Source: Gracilinanus agilis
Lineage: Eukaryota
DNA length: 64,000 nucleotides
Direction of reading: 5' to 3'
Assembly: GCF_016433145.1 (NCBI RefSeq)
Contig: NC_058132.1
Location: forward strand, 346,083,751-346,147,750
The notes below the pieces were generated by a model, which saw only the letters and a list, made by a program, of their open reading frames with translations, was not told the DNA's origin and made no database searches. The stretch's first letter is position 1, and each line of letters starts with the position of its first letter. Made by a program: the position numbers and the translations under genes. This document shows, in pieces, positions 1-64,000 of this stretch.

Positions 1-150
1 ATCGCGCCACTGCCCCCCCTAAAAAAGTGATATTCTTCATCCTCATCTCAAGAGCCAAAGTCTCCATATAAAGCAGAGCTAGGTTAAGAATTTAGATCTT
101 CAGATTCTAAATCCAGTGTTCTTATACTATCTTAACTTATACAACTACTT

Positions 151-615
151 GTTGTGTGGAGATGCAAAGCATGGAATCCTTGCAAAGGTACAGGGATAGC
201 CTCACCCAGAATTCCAGGGGACCCCCCTGGAGAACTTTGGGTGAGGGGGCAGTTGAGAAGGGTTGGAGACAGTTAATTTGTGGGAGTGGATGTGAGCAGA
301 CACTCTGCTTGCTACTCCTGACTTGGGGGTTCACCTGAGGTGGCCATTGTAGCATAAGCCAGTGGTTTCTACTCATAGGGTTAGCCTGTTATTACTATTC
401 TTCATTAATATAATTATATAATTACTTAGTGATTAGAGAGTAAGGATATCAATAGCAAGAGAGTGTCTGCTCACATCCACTCCCACAAATTAACTGTCTC
501 CAACCCTTCTCAACTACCCCCTCACCCAAAGTTCTCCAGGGGGGTCCCCTGGAATTCTGGGTGAGGCTATCCCTGTACCTTTGCAAGGATTCCATGCTTT
601 GCATCTCCACACAAC
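151..615. repeat. Long near-perfect inverted repeat: arms 151-314 and 453-615, 138-bp spacer
   Basis: The reverse complement of 453-615 matches 151-314 with only one substitution and one 1-bp indel by manual comparison. Confidence 0.95.
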
Positions 616-1351
616 TACGAAGAGTGAAGATACTTAGTTTAAAAGTTCAGCTGAGCTCTATTAACACAACAATTTTCCTAGGCCTCCTCAATCTTTTCAA
701 ATAAAATAGTTATTGTTCCTAGTGATTCTCCCAGCTTCAAAATTCCATGTTTCTATAAATCACAGATAATCAATCACAATTCTGACAAAAATTGGAATTA
801 AGAACAATAAATTTCTGCTCTATTGTTTATCACCTGTGAGACACTGAGCAGATTACTTAATTTCTTAAGAGTTTCTCTTTTATTATCTAATAATGATGGG
901 ATTGAACTAGATTATTTCTAGACTCTCTTCTAGTTTCCTATAATCTGTGAATTATAGGAAACTAAATCTGTGAAACTTTTCTAATTTCCTGGGTCAGACC
1001 ATGTCAGATAAATGTATTAAAGGAATTATGATTTCTAGTCTTTTATTCTTAATAAAGCTATCGACTATGTTGGGATGTTTCCACTTGAAAACTTAAAATA
1101 GGCTTGTCAAGCAACTACTGACCTACACAATCTATACACCTTATAATGAAAACACAGGGGGCAAATATGAAAACAAAAACCAGTAGACAGGTGGGAAAAG
1201 TTTAGTAAGGGGAAGGTGGAAATGAGGTAAAGACTAGAATCTCAAAGTTCTACATAAGGTTTGTAATAAACCATGCTAAATTAAGATCCTACTCTGCAAT
1301 TTCACCAATGAACATTTATTATTAATAATTGTCAAGAATTATTATATTTAC

Positions 1352-1551
1352 TCTCTGACAAGGAGCTCTTTGAGGCGATCCCATCCTGTCTCTGCGTAAA
1401 CTGGACCCTTAATGTGATGAGGCAGAGTTTCCTCCGGGGAGGGGCCTGAGGCAGTTGCAATGGTGCTTTCTTCAGCAAAGACCGTTGGGAAAGGGACTAA
1501 TACCTCCCATGCTCTTCTCAAACAAGTCTTCCGTGGTATCTCCATCCCCAT
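1352..1551 (-). CDS. TIMMDC1: TIMMDC1 (complex I assembly factor) first coding exon; gene continues off the left edge
   Basis: Translation M(GM)EIPRK...VYAETGWDRLKELLVRE resembles the TIMMDC1 N-terminus (human ...YPESGWDRLRELFGKD). Phase-2 GT donor at 1351-1350 (GA|GTAAAT). In-frame ATGs at 1551 and 1545. Lies downstream of POGLUT1 as in the human locus. Confidence 0.85.
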
Positions 1552-1617
1552 TTCTTGGTACTATGAAAATACAGTCAAGTGACAAACATTAGTGCCACAA
1601 AGGCCTTGGCAGCTGGG

Positions 1618-1657
<40 letters not shown>

Positions 1658-1658
1658 A

Positions 1659-1848
1659 GGGGGCAGCTGGGTAGCTCAGTGGATGAGAGCCAGGCCTAAA
1701 GACGGAGGTCCTAGGTTCAAATCTGACCTCAGACACTTCCCAGCTGTGTGACCCTGGGCAAGTCACTTGACTCCCATTGCCTACCCTTACCACTCTTCTG
1801 CCTTGGTGACTCCAAGACGGAAGGTAAGGGTTTAAAAAAAAAAAAAAA
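1659..1848 (+). mobile_element. Opossum-type tRNA/CORE SINE (SINE1_Mdo-like) with a short internal deletion in the tail
   Basis: GGGGCAGCTGGGTAGCTCAGTGGA head, GTTCAAATC B box, CORE GTGTGACCCTGGGCAAGTCACTT, tail GGAAGGTAAGGGTTT plus poly-A. Confidence 0.9.
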
Positions 1849-2075
1849 GTGGGAAAGAGGAAGGAAGGAGGAAAGGAAGAAAAAACGGGTAAATGGGAAA
1901 GAAAAACAGCAAAAGAGAAAGGAAGGGGAAAAGAGAAACAGAGAAAAGGAGAGAGGAATGGAAGGGAGAGAAAAGGGGGAAATGAAGCAGAGAAAGAAGG
2001 GCAGAAAAAGAGGGAAAGATAAGAAAAAAAAAAATCCAACAGCCAAAAAATCCGAATACTAAAAAGAAAAAACAA
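1849..2075 (+). repeat. Purine-rich (GA/A) low-complexity tract
   Basis: Almost exclusively A and G. It explains the F/S/L/P-rich and K/R/E-rich spurious ORFs here. Confidence 0.9.
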
Positions 2076-2379
2076 ATTACACACACGTTTGTTATCTATC
2101 GCCCCAAAGGAAGGCTCGGTCTGTCCCAGGAGGATGAAGCGAGCCCAAAGCCGGCACTTACTGAGGGTCCTAGAGAAGCGCCCCGGTGTCAAGGACTGCA
2201 GTGAACTAGTAGTGTCAAGATGGCCAAGGTCCCAAATTCGTCTCATACATTTACTAAGTGTATGGACTTGGGGCAAGTCACTTAACCTTTCTGGTCCTCA
2301 GTTTCTCCATCAGTAAAAAAACAAAAAACAAACCAAAAAAAAAAACGAAGGAAACCAGATGACCTCCAAAAATTTTACG

Positions 2380-2560
2380 GGTTCTAGAAAACGCTTCCCT
2401 ACCGGCTTCTCGGGCCAACCCGGAAGTTCTTCCCAGTAACCCACAGGAAGTCCTGCCCCTCGACTCAATAGGTATGGTAGAGGTCGGCGCCAGGACGCCG
2501 TAACCTAGTGATCAGACGCGCATGCGCATTTATTCTTGCGACCTCCAGGATCTTGTTCTG
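2380..2560 (-). promoter_or_regulatory. TIMMDC1 CpG-rich promoter with ETS/GABP and NRF1 motifs
   Basis: Local CpG cluster. CCGGAAGT at 2420-2427, CAGGAAGT at 2444-2451 and a perfect NRF1 site CGCGCATGCGCA at 2517-2528. This combination is typical of nuclear-encoded mitochondrial genes. Confidence 0.7.
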
Positions 2561-2928
2561 GTTCCTCTTGTAACGCCTGGGAGATCCAACACTTCTTTAT
2601 CAGGAAACTGAGACCTAAGGAAGTGAAGTGATTACTCTTGGCACACAGGTGCAGATCTGACATTAAAAAGAAACTGGGCTTCGTACCCAACCATTCCAAC
2701 ACTCCTTTTTCTCTTCCTAAACAAAGCATTTATTAAGCACATACAGAGCTAGGAGAAAGGGGAAGAGCAGAGGCCCAAACTGACAGAGGAGCGTCCTTTG
2801 TCCCCTCCCCCCCCCCCCCCCAGAGGATCATCCCTTAGAGCTGGCATTCTAGAACTCGAGTGTCCACTGAAATGAAGGTGCAGATGAATGTTGCACCATC
2901 CTAGAAAACAGGATTTTATTCTCTCTCT

Positions 2929-3138
2929 TTTTTTTTTAAACCCTTACCTTCCGTCTTAGAACCAATACTGGGTACTGTGTATTGGTTCTAAGGCAGAAGA
3001 GTGGTAAGAGCTAGGCAATGGGGGTTAAGTGACTTGCCCAGGGTAACACAGCTAGGAAGTGCCTGAGGTCAAATTTGAAACCAGGACCTCCTGTCTCTGG
3101 ATCTGACTCTCAATTCACTGAGCCACCCAGCTGCCCTC
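2929..3138 (-). mobile_element. SINE1_Mdo-like SINE, full length
   Basis: Reverse-complement match to the same head, CORE and tail as 1659-1848, with poly-T at the left end. Confidence 0.9.
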
Positions 3139-3220
3139 TTCTCATTTGTTTTTAATTGACAAGTTTATTGTCCTATTCACAGCAAACAGAGGCAAAATAT
3201 ATATGTGTGTGTATATATAT

Positions 3221-3254
<34 letters not shown>

Positions 3255-4129
3255 CAAATACCTATAGTCCAGCCCAACAATTCCCACATTGGCTGTTTGC
3301 TATTAGTCATTTTGAGGCCATCACTTTCTGTCGGGAGATGGGTAGCATTTTTATCAGTCTGCTGCAAGTCCTTGAATTGGCCAGAATTATATCTTTCAAT
3401 ATTAATAATGACTAACATTTATACAGTATTTACTATGCCCCAAGCATAGTGCTAAGCATTTAAAACAGGTGCTAATTGCTCCTAGGAAATTCCAATTTCC
3501 CCCCATTCCTGAGGAAGGACAAGTGGCCTTTTAAAGTACCAAATCACCCAAATGATACGCAGTATCTCCCTTCACAAACTTCTCTCCTCACCAATAGGAG
3601 CAGGAGTATTCATCTCTGGAACACCCTCCCACCACAAAAACAAGGCATCTAGTTCCCCCCACTGTCTTTTCAATCCTCTCCTCTCCTCATCCGTTTTCCT
3701 TGTAGGCTCTTCTCATCCTGAAAGACCATAGGAGTCATCTTCTCATTGCTAGCCCTTGTTTTAATCCAGGCACATTATATATTCCTCTCTCCTCTCATAT
3801 ACTATCCCATTATTTAATATAGTACCATAAAAATCATTGATTCACCTAGTAGGCAGGTTTCCATTTTCTGTCCATAACCCTCAAGGTCCACCTCTTTATT
3901 GTTACCTTCACTAAACTTCTATCTTTGCCTCTGTCAATTTGTGTATATTTAGGAAGGCTTATTGGTCCCTCTCTACTGTCCCTTCAATGCTGTTGCTGTT
4001 ACTATTGTTATTGTTGTCATTGGCTGCTGCATTTATTCATCCCTTCTGTATTTTTGTTGTCTAGAATTTCCAAAAAGCAAATAATCTCCACACCTCTGGT
4101 TTTCGTTCTAAGAATATTTCAAATATCCT

Positions 4130-4580
4130 TCTTATAACTATATGTCCATCTTTTTTCACTTATGAAATGGACATTTTGTAGGATAGGTTACCATGAGCAA
4201 CACATCCTGAGTTCCATTCTTTGGAACACATTCTCCATTTCTTCCTGCATTTTATGGTCAATGCAGAATAGTCTTGTTATTTGAATTTTTCTTTCATATT
4301 TGAAGATCTTTCTCCTGATTGTATGTAAAACTTGTTTCCAAATTAAACTATTAAAATTAACCACTGCGTAACCTTGGTTTTTTTCCGGAAATGATCTATG
4401 AATTCTTTCAATTGTATTTCATTTTCTTTGTTCATAAATTATGGACAGTTTTTATTATTTCTTGCATTATGATGTTCAAGTTTTTCATCTTATTTCTTCC
4501 TGGGACACCTATGGTCCTTCACCTATTCCTATACATCTTGTCTTTGAGATCAACATATTTCCTTTGCATAATGACCATAT
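4130..4580 (-). mobile_element. Old L1-like fragment
   Basis: T-rich degenerate sequence resembling antisense marsupial L1. Boundaries approximate. Confidence 0.4.
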
Positions 4581-5754
4581 TTTCCTTAAGTGTTTGTTTG
4601 GCCACCACAACTGTGCGTTTGTATTCCCAAGCTATTCTTTTGTTTCCTTGATGAAACAGCATTTCATATTCCAGTTTTTCTATTCTGCTCATTATTTTTG
4701 CTGTACAAGTCATAAATTCTACTCTCATTCTCATTTCTCTTTTGAACAACTCGGGATTATCATGTAATAATTTAGTTCCATGAAAAAAAGAGGAAAAAAA
4801 GAAAAGAGGAAGGGCAAACAGGTGTTTCAAGTCTTTGGGCTAGCTAATGGCAGTATCATAAGTGAGGGTGGAGTGCTATTTTCAGAGGTGTTGATGGGTG
4901 TCTCATCAGTGTCGATTTTCCTTTGTTTTATAGTATTTTTTTTTCATAGATGCCTGAATTTATTAGAACCAGAAGCCATATTTCCTTTTACTGTTTTCCC
5001 TGTTGACTTAATCTGCTTAAGTTCAAGTTCTTTTGAGTTTTCTTCTTCCTGACATCTTTAATATTTTGACTCCCCAACATCCCTATTATTTTCCCATTGC
5101 TTACTTTTTGACTACCTCCCCTCTGGTGGCTAAGTCCCAAATAGTTTCAGCCTCCTTTCAGCCTGGGCAAGTCATGGTTCACCAGTCTTGGGCTCTGCCT
5201 CAGATGACTTTGGATGGCCTCAGGTGGATATTGAGCTCTTTCCCTAGGGATCTGTGGAGTGCTAAACAGCTAACCCCCCAACTTGTATAGCATTCTATCC
5301 AAATATCTTGTTTTGCTCCTTCTGTTCTGCAGTTCTCTAGCTCTAGCAGTCCAGAACATCAATAGATAAGGTGCTACCAGGTTGATTTCTATAGTGTGGG
5401 TTTCCAAAGTTCTGTAAAGTAAGGTATTTTGTTGAGTTCTATTTCAGGATTAGACATTTGTCTTGCCACTTTCTCTGTTCCTGGTTTCCTTCAGAATCTC
5501 TTGCAGCACAAACCACTGCATATCAGTACTGGCTATTGATATACCAATTGGCTGTTGAGATGCTGTCCATCATGGCCCAGCAAGCTTCTACCCCTGAAGC
5601 ATTATCCAGATGAATTGAGGGTAACAGGTGTGTTAGGTCTTTGGCTCAGCTAGTGATAGTGTGGGAGGTGAGGTGAAGTGCTGAGTATCAGGGTTGGTAT
5701 AATTAGTTGATGTTTTCTCCTAAATTTAAACCTTTTAGATTCAGTGTCCTAGCC

Positions 5755-6355
5755 CAGTATTATCAAACTCAAATAGAAAAGGTAAGCATACCTATTGACT
5801 TAGAAAACCCCAAATTAACATTATTATTATAAATAAAAATTAATCTTAGAGATTTTATACTAAATTTATAAGTATTTATTAGTGAAGAGAAAGAAAGCAA
5901 GAAATAAGGTTTCTAGCCTTTCTAACTTAGAGATTACAAATTGTGGTTCTTAGATTGGGTGGCCTGTGCTTGCCAGAGATGGCAACAGATAAGCCCCAGG
6001 ATGGCTCTGAGAGAGCTCCTTTCACAAGCCCAAAAAATGGTAGAGAGAGGGCCAGCTTGCTTCACTTGATGGCTTTTTAAGCTCAGTCTAAATCCTTCCC
6101 TAAACTTCAGTTCCTACATTTCACATCCCTTGACTACCACCGGTCGGGAATCTCACCTGCCACACAGGCAAATTAAGACACAAGACTGTGACCACTATTA
6201 CATGAGACTTCCAGGCCTAGATATTTAATTCACATGATCATCTATGTTGTATTATATTTTTATTTGACTAAACATTTCCCAATTACATTTTAATCTCTTT
6301 CAGGCTGCAGTGGGTAGTTTTGTAGGCTCCTTCAGCTGTCATTTACACCTCTGTC
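5755..6355 (+). mobile_element. Old hAT-type MITE split by a solo LTR
   Basis: The two halves (TCAAACTCAAATAGAAA...TTAGAAAACC and CATTTCCCAATTACATTTTAATCT...ACACCTCTG) match the undivided copies at 31873, 39944, 47342 and 57425. Confidence 0.65.
5826..6234 (-). mobile_element. Probable solo ERV LTR (~410 bp)
   Basis: Minus strand begins TGTGAATTAAA, has AATAAA near its 3' end (plus TTTATT at 5875-5880) and ends ATTTTTATTTATAA. It interrupts a MITE. Confidence 0.6.
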
Positions 6356-7819
6356 CTAGACCATGGAGACAGCTAAAACTGCTTTATTTTTGGCACATAA
6401 TTTATATCTTCCCCCTCCTCCCATACTTCACTATTGTATCATGGAAGGCTTCTTTAGAGATCTCACTGTAATCTAAAAAGTTGGAAGAAAAAAAGAAATA
6501 TTTGGGAGTCTAACATGATCTTACAATGAAAGAATTCTTTACTATACAGAAGTGAGTTATAGGAGAGTCTCACAGAGCTACAAATCTCAGCTGATGACAT
6601 TTACTGAAGTGAACTGTTGGTATTGCCCACAAAATATACCCTCATGATAAATATTACTGATGCCAATTCCAGTAAATGGGAGTCATTCACTTGTAATAGC
6701 TCCTCCTGCCCATTTTTTAAAAGGTACATGAGTTCTTGAAACTGTTTTGAAGAACCAAATTTGTCCTCTTGCTAGATTCTTCCTCTCAAAGGTGACCTTC
6801 CATCTGCTCTGTATGTGTCTTGTATGTACCTATTTAGATACGTTGTAAACTGCTTTAAGACAAGGATTGTTTTTGTTTTTATTTCTTTTCCCAGTCTTTA
6901 GCATAGTAGCTAGCACATAGTAAGTCCTTAATAAATGCTTGTTAATTGATTATATAAACCCCAAAAAATGATTTCTGAGAATAGGTTAGAAGAGAGTAAG
7001 GATTAGAAGTCCAACTGCAATAATTAAGAACTAGTTCCTTTCTACACAAAAATATAAAATCTTCCCCAAGTATAGAAATGTTTACATTTTTTAAAAAAGT
7101 TTAAAAAAATTAATTGCATGATATAAATGATCCCCAAATATTTTATATACATCAGCCAGACTTAGCTGGATCAAACCAGGGGAAACAGCAGAATTCTAGA
7201 GATAAAACCCATTATATTCCTAAATGCCTATTTGTTTACTCTGGATAATGTGCCCAATAGGTCCCAAAAGACATTTTGCATTTAACAATGATCATAAATG
7301 AAATGACCATTACAATTCTTACATAGACAAGTAAAATGAGGCATAATCGTACAGAGCCAATCTAAGACACAGACAAATAAAAACTCACATAGTCTGGTTT
7401 TTTTTGGTCCCTATTTAACCTACAGGGGAAAATGTTGCTTCTATGATCATAAACTAGAATTAAAAGATATCTTGGAGAGTATCCAATCCAACTCCTTCAT
7501 TTTATAGATGAATACACTGAGGCACAAAAAGCTTACTGATTTGCTGAACAGAGTCAGAGAATTAGAACCAAGGTCCTCTGACTACAAATCTGGCTTCCAA
7601 GTCTATGTTCTATTATTGTATGACTGATAATCTGGATCTTTCTTGAGTCTCTGATTGCAGAAAGATAAGGAAAACCAGTTATTTGGTAGGTATTAGATAA
7701 TGTGTAACATATAAGTTACCAAAGTAAATTATAATCTCATCCAAATGAATGAGATAATCTGCATCTTTCCATGAAGATATCCAAATGAAGTCATTCTACC
7801 ACAAGGATAAAAGTAGTTC

Positions 7820-7976
7820 TTAAAGTTCTGTTTTCAAAAGTTTGGGAGTTATTTTGCCATAGTCTTTCTTTTTCTTCACTTTGTAGGACAAAGCTTTGGA
7901 ATATTCAGTCAACAAAATTTTCCAGTAACAGGAAATGTCCTCCATCTGCAAATGGTTGATGATAAATTGTTGCCCT
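7820..7976 (-). CDS. POGLUT1: POGLUT1 exon 11 (last coding exon, 157 nt)
   Basis: CAG acceptor at 7979-7977. Encodes [31 protein letters not shown]...TPKLLKTEL*, with a KDEL-like ER retention signal. Confidence 0.97.
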
Positions 7977-8820
7977 CTGTAGGTAAAAGTGATAACAATA
8001 AGTCAATCATTAATGGAATCTAAAACTAATATATTAAACACATGTATTTGTAAAAAGATCTTAAAAAAATTTTTTTTCCCTTAAAAATCTGATGCCTAGG
8101 AAAGCTAAAGTCTGACAGATTACTAAGGTCAGGACCAATGTGTTTGTTTTGTTTTAATTTTTATTTTTGTATGATAGCCTTAATCTTCATTCTAAAACAC
8201 ATGCAGAAAGAGTTCTTTGCATTGTCTTAGAAAGGCCCTAACAAGGTATACACCATTTTTTGCAACTTTCATTCCTCTACTGAATTAGTCATTAGTATTT
8301 TAGGAACATAGACTCTATAGACTCCTGCCTAAACCATAGACTAGCTAGCTTCCCTTGAATGAAGGTGAATCCTTTTACATCATGCCCATGATAATATTAA
8401 GAAATCTTTATGGAGAACAGGGATTCTTAACCTGGTCTATAGACAGAATTCAGGGGGTCCATGAATTTGTGTGTATAAAAAAAAGTTACATCTTCATTTT
8501 CCCTAACTTTTTGTTGAAGCAACTTTTCTTTCAATTATGACCACAGGCAACAAACCATATTTCATTGGCTTCACCAGACTACCAAAAGAGTGGGGGACAC
8601 AAAAAAGGCTAAGAATCTTTGATACAAAATATACTGGAATAAAAGGGGTAATAAACAAGGCAAGAAGTGTTTATTAAGCACTTACGATATGTTTCAAATG
8701 ATGTTAAGCAAAAAGAAAGATGTTCCTCTGTCCTCAAGAAGCATACATTCTAATCAGGGAAAATAACACAGAGGAGAAAGGAGAGTAGCAAATAAAAAGA
8801 AGAAAGGAAATAAAACTTAC

Positions 8821-8877
8821 CTCTCAGCAATCTGTTGGGCTAGATCATCATTTTCCTTCACAAATTGTAGAAGTTCC
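8821..8877 (-). CDS. POGLUT1: POGLUT1 exon 10 (57 nt)
   Basis: TAG acceptor, GTAAGT donor. Encodes ELLQFVKENDDLAQQIAE(R). Confidence 0.97.
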
Positions 8878-9477
8878 CTAATATTAAAATATAAAATTAT
8901 ACCATATAAGAATGACACAAAATTACTCTAATTGAGGATGGGGACACACAAATAGCTCTAGACTTGTGAGATGTCAGGTGTTCTCCTTAAAGTGGGGACA
9001 AGGAAATAGATAACAAAAGTCACCAACAAGTTAAAAGTCATTCAATTTAGGGTTGACCATGTTTTTTCCCCCTAGAAATATATTCAATTTACCTGTAATG
9101 AAATAAAAGACCAGGACATTTCAAAATTCAGTATTCAGTAAATACAACAACTAGAAACTATAAGGCAGTTTTCTGTTATAATTAATTAAGGCAGAGAGAA
9201 GAAAAAGCAAACTGGGGTAAAGCTAAGAGATTGAAAAGAGCAAATTGAAATACTGAAGGGAGAGATAAAAAGAGAAACAAAGGAGAACAGCAGAAATGGC
9301 CAGTTCAGTGTGGGGCTATGGGTACTATGGTAATTTAGCAATGAAATCTGAAATTCTGATTAGCCTCAGGCCACTCAGAATCTTCCTTTATATAACAGGA
9401 AACCACTAGGCCTATTTTAAAAAAAATTTATAAAGCTTACTTTTGAAAAGCCTTTTTTTTCATGGAATCATAAAGGT

Positions 9478-9483
<6 letters not shown>

Positions 9484-9534
<51 letters not shown>
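9484..9534 (+). repeat. (TG)n microsatellite
   Basis: Perfect dinucleotide run. Confidence 0.95.
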
Positions 9535-9537
<3 letters not shown>

Positions 9538-9609
9538 ACTTAAAAGATTTTTAGAAATTTACTTTGGGTTTTTCAAAGTATCAATTTGCTAGCTCCATCT
9601 TAGACTTTT

Positions 9610-9826
9610 TTTTTTTTAATTTATAATTTTTTTTTAAAACCCTTACCTTCCATCTTGGAGTCAATACCGTGTATTGGCTCCAAGGCAGAAGAGCGGTAAG
9701 GGTGGGCAAAGGAGTCAAGTGACTTGCCCAGAGTCACACAGCTGGGAAGTGTCTGAGGTCAGATTTGAACCTAGGACCTCCCGTCTCTAGGCCTGGCTCT
9801 CAATCCACTGAGCTACCCAGCTGCCC
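9610..9826 (-). mobile_element. SINE1_Mdo-like SINE with target-site duplication
   Basis: Full-length antisense SINE flanked by the direct repeat CTCCATCTTAGACTTTT (9593-9609 and 9827-9843). Confidence 0.92.
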
Positions 9827-10226
9827 CTCCATCTTAGACTTTTTGACAATTTAAGAGATAACTGGTAGGTGTTTGCTCTCAAAGAAATTATGGCTGCCTT
9901 GTTTTACAATGCTTGAATGAACTTACTAGACTAAAATGGACTTTTATTGGATGCAAGTTCCTTGAGAAAAAGATTATTTCTTATTTATTTTCCCTAGCAC
10001 CTCCAACAGTTCACTTCGTATATATGGTAGGTATATAATGACTGATGAATTTGTTCTACACCAAATTCCATTTGAGATCCAATTGTTTTAAATAGTGAAG
10101 TAACATATATATCTGTGACTCAAAACAGTCAAAATAAAAACATCCATTAAAAAAAAAAAGAAACTTTCAGAAAGAAATGGGAACAGCAAAATGATTAGGA
10201 ACAAACTGATTAACAGAGCCTCATAC

Positions 10227-10394
10227 CCGACATTGGAGAGGTCTGTATTGACTGGGATGTAGTGAACCCATGGCTTCAGCTGTGCATAGAAGAATTCTTG
10301 CCATTCCTCACCTACATGAAAGACTAGTGAGCCACATAGGAAGAGGTGTTTGAATCGGAAACTTGCAGCTACCCCCCGAAAATTAAACAGGTAT
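10227..10394 (-). CDS. POGLUT1: POGLUT1 exon 9 (168 nt)
   Basis: CAG acceptor, GTATGA donor. Encodes [55 protein letters not shown], the CAP10/GT90 core. Confidence 0.97.
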
Positions 10395-10882
10395 CTGAAA
10401 AAGAGAAAATTAGTGCTAAATATTTCCGGACACAAATGACAACTTTTTTTTTTTCATTCATCTATTTCTTCTCTTCTCCCTCTGATCATGTCTTTCCTAT
10501 TTCTATTCTCTTCCCTCCTTGTCTTTCTAAACTCTGCTGTAGGTAGAGTTGACTCCCTCTAGGTAGCTTTCAACTCAGGCCATGAACATAAGATTTTCTC
10601 TTGTTCCCTATATAATTAGCCTCTAGTTTTAAAAATGGTCTGAACAAATATTTGCTTGAATTGTGATCCAAAGGAGTTTTGGCATGGTTGTCTGTGAAGA
10701 TCTCCACTGACTTCAAATATCTCTAAAAAAGATTTATTTCTAAGCTAAATATTACTTAATATGATTTTACTCTTAAATTTCAGTCAGGCCTTGAGTGCTA
10801 GAGCTGACTCACCAAAAGCTAATGCACAAATCAATATTGGGGGAAAAGAAAGATGAATGGATATATCTAACTGAAACCTTAC

Positions 10883-10941
10883 TTATACTTGCAGTGATCC
10901 ACAAGTGGGACTTCCTTAGCAGGTGGTTTTCCAAGAGTATC
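10883..10941 (-). CDS. POGLUT1: POGLUT1 exon 8 (59 nt)
   Basis: AAG acceptor, GTAAGG donor. Encodes DTLGKPPAKEVPLVDHCKY(K). Confidence 0.96.
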
Positions 10942-11460
10942 CTTTAAATTAGAAAGAAATTTTTAAAATTAACTTCATGTAATTCAGTTTTGAATAATTT
11001 CTGTTGAACAGTTATGGATTAGCAATTAATCTAAAAATAATTAATTATCTAATAATAAGCAATTAATAACTGATCTACAATATTTCAAATTCCTGACTCA
11101 CAAAGACAACTGTGTAACTATAGCCCAGAGAGATATAAATTTAAAGATATCAAAAAGTGAATAGAAAATAGATGATATGTAGCAGAAACAATCCACTGAA
11201 GGAAATAACGTGTAACCAGTGATACACTTAATTAAAAAATCATTATCATATAAAAGTGATGCTCTGCCTAGAGTCTAGAAAACACATTTAAAAGTAAATA
11301 TTTTCCAATGTTTCTTTACCCAAGACAATTCAGCTGGAAAGAGTGCCCTGATTCTGGATAACTAGTATCAATTCTTTAGATGAAATATCCCTCAAATGGA
11401 AGTGTAATCATACTTCCCTAGTTATCCTAATATAATGGAAATAACCCTTCTTTTTCTTTT

Positions 11461-11640
11461 TTGTTTTTTAAACCCTTACCTGATGTCTTAAATATCAATT
11501 CTAAAACAGAAGAGAGATAAGAGCCAGGCAAATGAGGTTAAATGAGTTGCCCAGAGACACGCAACCAGAAGTGTCTGGTAAGATCTAAACACAAGTCCTC
11601 CCAACTCCAGGCCTGTGCTACCTAGTTGCTTACCTAACTC
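11461..11640 (-). mobile_element. Diverged opossum-type SINE
   Basis: AAACCCTTACC tail and CORE-like segment in antisense. Confidence 0.75.
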
Positions 11641-12619
11641 TTAAAACAAACAAAAAAAAAAAATAAGTCATATGTATATAAGTATATAGATACAAATATA
11701 AATATAGATAATGCTTTATGGTTTACAAAACTCTTTCTTCATGACAACTTTGAGAGGCAGGGAAGGCAGGTAGGTAGCTAAGATAGGTACTAGTATAACC
11801 ATTTTACAAATGAGAAAACAATTTCAGAAAGATTGCTTGCCCATGCTAACTAATAAGGGAAATCAAAACTAAGTTTTTCTGACTAGATTAGCTATTCTTA
11901 ACCTAGGATCCACAGATAGATTTCAGGGAGTCAGTAAGTTTGAATACAGAGAATGCTACATCTATATTTCAATATAACTGGTTTCCTTTGTTATCCTATG
12001 CATTTAAAAACATGATTCTGAGAAGGGGTCATAGACTGTACTAGACTGCAAAAGAGGTTTATGACACAAAAATCGGGAAGAACCACTGGTCTAGGCTAAG
12101 TGCTATTTCTATTAAATAAATTGTCTTAATAGCATCCAGCTCCTTTTGCTTACCAAACAACCATATAAATATTTATAATTTGGTCTCAAGGGTGGATTTA
12201 CTCACCCAGAAGATGAGATTCACACAGGTGACTCATATCAATTATCTTACTAGGTATTTCTTCCAACAAAATTAAGTAAGTTGGAATTGTTTTATCTATC
12301 AATTTTAGGAACCTGACTATTACTAACGGTCTTGTCACTTTTAAGTATGTGAATAAAAATGAGTCACTTGATCCTTGAACTTTTTTACACCCCCAAATTA
12401 AAAAGAGTCCTTCCATAAATAATCCCATTATGAGCATGCCATCTCGTTTCTCATTCTCTTTCATTCTTTTCTCTCTCTCTCTCTTTTCAATTCATGCAAA
12501 AGCATTTTAATTTTATGTAATTAAAATGGCCTATTTTGGCTAAGAACGTTAGAGGGGAAAAGGTACCTCCCTCTCATTCTCTTTTTTAATCAGAGGACCT
12601 CATATTCACATTATATTGG

Positions 12620-12872
12620 AGTAGGAGGTTGGCATACAAAATAGGGTGCTGACCTCAGGACCAGATAGCTTTGAGTTCAAATCCCACCTCAGATAATTGT
12701 CCAGCTGTGTGACTCTGGACAATTCATTTAAACTGTCTCATATTTATTTTCCTTAACTGTCAAATTAAAATAATAATAGCAACAACTTCACAAGGTTATT
12801 GTGAGGTTCAAATGAGATCATATATTTAAAGTGCTGTGCAAATTTAAAGAGCTATATAATTACTATTTAATT
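12620..12872 (+). mobile_element. MIR-family CORE SINE
   Basis: GAGTTCAAATCCCACCTC...CAGCTGTGTGAC core and MIR-like tail GTGAGGTTCAAATGAGAT. Confidence 0.7.
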
Positions 12873-13747
12873 ACTCAAGTTGTATATCTACTAAAAGCTC
12901 ATCATGACATGACATACATTGGTTCAAATCTAAGTTCTACCAAACTGTCCCCGCTCCCAGGTTTTCTACAAGTTCTCATACAAAAAGAGAGACCCTTTCT
13001 CTATGATTTTTATGTCCTCAACTTTATCAGATATTGAACTACTGTTTTCAATTAATACTAGTTCTTGCTTAGATAATCTATATCAGTGATCTACTTTTCA
13101 GTTTTATAACCAGTATCAGTTTTGATAAGTACTTCTTTATAATTTGCACTTTGGTAATATTATGTCCCCTTAGAATTATTTTTTTTCCCATTATTTCATT
13201 TGAGCTTCTAGACCTTTATTCTTCCAAATGAATTCTGAGTTACTTGGAAAAGAGAAATAATTTCAACTACAGTGCCTCCTTGTTCAGAGATGATTTGCAT
13301 TGTATCATTTGGAATCTTGGTTGATCACTCTATTGATCAGAGTTCCTAAGCCTTTCAAAAATATTGTAGCATTTTTTTTATAATGGTGTTATTACTGTAC
13401 TCTCCTGCTCACTTCACTTTACACTGGTTCATATAAGTCTTCCCAATTCCATTCATCTGTCACATAGCTAGAGTTTCTCCAGGGAATTAGAAGCTATCCT
13501 GGCAGAGAGTATCAGCATCATTTTGACAAATGAATGCATATATAGGGCACACACTTTCATTCCACCATAAAAACTACCAGGAATAATGCTGATTTGACTT
13601 GCAATATTAACCAAAAAAATTATCTCTGAATTGGAAATTACTAATATGTTGAATAGCCTTCATTTTTTCCCTATCACCCAAAGAAAATCTAGCTTGGAAT
13701 TCCATGCAAAGAACAACACCCATTGCACTGAATTTGTCAATAATTAC

Positions 13748-13847
13748 TTTCTCAGATTTCCAGGCCTGATTCTTAGTGTATTCTGCATCAACAAGTCCTG
13801 GGTTTTCCCGAGATAGAAGGATTAGAGGATCTCTCTCTGGACTTGTC
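13748..13847 (-). CDS. POGLUT1: POGLUT1 exon 7 (100 nt)
   Basis: TAG acceptor, GTAATT donor. Encodes [33 protein letters not shown]. Confidence 0.97.
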
Positions 13848-13959
13848 CTATAAAAGAAACAGATCACATAATGTCCTTTGAAATTCTCCATAATGACTAC
13901 TAAAGAGTAATTTTTTAAAAATGACATTTAATTAAGCAACTTAGAGTTTTCAAACTGCT

Positions 13960-13999
<40 letters not shown>

Positions 14000-14000
14000 T
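13960..14000 (+). repeat. (TA)n microsatellite
   Basis: Near-perfect TA run. Confidence 0.9.
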
Positions 14001-14911
14001 CAATGAGGATCCAGAGTTATTGCGAGGATCAAAAGAGATAATATATATAAAGTGCTCTGCAAACCTTAAAGATTTATAAACATTAATTATTATTAATAAG
14101 ATATTTACTCATCTTATTTGAACTTCATATAACTGCAAGGAAAGTACTGTAAGCATGGTTATCCTTATTTTACAGGTGAGGAAACAGGTTAATTTTAATT
14201 AACTTTATTTCTTAAACATTTTTTAAGGAATCTAGTGGTTTTTTATTTGTGATCTTTGACCAAGTTTTCCAAAGGGAAAAAAACTTCACTATTCCTGTGA
14301 TATTAGTTGATAAAATCAAGGAGCTACTAAAAAAAGGTCTTGCTCATATCCTGAACATGAGGATAAAAAGTGATATGCTATTATCAGTGAACTTCTATAA
14401 AAGCTACATGGTTGTTTCATCTATCCAGATATGAAATTCCTATTTGGTAGAATCAATCAATCGATAAGCACTTATAAGTCCCTACTACTATCAGGCAGTG
14501 TGCTAAGTATCAGAGATATATACATAAAATGAAAAATTCATTTCTCAGAATTAGTTTTAGTCTAATTTCTGCCACTAATTAAATAACAAATTACTAGTTA
14601 TACAAGACTTATCTCCACTCTAAGCTTCGGTTTGTCTCATATGAAAAATAATGAAGTTATACTAGATTATCTCTTAGGTTCCCTTCAGCTCCCGACATTT
14701 TATGGTTTTCAAATCTGTATAGTACCTTTGTTATACTTGACTGAATCTCAGAGTAGGAAATACCTAATATACCCATAGATTAACAGAATAATCTCTATGA
14801 CATCTCTGACAAGTGCTTGTCCTAGCTTTGCTTGAAAATTTTCAGTCACAAAAAAAAATCTCTTTCTAAGGCAGCCCATCCCACTTTTTATAAAGAGAGG
14901 CTACTAAATGT

Positions 14912-15151
14912 GGCAGCCAGGTAGTACAGTGGATAGAGTGCTGGGCCTGGCATCAAGAAGACTCATCTTTAGGAGTTCAAATCCAGCTTCAGACACTTAC
15001 TAGCTATATGATCCCGGACAAGTCACTTAACCTGTTTACCTCAGTTTTCTTGTACAAGGAAATGGCAAACCATCCCAGTATCTCTGCCAAGAAAACCCCA
15101 AATAGGGTCATAAAGGGTTAGACATGACTGAAATGACGACAACAACAACAA
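14912..15151 (+). mobile_element. MAR1-like marsupial CORE SINE
   Basis: CORE followed by an RTE-type tail GGAAATGGCAAACCATCCCAGTATCTCTGCCAAGAAAACCCC...GACATGACTGAA(CAA)n. Confidence 0.85.
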
Positions 15152-15164
15152 ATAACTGTAAATA

Positions 15165-15740
15165 AATTCTTCTTTTTTTGGAGCTGAAGTCTGCTTCTCT
15201 GCAATGCTCATCCACTGTTCCCAATTCTGTCAACAGGGATAAAAAAGATTAAGTCTAGACTCTCTGCTACAGAATAAACTTCTCATCTCCAGATGAAATA
15301 TCCTTAGTTCCTTCCAACAGAGCTCATGTGGCACAATCTCTAAAATGCCCTAACCAGCCTGACTGACTTTCTCTGTGCTCCAATTTTGTCAATGTTTTTC
15401 CTACAATGTGGGATCCAAAATGGAACACAATACTATTACTACAGTGGCTTGTCCAGGGTATAGTACAAAGGGACTTTTACCTCTTTCATTTTAACACTGT
15501 GGCTCCCTTCATCTAGTATAAAAGCACATCAGCTTTTCTGGTTGCCAAGTCATTTTTTAACTCAACAAGTCAACAAATTATAGTATAACCTCCTTGATTT
15601 CTTTCACTTGAATTGTTGCCTAGATATGCTTTTTCTCTATTTTTCCCTGGCCTTGAGAAACTGAATTTATAATCCAAGTATAAAATTTAAAATTTTTCTT
15701 TATATTTCATCTTCTTGTATTTAGCCTAAGCAGCAAAATA
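15165..15740 (-). mobile_element. CR1/L3-like LINE 3' fragment, decayed
   Basis: Antisense L3-like text, e.g. GGAACACAATACT...TGTCCAGGGTATAGTACAAAGGGAC. Boundaries approximate. Confidence 0.55.
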
Positions 15741-15962
15741 GTGCTATATAGTGCCAGGTCTGGAATCAAGAAAACCTGAGGGGGTTGAACTACATATTCT
15801 CTCAACCAGTTCTAACATTCATTGTTTTTGTTTATTTATCACAAAGTTTGAATTTACCTTGGATTTACAATGTCTATGGACATTGTTTATATCTTCCTTA
15901 AAGTTGCATTATTCCATGACATAACTTGGGAGACTCTCTTGGATGCCAAAAGACATACTCAC

Positions 15963-16022
15963 CTAGACCCCCTAAAGTATCCTCTGGATATTTTCCTTTC
16001 CCATGGCCACTTTTCTGCAGAC
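15963..16022 (-). CDS. POGLUT1: POGLUT1 exon 6 (60 nt)
   Basis: TAG acceptor, GTGAGT donor. Encodes SAEKWPWERKISRGYFRGS(R). Confidence 0.96.
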
Positions 16023-16359
16023 CTAAAATACATACATGTCAATCAGAAATAGCTATGTCACTCCTCTGTTAAAAAAAAAACAAACCTTCAATGGCACTAC
16101 TGAGTAAAGCGAAAAGTAAATCTTTTCCTCTAGCATTCAATGCCCTCCATCATTTGGTACCACCCTACCTTTCCAGCTTTATCGCACACTCTTCATACTC
16201 CATGCTAGGATCAAACTAAACCACCTGTCTCCCCCACCACCCATACACAATCTGCATACTTCCTCTAATAGGCCTTTCTCTCATTGTTTCCCGGTCTCAA
16301 TATTTTGTATCACTCCTTACCAGGCAACAAAAACTTCTGGCAATTACATGCCTCTAAAA

Positions 16360-16800
16360 TCATAAAACAGTCAAGAAATGATGAACAGGATGGTTTCAGA
16401 AAAACCTGGAAAGACTTCTGCAAACTGATGCAAAGTAAAGTAAGCAGAACCAGGAGGACACTGTACACAACAACAGCAATAATGCATGATGGTCAGCTGT
16501 GAAAGACTTAGCTACTCTGATCGAGACAATGATCTGAGATAATTCCAGAGGACTAATGATGAAAAATGCTATCCTGTGCCAGGGAGAGAACTGATGATAT
16601 CTTCATGCACACTGAAGCACACTTTTAAATTTTCTTGGGGATTTTTGTGTTTTCTTTTACATGGCTATTATGGATATGTTTTGTATGATCTCACATATAT
16701 AATTAATATCATATTGCTTGCCTTCTCACAGGTGGGAAGGACAGAGAGAATTTAGAACTCAAAATTTTTAAAAAAATTACATATATTTGAAAAATAATTA
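16360..16800 (+). mobile_element. L1 3'-end fragment
   Basis: GAAATGATGAACAGGATGGTTTCAGAAAAACCTGGAAAGAC...GCAAAGTAAAGTAAGCAGAACCAGGAG is typical of marsupial L1 3' ends. Confidence 0.75.
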
Positions 16801-16819
16801 ACAAAATAAATAAAAATGA

Positions 16820-16995
16820 GGGACAGCTAGGTATAGTGGATAGAGTGTCAGGCATGGAGTCAGGAGGACCTCAGTTCAAATCTGGCCTCAAACACCTCCT
16901 AGCTGTGTGACCCTGGACAAGTCACTTAACCCGAACTGCCTGGTCCTTGCTGCCCTTAGAATCGATACTAAGATAAAAAGGTAAGGGCCAAAAAA
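16820..16995 (+). mobile_element. Opossum-type CORE SINE
   Basis: Head, CORE and tail TTAGAATCGATACTAAGATAAAAAGGTAAGGG plus A-run. Confidence 0.8.
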
Positions 16996-18413
16996 TAAAT
17001 AAATAAATTTTTATTTTAAAGAATTATAAAGCAGGTTAAATATTTATAAAGGAGGTAATATGCTTTGAAAAAGGTATTAACTCTATGCAACTTTTTAGTT
17101 TACAAATAATCGAATTTTAAAAATAAGTAATTTTAAGACAATTATTTGTTTTAAAAGATGTGAAAAGAACATGTAAAAGACCATATGCTTATGGAAGGGA
17201 TAGATAAGTTAAAGAGAACAAAATTTAAAAAATCATTGGATATGGTATTAGGAGGAGGTCACTGGTGATCTCTGAAAAAAAACAGAAAGTCAGTTTTCAA
17301 GAAAGAGAGAATAGGAAAAAGTAATAAGGAAATGGAGACATTGAGTATAGATAACTTTATCATGAAATTTTGTAATAAAGGAAGGTAGATAAATTGGACA
17401 ATAACTGGAAGGGGTGAAGGGTGCAAGGAAAGGTCTTTTTGTGGTTTGCTTATTTGTTGTAGACACAGGAAGGAGGCACTAGAATGTAATTTCACAAGGG
17501 TAGAGACCCTGTCATTTAATATGTTTTCTCTCTCATTTTTCTCACCTTTCATACTCTGCATATACTTCATTGCTCTGCAAACAGTACATGATTAAACAAT
17601 GTTTATTGAATTGAATTGAATATAGGGTCATAAGACATAAACTGATTCATTCTTGCTTTACTGAGTTTCCAAAAAGTACCATCAACCTACTCTATTTCCA
17701 CATTACAAAATATAGTTTTTTACTTTCTCAGAAAAGTGGCCTTTTCAACTTTCTCAGAAAAAGTAACAACTCGAGAATAGTTGAACAAAATGTGGTTTGG
17801 GAATATAATAAACTATTATTGCTACACTGCAGATAACTATGAAAAAAGTCAGAGCAACATGGAAAGGGTGATATGAAATGATACAATGTTAAAAAAGCAG
17901 AGCCCAAGAACAATATCCACAATGACTGTAACAAGGTAAATGATAGCCTAAAAAGGTAACAAAACTCTGGTCAAATGCAACAATGTTACTATCATACTAT
18001 CAGAATTAAAGGCATCCTTCCTGTTAACAACAGAGAAACTAAACTTTTCATGGAATGAACCTTCTAAGGAACTTGAGGGATGTGTTTGTTGTGTTTGAAT
18101 AAAATGTGTTTATAAATTAAAAATAAAAGTTAGCAAAGGTACTTAGATAAAAGTAAATACTGTAAATTTCATTATACACTAAAATATGGCCAAATGTGCA
18201 ATAAATGCCTTTAGATTGAGCTGGCATTTTAACATACCAGCAAAGTAATATATAGGCCAAAATCATTACGTACAAATAAATGATGCCTTGGACAAACCTC
18301 CTGAGTTTGAGATATCTATTATGGCTTCTTTCTAAATTATTCATTTTTGTCTTCTTAGTGTTATAGGGTCTGCAAAGGAATATAAGCAGGAAAATAATCC
18401 TCTGAAAATCTTA

Positions 18414-18572
<159 letters not shown>

Positions 18573-19088
18573 TCAGGATGAAGTGACAAGAACCAAACTA
18601 TATTCATTTCCACAAGTTTCCCAACAAGGTCTTCATTTTTTCAAGTATTTCTTTATTCCAGAAATTTTGTTCCCCTCTTTGTGATGTCTAGAAACAAAAT
18701 GGCAAAGCTGGCTATGGATGGATTTAAATTACTACTGTTTTACTAATGGAAAAGATGAGCATAAAACTATTGGATTCTTCAACTCAAGAAAATAATTCAA
18801 TAATAACAATAACAATAACAATAACCAATGTATTCAGGGGCTGTCAGGTTTCAGTTATAATACCTGGTGTGTTCTTTCTATAAACACTTGCTTTAAATAG
18901 CTTCATGAGTGTTTCTCATCTCCCAAAACATTGAAGTGCCTTGAGGACAAGATCTATGTCATATATACTTCTTTTGTATCTCCTCCTGCCCCCTGGGTCT
19001 AATATAGCTGTTCAAAAGATATCGGTTAACTAATTAAGAATTCAGAACCTAAATTAGGGTAGAATAAGGTGGGATGCTTAATAAATAT

Positions 19089-19328
19089 GGGGTGGTCAGG
19101 TGGTGCAAGCTTGGAATCAGAAAAATACATCTTAAAAGGTTTAAATCTGGCCTCAAACACTTACTAGCTGTGTAACCATGGGCAAGTTACTTTACCCTGC
19201 CTGCCTCAGTTTCCTCATCTGTAAAATGAGCTGGAGAAGGAAATGGCAAATCACTCTAGAATCTCTGCCATAAAAGCCCTAAATAGGGTCAGAAAGAATC
19301 CAACAAGACTGAAATAACTGGATAACAA
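19089..19328 (+). mobile_element. MAR1-like SINE
   Basis: CORE plus GAGCTGGAGAAGGAAATGGCAAA...CTCTGCCA RTE-type tail. Confidence 0.8.
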
Positions 19329-19576
19329 AGGTGGGAAGTTCTCCATTTTTTCAGGAAGATCTAGTTACTTTTTAGATTTGTTCCTGATGAAACTGTTATT
19401 AGATACATTTCACTTTCCCAATTTTCCTGTGTAAATGGAGTAAAAAATATTTTTCTCTCCGTCTTCTCTCCCATAATGGCACACACAATCCATTTAGCTC
19501 CTACCATAACACGGGGGCTCAATAAATGTGACAACTACATTTATGTGGTAAAAATTCTCTAATCCATGTTCTAGAC

Positions 19577-19925
19577 CAGTGATGGCAAACCTATGGCATG
19601 GGCGCCAAAGATGGCATGCAGATCACTCTCTGTAGGCACCCCACCACTCTTCTTTCCTCCTTCTCTCCTGCCCCAGAGTCTGTTACTAGAAAGGCAGAAG
19701 GGCTCAGGTGGAGCTGCTCCCCTCTCTCTCTCTACACTTGCTGGGGACATTCTTCACACCACCCGCCACTCTGCCCAGCAGCCAAATGGGAGCACTTTCC
19801 CCCTCCCCTGGGTGGGGTAAGGGGGAGGTGAGGCGTGCCCGCACTGGGTGGTGGGGAGGGGCATAGTCTTGGAGGTGGGGGGGGAGGCAAGGCATGGCAC
19901 TCCTCTAAAAGGTTCACCATCACTG
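19577..19925. mobile_element. hAT-family MITE, 349 bp
   Basis: TIRs CAGTGATGGCAAACCT and AGGTTCACCATCACTG. Perfect 8-bp TSD TTCTAGAC at 19569-19576 and 19926-19933. Confidence 0.93.
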
Positions 19926-20099
19926 TTCTAGACAATAAACATATAAAAATAACCAGTAAACATTGCAAACTTCAGGCAAGGAGAAAAATGGAAAAATTAG
20001 TTATGGTGCTTCTTCCCATATCATAGTAAGAGTAATGATAAAACATATAAACATGAAGTAAATGTAGCTTTCCTGGCACAGTGAATTCTTTTTTCTCAC

Positions 20100-20235
20100 C
20101 TTGCTGAAGGAAAAGACTGGAATGATAGGTTCCATCCACTTAGGAACCTGGGGATAATCCCGAACATTGATCACCATCTCCATGTCAGGAAGGTGGTTGA
20201 TTACTTCCAAAATGAAGTGCTCCACACCACTGCAC
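20100..20235 (-). CDS. POGLUT1: POGLUT1 exon 4 (136 nt)
   Basis: CAG acceptor, GTGAGA donor. Encodes [45 protein letters not shown]. Confidence 0.97.
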
Positions 20236-22139
20236 CTGCCAAGCATAAAAATCAGAAAATTCACCATAGCAACACTTTTGCCTAGGCATAGGTGGGGTCC
20301 CTATTAGCCTCTTGAGGAAGAGCGAAAGCATGTTCATAATACTCAGCTGCTGGGAAGCTGGGAGGGTTGATTTTCAGGAAGCAGGACCTATTCCACTTTA
20401 TATTATTATGTATGTTATTTATTTCTGATTGCTGAATAAACTGTTCATCAATTGGTTCACTTATTACAAGAATTCCTGTTGAAATATTGATCCTTTGTTC
20501 CTGCTTTTGCCTTCCCCAGCTGGTGTTCTTGCATTCTGCCACTTTTAAGGTGTCCTTGGGAAGTGCCATCCATATGCACAAGTCATGGGGAACATACAGG
20601 AAGAAGGGCTGGGCTCTAGTCCTAGTTCTTTGATTATCTCCCTCTATCACCTTTGTCAAATCACTTAACCTCTCTGGGACTCAATTTCCTTATCTGTAAA
20701 CTGGATTTGGTGATCTCTCAAGCTCCTTCTTGTTTAAACTTTCTAAATTTCGAAGATGACCCATACTAGCTGTGTGACCTCAGGCAAACTAATTAACCAC
20801 TCTGAATTTCAATTTACACTTCTATAAATGGAGAAACTACTTGTGCTATTTCTGCACAGGGCTGTCATGAGGGAAAGTATTCCATAAACTTCAATGGGCT
20901 AATGGAATGGGAATTATTATTGTTATTATGATTAGACTGGAAACCCAAGTTGTTAGTGTTCTACCTTACCCAAAGGTTTGGCTTCAAGTTGTAATATAAT
21001 GCCACCAATTTAACTTCATAATCATGAAACTCTCAAGGAGTTCTTTTAATTAGTTTTTCCTTCATTCTAGTTTAGATAACCTTTAAAGACCACCCCCCAC
21101 CAATTTCTATCACATGCAACCTGAAAACAAAGACAGCATTAAAATCAATTAATGAGTCAAATGCTATTATCATAAAATAATATATTTAGGTTCCTTTAGC
21201 GTTTCCTTAATTCAAAAATGTGGCTCTATAGTCATTCAACAACCACTAATTCAGCATTTAAAATTGTAAAGTAATATGCTGGGACGTAAGAGGTATAATA
21301 AAATAATTAAGATATATAAGACCTGATCTTATGAAGGTAGGTTTAGTTTGTGTTTCTTTCATCCTCCTCCTTAGTCTATTACCATACATTCTCCCAACCC
21401 CAACCATGTATTCTGGCATTCCATTAGGATGGAATGTATTAAAGGAATGTTATACAAAGCTAATGAACAATTCTTGAAAGCTACTTTACAGCAGTAAAGT
21501 TAAAACACAGTAAAATATGCTATTTTTCAACTGGAGCCCTTCAAATCTCTGAAATTCAGTTCTCTTGCCTCTCTGAAATTCAGTTCTTTGAGTTTTAGGT
21601 ACCCCTTTGCAAAGGCACCTGTTTCATTACTAAGCAAAATCTTTCTGTTCTGCTTTGAAATTCTAAATATTTATTTTAGCTTCCACCATGCCCTGGGTTA
21701 TTTTTTTCAAAATCATTAAAGTGTAAAGTGATTACAATTTCTCAAACTTACATAAATCATAACAAGATGGAAATCCACTTTAAGGCAATCTGAGATATTA
21801 AACCATCTATTACAAAATCTCAGATTTATTTGGAATTTTTAAACTTGATGCTATAAGTATATTCATATTATCCCTATGTAAAAGGCTTTGTAAATCTTAA
21901 AATGCTATATAAATACTACCTATTATTATTGTCTGAATGCCAGAATCCTCTTAGGCCCAGATCTGATCCTATCACTTCTCTTCCAAAACATTCCATGTTG
22001 CTTTCTTTAGCCTAGCATTCAAGAATATCCATAATAGGCTTTCTAAAATTCTTTTTTGTTTATTGGCTTATTTTAAAAATCTATTCTTTTTAATTGAGAT
22101 ATTTCTTATTTTTAAATAAAAATTCTTCTTTAAAAAAAG

Positions 22140-22930
22140 AATATCCATAGCAACCAATCAACAACACTTACTAGGTGCTAAACCCTGTGTTAGACCCAGA
22201 GAATACAAATACAAAAGAAAGACAGTCTCTGCTCTCAGAGAGCTTATGTCCAAATGAGGGACACATGTTCATAGAACAATACATACAGACTACACAAAAT
22301 AAATGGAGGAGGGCAAGGGGGGGCCAACAACTAGGAATCTGGAAAGGTCTTTTCAAGGAGATACTAACTTGAGCTTTACTTTAAAGAGAGCTAAGGGTTC
22401 CAAGAGGAAGAGATAAAAAGGGAGATTTTGCAAGCATGAAAGGCATCGAGGCAAGGGAAGAAATATGTTAAGGGAAAAGCAAATAGGAAAAGTTTGGCTG
22501 AAGCATGAAATATGTGAGAAAAAGTAATGTCTGGAATGTCTAGAATCTTTTTTCTCTGAGGTTTGCCTCAAATTCCACCTTCCAGACCGTGAGGAGCTTG
22601 AAATGTCAAACAAAGTAGGTTGTATCTTATCCTAAGGATAGTAAGTCAGCAAAACTTCTTGACCGAGGGAATAATGTGTTCAGACTTTGAATTTTAAGAC
22701 TATTAATTTGTTTGCTGTAAAGGAGGGCTTAGAGAGAAAAGATACCAGATGCGTAAAGACCAATTAAGAGACTTTTGCAATAGTCCAGGAGAAATGGGGA
22801 TAAGGACTTAAAGGAGGATGGTTACAGAGATATGGGGATCAATGAAAGAAATATAGAGGCCTTGACAATTGATGAGACTGAGATTGGGAGAAGCTTGGGA
22901 GTCAAGAGAGAATGAAGAGTTCAATATACA
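22140..22930 (-). mobile_element. L2 LINE fragment
   Basis: Begins with an antisense L2 3' end (CAACCAATCAACAACACTTACTAGGTGCT), followed by the purine-rich L2 body. Confidence 0.65.
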
Positions 22931-22964
22931 CATTCTACTACTATTTCCTTTCTACTATCTCTCT

Positions 22965-23220
22965 GAGGCAGCTAGGTATTGCAATGAACAGAGCTGAACC
23001 TAGAGCCAGAAAGACCTGAGTTCAAATATGGCCTCAGACACTTCCTAGCTGTATGATCCTGGGCAAGTCATTTAACCTCTGTCTGACTCAGTTTCCCCCT
23101 TGGTTAAATGGAGATAATAATAGAACCTACTTTATATGGTAGTTGAGGATAAAATGACATGATATTTATAAAGTACTTTGTACAGTGTCTGGCACTTAGA
23201 AGGTACTTAATAAAAGCTTC
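22965..23220 (+). mobile_element. MIR-family SINE
   Basis: Head, CORE and tail AAAGTACTTTGTACAGTGTCTGGCAC...TAATAAA. Confidence 0.75.
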
Positions 23221-24754
23221 TTTCTTTCCTTCCATCTTTTGGGGAATGGGATATTTTGTAAAGTACTTTGCAAATCTTAAGGCTCTATATAAATGCTAGT
23301 CATTACTATTATTAGTAGTCTCTTCCTTCTATTAATTATTGCCAATTTATCATGTATATATCTTATTTGTATATAGTACTCTGCATATGGTTTCCCTTCC
23401 TGGACTGTGAACTCCTTAAGAAGAGGGCCTATCTTTCCCCAGGGCTTAGCACAGTACTTGGCATATTATAGGTGCTTAATAAATATTTATTGACTCATTA
23501 GCCTTGCCCAAGGTCATACATATCAATCCAGGGACAGAATCAGGACTAGAATTCATGTTGCCTAACACCTACTATACGGATTTTTTTTCTGTAAGGTTAA
23601 AATCGAATTCCACCTTCACTGTGAAGTATTCTTAATGCCCTTAATCAATAATGATCTTTTCCCTTCATGTCCTTGAAATGGACCAAAATATTTTGACTCT
23701 TACTGAAATAATTACCTGGGCCTATGATATAAATGGTTAAGAGGCTTTAAAAACTTAAAATGTTCATTAAGGACTGAATAGTAGGTATGACTACAAATTT
23801 GAATAGTGTCTATAATTTGTGTCCTACATTTGTTTCTAGCATCTAAAATACCCACCCCCTTTCCTGGAAACCTGTTCTACACAACACTTCTATTTTTTGC
23901 TCCAAAAAATTTCTAAATGTTATTGGTATCTTTGTTTTCATATCCCCTTCATCATTTAAAATAAGCTTCTCCATCTTAGTGTGGCTATAATCACCTTCAG
24001 TCCCTGCTCCTGGGGACAAGAGTCAGGATAAAGCTGCCTGGGTGCCTATATCAATTCTAGTATCATCATGGGGAGATCCAGAGAGCATGGCAGAGGGAAG
24101 GGAAGGCACCAGGCTGCCTAAGGAGGGGAGGGCTGGCTAAGGTCAGAAACGCAGCAGGTCAAAGGTTCCATGATGATCAGAAGTGAGACAGGGAGACTCA
24201 TTCTCAACACAGACACATACACACACACACCATGTGCACAAGTGTAACATGTATACAGCATACATAGAGAAAGAGATGTGAGTCTATATATAAAATATCC
24301 AGCATAAAAAAGAAACTTATTAGTTGAGTTAGTAGCATATGTAAATAATCCAAATCCCATCTCCTCCACTTCTTCAAGAAGGAAGGGAAGAACATTTTTC
24401 CAACTTTTCTCCAAGGTCAATTATTCTCTCTTGTCCCTAAAGAGTTGTCTGTTTAAAATACCTTGACAATTTTCTCCAAATAAGCCTGTTTAGGACAACT
24501 TATTTCTGTACCTTTATTTCTACTTTCATCTGATTCTCAAAAATAGCAAGAGAAATTTAAGTGTACAAATGGTAGAGTAGTTCATACCACAACACTGCAA
24601 AAGAGAAATATAGGTTTTTGATAAAGAGAGGTCTTAAAGAAAGATTATTATTGCAGTTTCAAAAAACATTCAAGGGTTTTTGAAAAGGAAAGACACCTGT
24701 GTAGGAGACAGCTTTTTGGTTTGCAGCTTAGGATATTTCTTTCTTTCTTTTTTT

Positions 24755-24918
24755 AATCCTTATTTTCTGTCTTAGTAAGAACTCTAAGACAGACGAGCAA
24801 GGACAAGGCAATCCCAGTTAAGTGACTTGCCCAGGGTCACACAGTTAGGAAGAGAGCAGCTTTTAATCCAGGTCCTCCTGACTCCAGGCCTCAGATGCTT
24901 ATAGCTACCCCCAGTTGC
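24755..24918 (-). mobile_element. Opossum-type SINE
   Basis: Antisense CORE AAGTGACTTGCCCAGGGTCACACAG with head at 24918. Confidence 0.75.
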
Positions 24919-25252
24919 CATCTTAGCCTCTTGATGGTACACTAATAGCTCAGGCCTGATACTGAAAGTTGGTTTAGCTTCAGCTATTCCCATGAATCAC
25001 CACTGATTATCCTCCATCACTCTTCTTCACTCTTCTTGCCCAGCCTTCTCCTGCATATATTTTCTGTACGGAAGGAAACAGATAGAAATATAGCTAGCTT
25101 ATTGATGACCTCAGGAAAGGAAGGGCACAGTCACAGAAATAGCTATGATACTGCCAAGATCAGAACTGATGCAAGACTGGGTTTATCTATGATAAAATGT
25201 GTATCTATAACAAGACAAGAAGAAGCATAAATATATTCTGCATGTCTCTTAC

Positions 25253-25396
25253 CTTGCAGGGAACATGCAATCTTGTTCCCTGTACAATTCATTCTTGATA
25301 ATCTGATAGTGTGTCCCTAGCTTCCGGCTAACCATATTGGTCATCATCTCTTTGGAGATGCCTCCTTGGAAGGGGGCCAAATCCTTCTCCATAACA
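25253..25396 (-). CDS. POGLUT1: POGLUT1 exon 3 (144 nt)
   Basis: CAG acceptor, GTAAGA donor. Encodes [47 protein letters not shown](R). Confidence 0.97.
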
Positions 25397-25532
25397 CTGA
25401 AAAAGAATGAAAATTACCCATAAGTATAAACTAAGGAGAAGACACCACTTTGTCTGCTCCCTGTTTTAATATTGTTCTCATGTGTAGAGTAGGGATGACA
25501 GGTGGATAGTTCAAATACTCCACTGGTTGTCA

Positions 25533-25688
25533 CCTTTTTTTTTTAAAACCTCGACCTTCCATCTTAGAATCAATACTACGTATTGGTTTCGAGACAGAAG
25601 AGTAGTAAGGGCAAGGCAATTAGGGTTAAGTAATTTGCCCAGGATCACACAGCTAGGAAGTACTACCTGATCTACCTAGCTGCCCCAT
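25533..25688 (-). mobile_element. SINE1_Mdo-like SINE with internal deletion
   Basis: Poly-T, antisense tail and CORE; the head is joined directly. Confidence 0.8.
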
Positions 25689-27685
25689 ACAGGTCTTCTT
25701 GTAACATCAGAAGAAAGGGTCTCTGGCACACTGGGTAGATCCAGTGGTGAACTCTTGGGAGGACATGGGCATACTGGCATTGGCATAGGACTGACAGGTT
25801 GCAATCAGTATTGCGAGTGAAAACATGGAATTCACAAACCATTGGGGATCTTAATAATGGGGTTAGGATTAGAGAGTACAATAAGGAAGAGTGCTTTGTA
25901 TGCATGTAACTTTTTGTCTATTAAGGTAAAGTTTCTTAATTCAGGGTCTATGAATTTATGAAATTTTGATAATTATTTCAATGTAATTCTTTCCTTTGTC
26001 ATCCTATGTATTTTATTTTCTGTATTTAAAAACATTATTCCAAGAAGAGGTATTGCCCAAGAGGTCCATTACACAAAAAAGGACAAGAACTCCCAAATTA
26101 AGGATTGCTAAATGACAAATACTCCTGTAAAGCCATATACAAATAAAAAGCAAATCCATTCATAGTTTTCCCCCTATCCATTCTAGAATGCTTTTCCCTA
26201 TCCTATATCCTTATAGACTCAGCTTAATACCCACCTGTTCCATTAAGTCTTTTTTATCAACTCACAACCACAAATTAAGCTACTAAAATGTGATCTAACA
26301 TTTATTTACATATCATATGGAATTGATACGTTTGATTGACTGTTGATCTATTTCCTGTGCTCTACCCTTGTCTATTCAATTAGATTACAAGCTTCAGGAG
26401 AGCAGGAAGGATGCCTAATATTTCTTTTTCTCCATATTCTCAGTACTTAAAATAGTGGTAAGTGGTGATTTTCAACTTAGAGCTGGAAGGGACATCAGAA
26501 GTCATATAACTCTACTTTTTATTTTACTACCAAGATAAAGGACAGTGAATGACTTGCCCACAGTCAAATGTGTAAGGCTAGGACCTGAATGTACATCTTC
26601 TGACTCTGAATCCACCTCTCTTTCCTACTTAAATGCCTGCTAACTTTTTCTTTAAAGAAACATAATCATAAAACATTAATAGAACCCACAATGTTCAAAT
26701 CAGAAGAGACTGTGGAATCATCCATAACTCTCATTTCATAGAAGAGGTAACAGAAACCCAAAGAGGGGAATGATTTGTTGGAGGTAACAAGATCACTTGG
26801 TAACAATGTCTCTTTGTCTCAAACATCTACCTACAGATCTTTCCATTCTATCATAATTCCCTATGTAAAGGGAAATAGTTGGTCCCTTATTTTCTAACTT
26901 TTAAAGTACAATTCCAAAAAGAAAGAGTTTTCTCACAGAGGGCTGAAGGCTTTTCATGCTTATGAAAAGATAACTGAGGCTTTAGAAACTTAGACTGGAA
27001 CCCATAAGGTATCATTCATTCTAGTGCCTGAAAGTCCTTTTGATATTCAAAAACCTTACTTTTGTTCTCATAAGGATTAAACTACCTCATTCCATAAAAT
27101 CTGAAGAATATATTTAGAGCCATGTATTTCATTTTTCCCAAACTTTCTCCTTCTAGCCTTCTTCTTCCTACTTCCAACCAAAAAAAAACCAAAAAACAGA
27201 ATTAAGGTCTAGTTGGATTTTTGTGGGGAATAGCAAAAACTTTTAAAAAATATTCTTGTATGATGATCAACTATGAAGGACTAAACTATTATTAGCAAAA
27301 CAAGGTTCCAAGATAACCCTAAGGGACTCATGATTGCTATCCACATCCAAAGAAGGAGCTGTTAAATCTGAATGCAGATCAAAGCATGTCATCTTTCACT
27401 TTATTTCCTTTATGAGTTGTTTTTTTTTTTATCAGTTGTGTGATATAGCATGAGGAAAATGGAACTATGTACTGAATGAAAGCACTGGTACAACCTATAT
27501 CAGACTTGATATAGCCTTGGGGAAGAGGGAGGGAAGAGAATCTGAACTGAAAAATGTTAGAAAACAATTGTCGAAAATTATTTCTACCTGTAATTGAAAA
27601 AAATTTTTTGAAAAGTTAAAAAATATTCACTGGAAAAAAAATTTAAGAAATGAAAGGTAATTCATTGGTGACAGCTTTAATCAAT

Positions 27686-27885
27686 TTTTTTTAAACACTT
27701 ACATTCTGTCTTAGAACCAATACTCTGTATTGGTTCCAAGGCAGAAGAGGAGTAAGGGCTAGGCTATAGGGGTTAAGTGACTTGCCTAGGGTCACACAGC
27801 TAGGAAGTGTCTGAGGCTAGATTTAAACCTAGGACCTCCTGTTTCTAGGCCTGGCCCTCAAAGCACTGAGCTACCCAGTTGCCCC
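27686..27885 (-). mobile_element. SINE1_Mdo-like SINE, full length
   Basis: Antisense head, CORE and tail. Confidence 0.88.
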
Positions 27886-28527
27886 ACCCCCAATCAAATT
27901 TTAAGTGACTGATTTTAAGAGACAATTTTAGGAAATAAATTTTAAGATTCTGAATGAAATAGTCAAAATACCTCACCAAGAAGAAAATTATTTTGGAGGC
28001 TCTACCTGAAAAGGTGAGAATAAGATACTCTTTTTGTTTGTTTTAAATCTTTTGAAAGAGTCTTGCCTAAATTATGTTATATGTCCAAATACTGATAAGA
28101 AACCTATGTCCAATACTAGGTATTAAGTTCTGGATTCAGAGTTTATAGAATCAGAGTCAGAAGAACTAGATTTAATTGAGGTTCTGCTATTTATTTGTTG
28201 TGTCACGTTGGGTTGGGAAAATGCCTAAAGACTTGGGTCTAAATTTCCACATCTGTAAAAATAAGGGGGTTGAAATAGATCATTTTTAAGGTTCACACTA
28301 ACAGTATATATTACTTGAAAAGTCATCCATTTCTGAGTCTGAGGCTTTTCTAGCCTTTAAAAGCCCTTCATTAAAAATTGCCTTAAAAGACATTCTAATC
28401 TCCATTTATTGGTTTTAAGACATAAAGATATTAAATCCAGAACATACATGTAATGGAATTATTAAACATTGTAAACAATATATAAATGAGAAGCAAAACC
28501 TGTCAGACAGAATGAAAGAAAACTTAC

Positions 28528-28618
28528 CCAAGGTGGCAGCTGCAGTTTTCCCTTGGACATGGCTGGTAATTCTCTACAGACTTGTTAATTTGGTCAATAA
28601 ATCCTTTCCACTTTGTAC
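28528..28618 (-). CDS. POGLUT1: POGLUT1 exon 2 (91 nt, starts in phase 1)
   Basis: TAG acceptor, GTAAGT donor. Encodes (G)[29 protein letters not shown](G). Confidence 0.97.
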
Positions 28619-29889
28619 CTAAAGAAGAAAAGTCAAAGACAGATGGACAATAACTAATAATAATAATAATAATAATAGTTAGCACTTACATAGTGCTTTA
28701 TGGTTTGGAAAATGCTGTATATAAGTAATCTCATTTATTAATCTCATTACCTTTCATTTCATATATAAGGAGATATATATACACCTCATTATAGTACATA
28801 ATAATACCTCATATATATGAGGTACTATTAAAATCCTCATTTTACAGATGACAGAGGTTACAGTGATTTATCCAGGTTCACACAGTTAGTGAGAGGCAGA
28901 TTTTGAACTCAGGTCTATCAGAATCCAAGCCCCACATTCTGTCCACTGACCATTTACCACCCCGCTAATTAAAGCAAGTGCACAAAATTGAGGGATGACC
29001 AAAATCAGTAGAGCTAGTTTTGGTGTCCAGGAATCAAAATTCAAATCCCATCTCTTATCTGTGTGACCTTGGGAAAATAATTTAACTTCTCCCATTCTTC
29101 TTATCTGTAAACTGAAATCGAGGAACTAGATGACCCTTTCCAGCTCTAAAGTTATGAGGAAAAATTCTTCTCTGTTGCTATGCATCATTTTCTTCAGCAA
29201 GCCTGTCCTGTCTCATCTGCCAGATAATCTGCCTTCTTCCCTCAAACAAGCCCTCCCAATCTAGTTGTCACATTTTATCACACAACCAGTCAAACTAGAC
29301 TGTTACTCCCTGTCTCGGAACCACAGAAACTTTCCCTTGGCTTTTCATTCTCTGAAATCTTTAAAAAAAGAACACAGAGCCTCAAGCCTTTGGGAGGCTT
29401 TCCTAAGGAGCCTAGCTTAGTCTGGACACATCGATCCATGCCTCGCGAGAGCAAAGCCGCAAACCCTTGGGCATTTGGGGTCCCAGAAATAATTTTTGTG
29501 CTCTCACCTCATCCATAACACTGGGACACCCTGGGCATTGGAGAATTAGTTACACTTTTAATTTTTTTTTTTACTCAATCCAGCTCACAACCAGTACCTC
29601 ACGTGAAACCACATTTTACCGTGGTTCCTTTGTCTCCTGCGCTCCTCTGGTGTCCAGCATTTGATCCATTGATCTCTCCAGGGAAAAGTGTTTGGGGAAT
29701 CAGGTTGATCAAGGGGCAGGGAGTCAAAAACGCAGATATATCTGCGCTCGAGTTTCGGTTCTGTTACCAGATTGCTCTGTGCCTAGGAATGTCACTTCTG
29801 TCTGAGGGGCGCCCTTTACTCATTAGTAAAAGGAAAGGGGAAAACCAGATGATCTCAGATGTTCCTTCCCAGCTCTAATGATCTGGGAC

Positions 29890-30680
29890 TCCGGGAATGC
29901 ACTGCCAACTGCGCCCGCCGCCGCCACCGCCCCAGCCCCTAGTCCAGCCCTCGGCCCCAGCCTGGCCCCTGGCCCCGGCCATTCCCACCCCTCAACCTCC
30001 GCCCCAACCCAGCGAGAGATGAAGGTGGAAAACAGCTAGGGTCTTTCCTCCTCATCCCATTTCCAGCGAGGCCGGTTTAGCTTCCTCCAAAAAGCGAGCA
30101 CTGAGCTTTTCCTGACGCTCACCTGGGTCCTTCAGTCGACTCTGAGTCACCGGGAGCAGCAGCAGCAACCACAACTGCAACCACGAGGGCAGCGGCAGCG
30201 CCATCGGGGACAACCCCGTAGCTGCTCCCGGAGCCCAGGAGGAAGAACTGCCCCGCACAAAGATGGCGGCGAAGGAGCAGGCCCACGTGGGGCTGCATTG
30301 TACCCGCACAAAGATGGGGGCCCGAGGGACTTCTCAGAACCCTGAGTTTATGAACTGACGGACTGTGCAATTGTTGGGTTTTGGGATCCCTCCTCCATCT
30401 CTCCTGGTGGCGGTGCACGTCCTTTCGTGGCACTTGAGGGGGATTTAGATAATCATTGATTCCACTAAGTTGTTGTTGGGTAGCAGGGGATATCTAGTCT
30501 CGCTCATTCGCTTTCTCCTCCAGCGAATAGGCTCCCAGTAAGGAAGCTGACAGGAGGGCAAAAGACGCCAGAGACAAAGCTGTCCAGGAGAGGAGCATGC
30601 GCAGTATCTCTCTAGTCATCTCAAATCACTCCCCCACCTCCACCCCCGACAACATGCGCATGCATGCATTCATTCATTCA
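29890..30680 (-). promoter_or_regulatory. POGLUT1 CpG-rich promoter and first-exon region
   Basis: CpG/GC-rich. YY1-type AAGATGGCGGC at 30260-30270. NRF1-like GCATGCGCA at 30595-30603 and ATGCGCATGC at 30654-30663. Confidence 0.7.
30123..30204 (-). CDS. POGLUT1: POGLUT1 exon 1 coding part (82 nt; signal peptide)
   Basis: ATG at 30204, MALPLPSWLQLWLLLLLPVTQSRLKDP, phase-1 donor CAG|GTGAGC. The 11 exons sum to 1176 nt, an open 391-aa protein O-glucosyltransferase 1. Confidence 0.93.
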
Positions 30681-31084
30681 TTCAATTTCCTTATTTTTGT
30701 TGTTGGCATCTTCATTCTCCCAACCTTTGGGTTCATAACCCTTAAGAGTTATCCTTGGCTCTATCCTTGACTTAATTAATCCTCATAATTAATCATATTA
30801 ATATTATTAAGCACCTACTACGTGCTAGACACTGTACTAGATACAGGAAACACAAAGTCAAAATGAAAATTTCTTAATATTTGTATGAAAAACAACTTTT
30901 TTAAGAGCCTTAGGCTATATTTTGCTTCAAATAAAAATCTTTATTAAAATTGGTAAATAATAAAAAACAGCATGTTACATTCTCAACACTTCTCAGTCAA
31001 CTGCATTATTGTAAAAATGTGATCTACTATTAAAAAGCAATAACACCTATTAAAGCTTGTTGTTCCCTTCTCATATTTAAGAAG

Positions 31085-32590
31085 AGAAAATCCTTGATAC
31101 ATGCATAATCTATTCTAATAAAGATTTTCTAGTTTTATAAAGTAATTCCTTCATGGAGGTATTGGTATAGCATAGCCTGAAATGCGAAAATTAATATAAG
31201 TAGCATGTTCATTTTTATTATGGGTCTAAAACGAATATTCCCTCCAATTATCTGTCTTCCTTTATTTTTTTAGTATTATATAAAGAATAACATCGTTATT
31301 ATTTAGAGTCTTTTTGTAATTATACTTATATGTATTAATTGTGACTTGATAGGTCAATTCCCAAATATTTTATGCATTTAATAATTATTTTACATGAAAT
31401 TTCTTTGTCGTTCTTTTCTGGTTTTTATATTACTTTATCAAAATGCTAGTGATTTTTGTGAATTTATTTTATATCTTGCCATTCTACTAAAGATAATAAC
31501 TCAATTAGATCTTTTAGCTGATTTTCTGAAGTTTTCTAAATGCATCTTCTTCATGTATGCTTAAAATAGGCATAATGTGTATCTCCTCTTAGCTGATGCC
31601 TATGCCTTTAATTTCTTTCTCTTGTCTTATTGCAATACTGCTTGCATTTTCAGAAGGTAAATAACAGTAAGGGAAAGGGAGAAGATTCCCATAATTCTCC
31701 ATTGACAATACTGCTAAGCTCTTAATTATACATAAATGCTTTTTTTAAGTCCTGTTTTTTAAAGGTTAATCCAAGTCTATGCTTTTTAGTTTAGTTTAAC
31801 TTTTTAGCATTAATGAGTGCTATATTTTCAAAGTTTTTTCCTGTGTAATCTTACATTTTCTATTGTTTATATCAGTGGGGTCAAACTCAAATAAAAATGG
31901 AGGCCACAAATTCATACACAAGGAATACTGCAAGCCACATATTTAGTTTTAAAATGTAATACAATTTGTTTTACTGTATTTTTGTTTTGTTAAATATTTC
32001 CCAATTACATTTTAATCTTTTCCCTCCTCATTAAGGAGTGGGCCATATGTTTGATACTTCTGGTTTAGATGATAATGCAAATTGTTTTCCTAAAGTTGTA
32101 CCACCCTTTCTTTCCTGGCATAAATCTAACTTAGTCATAATGATTAATTCTGAAGCATCTTATATTGCTATAGTCTTTACTAGGGTGTTATTTAATTTTT
32201 TGTATCAATTTCCATTCTTAATCACTGATTTGTCTCTCCCTGGTCTGAGTATTAGGACTATCACATAATAATTTTAGTAGAGTGCCTTCTTTCCCAATTA
32301 TTGAGAATAATTTTTAATATCATAAGTAATATTTAAATATTTTATATAATTTACTTGTCAATCTGTCTGTAACCCTTTGATAGTTCATTTATGATTTAAT
32401 TTCTAATTTTTCTATATTAGATTTTTAAAAATCTCTTTCATGGTTTTTCAATTTTGATATTTTATATCTTTTGTAGATAATTATTCATTTTCTTAGATTT
32501 TCAGGTTTTCTAGAATGTGTTGTATGTGTTGCAATATCTGATAATCTTATTTTCTCTCTATTGTAGATTCACTTTTTAAAAACATTTTAG
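31085..32590 (-). mobile_element. Old L1 ORF2 segment (inverted 5' part)
   Basis: Antisense, degenerate L1 ORF2 RT-region text. Interrupted by a MITE at 31873-32062. Confidence 0.6.
31873..32062 (+). mobile_element. Old hAT-type MITE inserted in L1
   Basis: Ends CAGTGGGGTCAAAC and TTTGATACTTCTG. 8-bp TSD GTTTATAT / GTTTAGAT. Confidence 0.75.
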
Positions 32591-32594
32591 TCAT

Positions 32595-34200
32595 GAATCT
32601 CAAGTAATGAAAATAGAAATAGCATTTCCAGATTCCAAACTATCTTGTAAAGCAATAACAATTAAACATATTTGTTGCTTTTTAATGAATAGAAAAGTAA
32701 ATTAGTGGGAAATATTAAACTATCAAGACCCTGAATAAAAAAGAACCCAAACTAAGGCAGCATTCAGGTAAATTCAGTAGTATAAACTACTAGGAGAAGG
32801 ACTCCATATTTGATAAGAGCTGCTTAGAAAAATAGAAAGAAATTAGATAGAAATTGGGTTTAGACTAGCATTTTACACTGTATACCACAATACATTACAA
32901 ATGCATACATGACAAAATTTTTTTTAACCACATCATTTAGAAAAATAAGAGGAAAGCACAACAAGTCAGAGGAAGGTTTTCTTAATCAAAGAAGACAGAG
33001 AGGTGAACATTAAAAAAAGATCTATACTTTCCTCAGTGTTGGAAAGTCCAAATGTGGAAACTTCTTCCACATGACTTAGATAAGTTTGAGAGAATTACCT
33101 GAGATATACCGAGGTTAAGTGACTTGTTCAGGATAAACTATTGTCAAAGGTGATTTTTGAATTCTGGTATTTCCAGCTTTAAGCCCTGAATATTATCAAC
33201 TATATAATGCTGCTTCTAAAAAGTATTTTTTTAAAACCCTTACTTTCCGCTTTAGAATCAATACTATGTATTGGCTCCAAGGCAGAAGAGTGGTAAGGGC
33301 TAGGCAATGGGGGTAAAGTGACTTGCCCAGGGTCACACATCTAGGAAATGTCTGAGGTCAAATTTGAACCAAGGACCTCTTGTCTCTAGGCCTGGCTCTC
33401 AATCCACTGAGCTACCTAACTGCCTCCTTAAAAAGCATTTAAAAAAAGGCAATTTTGATTTAAAACAATTTTTTAAAGTTTTACATGAAAAAAAAATCAA
33501 TTGGCCTGGAATAAGGAATAAAATATTGAGAAAATCTTTATGTCAAATGTTTCTGATAAAATCATATATCCAGAATAATAGAGGGATATACAAGACCAAG
33601 TGCTATTTCCCAATAAAGTTTATGAATAAATTATTCAAAGAAAGGCTATTAGGAAGACAAAGGAGACTATTAGCATTTGAAAGATTTCCCAGATCAGTAA
33701 TAAGAGAAAAGAAAATGAAAAAAGCTTTAAGATTTCAACTCCCAATCAATAAATTGGTGAAAATTACAAAAGATAGAATTTTTGTGGGAAGGATGTCAAA
33801 AGACAGGCACAGTCATGTATCACTGATGTAGTTGTGAACTGGTCCATTCTTGAGAATAATTTTGAATTATTCAAGAAAAGCAAAAATATTGTTTATATCT
33901 CTTGTTCCAGAAATCCTGCTATTGAACATATACATCAAAGAAGATAGATAGAAGGAAAGACTATATACATATCAAAAAGAGCATAACAACACTTTTGAGG
34001 GGTAACAAAGAACTGGAAATAAAATGAGTGTCCATTGGCTAATAAAATGCCTGAACAGCTTGAATTAGCCAAAATGTAATAGAATATCATGTCGGTATAA
34101 GAAATAATGACTCTATTCAGAAAAATGTGGAAAGAGGAATATAGAATGAAGCAAGTAGAAGCAAGAAAACAATGAACACAATTACAATAATATATAAGGA
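32595..34200 (+). mobile_element. Old L1 ORF2 3' part and 3' end, interrupted by SINEs
   Basis: TAGCATTTCCAGATTCCAAACTATCTTGTAAAGCA resembles the ORF2 LPDFKLYYKA motif. Continues through C-terminal and 3' UTR-like text. Confidence 0.65.
33227..33425 (-). mobile_element. SINE1_Mdo-like SINE
   Basis: Antisense full-length copy. Confidence 0.88.
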
Positions 34201-34241
34201 AAAAAAACCATGCCAAAAAGCTGAATGAGGTACCTTTATAC

Positions 34242-34435
34242 CAGTGATTCCCAAACTTTTTTGGCCTACTGCCCCCTTTCCAGAAAAAAAATATTACTTA
34301 GCCCCCTGGATATTAATTTTTTTTTAATTTTAATAGCAATTAATAAGAAAGATAAATGCACCTGTGGCCATCACCATATCCCGGATTGCTGCAGCACCCA
34401 CCAGGGGGCGGTAGTGCCCACTTTGGGAATCACTG
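34242..34435. mobile_element. hAT/Charlie-type MITE, 194 bp
   Basis: TIRs CAGTGATTCCCAAA and TTTGGGAATCACTG. TSD CTTTATAC / CTTTATAT. Near-identical copy at 54682-54873. Confidence 0.9.
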
Positions 34436-34439
34436 CTTT

Positions 34440-35590
34440 ATATTTTCTCTTATTCTCTGCTAAAACCTCTTCAGTCTGGTTTTTTACTTTGTCATTCAAA
34501 TGAAACTACTGTCTCCAAAATTATAAATGAAGTCTTAATTGTCAAATCCAATGGCCTCTTTATAATCACTATTACTATTATTGTTCTCTGCATCTGTCTA
34601 TAGGTTTGACTTGACAGCCATCTCCTTCTGGACTCTGGTTTGCATGATACTGCTCTTTCTCCAGTTCTCTTACTTGTCTGAACACTCATGAATCTCCTTT
34701 ATTGGATCAGGTTACAGCCATTTATTTGTAGTTGTACCACAAGGTTTGGTCCTCTTCTTTATACACCTCACTTGGTGACTCACTGTGACTTGATCAACTC
34801 CCATGCTTTAATCCTCTTTATGCAGTTGGCTTTTAGATCTATACATTCAAACCCCAGTCTCATCTCATTCTTTAGCTCTAGTCCTACATCACAAATGACT
34901 TAATGGACAATTTAAATGGGATGTTCCACAGGCATCTCAAACTCAGCATATCTAAAACAGAACTTTTCTCCCTCCAAAAAGACCCCTCCTTCCTCTCCTA
35001 AGTTTCCTTGTTACTGTTAGGAGTACCACTTTACATCAGTCCTCCAAATTCAGAACCTTTTCTTCAATCTTTCAGTTTCATTCATCTCAAATATTCAATT
35101 AGTTGTCAGATGTTGTCACTTCTATCTCCACATCTCATACATATCCCAACCTCATCTTTCCACTCAGACAGTATCCATCCTAGTTCCAGCTCTCATTACT
35201 TCTCACTTGGATAATTTCCTATTTGCTCTCCCTCTACCATTTCTCCCCACTCCAATCCATCCTCCATCCATCACCAAATAATTTCCCTAAAATGTAGACC
35301 TAACCATCTCACCACCCTTTGCAATACATTTCAGTGGCTTTGGGATCTTATATAAATTCACATTTGACTTTCAAATCACTTCACAAACTGATTCAGCTGC
35401 TGTCATCCTTCCTTCACAAAACTACCTTGTATTCATTTCATGGATGTTTTGTATCCATCTATAAGTACATATTGTCTCCCAAGAGAACACAAAGTCTTAG
35501 AGTCAGGTCTGTTTTACTTGTGCTTCTGTCACTGTGATTAGCACAGTGCCTGGCCACTGCAGGTAGTCAAAAATGCTTATTGATCAATAA
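34440..35590 (+). mobile_element. L2 LINE 3' portion
   Basis: Pyrimidine-rich L2 body ending in TAGCACAGTGCCTGGC...AATGCTTATTGA. Confidence 0.7.
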
Positions 35591-35829
35591 TTTCCACATT
35601 TTATCCTGGAAGAGATTAGGTAACAAAGCACACTCCTCTCTTTGGCATGGGGGACTGACTGTTACATATAGTGTTAGAGGGATGGTGTTAAAGGAATTCA
35701 CTAGATCCATTAATTTTCTTTGTAATAATGGAAGGCTCATTTGGGTGTTTCTCCCTCAGGGTGACCTATTTCAGCAAGGCTGGATAGGAACTGTTTTCAA
35801 AAGAATTGCAGACTACCAATGAAAAAGTG

Positions 35830-36780
35830 CTCTAAATTATTAACAATAAAGAGAAATGCAAATCAGATCATCTCTGTGTATTTTATTCTATACCTATGGT
35901 AATGGCAAAGGTGATTTTTTTGGAGGAGTGCAGATCTATGGTCAATCTTCTGTAACCTTTATTATGGAGTTCTCTGGGAGCACAGAGAAATTAAATGACT
36001 GGTTTATAGTTATGAAGCCATTATGTGTCTGAAGCAGGACTTGAACCTAACTCTCCCCAAATCCAAGGCCAAATCTCTTTATTCACAAAGTCATGTGATA
36101 GCAAAGGTGATAAGAAGATAGGCTGCTATTACAATACACTGCTATTGGAGTTATGAAGTGGTCTAAGCATTCCTGAAAACAATTTGAATCCTGCAAAGAA
36201 AGGTCATTATTTGATATCCTTTGAATCCAGGTATCTCTCTACTAGGTATGTATACCTTAAAGAAAGCAAAGACAGAAGGCCCAATATGTAACAAAACTTC
36301 AAAGCAGTACTTTTTTGTGACAGCAAATGGAAACAAGTATGGCTAAGTATGAAGAGTATATAAATGTAATGTATTATTGAAAGAAATGAGGAATATCAAA
36401 AACTGAGAAAAACACAGGAAGACCTAATGAATGAAGTGACTAAATGAATGAAGTTCACTAAAGAGTGAAATGCAAACAGCCTGGATGTGACAAATTTTAC
36501 TAACGTAACCATGTAACAAATATATTTGACTAATGTACCAAAAAGGAATACTAAAAGGAAGCCAAATATAAAATAACTTTACTAAGATATGAAACAAACT
36601 CCCATCCTTTCAGTAGAATGATGGTAAACTGTGGATACAGAACATTTGCACATGCTATCAGATGCAGTTATTGCATCAGTTTTGTTTAACAATGGTTCTT
36701 TGTTAAAAGGCAGGGCTCAATAAAGGAGGATAACTCAAAATGACTAATGTAAAAATAAATGGCACTAATAAAACTTTTTT
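35830..36780 (+). mobile_element. Very old L1 3' fragment with MIR insertion
   Basis: AAAGAAATGCAAATCAGA...CTAAGCATTCCTGAAAACAATTTG... resembles the L1 3' region. Approximate. Confidence 0.5.
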
Positions 36781-38409
36781 AAAAATAATTTTGTAGAGAT
36801 GAGAAAGCAGGACTACATATTAATAGTAGCTAATTTTCATGATTATTGGAGATGGAGAGACTGGGGTGCCTGAACATACAGCTCTTTAGCCACCCCTATA
36901 TTTGCAGTCAGAATGTTTTCAGACTCTATATAGAGTATGACAACCTTATTTACTGAGTGATGTGGGCTATATTGTTCAGAAAGTCTTGCAAGACCGCAGG
37001 GCAAGAAGAGCCTCAAGGATGTCACAACCAAAGTGGTGCGTTTTCCCTTCTGGAAACTGAGGGGAATCTGTTCACTAAGAAACAATTCCATCAGGATAGG
37101 GGACATCTAGTCCAATCAATTCCAGTTGTTTCTGAAAACTCTTTCTCTTTCACAGACATAAGGTTCTAATTATTTTTCTTGTTTTAAACCACTGAGATTT
37201 TGGTTTTTAAAACAAAACTTCCTCCCCTTGAATAAAGAGTACACAGAATCATTCCTGAGACAAAGAGATATGCAATAGTTCTATTTATTTGCAGATCCCT
37301 TCACTTAAGTGTTAGCACATGAGAATGCACAAAAGTCAAAGATTACAATCATTGTATATATCCTTTCTAAAATGGTAACATGAGTAGCCATTACACATTA
37401 CATATTTCTTCAAGGCAAGGGTTTTAAAGCACTGGGTTTTTTTCCCCCCTCTTGAATGTTTCTTTTCTGTTTCTGTGAAGATTAAAAGGAAAATCTCTAT
37501 CACTGTCCCTCACAAAGCCCTCATTCATTGTTTTCTTGCCTATTAATTCAGTTAAATGCATAATATATTACAGGATTTCTATCTTCCTTCTTTTCCATAT
37601 AACAAAATCAGCTGTCAACAAAGAATAATTACAGGGTTGCTATGTATCCACTCAAAGAGCTTAAGTTGTTTATGAAAAGGAAAGAAAAAGACCCTTCAGA
37701 TTGCATCACAACCTTTTTCTTGTCCTGATCTCTAAACTTAAAAAAAAAAATCCCCCAATCATACATTATACCTATATACTCTTATGCCCCAGTGCTCTAA
37801 ATTTACCCAAGAGGTTTTTGGGGAAGAGTTATTTACAACTTAAACACCAAAAAAGAAAGCATTTTCACAAATAAAGTAGAATAGAAAAAAAAATTCTATA
37901 TGAAATTAAGAATCATTTCATAGGCTTATTTTTAAGTACATATAAATTCTCCATATTATTTTCAAAACTGTCTTGCTTATCTGTGCTTCCTTCTGAATTT
38001 CTTTCTGTGCTATGAATTGAGAATCTTAAAATGGCTCGTTTTCTTTTTCTGCAATTTGTATAATCAATTTTGTAAAAAAGTGAGTAACATGCTTCATCAT
38101 AGGTCTTCTGGATAGTTGATTATCATGATAAAAATTCTTATATCTTTCACATTTTAGTTTTTAACTGCCATCAAGGCATCAAGGGAGAAAAATAGTCCCC
38201 AATTAATCACAGTTTAACAATCACTGACTGGTTTGTCAGCCATGAGGAGGAACCATTTTTGAAGAACTTTTAAGAAATGACTTCGAGACCAGTAGCCAAA
38301 CTGATGAAAAAAGGGATTGAGTACTACTTTTTGATACTTGAGTGGATATATGGCACTGACACCTTTTCTTTGGAAGGTGTGGCTGGGTATTTGCAAGATT
38401 GAACAGTGA

Positions 38410-38541
38410 AGGTTCAAACCCAGCCTCAGCCACTTCCCAGCTGTGTGACCCTTTGCAAGTCACTTGACCCCCATTGCCCACCGTTACCACTCTTCCACCT
38501 ATGAGACAATACACCGAAGTACAAGGGTTTAAAAAAAAAAA
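38410..38541 (+). mobile_element. 5'-truncated SINE with perfect 15-bp TSD
   Basis: AAGATTGAACAGTGA at 38395-38409 and 38542-38556 flanks a B box, CORE, tail and poly-A. Confidence 0.92.
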
Positions 38542-39943
38542 AAGATTGAACAGTGATTTCCCAAGATTTTCGGAACTTCATTCTCTGATCTTGCTCTGTT
38601 ACTTTTATTATCCATAATTTTTTCTATTCTTCACTTTGTACCTATATGATAGATAAATGGCAGAGGTAGAACTGAGGAAGCTACCTGAGGCAATACAGTA
38701 AAATATGACATTGTTTACTTAAGTTTTGTATTTATTCTCCTAATCCATAGTTTCTTGACCTGTTTAGAACCATCCTTGATTCTTCCCTTCCTTATCAAAT
38801 TAGTTGTGAAATCTTGTCGATTTTTCTCCTCCATTGCATCTCCCACACTAGTTCCATTCTCTTCAATAAGACCATCACCCTACTTCAGGTTCTTATCACA
38901 TCTCTCCTGGACTATTGCAATATTCTTCTCATTTGTATCTGTGCTTCTAGTCTCTCCTCCCCAATTTATCTTCTGTACAGTTGCCGAAACAAGCTAATAT
39001 TTATATAATGCTTTAAGGTTTATTTTACATATATTTACATATGTAAATTCACTTTGCATATATTATTTAATCCTCCTGACATCCCTGAGGTAAGTGCTAT
39101 TATTGTATTTATCCCCAATTAACAGATAAGAAAACTGAAGCTGGGGCATTAAATGACTTGCCCAGGATCACACAGCTAATGTCTGAGGCATGATTTGAAT
39201 TGAGGTCTTCCTGACTCTAGGACTAAGTACTCTACACAGTTACACCTGGATATTCTTAAAACCCTTTACTCTGCTAAAGAAGTTTCCATGGCTCCCCAAT
39301 GTCTTTAAGTCAAAAATCAAACTCCTCACTCTAGAATTAAAACTCTTGATTAGCTGGTTTCAAACTACTTCTCAAGCCTTATTTCTCATTATTCCCCTTC
39401 ATGTACTCTGTGTTCCAGTCATGCTGGTCTACTTGTTTCTATATGGCCTCCATTTGATACATCTGTAAATTTGTAGTCTTCACCTCCTATATTTAGAATG
39501 TGTACCCTCCTTACATTAGAGAGTCCTTGCATTCCTTCAGGGCTTAGTTTGGCCTACATCTATTCCTAAAAGCCTTTTATAATCTACCTAACTTTTAATA
39601 ATTACCTTGCATTTACATACTTATCTACCAATTAGGATTCCCAATATAATATAAGGTTCTCAAATGCAAATTATCTCATTTTATTCTATTTTTCTCCAAT
39701 CACCTAGAAGAGTGCCTTGATTTTGTTTTGATTGGCCCAGATTGGAGAGTTTACTAATATAGAAAATGTCTATTGAGGTAACTAGCTTCACCAGCAGAGA
39801 CTGGTAACTGGTCTGCAACTTAGTTTTAGTGTTGCTAGGGGTAATATAGGTTATACTTGCCTGGGGTCATACCATATGTATGTACTCAAGGTAATACTTG
39901 AACCTAGATCTTCTTGGCTCTGAGGCCAGCTTTCAAGCCACTA

Positions 39944-40156
39944 CAGAAGTGGTGTCAAACTCTTAACAGAAATGGGGGTCACTCAACCATAGGTAAGGAT
40001 CCCAGTGGGATGCATATTGACTTAGAAACCACATATTGACATTATCTTTTTCTATTGTGTTTTTATTTCTTTTGTTATTTTTCCAATTACATTTTAATCT
40101 GGTCTGGGCAACTCTTGGGAGTGTTCTGGCTTGCTGCCCAATGTTTGACACCTCTG
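39944..40156 (+). mobile_element. Old hAT-type MITE (same family as 31873)
   Basis: CAGAAGTGGTGTCAAAC ... CCAATTACATTTTAATCTGG ... GTTTGACACCTCTG. Confidence 0.75.
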
Positions 40157-40689
40157 CAATATAGCACCCTACCTTAACATAGCAAATTCTTTTTCTTTTA
40201 AATTGATTGAGCAGGTGCACAGCCTAATAATGCCAGTCCAGGATCAAAGAAACAAGAAGTACAACGTCTGTAATGAATGGAGTTCTTTGGTGAATTCTGA
40301 GGGTGGCTTTATACTGGGAAAATTAATCTTATTTTTGAGGGAATGGAATCACTACCAGATACATTTGCTTATTTTCCTTGATGGGGCAAGAGGGAGAGAG
40401 AGATCTTGCTAGTCAAATGAATATGTGCAGAACACCAAAAAAACAATCATTCAATCAGCAAATTTCCTTTTTGGATGAAGTATGCCTGAGATGGTTAAAA
40501 AAAACAAAACAAAACAGAAAGAGAATGAGGAAACACTAGGTAAGCAAATATCTAGATCTGCTGGAGGTGGTTTTGGAGAAGAGAAGTCACAATAATGCTG
40601 GTAGTTCCACAATTATGAGGAAATCATTGGAAAACCTGGACTTCAAGACTAGAACGGAGAGAAGCAAGTGTGGTTAAAGAGTGGAATTT

Positions 40690-40761
40690 ATGCTCTTGAG
40701 GTGGTAAAGAAGCTGTGGTCTTTTAATGCTTTTGAGGTGGTAAAGAAGTCGTGGTCTTTTA
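40690..40761 (+). repeat. 36-bp tandem duplication
   Basis: ATGCT(C/T)TTGAGGTGGTAAAGAAG(CT/TC)GTGGTCTTTTA occurs twice. Confidence 0.9.
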
Positions 40762-41299
40762 ATCTTTCCATGGGGGGTTTCCTGAGGTGAACAAAAAAGG
40801 ACTTATTGTAGAGGAGTCAGAGGAGTTAGACACTGATAGCAATACTGGCTACATAGTACTTTAAAGAACCTAAAAATTTTATTGGGCTTTCAGCCATACC
40901 TCAAGCACATAAGAAAAATCTGAGGTGTCCTTGGATCAAGGCAATGGTTTTGTAAGATTAAGGTGATCCTGCTGACTTAGAGTCAGAGAGCAGAGGAAAA
41001 GGGAAGTACAATTTCCATCAAAGTTCTCCCAAAGAGGAGTTAGTATACTCAAGTTAACAGTCTTGTTTAAACTGACCAAAGAAATTAAATTGACCAAGCT
41101 ACTAAAAGGGTAAGGGTTAATTAAAACCAGGGAGGCCTGAGGCAACCTTGTGTGCAATGTAGATTGAATGTCCACTTTTGGAGAAGAAAGTATAACTGAG
41201 AAGAGTTGCCTAGATATTGCAGAGAACCAGCTGATTTCTAAATCCTAAATTACCCTGCCCATCCTCCCCTCAACTACAACCTAAACCTATTACCAAGAG

Positions 41300-43050
41300 A
41301 AGGTGGTAATCTGGACATGCTGATCTAGACATATCCAAAGACAGAAATCAAGATGCTGAGGGGATTGTGCAGTTTTGGTGGCCCCTAAGAAATAGGTCCC
41401 TTAGATATAGGAAACCTATACATTTCCCTAGCAGGAAGACTAAGATCTCTAGCACATGGGTAAAGATGATGTCTAATAACTCAAAGGCCCAGAAAAGACA
41501 TCTGCCATTATTATTAGCCCACCAAAGGATGAGTAGTTGCCAACTTTTCCCTAATCCAGAATCCTGGGAAACGAAAACACAGAGGCAAAGGAACTATGAT
41601 TAGAAATTTTAAATATTTTTTTTTCCTTCTCAGCATGAATGTGGGAATAAAGGGTTCATAGTAGAAAACTATTGTTCAAAAATGGCTACAAGGTGTGCCA
41701 AGAAATTCTCAGAGGTACCTTGATAATGGTATTGCCCCAAAGCTGAATTTATCTTTCCTTACACAAAAATTGGGAAGGAACACAAGCAAGTGGAAGAAAG
41801 CTTGAACAGATCTTTTCCATGTTATTGGGTAGCTTCTAGAAGACTGTGTCTAGATAACTGACTTTTAACTATGATGTATGATGTGGGGATAGAGAAGGGC
41901 TATTTTCTTTTAGGTATTTACTGTCTCATCACCTAGCAGCAACAGCACACTAGAGTCTAACAGAAAGCAAAGAAGAAAGCAATTACTAATGGTTGGGGAA
42001 TTTTTTTTTTCCTATCCAACATTTTTGCCTTATTTTTCCATCTAAAAGACTCATATCTGAACAAAAGATTTTATTTGTAAGATTTACAAGTTCTATAAGT
42101 GGTTGTGGAGAATCATAATCTTGGGAGTCAGTTAATGTAAGGAACAGGACTGTTTTGTGAACTTTGAGGGATCCTTTACAATGCCCAAACAGCAGACAAT
42201 GAATATAATCCACATGGGTCCCAACCTGCACAGCAACTCTCATCAAGGACAGTTACATGAATCAAAATGAAAAGTCAAAGCTATCAGTACCAACTATTAT
42301 TCAGTTAGTCAAATTGTCTTTTTCCACAACAAATTTAGCAAGTGTCCAACTGATGTGTTGTAAGGCAACTGCAGCATGGTAGCAGCAGCCAGTAGGTATG
42401 CGTTGCATATGTTGGGTCCTCTACTATCTGTTATCCCAACTTAGGAAATTTCAGAAGCTTGAGCACTCCAGTGAAAAGTGTAGGGTGCTGGGGTTTTAAC
42501 AGGAAGAGTCAAGATGTCATTTCCCTGTTTCTATTTAGTTGTATAGTTGGAAATATACCAAAGCCCAGGTTCATTTATAATTCTTTTAAAATCTCATTTT
42601 GTAGGGTTACAGAATCAGGAGTTTCAAGTACATGTGAAGAGAAGGTAAAAATATTAACAGACTCGATCCCTAATATTATTCAGATGGAAGTCTGTGGAAC
42701 TTCCAACTTTATCCCCATACTCCCTCAGGAAGCACCCTGGAATCCTTCATGGTCTACCCTAAAAAATGGGTTTGCCATAAAAATAAAAAATCAAACACAT
42801 TACTAGCATTAAATTGAAAGTAAGGTTCAGATCATATAAGTTTCTACCATCCAGCCTAGTTACCCCACGCATCAGGAACTAAAGAAAGAAAAACTATTCC
42901 CTTGACTTCCAATGGTGACCCCTTAAAAAGTAAAAAACACATGACAACATACTACCTGATATCAACTGAATATTCCAAAGCCATTGATACAGCAACTTTT
43001 CATCAGAAACATAGGGTGGCCCAGCCCTCTGTAGATGTGAGGGTCATTGG
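41300..43050 (+). mobile_element. Heavily decayed CR1/L3-like LINE ORF2 remnant
   Basis: Relics of the endonuclease NKFL..L.DNF region near 41697-41745, an NYRPVSLTS-like relic near 42890-42915 and YSKAIDT (FSKAFD RT motif) near 42970-42990. Many stops and frameshifts. Confidence 0.5.
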
Positions 43051-43390
43051 TTCATTTCTAACTCAGTAATATCCAAATATGTCCTAGATACAGTTGGGAG
43101 GGAGGGATTCGAAATGGTGAGAAAGAAGGGTAAGCAACAAGAGAATCAATTTATGAAGTACCAAAGTTAGAGAAGTAGGTTGTATGCACAGTGGATGAAA
43201 TCAAAGGCCAGTTTGTAAAGCACAATCCAGAAGGGCCAGAGGTAAAGGGATAAGTCTATGTATCAAGGTAAGGAAATCAGGAACAAGTTAACAGTCCGAG
43301 GGAGCAGACAATTAACAGTCCAAGGCCAAAGCGAGGGTCAGAAAAACTGGATATGGCCAAAGGAAGAGCCTGAGGTCAAGCAAAGAATTC

Positions 43391-44866
43391 TCATAGTTTT
43401 CCAGTTTCAGGGAGGTGGATAGCCTCCTGATCTTCTGGATCAGCTGGTCCTTGCTCACCTCCACTGCCTCCTGATTGGGAAGTAGCCATTTCTGGACGGC
43501 CAGGAACAGTCTGTTCTATTTCCCATCTGTTTGCTGTCCTCCTTCCAATTCTCTCTGCAAATCCTCTTTGGAAACTATATTTTGGCGGGTTTTCATGACA
43601 ACCTCTCTGATGACCAACTGTTCTCTCTTCAACTGCTTTTTGCTGTCTAGTCTGTCGATATTGTTCATAATCTTCTGTCATCTTCTTCCTTAATGTTTTG
43701 CAAATGGCCTTATATTCTGGTCCCTTATCACCCCTAGCTGCCATGTCTCTCCTCTTAGCAAGGAGATTGAGTGTTTCTTGGCTAAGGCGATTTCTGGGTT
43801 CTTTTGGTCTTTTCATTGTAATGATTTTTTTGCACCGGTTAATTTTTTGTAGTAAATGTCGTTCATATTCAGAATCATAGTCTCTGTTTCTGTTCACTTC
43901 CCAGTTTTGGGATTCTACAGTGTGTTGAAAGAGTTCTTCCTCAAGCTGCTGTAATCTCACACAATGCCTTCTTTTCATCTTCATTCTTTCTTCTAATTTG
44001 GTGTTTAATTTAACCTTTGCCCGAACCAATCGATGATATGACTGCATACAGACAACTGATTCTGAAATGACAGCCACATCTGTAACCAGTTGCTTTTTAT
44101 CCGTTAAAATATAGTCAACTTCTTCTTTTATAACTTCATCTGGTGACCATGTCCAGCGCCTTCCTACTCTCTTCATGAAGAAAGTATTCATTATATACAG
44201 GTGTGAGGTTTCTGCATATTCTACAAGCCTTTGGCCTCTTTCATCTCTTGAACCAGAACCATATCTTCCAACATACTCTTCCCCTTCCTCTCCTGTGCCC
44301 ACTTTTGCATTGAAGTCACCAAGTATTAACGTATATGCTGATTCAATTTGGAGGATTTTATCAAGATCCTCGTAAAATTTATCTACTTCTTCTTCCTCTG
44401 CTATGGATCTTGGTGCATAAGCAGCTATGATTTTCATGGTGGCATCTCTGCTGACCCTCATTGTAAGCACTGCAAGGCGAGATGACCAAGTATACCACGA
44501 AATTATATTCCTTGTTGCCTTTGGGCCCACCATGAAACCAACCCCACCAACTCCTTCATTCCCCTCTCCGAGGAGAACTTGCCAGCCATCCTTCCATTCG
44601 GATGAAACTTCTTGCTCTCGTCTAGTTTCATTTATAGCTAGGATATCAATGTGTATGTTTTTAAGTTCCTCGAGTAGCGTGTCTACTAATTCGTCAGTGG
44701 ACAAGGAACCCACGTTGAAAGTCCCAACGGCTAAATCTATGTTAATATAGGGTCTCTTGGCACCCTGGGGGCCCTTTTGCGCCTTTCCGCTTCCGCCTCG
44801 GCCGCCGTCACTGCAGGAGGGGCCATCATAGGGCGGGGGGCCATTTTGTATTTCTGCCCGATTCAT
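43391..44866 (-). CDS. Intact 491-aa ORF: RTE-clade LINE apurinic/apyrimidinic-type endonuclease plus tether, no reverse transcriptase; candidate domesticated gene
   Basis: ATG at 44866 in context AAAACCATGA (the track's start at 44881 is TTG). EEP/APE motifs GTFNV (N51), INETR (E80), AYAP (Y150), LILGDFNAKVG (D184/N186), WTW, VDYIL (D251) and SYH (H278). TGA at 43393-43391. The ORF is certain; gene status is inferred. Confidence 0.8.
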   Translation of the reverse strand: MNRAEIQNGPPPYDGPSCSDGGRGGSGKAQKGPQGAKRPYINIDLAVGTFNVGSLSTDELVDTLLEELKNIHIDILAINETRREQEVSSEWKDGWQVLLGEGNEGVGGVGFMVGPKATRNIISWYTWSSRLAVLTMRVSRDATMKIIAAYAPRSIAEEEEVDKFYEDLDKILQIESAYTLILGDFNAKVGTGEEGEEYVGRYGSGSRDERGQRLVEYAETSHLYIMNTFFMKRVGRRWTWSPDEVIKEEVDYILTDKKQLVTDVAVISESVVCMQSYHRLVRAKVKLNTKLEERMKMKRRHCVRLQQLEEELFQHTVESQNWEVNRNRDYDSEYERHLLQKINRCKKIITMKRPKEPRNRLSQETLNLLAKRRDMAARGDKGPEYKAICKTLRKKMTEDYEQYRQTRQQKAVEERTVGHQRGCHENPPKYSFQRGFAERIGRRTANRWEIEQTVPGRPEMATSQSGGSGGEQGPADPEDQEAIHLPETGKL

Positions 44867-44882
44867 GGTTTTCGCGGTCAAA

Positions 44883-44900
44883 ATAATAATAATAATAATA
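44883..44900 (+). repeat. (TAA)n microsatellite just upstream of the RTE-derived ORF
   Basis: AATAATAATAATAATAAT run. Confidence 0.9.
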
Positions 44901-45319
44901 AGGGAGCACCCAGCGGGCTGACCTTCTGGTGACGAGCCTCTCCACGCTCGGCTAGGCCGGGCCTCCGACGGTAGACATACAGCGTTCAGACGCCTTCAGC
45001 AAGAAATGAATAAAAACTATATTAATAATCATAACAGTAGTTTAACTAACGCCCGGGGGGGTTGGGAAAGGCTTAGGGAACACCATAAGACCAGTGGCTC
45101 AACCGTCGCCGGAAACTGCAAGTCGGGAAGATGTACTACTGCGCAGGTGCCTAAGCACCGGGGACGTGTCCCGCCCCCTGCTCGCACGCGCACTCGAGCT
45201 GCGACGCAGGCTCTGGGAAGGAGAACTCAGGATGGCCAGAGCTTTGAGATCTCCGCCTCTCACAGTGTGTTTAGTTTCCGGGGGCTGGCCGTCGGGCGCG
45301 CCGCTGACGTAATCACTGC

Positions 45320-45577
45320 GCGCTGCCACGTCTCCTCAGCTCCGCGGCAACAGAGACTAGTCAGTGCTGACTGGACTGGTTAGGGCTGTCTGGTCTCCGG
45401 GCGTACGGAGACAGACTGGCAACCCCCTTTCGGATATCGCTGAGGCGACAAGGGACAGCAGGCCTGGAGCGTCGCGGTTGGGGCGGCGGAGGGAACCTGT
45501 CCGCCCGCCCCGGGAACAGCCCGTGAAGCTACCACCACCTTTTTGGGGAACCCGCCCCGCCGTACAGGCCTCCATGC
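45320..45577 (+). other. TMEM39A: Putative TMEM39A non-coding first exon region
   Basis: Candidate donors CTG|GTTAGG (after 45378) and TGC|GTAAGT (after 45577). The TSS cannot be determined from sequence. Confidence 0.4.
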
Positions 45578-47341
45578 GTAAGTCTAGGGGCCGCTGGTCC
45601 TTCTTCGGTTTTGGTCACCTGTTCAGTCTTTCTTTTCTCTTCCACTCTCCTTCATCAGAAGTAGCATCGGGGCAGCCTCCTTTCGGGTTCCCTTCTTTCT
45701 CCTTTTCTCCTTTCTTTCTCCTCCTCTATCTTCTGCAGCACAGAATTAGAAAAGCCTATTTATGAATGAGAGAATTCGAGACTTTTAAATTCCTTCATTC
45801 TCCTCTTGTGTGTTATCCCATTCAGGCTGCTCAGGCAGCGGACACGAGGAGTTAGTAAAAAATCGGCTGTGACGTTTCGGAAACCCGAATTTCTCAGATG
45901 CTTTGTGATGATTCTGGAACACTAAAAGCTGTAATATATGAAATTTGACTCGATGACCCTACCGGAGAGCCCATAATGTAGTCAGTTTAATGGGAAACTT
46001 CATTCCTTCCGGTCATGGATATTTTTTTTTTTCTGAGCAAACTTTTTTAAGGGTTCAGTTTCACAGGATGGCAAGTTCTTTGTTGAAAGGGACTTATGTG
46101 GCTATCTGGGACCATAGTTGGACTCTAGTACAACCTATACCCAGAAAAAAGAAGTCCTCCTAACATACTGGAGCAGAGGTCATAAAGCTTGCGCTTCAGA
46201 TTTTCAGGGAAAGGGAGCGTGGGGTCTTCAGTTGCATCTTATACCACTTTTGGATACCTCTGATTATTAAGAAGTTTTTCATCTTATTAAAATTTTCAGT
46301 TCTTTCCACACATTCATTTTGTGCTATAGAGCAGTTCCTTTTGCTCCTTGGACCCATTTGGCAGTTTGGTGAAGTCTATGTGTCTTTCCATACGTAAATG
46401 CACACATAAAACATACATATTACATAATTTACATACCTAAAATACCTGGCGTTGTAAAGGAAAGCAATTATATAGAAATAGTTATCAAAATAGTTTTAAA
46501 AAACATTCACTGACCGTATTTGTTTCTTAAAATGAAACCCTTGCATGAAAAATTTCTCCTGACCATGAGTTTTTTTCCCTAAGCAAACTTTTAAATTGGT
46601 TTATTATAAGAGACTCACTAGTTCTGTGCTGAAATTAACTTGAGTGATTGTCAGTCCAACCCATACCAGAAAAAAAGTCCCTCTATAAAAATTGGACAAA
46701 GAGTTATCCATCTGTTAACAGCATTTTTAGCATCTAATTTTTGAAAGTACTTCATCATTTAGTATATCACTTGATTCTTATAACATCCTCTTTTGAAAGG
46801 TAAAACAGATCATAGAATTCTTATTTTCCCAGGAAGAAGTGAGTTACACTTAAGTGATTTGCCTAAGGCCCTACGTCCAGTTAGTAGTGAAACTAGTACT
46901 AGAATCTTTTTAGTCCCTGTTTCAGATTCTTTCCAGCATATCACAATGCTCCTTTAGTATTTCATTCGATTGACTGATTAAACTTACATTTCTTGTAATG
47001 CCAGATTGGAATGTAGCATTTGTGTTCTATTAAACAAACATTAAGCACCAATTATGTGCCAGGCACTATACTGAAATACAATACAAAAGGAATTTTTTTT
47101 GGGGGGGGGGTGAAGGGTATGCAGAGATGGGAATCAGGAAATTCTTAATTTAAGAAGGTGGCTCTCAAGCTGAGTCCTGAAGGAAAAGAGAGAGTGAATC
47201 CTAGGGATGGATCTCAGCTTGTTAAAGAGCACAGAGCGTGGTGTAGGAATGTTCTGTTTGAGGGTTAGCAAGATGACCAGTTTGGACAAAACGCATAAAA
47301 AAGAGTATTGTATATAAAGCTGTAAAGATAGGTGGGACACA

Positions 47342-47572
47342 GATAATGGTGCCAAATTCAAATAGAAATGAAGGCCATTAATTTGTACATAAGGATCCTT
47401 GCAGCTGCATATTAATTTAGTTTAAAAATACAATATGTTTTATTAGATTTTTAAAACTTTCATTAAGTCTTTTCCAGTTACATTTTAATCTGGTGTGGCA
47501 GCATTTGGGAATGTTATGGAAATAGTATCATGACCTGCCCGCCTGGGCCAGCTGACATGTTTGATACCTCTG
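47342..47572 (+). mobile_element. Old hAT-type MITE (31873 family)
   Basis: AAATTCAAATAGAAATG...CCAGTTACATTTTAATCTGG...GTTTGATACCTCTG. Confidence 0.7.
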
Positions 47573-47635
47573 ATGTGGATGAGTTGGAAAGGAGTGGGAC
47601 TTGAGGTAGGGAAACCAACTTAGAAACTATTGCAA

Positions 47636-47827
47636 GGGGCAGCTAGGTGGCTCAGTGGTGAGATGGGAGGTTTGGGTTCAAATATGACCTCAGACACTTC
47701 CTAGCTATGTGACCCAGGGCAAGTCACTTAACCCCCATTGCCTAGTCCTTACCACTCTTCTGCCTTGGAACTAATACGCAGTATTGATTCCAAGATGGAA
47801 GGTAAGGATTAAAAAAAAAAAAAAAGG
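47636..47827 (+). mobile_element. SINE1_Mdo-like SINE with TSD
   Basis: TSD AACTATTGCAA at 47625-47635 and 47828-47838. Poly-A tail. Confidence 0.9.
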
Positions 47828-49416
47828 AACTATTGCAATAGTCCAAGTGAAAGGTGATAAGGACCCGAACTTGAGTGGGGACCAGATTAATAGAGAGAAG
47901 GGGATGACTCCAAGAGCTATTATAGAGATAGAATCAACAAGTCTTAATAATTGTTTGGATATGTAGGGTGAGGGAGTTTGAGGAGTCCAGAACACCTTTT
48001 AAGTTGAATACTTGAATGACATGAACATTGATAGTACCATTGAAAAAAACAGGGATATTGGAAATTAGAAGTGGGTTTTAGGGGAAAATAAATTCAGTTT
48101 TGGACTGTTAAATTTGAGTTTCCAGATGTTTGTTTAGGAGAGAGTCTAGAGCTGGACATGTAGATCTGGATATTATCTCCATAAAGACTGTAATTAAACC
48201 CTGTAAAACCTGTGACAGAGTCTTGAGGTATACCCATAGTATGGATGATGATCTAGAAAAAGCTTGACAAGGCATGATTATATGTAGGTTAGAGGGGAAC
48301 AAGAGGGAGCTGTACCACATAAAAATACAGGAAAGTATCTGAGAAGGTGGTCATCAGTATCCGATATTGCAGAGGGGTCAGGAGGATTGAGAATTGGCTA
48401 TCAGATTTAACAATTAATAGATCATTGATCATTTTTGAGAGAGGAGTTTTCAGTTGATTGATGAGATCAGAAGCCAGATGACAAAGGTTTCAGGATAAGT
48501 GGGAAAATAGAAACTGGGGCCTATAAGAGTGTTTAGCTTCTTTCTGGTAGTTTAGTTGTGAAACAAGAAGAAATATAGGACAATAGGTTGAGGAAATAGG
48601 GTTAAATGAGAGTTTTGTGGAGAGTTTTCATGTGTAGATGATCTTTAGGGAATAGAAAAGACCTGAGTGTGCTTTTAGGTAGCAAAAAGGAACCAGTAGA
48701 TAGAAATTGAAAATTATAGAGAGGGTATTGTTATGATTTCAGTCTTTTTGACATAAATTGGAAGGTTTAAGATCAAGAGTACTATGTAGGATTAGCCTTA
48801 GTGAATTATCTTTTTTTTTCTATACACCATCTAAATACCACAGCTCAAAGTGTTTTCACTTACATCTCTTTTAATTTTTGCAAGACTTTGTAAATTGGAA
48901 ATATGGTAGTAATCATTTTATGTTGAACAAAATGAGGCACAGATATTTATGTAAGATTTTCTAGAAATTAAATTAGAATCTCAGGTTTCTGACTACTCTG
49001 GGAGCAAAGGGATAAAGTCTGTTAGTCCTTCCATTAGACCAGTGGTTCTCAAATTTTTTGGTTGACACCTGTACTTCTAAAAATCATTGAGAACCCTTTT
49101 CGCCTCCCCCTCCCCGCTTTTGTTTTTGTGGGTAACATCTATTGATATTTACTGTATTTGAAATTTAAATGTCTTAGTATTATTGTGAAAATATTTTTGA
49201 CCTTAGGAACCCCCATGAGAACTGCTGCATTAAAGATTACTACAAATATTTGACCAGCTTGTCTTTATAAAGCTTCTCATTTACTTTTTCTTCTTTGTTG
49301 TGTTATTCCCAAGTAGTGAACATATATTTAAATATTTCACCAGAAGTAGAAGAGATTGGAAACCATTGACTGGGTCACAGCTGCAGGTGGCACTGGAAAC
49401 ATTTTGGTTCCTGGAC

Positions 49417-49529
49417 ATGCCCGGTGGAAGGAGGGGCCCTAGTCGGCAACAGCTAAGCCGTTCAGCTTTACCTTCTCTACAGACTTTGGTTGGAGGAGGC
49501 TGTGGCAATGGAACAGGTCTAAGAAACAG
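49417..49529 (+). CDS. TMEM39A: TMEM39A first coding exon (113 nt coding; exon probably starts at 49344)
   Basis: [37 protein letters not shown](R) matches the TMEM39A N-terminus. Donor CAG|GTATGG. Confidence 0.97.
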
Positions 49530-49865
49530 GTATGGGCAGAATGGTGCTATTTGTAATGTGATGTGATCAGAAGCCATTAGGCTGCAAAGAGGTATACCTC
49601 ATCAGTAGGTCACTATTAAATACTATTTGAAAGCTTTGAACTATTTTAGAATGTCTTGGATATAGTAATATTGTAATATGGGGATCCCATAGCTAAAGGT
49701 TAGGGAATATATTAGTGTTGTTTCATGGTTAAAAAGAGAATTTTTCCATTAGGTGGTCCTTCCAGCTATTAGCTTTGGACAGTGTAGAAGAAAAAAGTGT
49801 TATTTTGCAAAGAATTGAGAATGGAAGGGTGATAGGTATTGACAGGAAGGAAGTTAAAAGTAATG

Positions 49866-50035
49866 GCTAATTGGAGCTAGGTGGCGCAGCGGACAGAATG
49901 CTAGGCCTAGAATGGGGAGGACCTGAATTCAAATCTGGCCCCAGATAATGGGCAAGTCAATTAACCCTATTCTAGCCTTTGCTCTTCTATTTTAGAGTTA
50001 TTACTAAGGTAGAAAATAAGGCTCAAAAAAAATTT
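49866..50035 (+). mobile_element. Opossum-type CORE SINE
   Basis: Head GCTAGGTGGCGCAGCGGACAG, B box and tail with A-run. Confidence 0.75.
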
Positions 50036-50489
50036 TTTTGAAACTAATGGCTAGTGTGAAATTCTGAGATTATAGGCATAATTCCATTACATTGAAGTAA
50101 GAATTGCCCAAATTCTCTTTTAGTAAAATTTGTTGGCAAAAAATGGGTTTGAAATCTGGTTTTACCAAGATTTTTATTTTAATAGTTTATGTTCTAATAG
50201 GATAAGTGGTTTAATTTGTATATTCGTAGGCTTAATTTATCTATGCTAGTCCTGGTCCTCAGTAGCATGATGATTAAGAATTAAGTATATTTTTAGCCAC
50301 CTCATCAAAAGGTGTGGTTTGTAGCAATAGGTGGGGATTCTATTCTAGCTTCTCCCTAATGTCTTTACTAATCTGTCACTTTCACCATCTGAACAGAGTT
50401 GCTACTTGCTTTCGTTTAAATCCGTATTTTATTCCTCAAGTTTGGTACCAATACAGTTGCAACCTTATTTTTTTCACTTTCAAAAAGAA

Positions 50490-50806
50490 AAGCCCTTATC
50501 TTCTATCTTAGAATCGATACTAGGTTTTGGTTCTAAGGCAGAAAAGGAGTAAGAACTGAGCAATAGGGATTAAGTGACTTGCCCAGGGTCACACAGTTAG
50601 GCAATATCTGAGGACAGATTCCATTTTTAACCCCTTTTAAATACTGTGTATTGATTCTAAGGCAGGAGAGCAATAAGGACTAGGCAACAGGATTAAGTGA
50701 CTTGCCCAAGGTCACACAGTTAGAAATTATCTGGGGCTTATTTTGAACAGAGGACCTCCTATCTCTAGTCCTGGATCCCAGTCCACTGAGCTACATACTG
50801 GTCCCC
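50490..50806 (-). mobile_element. Two tandem antisense SINEs (50490-50620 truncated; 50625-50806)
   Basis: The tail plus CORE block GATTAAGTGACTTGCCCA.GGTCACACAGTTAG occurs twice. Confidence 0.8.
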
Positions 50807-51521
50807 AATCTCATATGCTTTTGTGAAACTTTCCTTGACCATTCCAGCCAAAGAGAGCTCTCCCTCTGCCTTATGAATTCTCTTATATTTTTATATAAAG
50901 CTGTTTTTTAACTCATTCATTTTATTATGTATTCCTGTCTTATCTCCTTACCTAAATTTAAATTCCCAGTAGGCAATAATTGGGCCTTATACTTCTTAAT
51001 AGCCTCTTATATTATTGTCTTAATATCCTCTATACTTTCTAAGCACCTAATATGAACAATATAAAACCTTGAAAACTGATTTAAAAAAAAAAAAGCTGTT
51101 TTTAAACATCATGAAGTTGATAAAGCCTCTGCCTTTGTCCTAGGAAAACCTTGGATGGATATTTTTTCTTGCTTTTGGATTGTGTACCATCTGGTACAGA
51201 CTATGTTTTAGATATAATAAGCAGGGTATAAATCCATTTGTTCGGTCTATTATGACAGCCTTTTTCAGAGAAGGGGAATATATAGGATATGTGTCTTGGA
51301 GCATTTCTGGGGATTTTCTACTGAAAATAGTAATAGCGTGGTTTGGGGATTTGTGTGTGTGTGGAAATTATTCTTAGTTGGAATGACTCTTCCTTTCTCT
51401 TTTATTCTCCTTGTATATATGTAGTTTATTTTTGTAATAGGACTACTGTCCCAGGCTACATGCCCCTAATTATTTTGCTATCTCTTTTAATTCCTTTTAC
51501 TTTTTCCCCCCATCTTCTTCT

Positions 51522-51880
51522 TTTTTTTTAAAATTTAAACATTTATTAATATTCATTTTTAACATGGTTACATGATTCATGCTCCTACTTTTCCCTTCAC
51601 CCCCCGCACTCTCCCCACCGATGGCCGATGCACATTTCCACTGGTTTTGTCATGTGTCCTTGATCAAGACCTATTTCCAAATTGTTGGTAGTTGCATTGG
51701 TGTGGTAGTTTCGAGTCCACACCCTCAATCATGTCCACCCCGACCCATGCGTTCAAGCAGTTGTCTTTCTTATATGTTTCCTCTCCTGTGGTTCTTCCTC
51801 TGAATGTGGGCAGCTTTCTTTACCATAAATCCCTCAGAATTGTCCTGGGTCATTGTATTGCTGCTGGTACAGAAGCCCAT
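51522..51880 (-). mobile_element. Relatively young L1 3' UTR fragment (5'-truncated)
   Basis: Poly-T followed by antisense opossum-type L1 3' UTR with retained CpGs. Approximate TSD CCCCCATCTT(A)CTTCT at both ends. Confidence 0.8.
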
Positions 51881-54370
51881 TACCCCCATCTTACTTCTGA
51901 CTACATTTACCTGTCTAGTGCTGCTGCTTTGAGCTGGTCTCCAAGAATTGTTCTCCTTTTACTCTGAGGGTGTGTGAGGAGTTGAAAATGCCTCTGAAAA
52001 TGACTGAAAGGTAGATGAAAGTTTGGCAGAATCAGGGAAATTGGGAAGAGAGAATGAGTTTTAGAAGATAATGAGTTCTCTTTTGAACTGTTGAATTGAG
52101 GATGCCTGTGAGACATTGATTTCCAAATATTCTGTAAACAATTGAGTTTACTAACCCAATTTCCTGAACCTTGTCACCTATCATTTCCTTCCATCCCTTT
52201 CAGTAGCTAGCTGTAGTGTTCTTGATCCTGTGCATTAGGAAACAAGTTGGTTTCTGATTTCTGTGTATTAATGAAATACAGCAAATTGCCATGTATTAAT
52301 GTAAAAGCATTTTATGTTTTGGAAATTTTAATGTTGGGTGCTGATTTTGAAACTGATCCTACTTCTATAGAGAAACCTTTCTGAAAATACTGACCTTACA
52401 TGATGAAGACTTTCCCTCATGTTCTGTAAACAACCTTCAAGTCTTTAAAAATATCTCATGTTGTATAAACAATAGGAAACTTGGTTCTCTGTATCTTTGT
52501 TCACATTCATAAGACCATTTGGTTTTTGACCAATGCTTAGTATAGAATAACTGACTATAAGAAATAAGCAGGAAAAATATCAATCATACAAATATGTGGT
52601 TATTTACTCTCCCCAGGCTCCTAAAAATAGTACCAATTATCATAGGATCTTAGATTTAAAAGCTGGAAAAGACCTTCAATATAGTCTCTCATTTTCTAGA
52701 CAAGAAAAATTGAGGCCAGCTGAGAGCTGAATTAAGTTGTACAAGGTCCTTTTGATAGTAGGTAGCAGAACTTCTTGCTGTTTATACAACGGAGGATATT
52801 TTCAGAGACTTAAAAATTATTTGTAGAACAGGGGGAGGAGTGAGGGGGAAACCTTGTTATATGAAAAAGGTATGGAAGAGGCATCAGTTTTAGAATCACC
52901 ACCCTACCCTAAAATCATTAAACCTAGAATACTATTGCTTGGTACTGACAACTTGCTATATTTTAAGTACATCAACTGAACCAGAACTCAGCTTTTTTCT
53001 AATAGTGGGGTATTACTCTAGGGGTTTTCCTCTCTCTCCTTTCCTGCCACATAACACAGTTAGCACTTCAAAGCAGCTCCATTCTTTTTGTAATTTTTCA
53101 AAGTCCAGGTCCTATTTTCTTGCATCTCAATGCTAGAATTCCTTGCTTAAATAGTTTTTTGCAATAGAAAGTCTGTTCTCCATTTAAGATTTGAGATCAG
53201 TAACTCTTACTTGGTTCAGTCTATTATGTAGTTTATCATTAGGGTGAAAAGCACATATATGGTGCTTGGGGGGCATTATCCTAAGCAGTATCTCATTCCT
53301 GCCCTTCAGGTATTCTCAGGAACAAAGTTGTCTTTTAAGGGTCTAAAGATGGTAGATCTCAAAAGAATCCAAGTGGAACAGGAAACACTGCCTGTTTGAG
53401 GCAGCAGTGACCCACTTAAAAAAAAGAAGATAGAATGCTACTCCCTTTTTGGATGGATGCGCTTATAGGGGACATTCTGTCGTGATTGTCTTAGGGTGAG
53501 TCAGCATAGACACAAAGATAAATAGTGATATTAATTCCTAATTACTTTAAAAAATGTTTTTTGCAACATGACACCAGCATTCATTTGAGAAATATGACAG
53601 ACACCTGTTTTTAGATTACAATTAATAAATATAGGCATAGATGTTAAAATTGTGAATCATGTGAAAACATGGTCTTCAAACTTCTAGTTTCTTTGTGGTC
53701 AGTAGAATCCGCAAACCATAAAGTAATCATCTGACTCCTGAATCCCACTGCTTAGTACTTCTATCTTACTGGTATTAGGTTACATAGGTTACAACTGCAA
53801 AACAACAAAGAAGGGGAATATGTAATACAAAAGAAAAGGTTTGAGCCATAGGAAAGAAAATGACAGGGACTGAATAGAACAGGGCCACACTGGGATGTGT
53901 TCCTGGTGTGATACAACTATACAGCTTTGCTCTAATAAGAGGTGTAGATATGTTATCTACAAACTACTGTTTATCCTCAGTGCTTTGATTTTGGGATTGT
54001 TTATGAGGGAAGATGAGAAGCAGGGGTTGGAAATTATTTTGTAAGAGACATGATCAAAAGGAATTTCTGGCATGCTGGAAGCAAAAAGCCCTTGGACCTA
54101 GTTTATCCAAAGTGATTGGATACTGAAGAATTTGCTTGGATGGAGGGAAGGCCTTTGTCAGGGGAAGAGTAGCCTTAGTGTTTGTTTCTTCCACATTTTT
54201 GAAGTTAGTTTGACCTTGTAATAGTGAGCAGACTCTTCCCCCCATCTCTGTTCTGTGTAGAATGTGTCCCTGGCAGGAATTATCCAAATGGTGTTCACAA
54301 CTGTAGATTAGAGATTTGCACATTCTGTATCCATGCTCTCATACTTTGTCAAGAAATCTAGGCATTAGAG

Positions 54371-54531
54371 CAGGGGTCGGCAACATATGGCTCTCGAGCC
54401 ATATCTGGCTCTTTCTGCAGGAGCCATAAAGTCAATTTTTTTCAGGCACTGTTACAGGAACGCACACTGTGAGCATTTTTAAAAAATGTGGTGTTTATGG
54501 CTCTCACGGCCAAAAAGGTTGCCGACCCCTG
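54371..54531. mobile_element. hAT MITE, 161 bp
   Basis: Perfect 14-bp TIRs CAGGGGTCGGCAAC and GTTGCCGACCCCTG. Perfect 8-bp TSD CATTAGAG at 54363-54370 and 54532-54539. Confidence 0.95.
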
Positions 54532-54681
54532 CATTAGAGGATGATTACTGTCTACTAGTCTATTGTGCCTTCTGTTATTCACCTCCCATTACCACATGTA
54601 TTGTCAGAAATACTCGTAACTTTCAGAGAGAAAAGTATAGGTTTATGCATGCAATAAAGTACTGGCTATGATGGTGTAGAA

Positions 54682-54873
54682 CAGTGGTTCCCAGACGTTT
54701 TTGGCCTACTGCCCCCTTTCCAGAAAAAATATTACTTAGCCCCCTGGAAATTAATTTTTTTTAATTTTAATAGTAATTAATAGGAAAGATAATGCACCTG
54801 TGGCCATCACCACTTCCCCTGGGTCACTGCAGCACCCACCAGGGGGCGATAGAACCCACTTTGGGAATCACTG
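54682..54873. mobile_element. hAT/Charlie-type MITE, 192 bp
   Basis: Same family as 34242-34435. TSD GTGTAGAA / ATGTAGAC. Confidence 0.9.
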
Positions 54874-55467
54874 ATGTAGACTAAAGTGGGAACTCTAGAG
54901 AAGGACTAGGGGTCCATATACTAAATGAATAGGGCACAAGGATATTGGTAGCTACTTTAGCTCCCTAAAATAATACTTATATCACAACCAAAGAGAAATA
55001 TTTGGAAATTGTCTAGAAAATTTTATAGTTGACAATTAAGTTTGATTTTCACATTTTAATAAAATATGGGTTTGTTAGGTTATTCTAAGATGAAAAGAAT
55101 CAATGAAGAGTAGGTGGCTTGCTACAGAGGTAAATTACAGGAGGGTGCAGAAAAGGAAATGGAAATAGAATGAATAAGAGAACATTAAGAAAATAGGACA
55201 GAATAGTAAAGTACAAGAATGTAAAAACGTTGAGTTAGAAAGATAAAGAGAGCAGGTGCTACTAAACCTGTAGCTGATTACTCAAGCCAGATAGGTTGGG
55301 ATGCTGGCTTTAAACATAAATACATACTCATACTCAAAAACCTTGATGTAAAATAAGTCATTTTTAATACTCTATCCTACAATTATGATACCCTTTTAAG
55401 CCCTTTAGTCTATTTTGTTGTCATCTAAATATAATACTCTTGAAGTAATCATAATTATCTGTTTTAG

Positions 55468-55690
55468 GAATGGTAGCGCTGTTGGCCTTTCAGTCCCTCC
55501 TATCACAGCCTTAATCACTCCTGAGCCTGTACGTCATTGCCAGATTCCAGACTTGCCTGTGGATGGAAGCTTGCTCTTTGAATTTCTCTTCTTCATCTAT
55601 CTTCTGGTGGCCCTGTTCATTCAGTACATCAACATCTACAAAACTGTGTGGTGGTATCCCTACAATCATCCTGCTTCTTGTACTTCATTG
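55468..55690 (+). CDS. TMEM39A: TMEM39A second coding exon (223 nt)
   Basis: TAG acceptor, GTAAGT donor. Encodes [74 protein letters not shown]. Confidence 0.98.
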
Positions 55691-57424
55691 GTAAGTATTA
55701 ACTTTCAAGTTCAAACTAGTTGAGGTAATATTAGATTCTTACATGGATACAAAAATTATAGCAAAAATAATTTTCCATTAAAATTTGTATTGCTTGGAAG
55801 AATATAGCGACTTTATAGTCAAGTTGTTATTCCAAGAATTTTTTCTAATAGTTCATGTTTTGAAGGAATGAAAATATATGGGGATACTTAAAATTAACTA
55901 CCATTTTGAATTTTGTGGCATGAATGCATATTTTCTGCACCATCAAACAATATTTCTACATACAGATTATATTATCTCAGAGTAGAATGGCATTTTGAAT
56001 AGAAAACCAGACTCGGAGTCAAGTATTCTGTTTTCAAGTCCTGCTTCTTGACACATTATAGCTATATGTCATTTGCCAAGTCATTTAACCACTCAGTTTT
56101 TTTTCAGGCAACTCTGGAAGACTAAATTTTAAAATGATTATCAGTCTTCATTATTAAAAGGAGTTTCCTCACTGAAATGTTCCTATGCTGATGAAATCAT
56201 AGGTGTAATGTTAAAAAAAAAAAACTCATCCCCAAAAGTTTGTGATAGGAATTATGCTATATCAGACCTTCCAGCACAAAGAATTCAGAGATAGTGTTTA
56301 GGTTCATACTAGTATCATGCAATGTTTCAGAGACTTCAGTTACCAGCCAATAAAAAATATTCAGCCTTCAATTTGGGGAGTTTTTGAAATTTGACTCTTT
56401 TGAGTATCAAATTAAATTTAATAGAAACATAAGGGCTCTATGTTTGTGAAATAGAACAGGTTTCCAACTCAGTGTTACTTAGCCAATTTGTCATTATCCT
56501 TTGGTGCATTCAGAGTATGCTTTGTGATGTAATACATTCCTGGATTTCTTCCCTACTCTCTGCTAATTGTTGACTAAGGGAGTGGAAGATGATGATAATC
56601 CTTGTGGAGAGAAGAATAAGGATGTTTAGAAGAAGGATGCTTGCATAAAACAAGGCAAGAAGCATTATTTACTAAATGCTTACAATGTGCCAGACCCTGT
56701 ACTAAGCATAAGTAATACAAAAACAAGCATACGCACATGAATATGAGCATGCTAACACATATAAATAATGTGTATATGTGATAAAAGAGCAAATGATTTA
56801 ACAGTCATAAGGCTCCCTATGGAAGGAAGAAGATTCCTGTCCACATTTAAAAAAGCATCATAATTGTGGGAACAGAGTTTTTAAATTACCTAATTTTATT
56901 TGGAAATGCATGTGTCATGAACATGACTAGTGTATGTAACAAGGCCTTAAAAAGGTTGTGAAACACTGGTCTAGTTGATAAAAGAATGGGATAGACATAG
57001 AGGCAGAAGATAGTATGGAAATGAAAGAGTCCCAGAAATGACCCTGGACCTGGATTTCTTAATCTTTTTGGGTCATGGACTCTTTGGTAGTCTGGTGAAA
57101 TCCCTTCTTCTAATAATGTTTTTAAATACCAAAACAAAATATAGAGGAAAGGAAACCAATTATATTCAAATATAGTTAACAAACTATTTTAAAATAGAAG
57201 TTCATACGTCAGGTAAAGAATCCCTTCCATAGATTAATATTCTATTATCAGGAAAGTTTGGACTAGTCTATTTAACAATTAATGTCCCATATAATTAGTC
57301 AATGTATTAATGTTTGCTTAATTCTTCAACTAGATAAGATTGTAATTTTCTTGAAGGTTTAAAATGGTCTAGGTCTATATATACTATATATAGGTCCTAT
57401 AATACTTCTCTATTCTTTACAGCA

Positions 57425-57615
57425 ATAGTATCAAACTTAAATCCAGGCAACCAGTCTGTACTTAAGGATACCTGTGGGCCATGTATTGACTTAAGTTTAA
57501 AATGTAATATCTATGTTTTATTGTTTTTTGTTGCTGTTGAATATTTCCAATTACATTTTAATGTGGCCCAGGCCACATTTGGACATGTTGGCAGGCCATG
57601 TGTTTGACATGAGTG
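57425..57615 (+). mobile_element. Old hAT-type MITE (31873 family)
   Basis: TATCAAACTTAAAT...CCAATTACATTTTAATG...GTGTTTGACA. Confidence 0.7.
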
Positions 57616-57619
57616 TATA

Positions 57620-58800
57620 ATTCCCAAGAATCTCCCTCCCTCTCCTCCCTGAACTAGAGAAGACATCACTTGACAAAAAATATTTGTTTATATAAATGAT
57701 GTATTTCATGTTTCTATTTATTAGTTCTTTCTCTGGAGGTGGACATTCATAAGTTATTCTTCAAACATTAATTCTGTAGCTGTATTATAGTGTTCTTTTG
57801 GTTCTACTCATTTCACTTTTCATAATTTCATGTAGGTCTTGCCATGTTTTTTCCAAAATTATTTGGAAAATAATCATCATTTCTTATAGTGCAGTAGTAT
57901 TTCGTCACAATCATATGCCACAACTTGTTCAGCCATTCCCCAATTGATGGACATCCCCTCAATTTCTAATTCTTTGCTGCTGCCACAAAGAGAGCTGCTT
58001 TAAATATTTTCAGACATATAAGTTCTTTTCCTTTTTACCATATCACTTTGAGATACAGTCTCAGCAGTGGTATTGCCGGGTCTTTGGTGATACACCATTT
58101 TTATAATTTGGCATAATTCCAGATTGTTCTCCATAATGGTTAGATCAGTTCATAGTTCCACCAAAGGTGTATTAGTGCCCCCATTTTTCCACATCTCCAA
58201 CATTTGTCATTTTGCTCTTTTTTTTTTATTTTAGCCAATCTGATAGGTGTGAGATGATATCCTAGATTATTTTGATTTGCATTTCTCTATCAGTAATGAT
58301 TTAGATAATTTTTTCCTTATGACTTCCATTACTTCATCCAACAACTGCCTGTTTGTATCTTGTGAAGATTTATCAATTGTGGGATGGCTTATAGTCTTAC
58401 AAATTTGACAAGTTCTCTGAATGTTTTAGATATGAGACCTCTGATAAACTGTCTATAACCCCCCCCCCCCATTTTCTACTTTGCTTCTAATTTTGGCTGC
58501 ATTTGTTTTATTTATACAAAAACCTTTTAACTTAATATAATCAAAATTATCCATGTTATATATCACAATGTTCACTCTTGTTTATTTACAGATTCCTCTC
58601 AAATCCATAAATCTGAGAGAGAATGTTCCTTGTTCTTCTAATTTACTTATGATATCTTCCTTTATTGTCTAGATTATGTATCTATTTTAATCTTATCTTA
58701 CTAAACATTGTATGATATTGATCTATACCTAATTTCTGCCAAACTGCCTTCCATTTTCCCCAAATGGCGAATTCTTATCCCACAAACTTGGATCTTAGAA
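57620..58800 (-). mobile_element. L1 3' portion (ORF2 C-terminus and 3' UTR), older
   Basis: Antisense L1 text such as CCACAACTTGTTCAGCCATTCCCCAATTGATGGACATCCCCTCAATTTC. Confidence 0.8.
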
Positions 58801-58964
58801 TTTTAATTTTTAATTATATATATCATATACATATCATATATACACACACATATTTACAAATATACATATATATATAATTGCTGAATCTTCATTATGTATG
58901 TATGAATGTAATGCAGTCCTGAAGTCCCAAAGAAACCCACAGATAATCTTGAAGTTCTTTATTT

Positions 58965-59112
58965 TTTTCTCCCTAAAACCCTTACCTTCCATCTTAGAAT
59001 GAAGACTATGTAGTTCCAAGGCCAAAGAATAATAAGGGCTAGGCATTGGAGATTAAATGACTTGCCCAAGATCACATAGTAGGAAGTTTCTGAGGCCAGA
59101 TTTGAACTTGCA
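58965..59112 (-). mobile_element. 5'-truncated SINE1_Mdo-like SINE
   Basis: AAAACCCTTACCTTCCATCTTAGAAT tail and CORE. Confidence 0.8.
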
Positions 59113-59189
59113 GTTCTATTGTTAACACTGAACATTCTGAGCTTTTTTATGACTTGAGAAATTTTCTTTAAATTTTTTTAGTGTTTAGA

Positions 59190-59870
59190 ATGCTTGAGAT
59201 TCAACATCATCCCCTGAAAATTTGCAAAGATGACAAAAGAGGACAGTAGTTTTGGCATGGCTATGTGGAAACAAGACTGGAGATAGGTCTGTGTTAGTGA
59301 AGTGTGAATTGGTCAGACCTTTCTGGTAATCATTTTGAAGTATGCAAAAAAAGTGAGAAAATTCTCCTCCTTTGATTCCGCAGTCCTACTCTTGGACATA
59401 TACCTCAGGAATATATATTGAACCTGCTATAGTAACATTCTTCATGATAGCAAAGAATTGGAAATGAATTGGGTGCCCATCATTTAAACAATGATATGTA
59501 AATGTAATGAAATATTATTGTGCAGCAAGAAATAATGAGTAAAAAATTCAAAGAAACATGGGAATATTTGAATGATCTGCTGCAGAGCAAAATCAGGAGA
59601 ACTAGAAGAACAATATATACAATGACTTTAGGATATCAGTGAAAAAAATCACTAAAACAATGCCAGACTTTGTGTTCTTGGGAAAACCAGTGAAGGTTCT
59701 AGAATATAAATCATAACACATGCCTCTCTTCATTGTAGAGAACCAAGAGACTAATGGAGCAGGATGCTATATACATTATCAGAAGTATTCATTGATTTTG
59801 GATGTTTTTGCTTAATTGATTTTCTTTGTTACAAGGGAGGGTTCAGTAATCTGAGAGAGTCAGCAATGAG
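59190..59870 (+). mobile_element. Old L1 3' fragment
   Basis: AACATCATCCCCTGAAAATTTGCAAAGATGACAAAA...GCAAAGAATTGGAAATGAATTGGGTGCCCATCA. Confidence 0.65.
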
Positions 59871-60344
59871 GTTTTCAGAAATAATTGTGATATAAAGACA
59901 AAAAAATTTTTAGAAATCATATCTGTTGTATCAGTTGATATTTCTTTTATTCCAGGTTCTATCATTGATGTTGATGGCAGGCAAGGCAGTGTGGTATACT
60001 CAAAAGAACAGTGGACTGAAACAGGAGATCTAATTGTCACTGTATATCCTTGGACAAATGACTTCACTGCTATGGGCCTTCATTTCTTTATGCCTAAAAT
60101 GACTAGATCATGTGTAAGGTCCTATCTAGCTCTAAAAGTCTATGTTCAAAATGCTTTCCCATTTTATGAATAAAGACCCAAAGGAATTGGGAGTTTAATT
60201 AATGCACTTAACCAACAGAGTACCAGTGGTAGTTTGGAATTTAAATCTTCTGGCTCTAGTCCAGCCGTTTGTGCTCTAAATCAAGAGGTATCAAAGTTGT
60301 GGCTCCCACAGAGGCCTGGAACTAGATAAAATTTAATTGAAAAG

Positions 60345-60545
60345 GGCAGTTGGGTGGTTCTATAGAGAGCCAAATCTGTAGACAGGAGGTCCTGGGTTCA
60401 AATACGGCCTCAGACACTTCTTAGCTGTGTGACCCTGGGCAAGTTATAAAGTCCTTTAGCTTTCTGAGCTTCAGCTCTTGCCTAGCCTTTGCTGCTCTTT
60501 TCTCTTAGAACTGATACTAAGAGAGAAGGTGTGGGTTTAAAAAAA
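60345..60545 (+). mobile_element. Opossum-type SINE
   Basis: Head, CORE and tail GAAGGTGTGGGTTTAAAAAAA. Confidence 0.8.
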
Positions 60546-61149
60546 TGTAATTGAAAAATGTTTAACAAAATAAATAAAAATATAGTACAACATAAATAAT
60601 GTTCATTGTGGTTTTTTTTTTTAAGTTAATATGCAGGTAGCAGGCATCTATTTTTATATGTGTTTAATACCACTACCCTAAACTATAATGCCAAGTTTTT
60701 ATTGTATTTTTAATTATATCTCCAATTTATGTTTAGTTCTTTAAGTCAGTTAATAATTATTTGTGAATCATGGCTAATGTTTATATAGCACTTTAAGGTT
60801 TGCAGAGTGCTTTACTCATAGAAACCCTAAATGATGTGTAGTGCCAAGTATTACCCTATCTTATGGACTCAGAGAGTTAAAGAAATTTGTTAAGGCCCAT
60901 ACAGTTAGTGTCATAGCTGGTTTTTAGCCATGTTTTTCTGACTCTAGTACCAGTACTTTTCTGACTACAACACACTAAACTTTATCCATGACCATAATGG
61001 TCCCCCTGTAGAAAGTATAACCTTTTGATGACTTGAAGATCCTTCAGATATTGGGCCAACTTTTGTTCTCTGGAAACCAAACACCTACATAGTAGTTTTG
61101 AACTGTATATAGTTTGTTTCTTTCTGATGCAAATATTTGTCCTCTGTAG

Positions 61150-61233
61150 AATTTTCATCTCATTGATTACCACCTGGCTGCATTCATCACAGTGATGCTA
61201 GCAAGGAGGCTTGTCTGGGCGCTCATCTCAGAG
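61150..61233 (+). CDS. TMEM39A: TMEM39A third coding exon (84 nt); gene continues beyond the window
   Basis: TAG acceptor, GTAATG donor. Encodes [28 protein letters not shown]. Confidence 0.98.
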
Positions 61234-62975
61234 GTAATGGCCGATTTGCTATGTTCTTTCTCTTGGAAGGCTCAAGTTGAAGATGTTATGGTTATTTGAA
61301 ACGTCAAAATATAATTTAACTTCACCAGCATAAAGTTTGGCATGCTTTTTAAAATGATTTTCTTGTTGCATGATGTATAAAGGAGAAGTATTCTCCTCAA
61401 ACATTGTTAGAATGTCTATTTTGAGAGAATTTTCTGTTTCCCCACTTTTTCTAGCATGTGTTGATTGATAGTTAACAGAAAGTTCCCCAAATTGCTTAAT
61501 TTTCAAATTATAACTCTTTTTGCAATGATTGAGTTGAAATTGTTTCTAACCTAAAAACTTTTTAATTCCATTTGAAGAGTTTGATTAAAAAATTACTTTG
61601 TATTTGTTTAAAGCTTGACTTAAAATTTAAAACCATTTACCAACTTTAGACTTTACAGATAATTAGTCCTAAAGATTATAATCTTTATAAATTTTTTAGA
61701 AGTCATCCTATAAGGATAAGTTTTATTTTCTGTTTGAATGTATTGTCATTGACATCTTAGTCTGTTTGCCAGTTGATATTTGTTGGATAGTAACCAGACC
61801 TGGAAATTTTTTGACCTAAAAATTCTGCCTCTTAGTTCCAAAAGAATTTGGTCAAAGGATTCAACCCTAAAAAATGATTCAAATCCTTTTTGTTAGCCTC
61901 AATTTTTATATTGGTTCTTATGAGCAACAATTCACTGAATATTTGATGTTAATGTAAACATAGGTAGGTAAATTGTCTATAAGGAGGAAGGTTGTTTTTC
62001 TTTCTAGATGCATTGAGAATCTATCCAGAATTTTTCCTTGGGAGGAAGAGTTCAGAGAAACCCTGGTTCCAAAAATTTGGATATTTGTAAAATGCTATGT
62101 ATATATTACATATATACATAGATATATTTACTTGTTTAAATTGGCCATGGAATTACTGTGTTGTCTAATTGATTCCTAGAAAGAACACAGAGTTAATGGA
62201 TATTCATTTAGAATCAAAGTAATTAGTCTTAGCATTGTAGAAAGTCTAAGGAAACAAATGATATTCCTTGATGTTTGTAGAGAGTCAATCTAACTTCAGA
62301 AGCCTTGGAACAAGGGAATGTGCAAGCCATTCAATTTAATCTTTCATCTAAAAGACCTTGGAGCAAATTGTATTTTAGAAGAATGACTGCTTGCTTCTGC
62401 CCTGGCTTATGATCCTGAGCTGAATTAGTTTTATGTGATGTAAGTAAGAAGCTTGTAGAGAGAAGCACCTAAGGATGTAACTAGAAATGTTATATCTTTG
62501 TATTTACCTTGGAAAGAAAGTAAATAATTTTTTTAATTGAACATTTAATGACTGGAACATCTTGCACATAAGAATATCCCTGTGCTATGGTATTCAACCT
62601 TACAATCTGGTGATTGTGAACTCAACAGTGAAGATTTCTCTTAGGAGCTTTAGAACCCGATCTTCTTATCCTAAAACTAATTTTAGCCATTTGAAAGGCA
62701 GACTTTGTCTCCTTAAGTAGCTTAGGCCACTTCCTGTATAGAAAGGAAATGAGGCGGCCCTAGATCATGGAGAGTTTAACCAAAGAAAAGCTAATGGATT
62801 TATTCAACAGTTGCCACCACATGCGTATTTCATATTGAAATGAAGACAGATGACGTATTGGAAAATATGACTACTCTTAAATTGCGTTTGGAAAATTGTT
62901 TCAGAAATAGAAAAGTGTAAAAAGCTATGTTTATGAACACAAATGTGTTACGTAATAGAAAGAAAGTTAATTTCA

Positions 62976-63180
62976 GGGGACAACTGAGTGGCTCAGTGGA
63001 TTGAGAGCCAGGTCTAGAGATAGGAGGTCCTAGATTCAAATATGGCCTCATACACGTCCTACCTGTGTGACCCTGGGCAAGTCACTTAACCCCCATTACC
63101 TGCCCTTATACCCTTTTGCCTTGGAACTAATACACTGTATTGATTCTAAGGTGGAAGATAAGGGTTAAAAAAACAAAAAA
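62976..63180 (+). mobile_element. SINE1_Mdo-like SINE
   Basis: Full head, CORE, tail and A-rich end. AAAGTTAATTTCAG / AATGTTAATTTCAG flanks resemble a TSD. Confidence 0.88.
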
Positions 63181-64000
63181 GAATGTTAATTTCAGAATCA
63201 AAAGGCATTTATTTATTAGGCATAATCTGGGAATGACACTTAACCCACCTAGGTCTCAACTTCTCTCATTTACAAAAGAGAAGTATTCATATTTGTACCA
63301 TCCCTTTCTCAGAGTAGGGGGATGTGTTTTATAAACTGTAAAATAATATGTAAAAGTGGGTTATCTTAATAATGATACTAATAGATTAGCTATCTTTTTT
63401 TATCTTTTTGTGGGGAAATTTGCATGGTTAGAATCAATCTAGCTGGTATTTTTTCTGTGTGATCAACACAAGATGAAATAATGGACATTTGGTAGGTACA
63501 CTACCTAATGGCAAAGTTTTCCATTACGAGAGATTGTCTTATGCCCCATTATCATTTTATTGTGTCTTTACTCCCCTTTACCTAATGCCAACCTTCTGGA
63601 ATGTTTGGTGTCACTTCAGAACTTTTGGTTTATGGTTTCAATATTTATTCAACTTTTTACTGCCCCCAGGACACATTGCTGCTGGTGGCAATATTTCCAT
63701 AATCCAGATGCAAGGCAGATGTTGGCTTGTGGTCCAGATTCTAACCATGTCGTATTCATTTCTTATTTATAAAAATGATGTAACTATTACATCAGTGGAA
63801 CTTAAGAAAATTAACTAATAAAGTAGGTCATTCTCAAAGAGCAAACTTATTTTAAAAAGTCAAGTCTGGATTCAGTTAGTTCACTTTCCTCTCTGATTCT
63901 TTATTGCCATCAGTCATAGATTAAGATATCTAGATTTTGTTCCCAGATTTTTAATGTTGCTTTCTTACTTATTCTGAATCCTTTATTAGAATCAAACCCA

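What the first reader, a model, noticed from the sequence alone, without database searches (positions are those of the whole stretch)
43391..44866. Candidate domesticated RTE-LINE endonuclease gene head-to-head with TMEM39A
Seen: an unbroken 491-codon ORF with a good Kozak ATG, encoding a full APE-type endonuclease and the RTE tether, then about 40 non-RTE codons and a stop. No reverse transcriptase follows. Every other LINE in the window is riddled with stops. Established: LINE copies are usually 5'-truncated, keeping RT and losing the endonuclease, so this is the reverse of the normal pattern. Exaptation of LINE protein domains is rare; examples are L1TD1 from L1 ORF1 and ruminant p97Bcnt/CFDP2 from an RTE endonuclease. 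Inference: this may be an independent marsupial capture of an RTE endonuclease as a host gene, perhaps for DNA repair, nucleic-acid binding or retroelement control.
Basis: partly seen in the sequence, partly recalled or inferred. Interest (0 to 1): 0.9.

Follow-up and report, generated by a model that had tools for sequence, protein, structure and literature searches.

The report
Marsupial gene born from RTE endonuclease
A jumping-gene (RTE LINE) endonuclease that lost its reverse transcriptase has been kept as an intact, strongly conserved and probably transcribed single-copy gene next to TMEM39A in opossums, Tasmanian devil, koala and wombat; it would be only about the third LINE-derived gene recognised in mammals.

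Summary
A 491-codon minus-strand ORF (44866-43391) encodes the RTE N-terminus, an EEP/APE-type endonuclease and the helical RTE linker. It stops about 95 residues before the point where RTEs begin their reverse transcriptase.

- **Orthology:** intact orthologues at about 96% protein identity lie in the same place (TMEM39A head-to-head, POGLUT1 downstream) in Monodelphis, Tasmanian devil, koala and wombat.
- **Selection:** pairwise dN/dS is 0.04-0.05 with dS 0.31-0.40. Variable sites by codon position are 14/11/120. The linker (aa 286-418) is almost frozen at dN/dS about 0.01.
- **Uniqueness:** the nearest other protein among 1.8 billion representatives is 43% identical, and there is no second copy in the window.
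- **Transcript:** contigs from the window species and from Monodelphis (RNA status is the tool's guess) cover an unspliced transcript of about 3.1 kb. It includes a 1.35-kb 3'UTR conserved at about 90%.
- **Active site:** all catalytic residues are kept except the Asp of the SDH motif, which is Tyr in all five marsupials and Asp in 58 of 59 RTEs.
- **Annotation:** RefSeq calls it "CFDP2-like" or fuses it to POGLUT1. I found no paper on it.

Its function is untested.

The parts
44600..45600 (.). CpG island between the endonuclease gene and TMEM39A; presumed bidirectional promoter
   Evidence: CpG obs/exp is 0.83-1.0 and GC 0.46-0.68. Identity between didelphid and australidelphian sequences is 0.77-0.95, against 0.62-0.78 further out.
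44867..45177 (-). 5'UTR, minimum extent
   Evidence: A 1952-nt contig from the relative (organism A, Monodelphis by its 6-nt insertion) runs unbroken from 43237 to 45177. The region is conserved in three species. A short upstream ORF starts at 45086.
43391..44866 (-). Coding sequence: 491 codons plus TGA
   Evidence: Orthologues are 95-98% identical in protein. dN/dS is 0.037-0.052. Variable columns by codon position are 14/11/120, with one in-frame indel.
44003..44734 (-). EEP/APE-type endonuclease domain (aa 45-288)
   Evidence: Pfam PF03372 and PF14529. AlphaFold pLDDT is above 90. The best solved match is the human L1 ORF2p endonuclease, TM by target 0.75-0.79. dN/dS is 0.018-0.026.
44036..44038 (-). 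Codon 277 (TAT, Tyr) in place of the Asp of the SDH catalytic motif
   Evidence: Tyr in 5 of 5 marsupial proteins and Asp in 58 of 59 RTE endonucleases. Codon verified.
43502..44002 (-). RTE EN-RT linker ('tether'), aa 289-455: helical and basic (net +15)
   Evidence: It aligns colinearly with the linkers of full-length RTEs. Helices are predicted, with pLDDT up to 93. Charge is. dN/dS for aa 286-418 is 0.006-0.012.
43457..43458 (-). GT of a conserved 5' splice site (GGAG|GTGAGC); the exon would end at 43459, after the first base of codon 470
   Evidence: Identical in window, devil and koala (coordinates). This point is where the RefSeq models of wombat and Monodelphis (to POGLUT1 exon 2) and of koala (to a downstream exon) leave the ORF.
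43391..43456 (-). Read-through tail (aa 471-491) and stop codon
   Evidence: The stop is at the same position in three species (TGA/TAA) with no indel. Protein-level constraint is weak: dN/dS 0.7-2.4 across the deep split, on very few sites.
42050..43390 (-). 3'UTR of about 1.35 kb, unusually conserved
   Evidence: Identity is 0.83-0.95 in 150-nt bins, dropping to about 0.75 below 42000. There is no codon periodicity (64/72/53). Exact-match contigs of the window species cover 42105-44359. No Rfam family matches.
42070..42075 (-). AATAAA polyadenylation signal
   Evidence: It is the only AATAAA or ATTAAA between the stop and 41900. It is conserved in three species at the end of the conserved block.
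30123..30204 (-). Context: canonical POGLUT1 exon 1 (signal peptide), about 13 kb downstream of the endonuclease ORF. Approximate 3' boundary.
   Evidence: tblastn with POGLUT1 N-termini gives 100% identity to Gracilinanus agilis POGLUT1 over the exon. It has its own GC-rich region at 29800-30400.
28527..28621 (-). Context: POGLUT1 exon 2, the acceptor used by the fusion gene models. Approximate boundaries.
   Evidence: The fusion proteins P0038 and P0041 switch from the endonuclease ORF to POGLUT1 here.
49417..49560 (+). Context: first coding exon of TMEM39A. Approximate 3' boundary.
   Evidence: The N-terminal peptide is identical to the start of the devil and koala Tmp39 genes.

Best explanation
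This is a host gene made from the 5' two thirds of an RTE-clade LINE open reading frame.

Origin (inferred): an RTE copy landed, antisense, beside the TMEM39A CpG-island promoter before opossums and Australian marsupials split. I recall that split as roughly 80 million years ago, and the split from placentals as roughly 160. The copy lost everything from the start of the reverse transcriptase onward.

What is shown: the gene now exists as one syntenic copy. It is transcribed as a mainly unspliced mRNA of about 3.1 kb. That mRNA has a 5'UTR of at least 311 nt, a 491-codon ORF and a 1.35-kb highly conserved 3'UTR ending at a single AATAAA. The protein has a disordered N-terminus, a well-folded APE/L1-like endonuclease domain and a basic helical linker. 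The linker is the most constrained part.

Mechanism (inferred, not shown): the protein acts on or binds nucleic acid through the nuclease fold and the basic linker. N51, E80, Y150, D184, N186, D251 and H278 are kept, but the metal-holding Asp of the SDH motif is a fixed Tyr. I think a nuclease or phosphodiesterase with changed metal dependence or substrate range is somewhat more likely (about 55%) than a pure binding protein (about 45%).

A conserved donor in codon 470 also allows minor spliced forms, including an in-frame join to POGLUT1 exon 2.
For: - **ORF and domains:**
- **RTE origin and truncation point:** colinear match to full-length RTEs with RT domains. The closest reviewed proteins by fold are the ruminant CFDP2 RTE-endonuclease regions.
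- **Orthology and synteny in five marsupials:**
- **Single copy and not young:** the nearest non-marsupial protein is 43% identical, and no other copy is present.
- **Purifying selection:** dN/dS 0.037-0.052 with dS 0.31-0.40. The dS matches the neutral divergence of the flanks, which are 65-78% identical. The codon-position pattern is 14/11/120. The linker has dN/dS about 0.01.
- **Transcription and transcript shape:** exact contigs of three runs of the window species cover only 41649-44359 and nothing in the flanking 44360-46500. One contig (43004-43609) crosses the donor and the stop unspliced. A Monodelphis contig spans 43237-45177 unspliced. The conserved block ends at the AATAAA.
- **Active site:**. 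In human APE1, loss of the equivalent Asp (D308A) leaves AP-endonuclease activity at mM Mg2+ but removes the exonuclease and nucleotide-incision activities and weakens Mg2+ retention (PMC2923195).
Against: - The runs are only guessed to be RNA. They are contigs, so strand, abundance and rare isoforms cannot be seen.
- The 5' 500 nt of the ORF is not covered in the window species' runs.
- No protein-level evidence exists here.
- Nothing tests nuclease activity or binding. Treating Y277 as equivalent to APE1 D308 rests on motif alignment only.
- The last 21 codons show no protein-level constraint, so the true C-terminus is uncertain.
- RefSeq models in two species prefer a POGLUT1 fusion.
- Orthologue DNA was available for only three lineages. 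dN/dS is pairwise Nei-Gojobori, not a tree-based model.
Confidence: 0.85

Rival explanations
1. The ORF is mainly an alternative first coding exon of POGLUT1. The functional product would be an 833-835-aa endonuclease-POGLUT1 fusion that lacks the POGLUT1 signal peptide.
For: RefSeq models of wombat (two isoforms) and Monodelphis join codon 470 in frame to POGLUT1 exon 2. The GGAG|GTGAGC donor is conserved in three lineages. Constraint on the protein fades after the donor.
Against: - Contigs in two species run unspliced through the donor and the stop.
- The stop position, a 1.35-kb 3'UTR at about 90% identity and a single AATAAA are conserved. In a fusion transcript all of this would be intron.
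- Constraint already relaxes from aa 419 onward, so the drop is not tied to the donor.
- Frame compatibility has a 1 in 3 chance.
- The fusion would put an ER-lumenal glycosyltransferase in the cytosol or nucleus without its signal peptide (inference).
- Devil and koala annotations keep the two genes apart.

Confidence: 0.1
2. It is an ordinary dead RTE fragment that happens not to have decayed yet: a recent insertion, or an open frame by chance.
For: EN-only 'CFDP2-like' predictions in many genomes are simply RTE copies.
Against: The ORF sits at the same syntenic site with alignable flanks in lineages separated by the deepest marsupial split. dS is 0.31-0.40 while dN is 0.011-0.021. The chance of an open frame is about 4e-16. 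There are no similar copies.
Confidence: 0.01
3. The conservation reflects a non-coding function (promoter, enhancer or long non-coding RNA of the TMEM39A/POGLUT1 region), and the ORF is incidental.
For: The conserved block extends beyond the ORF into 1.35 kb of downstream sequence and into the CpG island.
Against: Inside the ORF, 120 of 145 variable columns are third codon positions and the only indel is in frame. The downstream block has no periodicity (64/72/53) and has 140 gapped columns.
Confidence: 0.02

Closest known systems
Ruminant CFDP2 / p97Bcnt (BCNTP97)
   Same: A host protein that keeps an intact endonuclease domain of an RTE-clade LINE without the reverse transcriptase. It is the top hit by fold among reviewed UniProt proteins: Tragulus and Bos CFDP2, E 2e-24 and 8e-24. 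Its function is likewise unknown (PMC12129022).
   Different: - It is an independent event in another lineage. Identity over the endonuclease is only 24-28%.
- CFDP2 arose by RTE-1 insertion into a duplicated BCNT gene and is a chimera with BCNT sequence (PMC12129022). The marsupial protein is RTE-derived over aa 11-454 and shows no BCNT domain in Pfam.
- It sits at a different locus, TMEM39A-POGLUT1.
- The RefSeq name 'CFDP2-like' therefore reflects similarity, not orthology.
L1TD1
   Same: A LINE-derived, single-copy mammalian host gene. PMC4161310 and PMC12129022 describe it as one of very few such cases.
   Different: It derives from L1 ORF1 (an RNA-binding protein), not from an endonuclease. 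Its literature reports positive selection and repeated losses (title and abstract of PMC4161310). Here selection is strongly purifying in every pair tested.
RTE-clade LINE ORF (the ancestor)
   Same: It matches colinearly from the N-terminal region through the endonuclease and the linker. The catalytic N, E, Y, D, N, D and H residues are kept.
   Different: There is no reverse transcriptase, it is single copy, and it is fixed at one syntenic site. It is 57% or more diverged from any RTE protein found, and the SDH Asp is replaced by Tyr.
L1 ORF2p endonuclease, APE1 and ExoIII (EEP nucleases)
   Same: The same fold: TM by target is 0.75-0.79 to L1 EN and 0.62-0.68 to ExoIII-type enzymes and APE1.
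   Different: Sequence identity is 14-18%. A long basic helical extension is present. The metal-site Asp of the SDH motif is missing.
L1 ORF1 exons co-opted into host genes (Lyosin: L1 ORF1p-MYL4)
   Same: A LINE coding segment used as an alternative 5' exon of a neighbouring host gene (PMC12129022). This is what the POGLUT1 fusion models would be.
   Different: Here the fusion is unproven and probably minor, and the captured part is an endonuclease rather than ORF1.

Membership tests
Domesticated transposable-element gene (usual operational criteria) | Single-copy orthologues at a syntenic position across distant taxa | tested here: met
   Window species, Monodelphis, devil, koala and wombat all have the gene between TMEM39A and POGLUT1. 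There are no paralogues in the window or loci.
Domesticated transposable-element gene (usual operational criteria) | Purifying selection on the coding sequence | tested here: met
   dN/dS is 0.037-0.052 with Fisher p below 1e-42. Codon-position pattern is 14/11/120.
Domesticated transposable-element gene (usual operational criteria) | Loss of the parts needed for transposition | tested here: met
   No reverse transcriptase is detectable downstream. The ORF ends about 95 residues before the RT domain of aligned RTEs.
Domesticated transposable-element gene (usual operational criteria) | Expression as RNA and protein | tested here: inconclusive
   Contigs restricted to the transcript-shaped block appear in four runs of two species, but their RNA status is a guess. 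There is no protein evidence.
Domesticated transposable-element gene (usual operational criteria) | A demonstrated host function | not testable with these tools
   This needs a knockout or biochemistry.
RTE-clade non-LTR retrotransposon (as an element) | Single ORF with an APE-type endonuclease followed by a reverse transcriptase | tested here: not met
   The endonuclease and linker are present and the RT is absent. It is derived from an RTE but is not an RTE element.
RTE-clade non-LTR retrotransposon (as an element) | Dispersed multi-copy family | tested here: not met
   No other copy is in 64 kb plus 79 kb of loci. There is one marsupial cluster in the protein libraries. A whole-genome copy count was not possible.
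EEP (DNase I/APE1-like) nucleases | Four-layer alpha/beta sandwich fold | tested here: met
   pLDDT is above 90 over aa 41-290. Foldseek probability is 1.00 to L1 EN, ExoIII, APE1 and TDP2.
EEP (DNase I/APE1-like) nucleases | Complete catalytic set (N, E, Y, D, N, D, and the D-H of the SDH motif) | tested here: not met
   E80, Y150, D184, N186, D251 and H278 are kept, and N51 is kept in the TFNV motif. The SDH Asp is Tyr277 in all five marsupials, against Asp in 58 of 59 RTEs. Activity may persist in altered form (APE1 D308A, PMC2923195).
CFDP2 / BCNT family (the RefSeq name) | BCNT-derived N-terminal region and orthology to ruminant CFDP2 | tested here: not met
   Pfam finds only the EEP domains. 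Identity to CFDP2 is 24-28% and confined to the endonuclease. Lineage and locus differ.

The most novel reading that the evidence does not exclude
A marsupial-wide gene at least as old as the split between opossums and Australian marsupials was born when the TMEM39A bidirectional CpG promoter captured the 5' part of an RTE. It encodes a still-active nuclease with a rewired metal site (Asp to Tyr) and an invariant helical linker, and serves a core cellular task such as DNA or RNA end processing. It would be the first stand-alone LINE-endonuclease gene in mammals. It may also give POGLUT1 an alternative endonuclease-fused isoform.
Probability: 0.3. Interest if true: 0.85.

Novelty: new member of a known kind. 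Interest (0 to 1): 0.74.

Why it matters
A 2025 paper (PMC12129022) names only two LINE-derived genes in mammals: L1TD1 and ruminant BCNTP97/CFDP2. This locus is a clean additional case and an independent second capture of an RTE endonuclease.

Three things make it useful:
- It is conserved across all marsupial lineages I could test, with very strong constraint. Two recruitments of the same retroelement domain can therefore be compared directly.
- The fixed Asp-to-Tyr change in an otherwise intact active site, together with a nearly invariant linker, gives concrete biochemical hypotheses.
- Monodelphis is a laboratory animal, so the function can be tested.

It also corrects database practice. 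The gene is mislabelled 'CFDP2-like' or merged into POGLUT1. That merger even pulls POGLUT1 and this gene into a single 90%-identity protein cluster.

Tried and rejected
- **Fusion junction:** the second read-laying run, on POGLUT1 exons 1-2, was meant to look for the fusion junction.
- **Dromiciops:** the POGLUT1 locus with a 10-kb flank reaches only to the equivalent of window ~36200, short of the ORF.
- **Cluster listing:** a second listing of the protein cluster returned the same 15 members, so 13 members stay unseen.
- **RT remnants and extra copies:** searches with RTE proteins for RT remnants or further EN copies in the window and loci found nothing.
- **Embedded RNAs:** an Rfam scan of 41500-46000 gave only a sub-threshold chance hit.
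- **Promoter scan:** the bacterial-type promoter and terminator scan is irrelevant here.
- **Solved structures by sequence:** no match.
- **Nearest RTE relatives:** their names are a mix of invertebrate and unnamed metagenomic sequences and do not identify the source RTE lineage.
- **Literature:** searches for CFDP2 with marsupials, POGLUT1 with retrotransposons, and LINE-derived endonuclease genes in Monodelphis found no description of this gene.
- **Earlier scan notes:** none on similar ORFs elsewhere in this genome.
- **Rejected readings:** recent insertion, chance ORF, and purely non-coding conservation (see rivals).
Full report
**Observation**

On the minus strand an ATG at 44866 opens a frame that runs 491 codons to a TGA at 43393-43391. 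No other ORF in the 64-kb window exceeds 233 codons. At this base composition an open run of 491 codons has a probability of about 4e-16. Pfam places the Exo_endo_phos and Exo_endo_phos_2 families on aa 48-281.

**What the protein is made of**

An exhaustive HMMER search of 1.84 billion representative proteins gives 9,330 hits. Those sampled are RTE-type endonuclease or endonuclease-RT proteins, many labelled 'craniofacial development protein 2-like'.

A full-length RTE with both domains (P0146) aligns colinearly with aa 11-454. Its RT Pfam domain begins about 95 residues after the alignment ends. The ORF therefore holds the RTE N-terminal region, the endonuclease and the whole EN-RT linker, and breaks off just before the RT. 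tblastn with RTE proteins finds no RT remnant downstream and no second EN copy in the window.

An AlphaFold model built on a 64-sequence alignment gives four regions:
- aa 1-40: disordered.
- aa 41-290: a confident nuclease fold, pLDDT above 90.
- aa 289-424: helices.
- aa 421-491: low confidence.

The best solved match is the human L1 ORF2p endonuclease (TM by target 0.75-0.79), followed by ExoIII-type enzymes and APE1. The linker is basic, with net charge +15.

**Orthologues and synteny**

The only close relatives form one cluster of marsupial RefSeq and GenBank proteins:
- Koala XP_020841521, 'CFDP2-like'.
- Tasmanian devil XP_031815553, 490 aa.
- Wombat and Monodelphis 'POGLUT1 isoform X1', 833 and 835 aa.

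Over the ORF these are 93-98% identical to the window protein. The next best protein anywhere is 43% identical. In devil, koala, Monodelphis and wombat the divergent upstream neighbour is the Tmp39 (TMEM39A) gene, and POGLUT1 lies downstream.

In the window the layout is as follows:
- TMEM39A's first coding exon starts at 49417 on the plus strand.
- A CpG island spans 44600-45600.
- Canonical POGLUT1 exon 1 lies at about 30204, and exon 2 at about 28621.

The window's POGLUT1 exons match Gracilinanus agilis exactly where they are cleanly bounded. The window is therefore probably from that species or a very close relative.

**Selection**

Codon alignments of the window, devil (L001) and koala (L002) ORFs gave these figures by the Nei-Gojobori method:

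| Measure | Value |
|---|---|
| dS | 0.31-0.40 |
| dN | 0.011-0.021 |
| dN/dS | 0.037-0.052 |
| Fisher p | 1e-42 to 1e-49 |

Of 145 variable columns up to the splice donor, 120 are third codon positions. The single indel is one codon. The flanking non-coding DNA of the same three species is 65-78% identical, so dS is about the neutral rate.

By region, dN/dS is:

| Region | dN/dS |
|---|---|
| Endonuclease | 0.018-0.026 |
| Linker aa 286-418 | 0.006-0.012 |
| aa 419-472 | 0.20-0.25 |
| Last 19 codons, deep split | 0.7-2.4 (very few sites) |

This excludes a young insertion, a chance ORF and purely non-coding conservation. It also shows that the linker, not only the nuclease, is under very strong constraint.

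**Transcript**

High conservation (0.83-0.95 identity in 150-nt bins) extends as one block from about 45600 to about 42000, then falls to about 0.75. The part below the stop shows no codon periodicity. It ends at the only AATAAA in 1.5 kb, at 42075-42070, which is conserved in all three species.

Three small runs of the window species give exact-match contigs only between 41649 and 44359, and nothing on the flanking 44360-46500. One contig (43004-43609) crosses both the splice donor and the stop without a break. A run of a relative gives a single 1952-nt contig from 43237 to 45177. That relative carries the 6-nt insertion that distinguishes the Monodelphis protein.

Together these fit a mainly intronless mRNA of about 3.1 kb. 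It would have a 5'UTR of at least 311 nt that starts in the CpG island, and a 1.35-kb 3'UTR.

Caveats: the runs are only guessed to be RNA, they are contigs, and the 5' 500 nt of the ORF is uncovered in the window species.

**The POGLUT1 connection**

Codon 470 contains a GGAG|GTGAGC donor that is identical in three lineages. RefSeq models use it in three ways:
- In wombat and Monodelphis it joins in frame to POGLUT1 exon 2, skipping the signal-peptide exon.
- In koala it joins to an exon at the far end of the 3'UTR.
- In one devil model it joins to a short terminal exon.

I consider the fusion a minor or by-product form, for four reasons:
- The unspliced form is what the contigs show.
- The stop, the 3'UTR and the polyadenylation signal are conserved.
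- Constraint already fades from aa 419, so the drop is not tied to the donor.
- The fusion would strand a lumenal enzyme without its signal peptide.

**Active site**

Against 59 RTE endonucleases, the marsupial proteins keep E80, Y150, D184, N186, D251 and H278, and N51 in the TFNV motif. The Asp of the SDH motif is Tyr277 in all five marsupials and Asp in 58 of 59 RTEs. The codon is TAT at 44038-44036.

In human APE1 the corresponding D308A mutant keeps AP-endonuclease activity at millimolar Mg2+. It loses the 3'-5' exonuclease and alpha-dA incision activities and holds Mg2+ poorly (PMC2923195). The change need not kill catalysis, although a bulky Tyr may do more than Ala. Whether the protein cuts or only binds is open. 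I lean slightly toward an altered enzyme, because every other catalytic residue has been held for so long.

**Comparison with the known**

By fold the top reviewed proteins are ruminant CFDP2 (p97Bcnt), at 24-28% identity confined to the endonuclease. CFDP2 arose from RTE-1 insertion into a duplicated BCNT gene (PMC12129022). The marsupial gene has no BCNT part, lies at another locus and occurs in another lineage. It is an independent capture, and 'CFDP2-like' is a similarity label.

PMC12129022 lists L1TD1 and BCNTP97 as the few LINE-derived mammalian genes. My literature searches found nothing on this locus. It is therefore a new member of a known but very small class. Gene-prediction pipelines already see it, but I found no paper that recognises or studies it.

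**Verdict**

Confidence that this is a domesticated, selected, protein-coding RTE-endonuclease gene common to marsupials is about 0.85-0.9. The mechanism (nucleic-acid binding or processing through the nuclease fold and basic linker) is inferred. The fusion isoform and the function remain to be tested.

Noticed in passing
protein cluster of P0001: The 90%-identity cluster mixes ordinary POGLUT1 proteins (389-407 aa) with the endonuclease proteins. The 816-835-aa fusion gene models bridge the two. This is a database artefact that hides the endonuclease gene under POGLUT1 names.
   Followed up: partly
L002:7814-14776 (koala), equivalent to window ~43050: A koala POGLUT1 gene model (397-aa product) starts its coding range inside the endonuclease gene's 3'UTR, about 340 nt after the stop. 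This suggests that read-through transcripts from the upstream promoter feed into POGLUT1.
   Followed up: partly
window 45086-45042 (-): A 14-codon upstream ORF lies in the presumed 5'UTR. Its ATG and surrounding sequence are conserved in devil and koala. Two further upstream ATGs at 45032 and 44978 are less conserved.
   Followed up: no
window 44872-44910: A (TTA)n or T-rich microsatellite lies a few bases upstream of the start codon. It is a poly-T run of different length in devil and koala.
   Followed up: no
window 42002-42012 (-): A run of nine to ten A is conserved in all three species exactly where the conserved block ends, about 60 nt past the AATAAA. It could mark the cleavage region or be a relic of the original insertion's end.
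   Followed up: no
window 50038-50505: A non-coding block 80-82% identical between didelphid and australidelphian genomes. It has stop codons in all three plus-strand frames and lies after TMEM39A's first coding exon, so it is probably a conserved intronic element.
   Followed up: partly
window 1575-2276 (-) and 33364-33831 (+): These are the next longest ORFs in the window (233 and 155 aa). Neither has a Pfam match.
   Followed up: partly
window 29800-30400: Canonical POGLUT1 exon 1 has its own GC-rich region with only moderate CpG obs/exp (0.49-0.59). This is weaker than the island shared by TMEM39A and the endonuclease gene.
   Followed up: no
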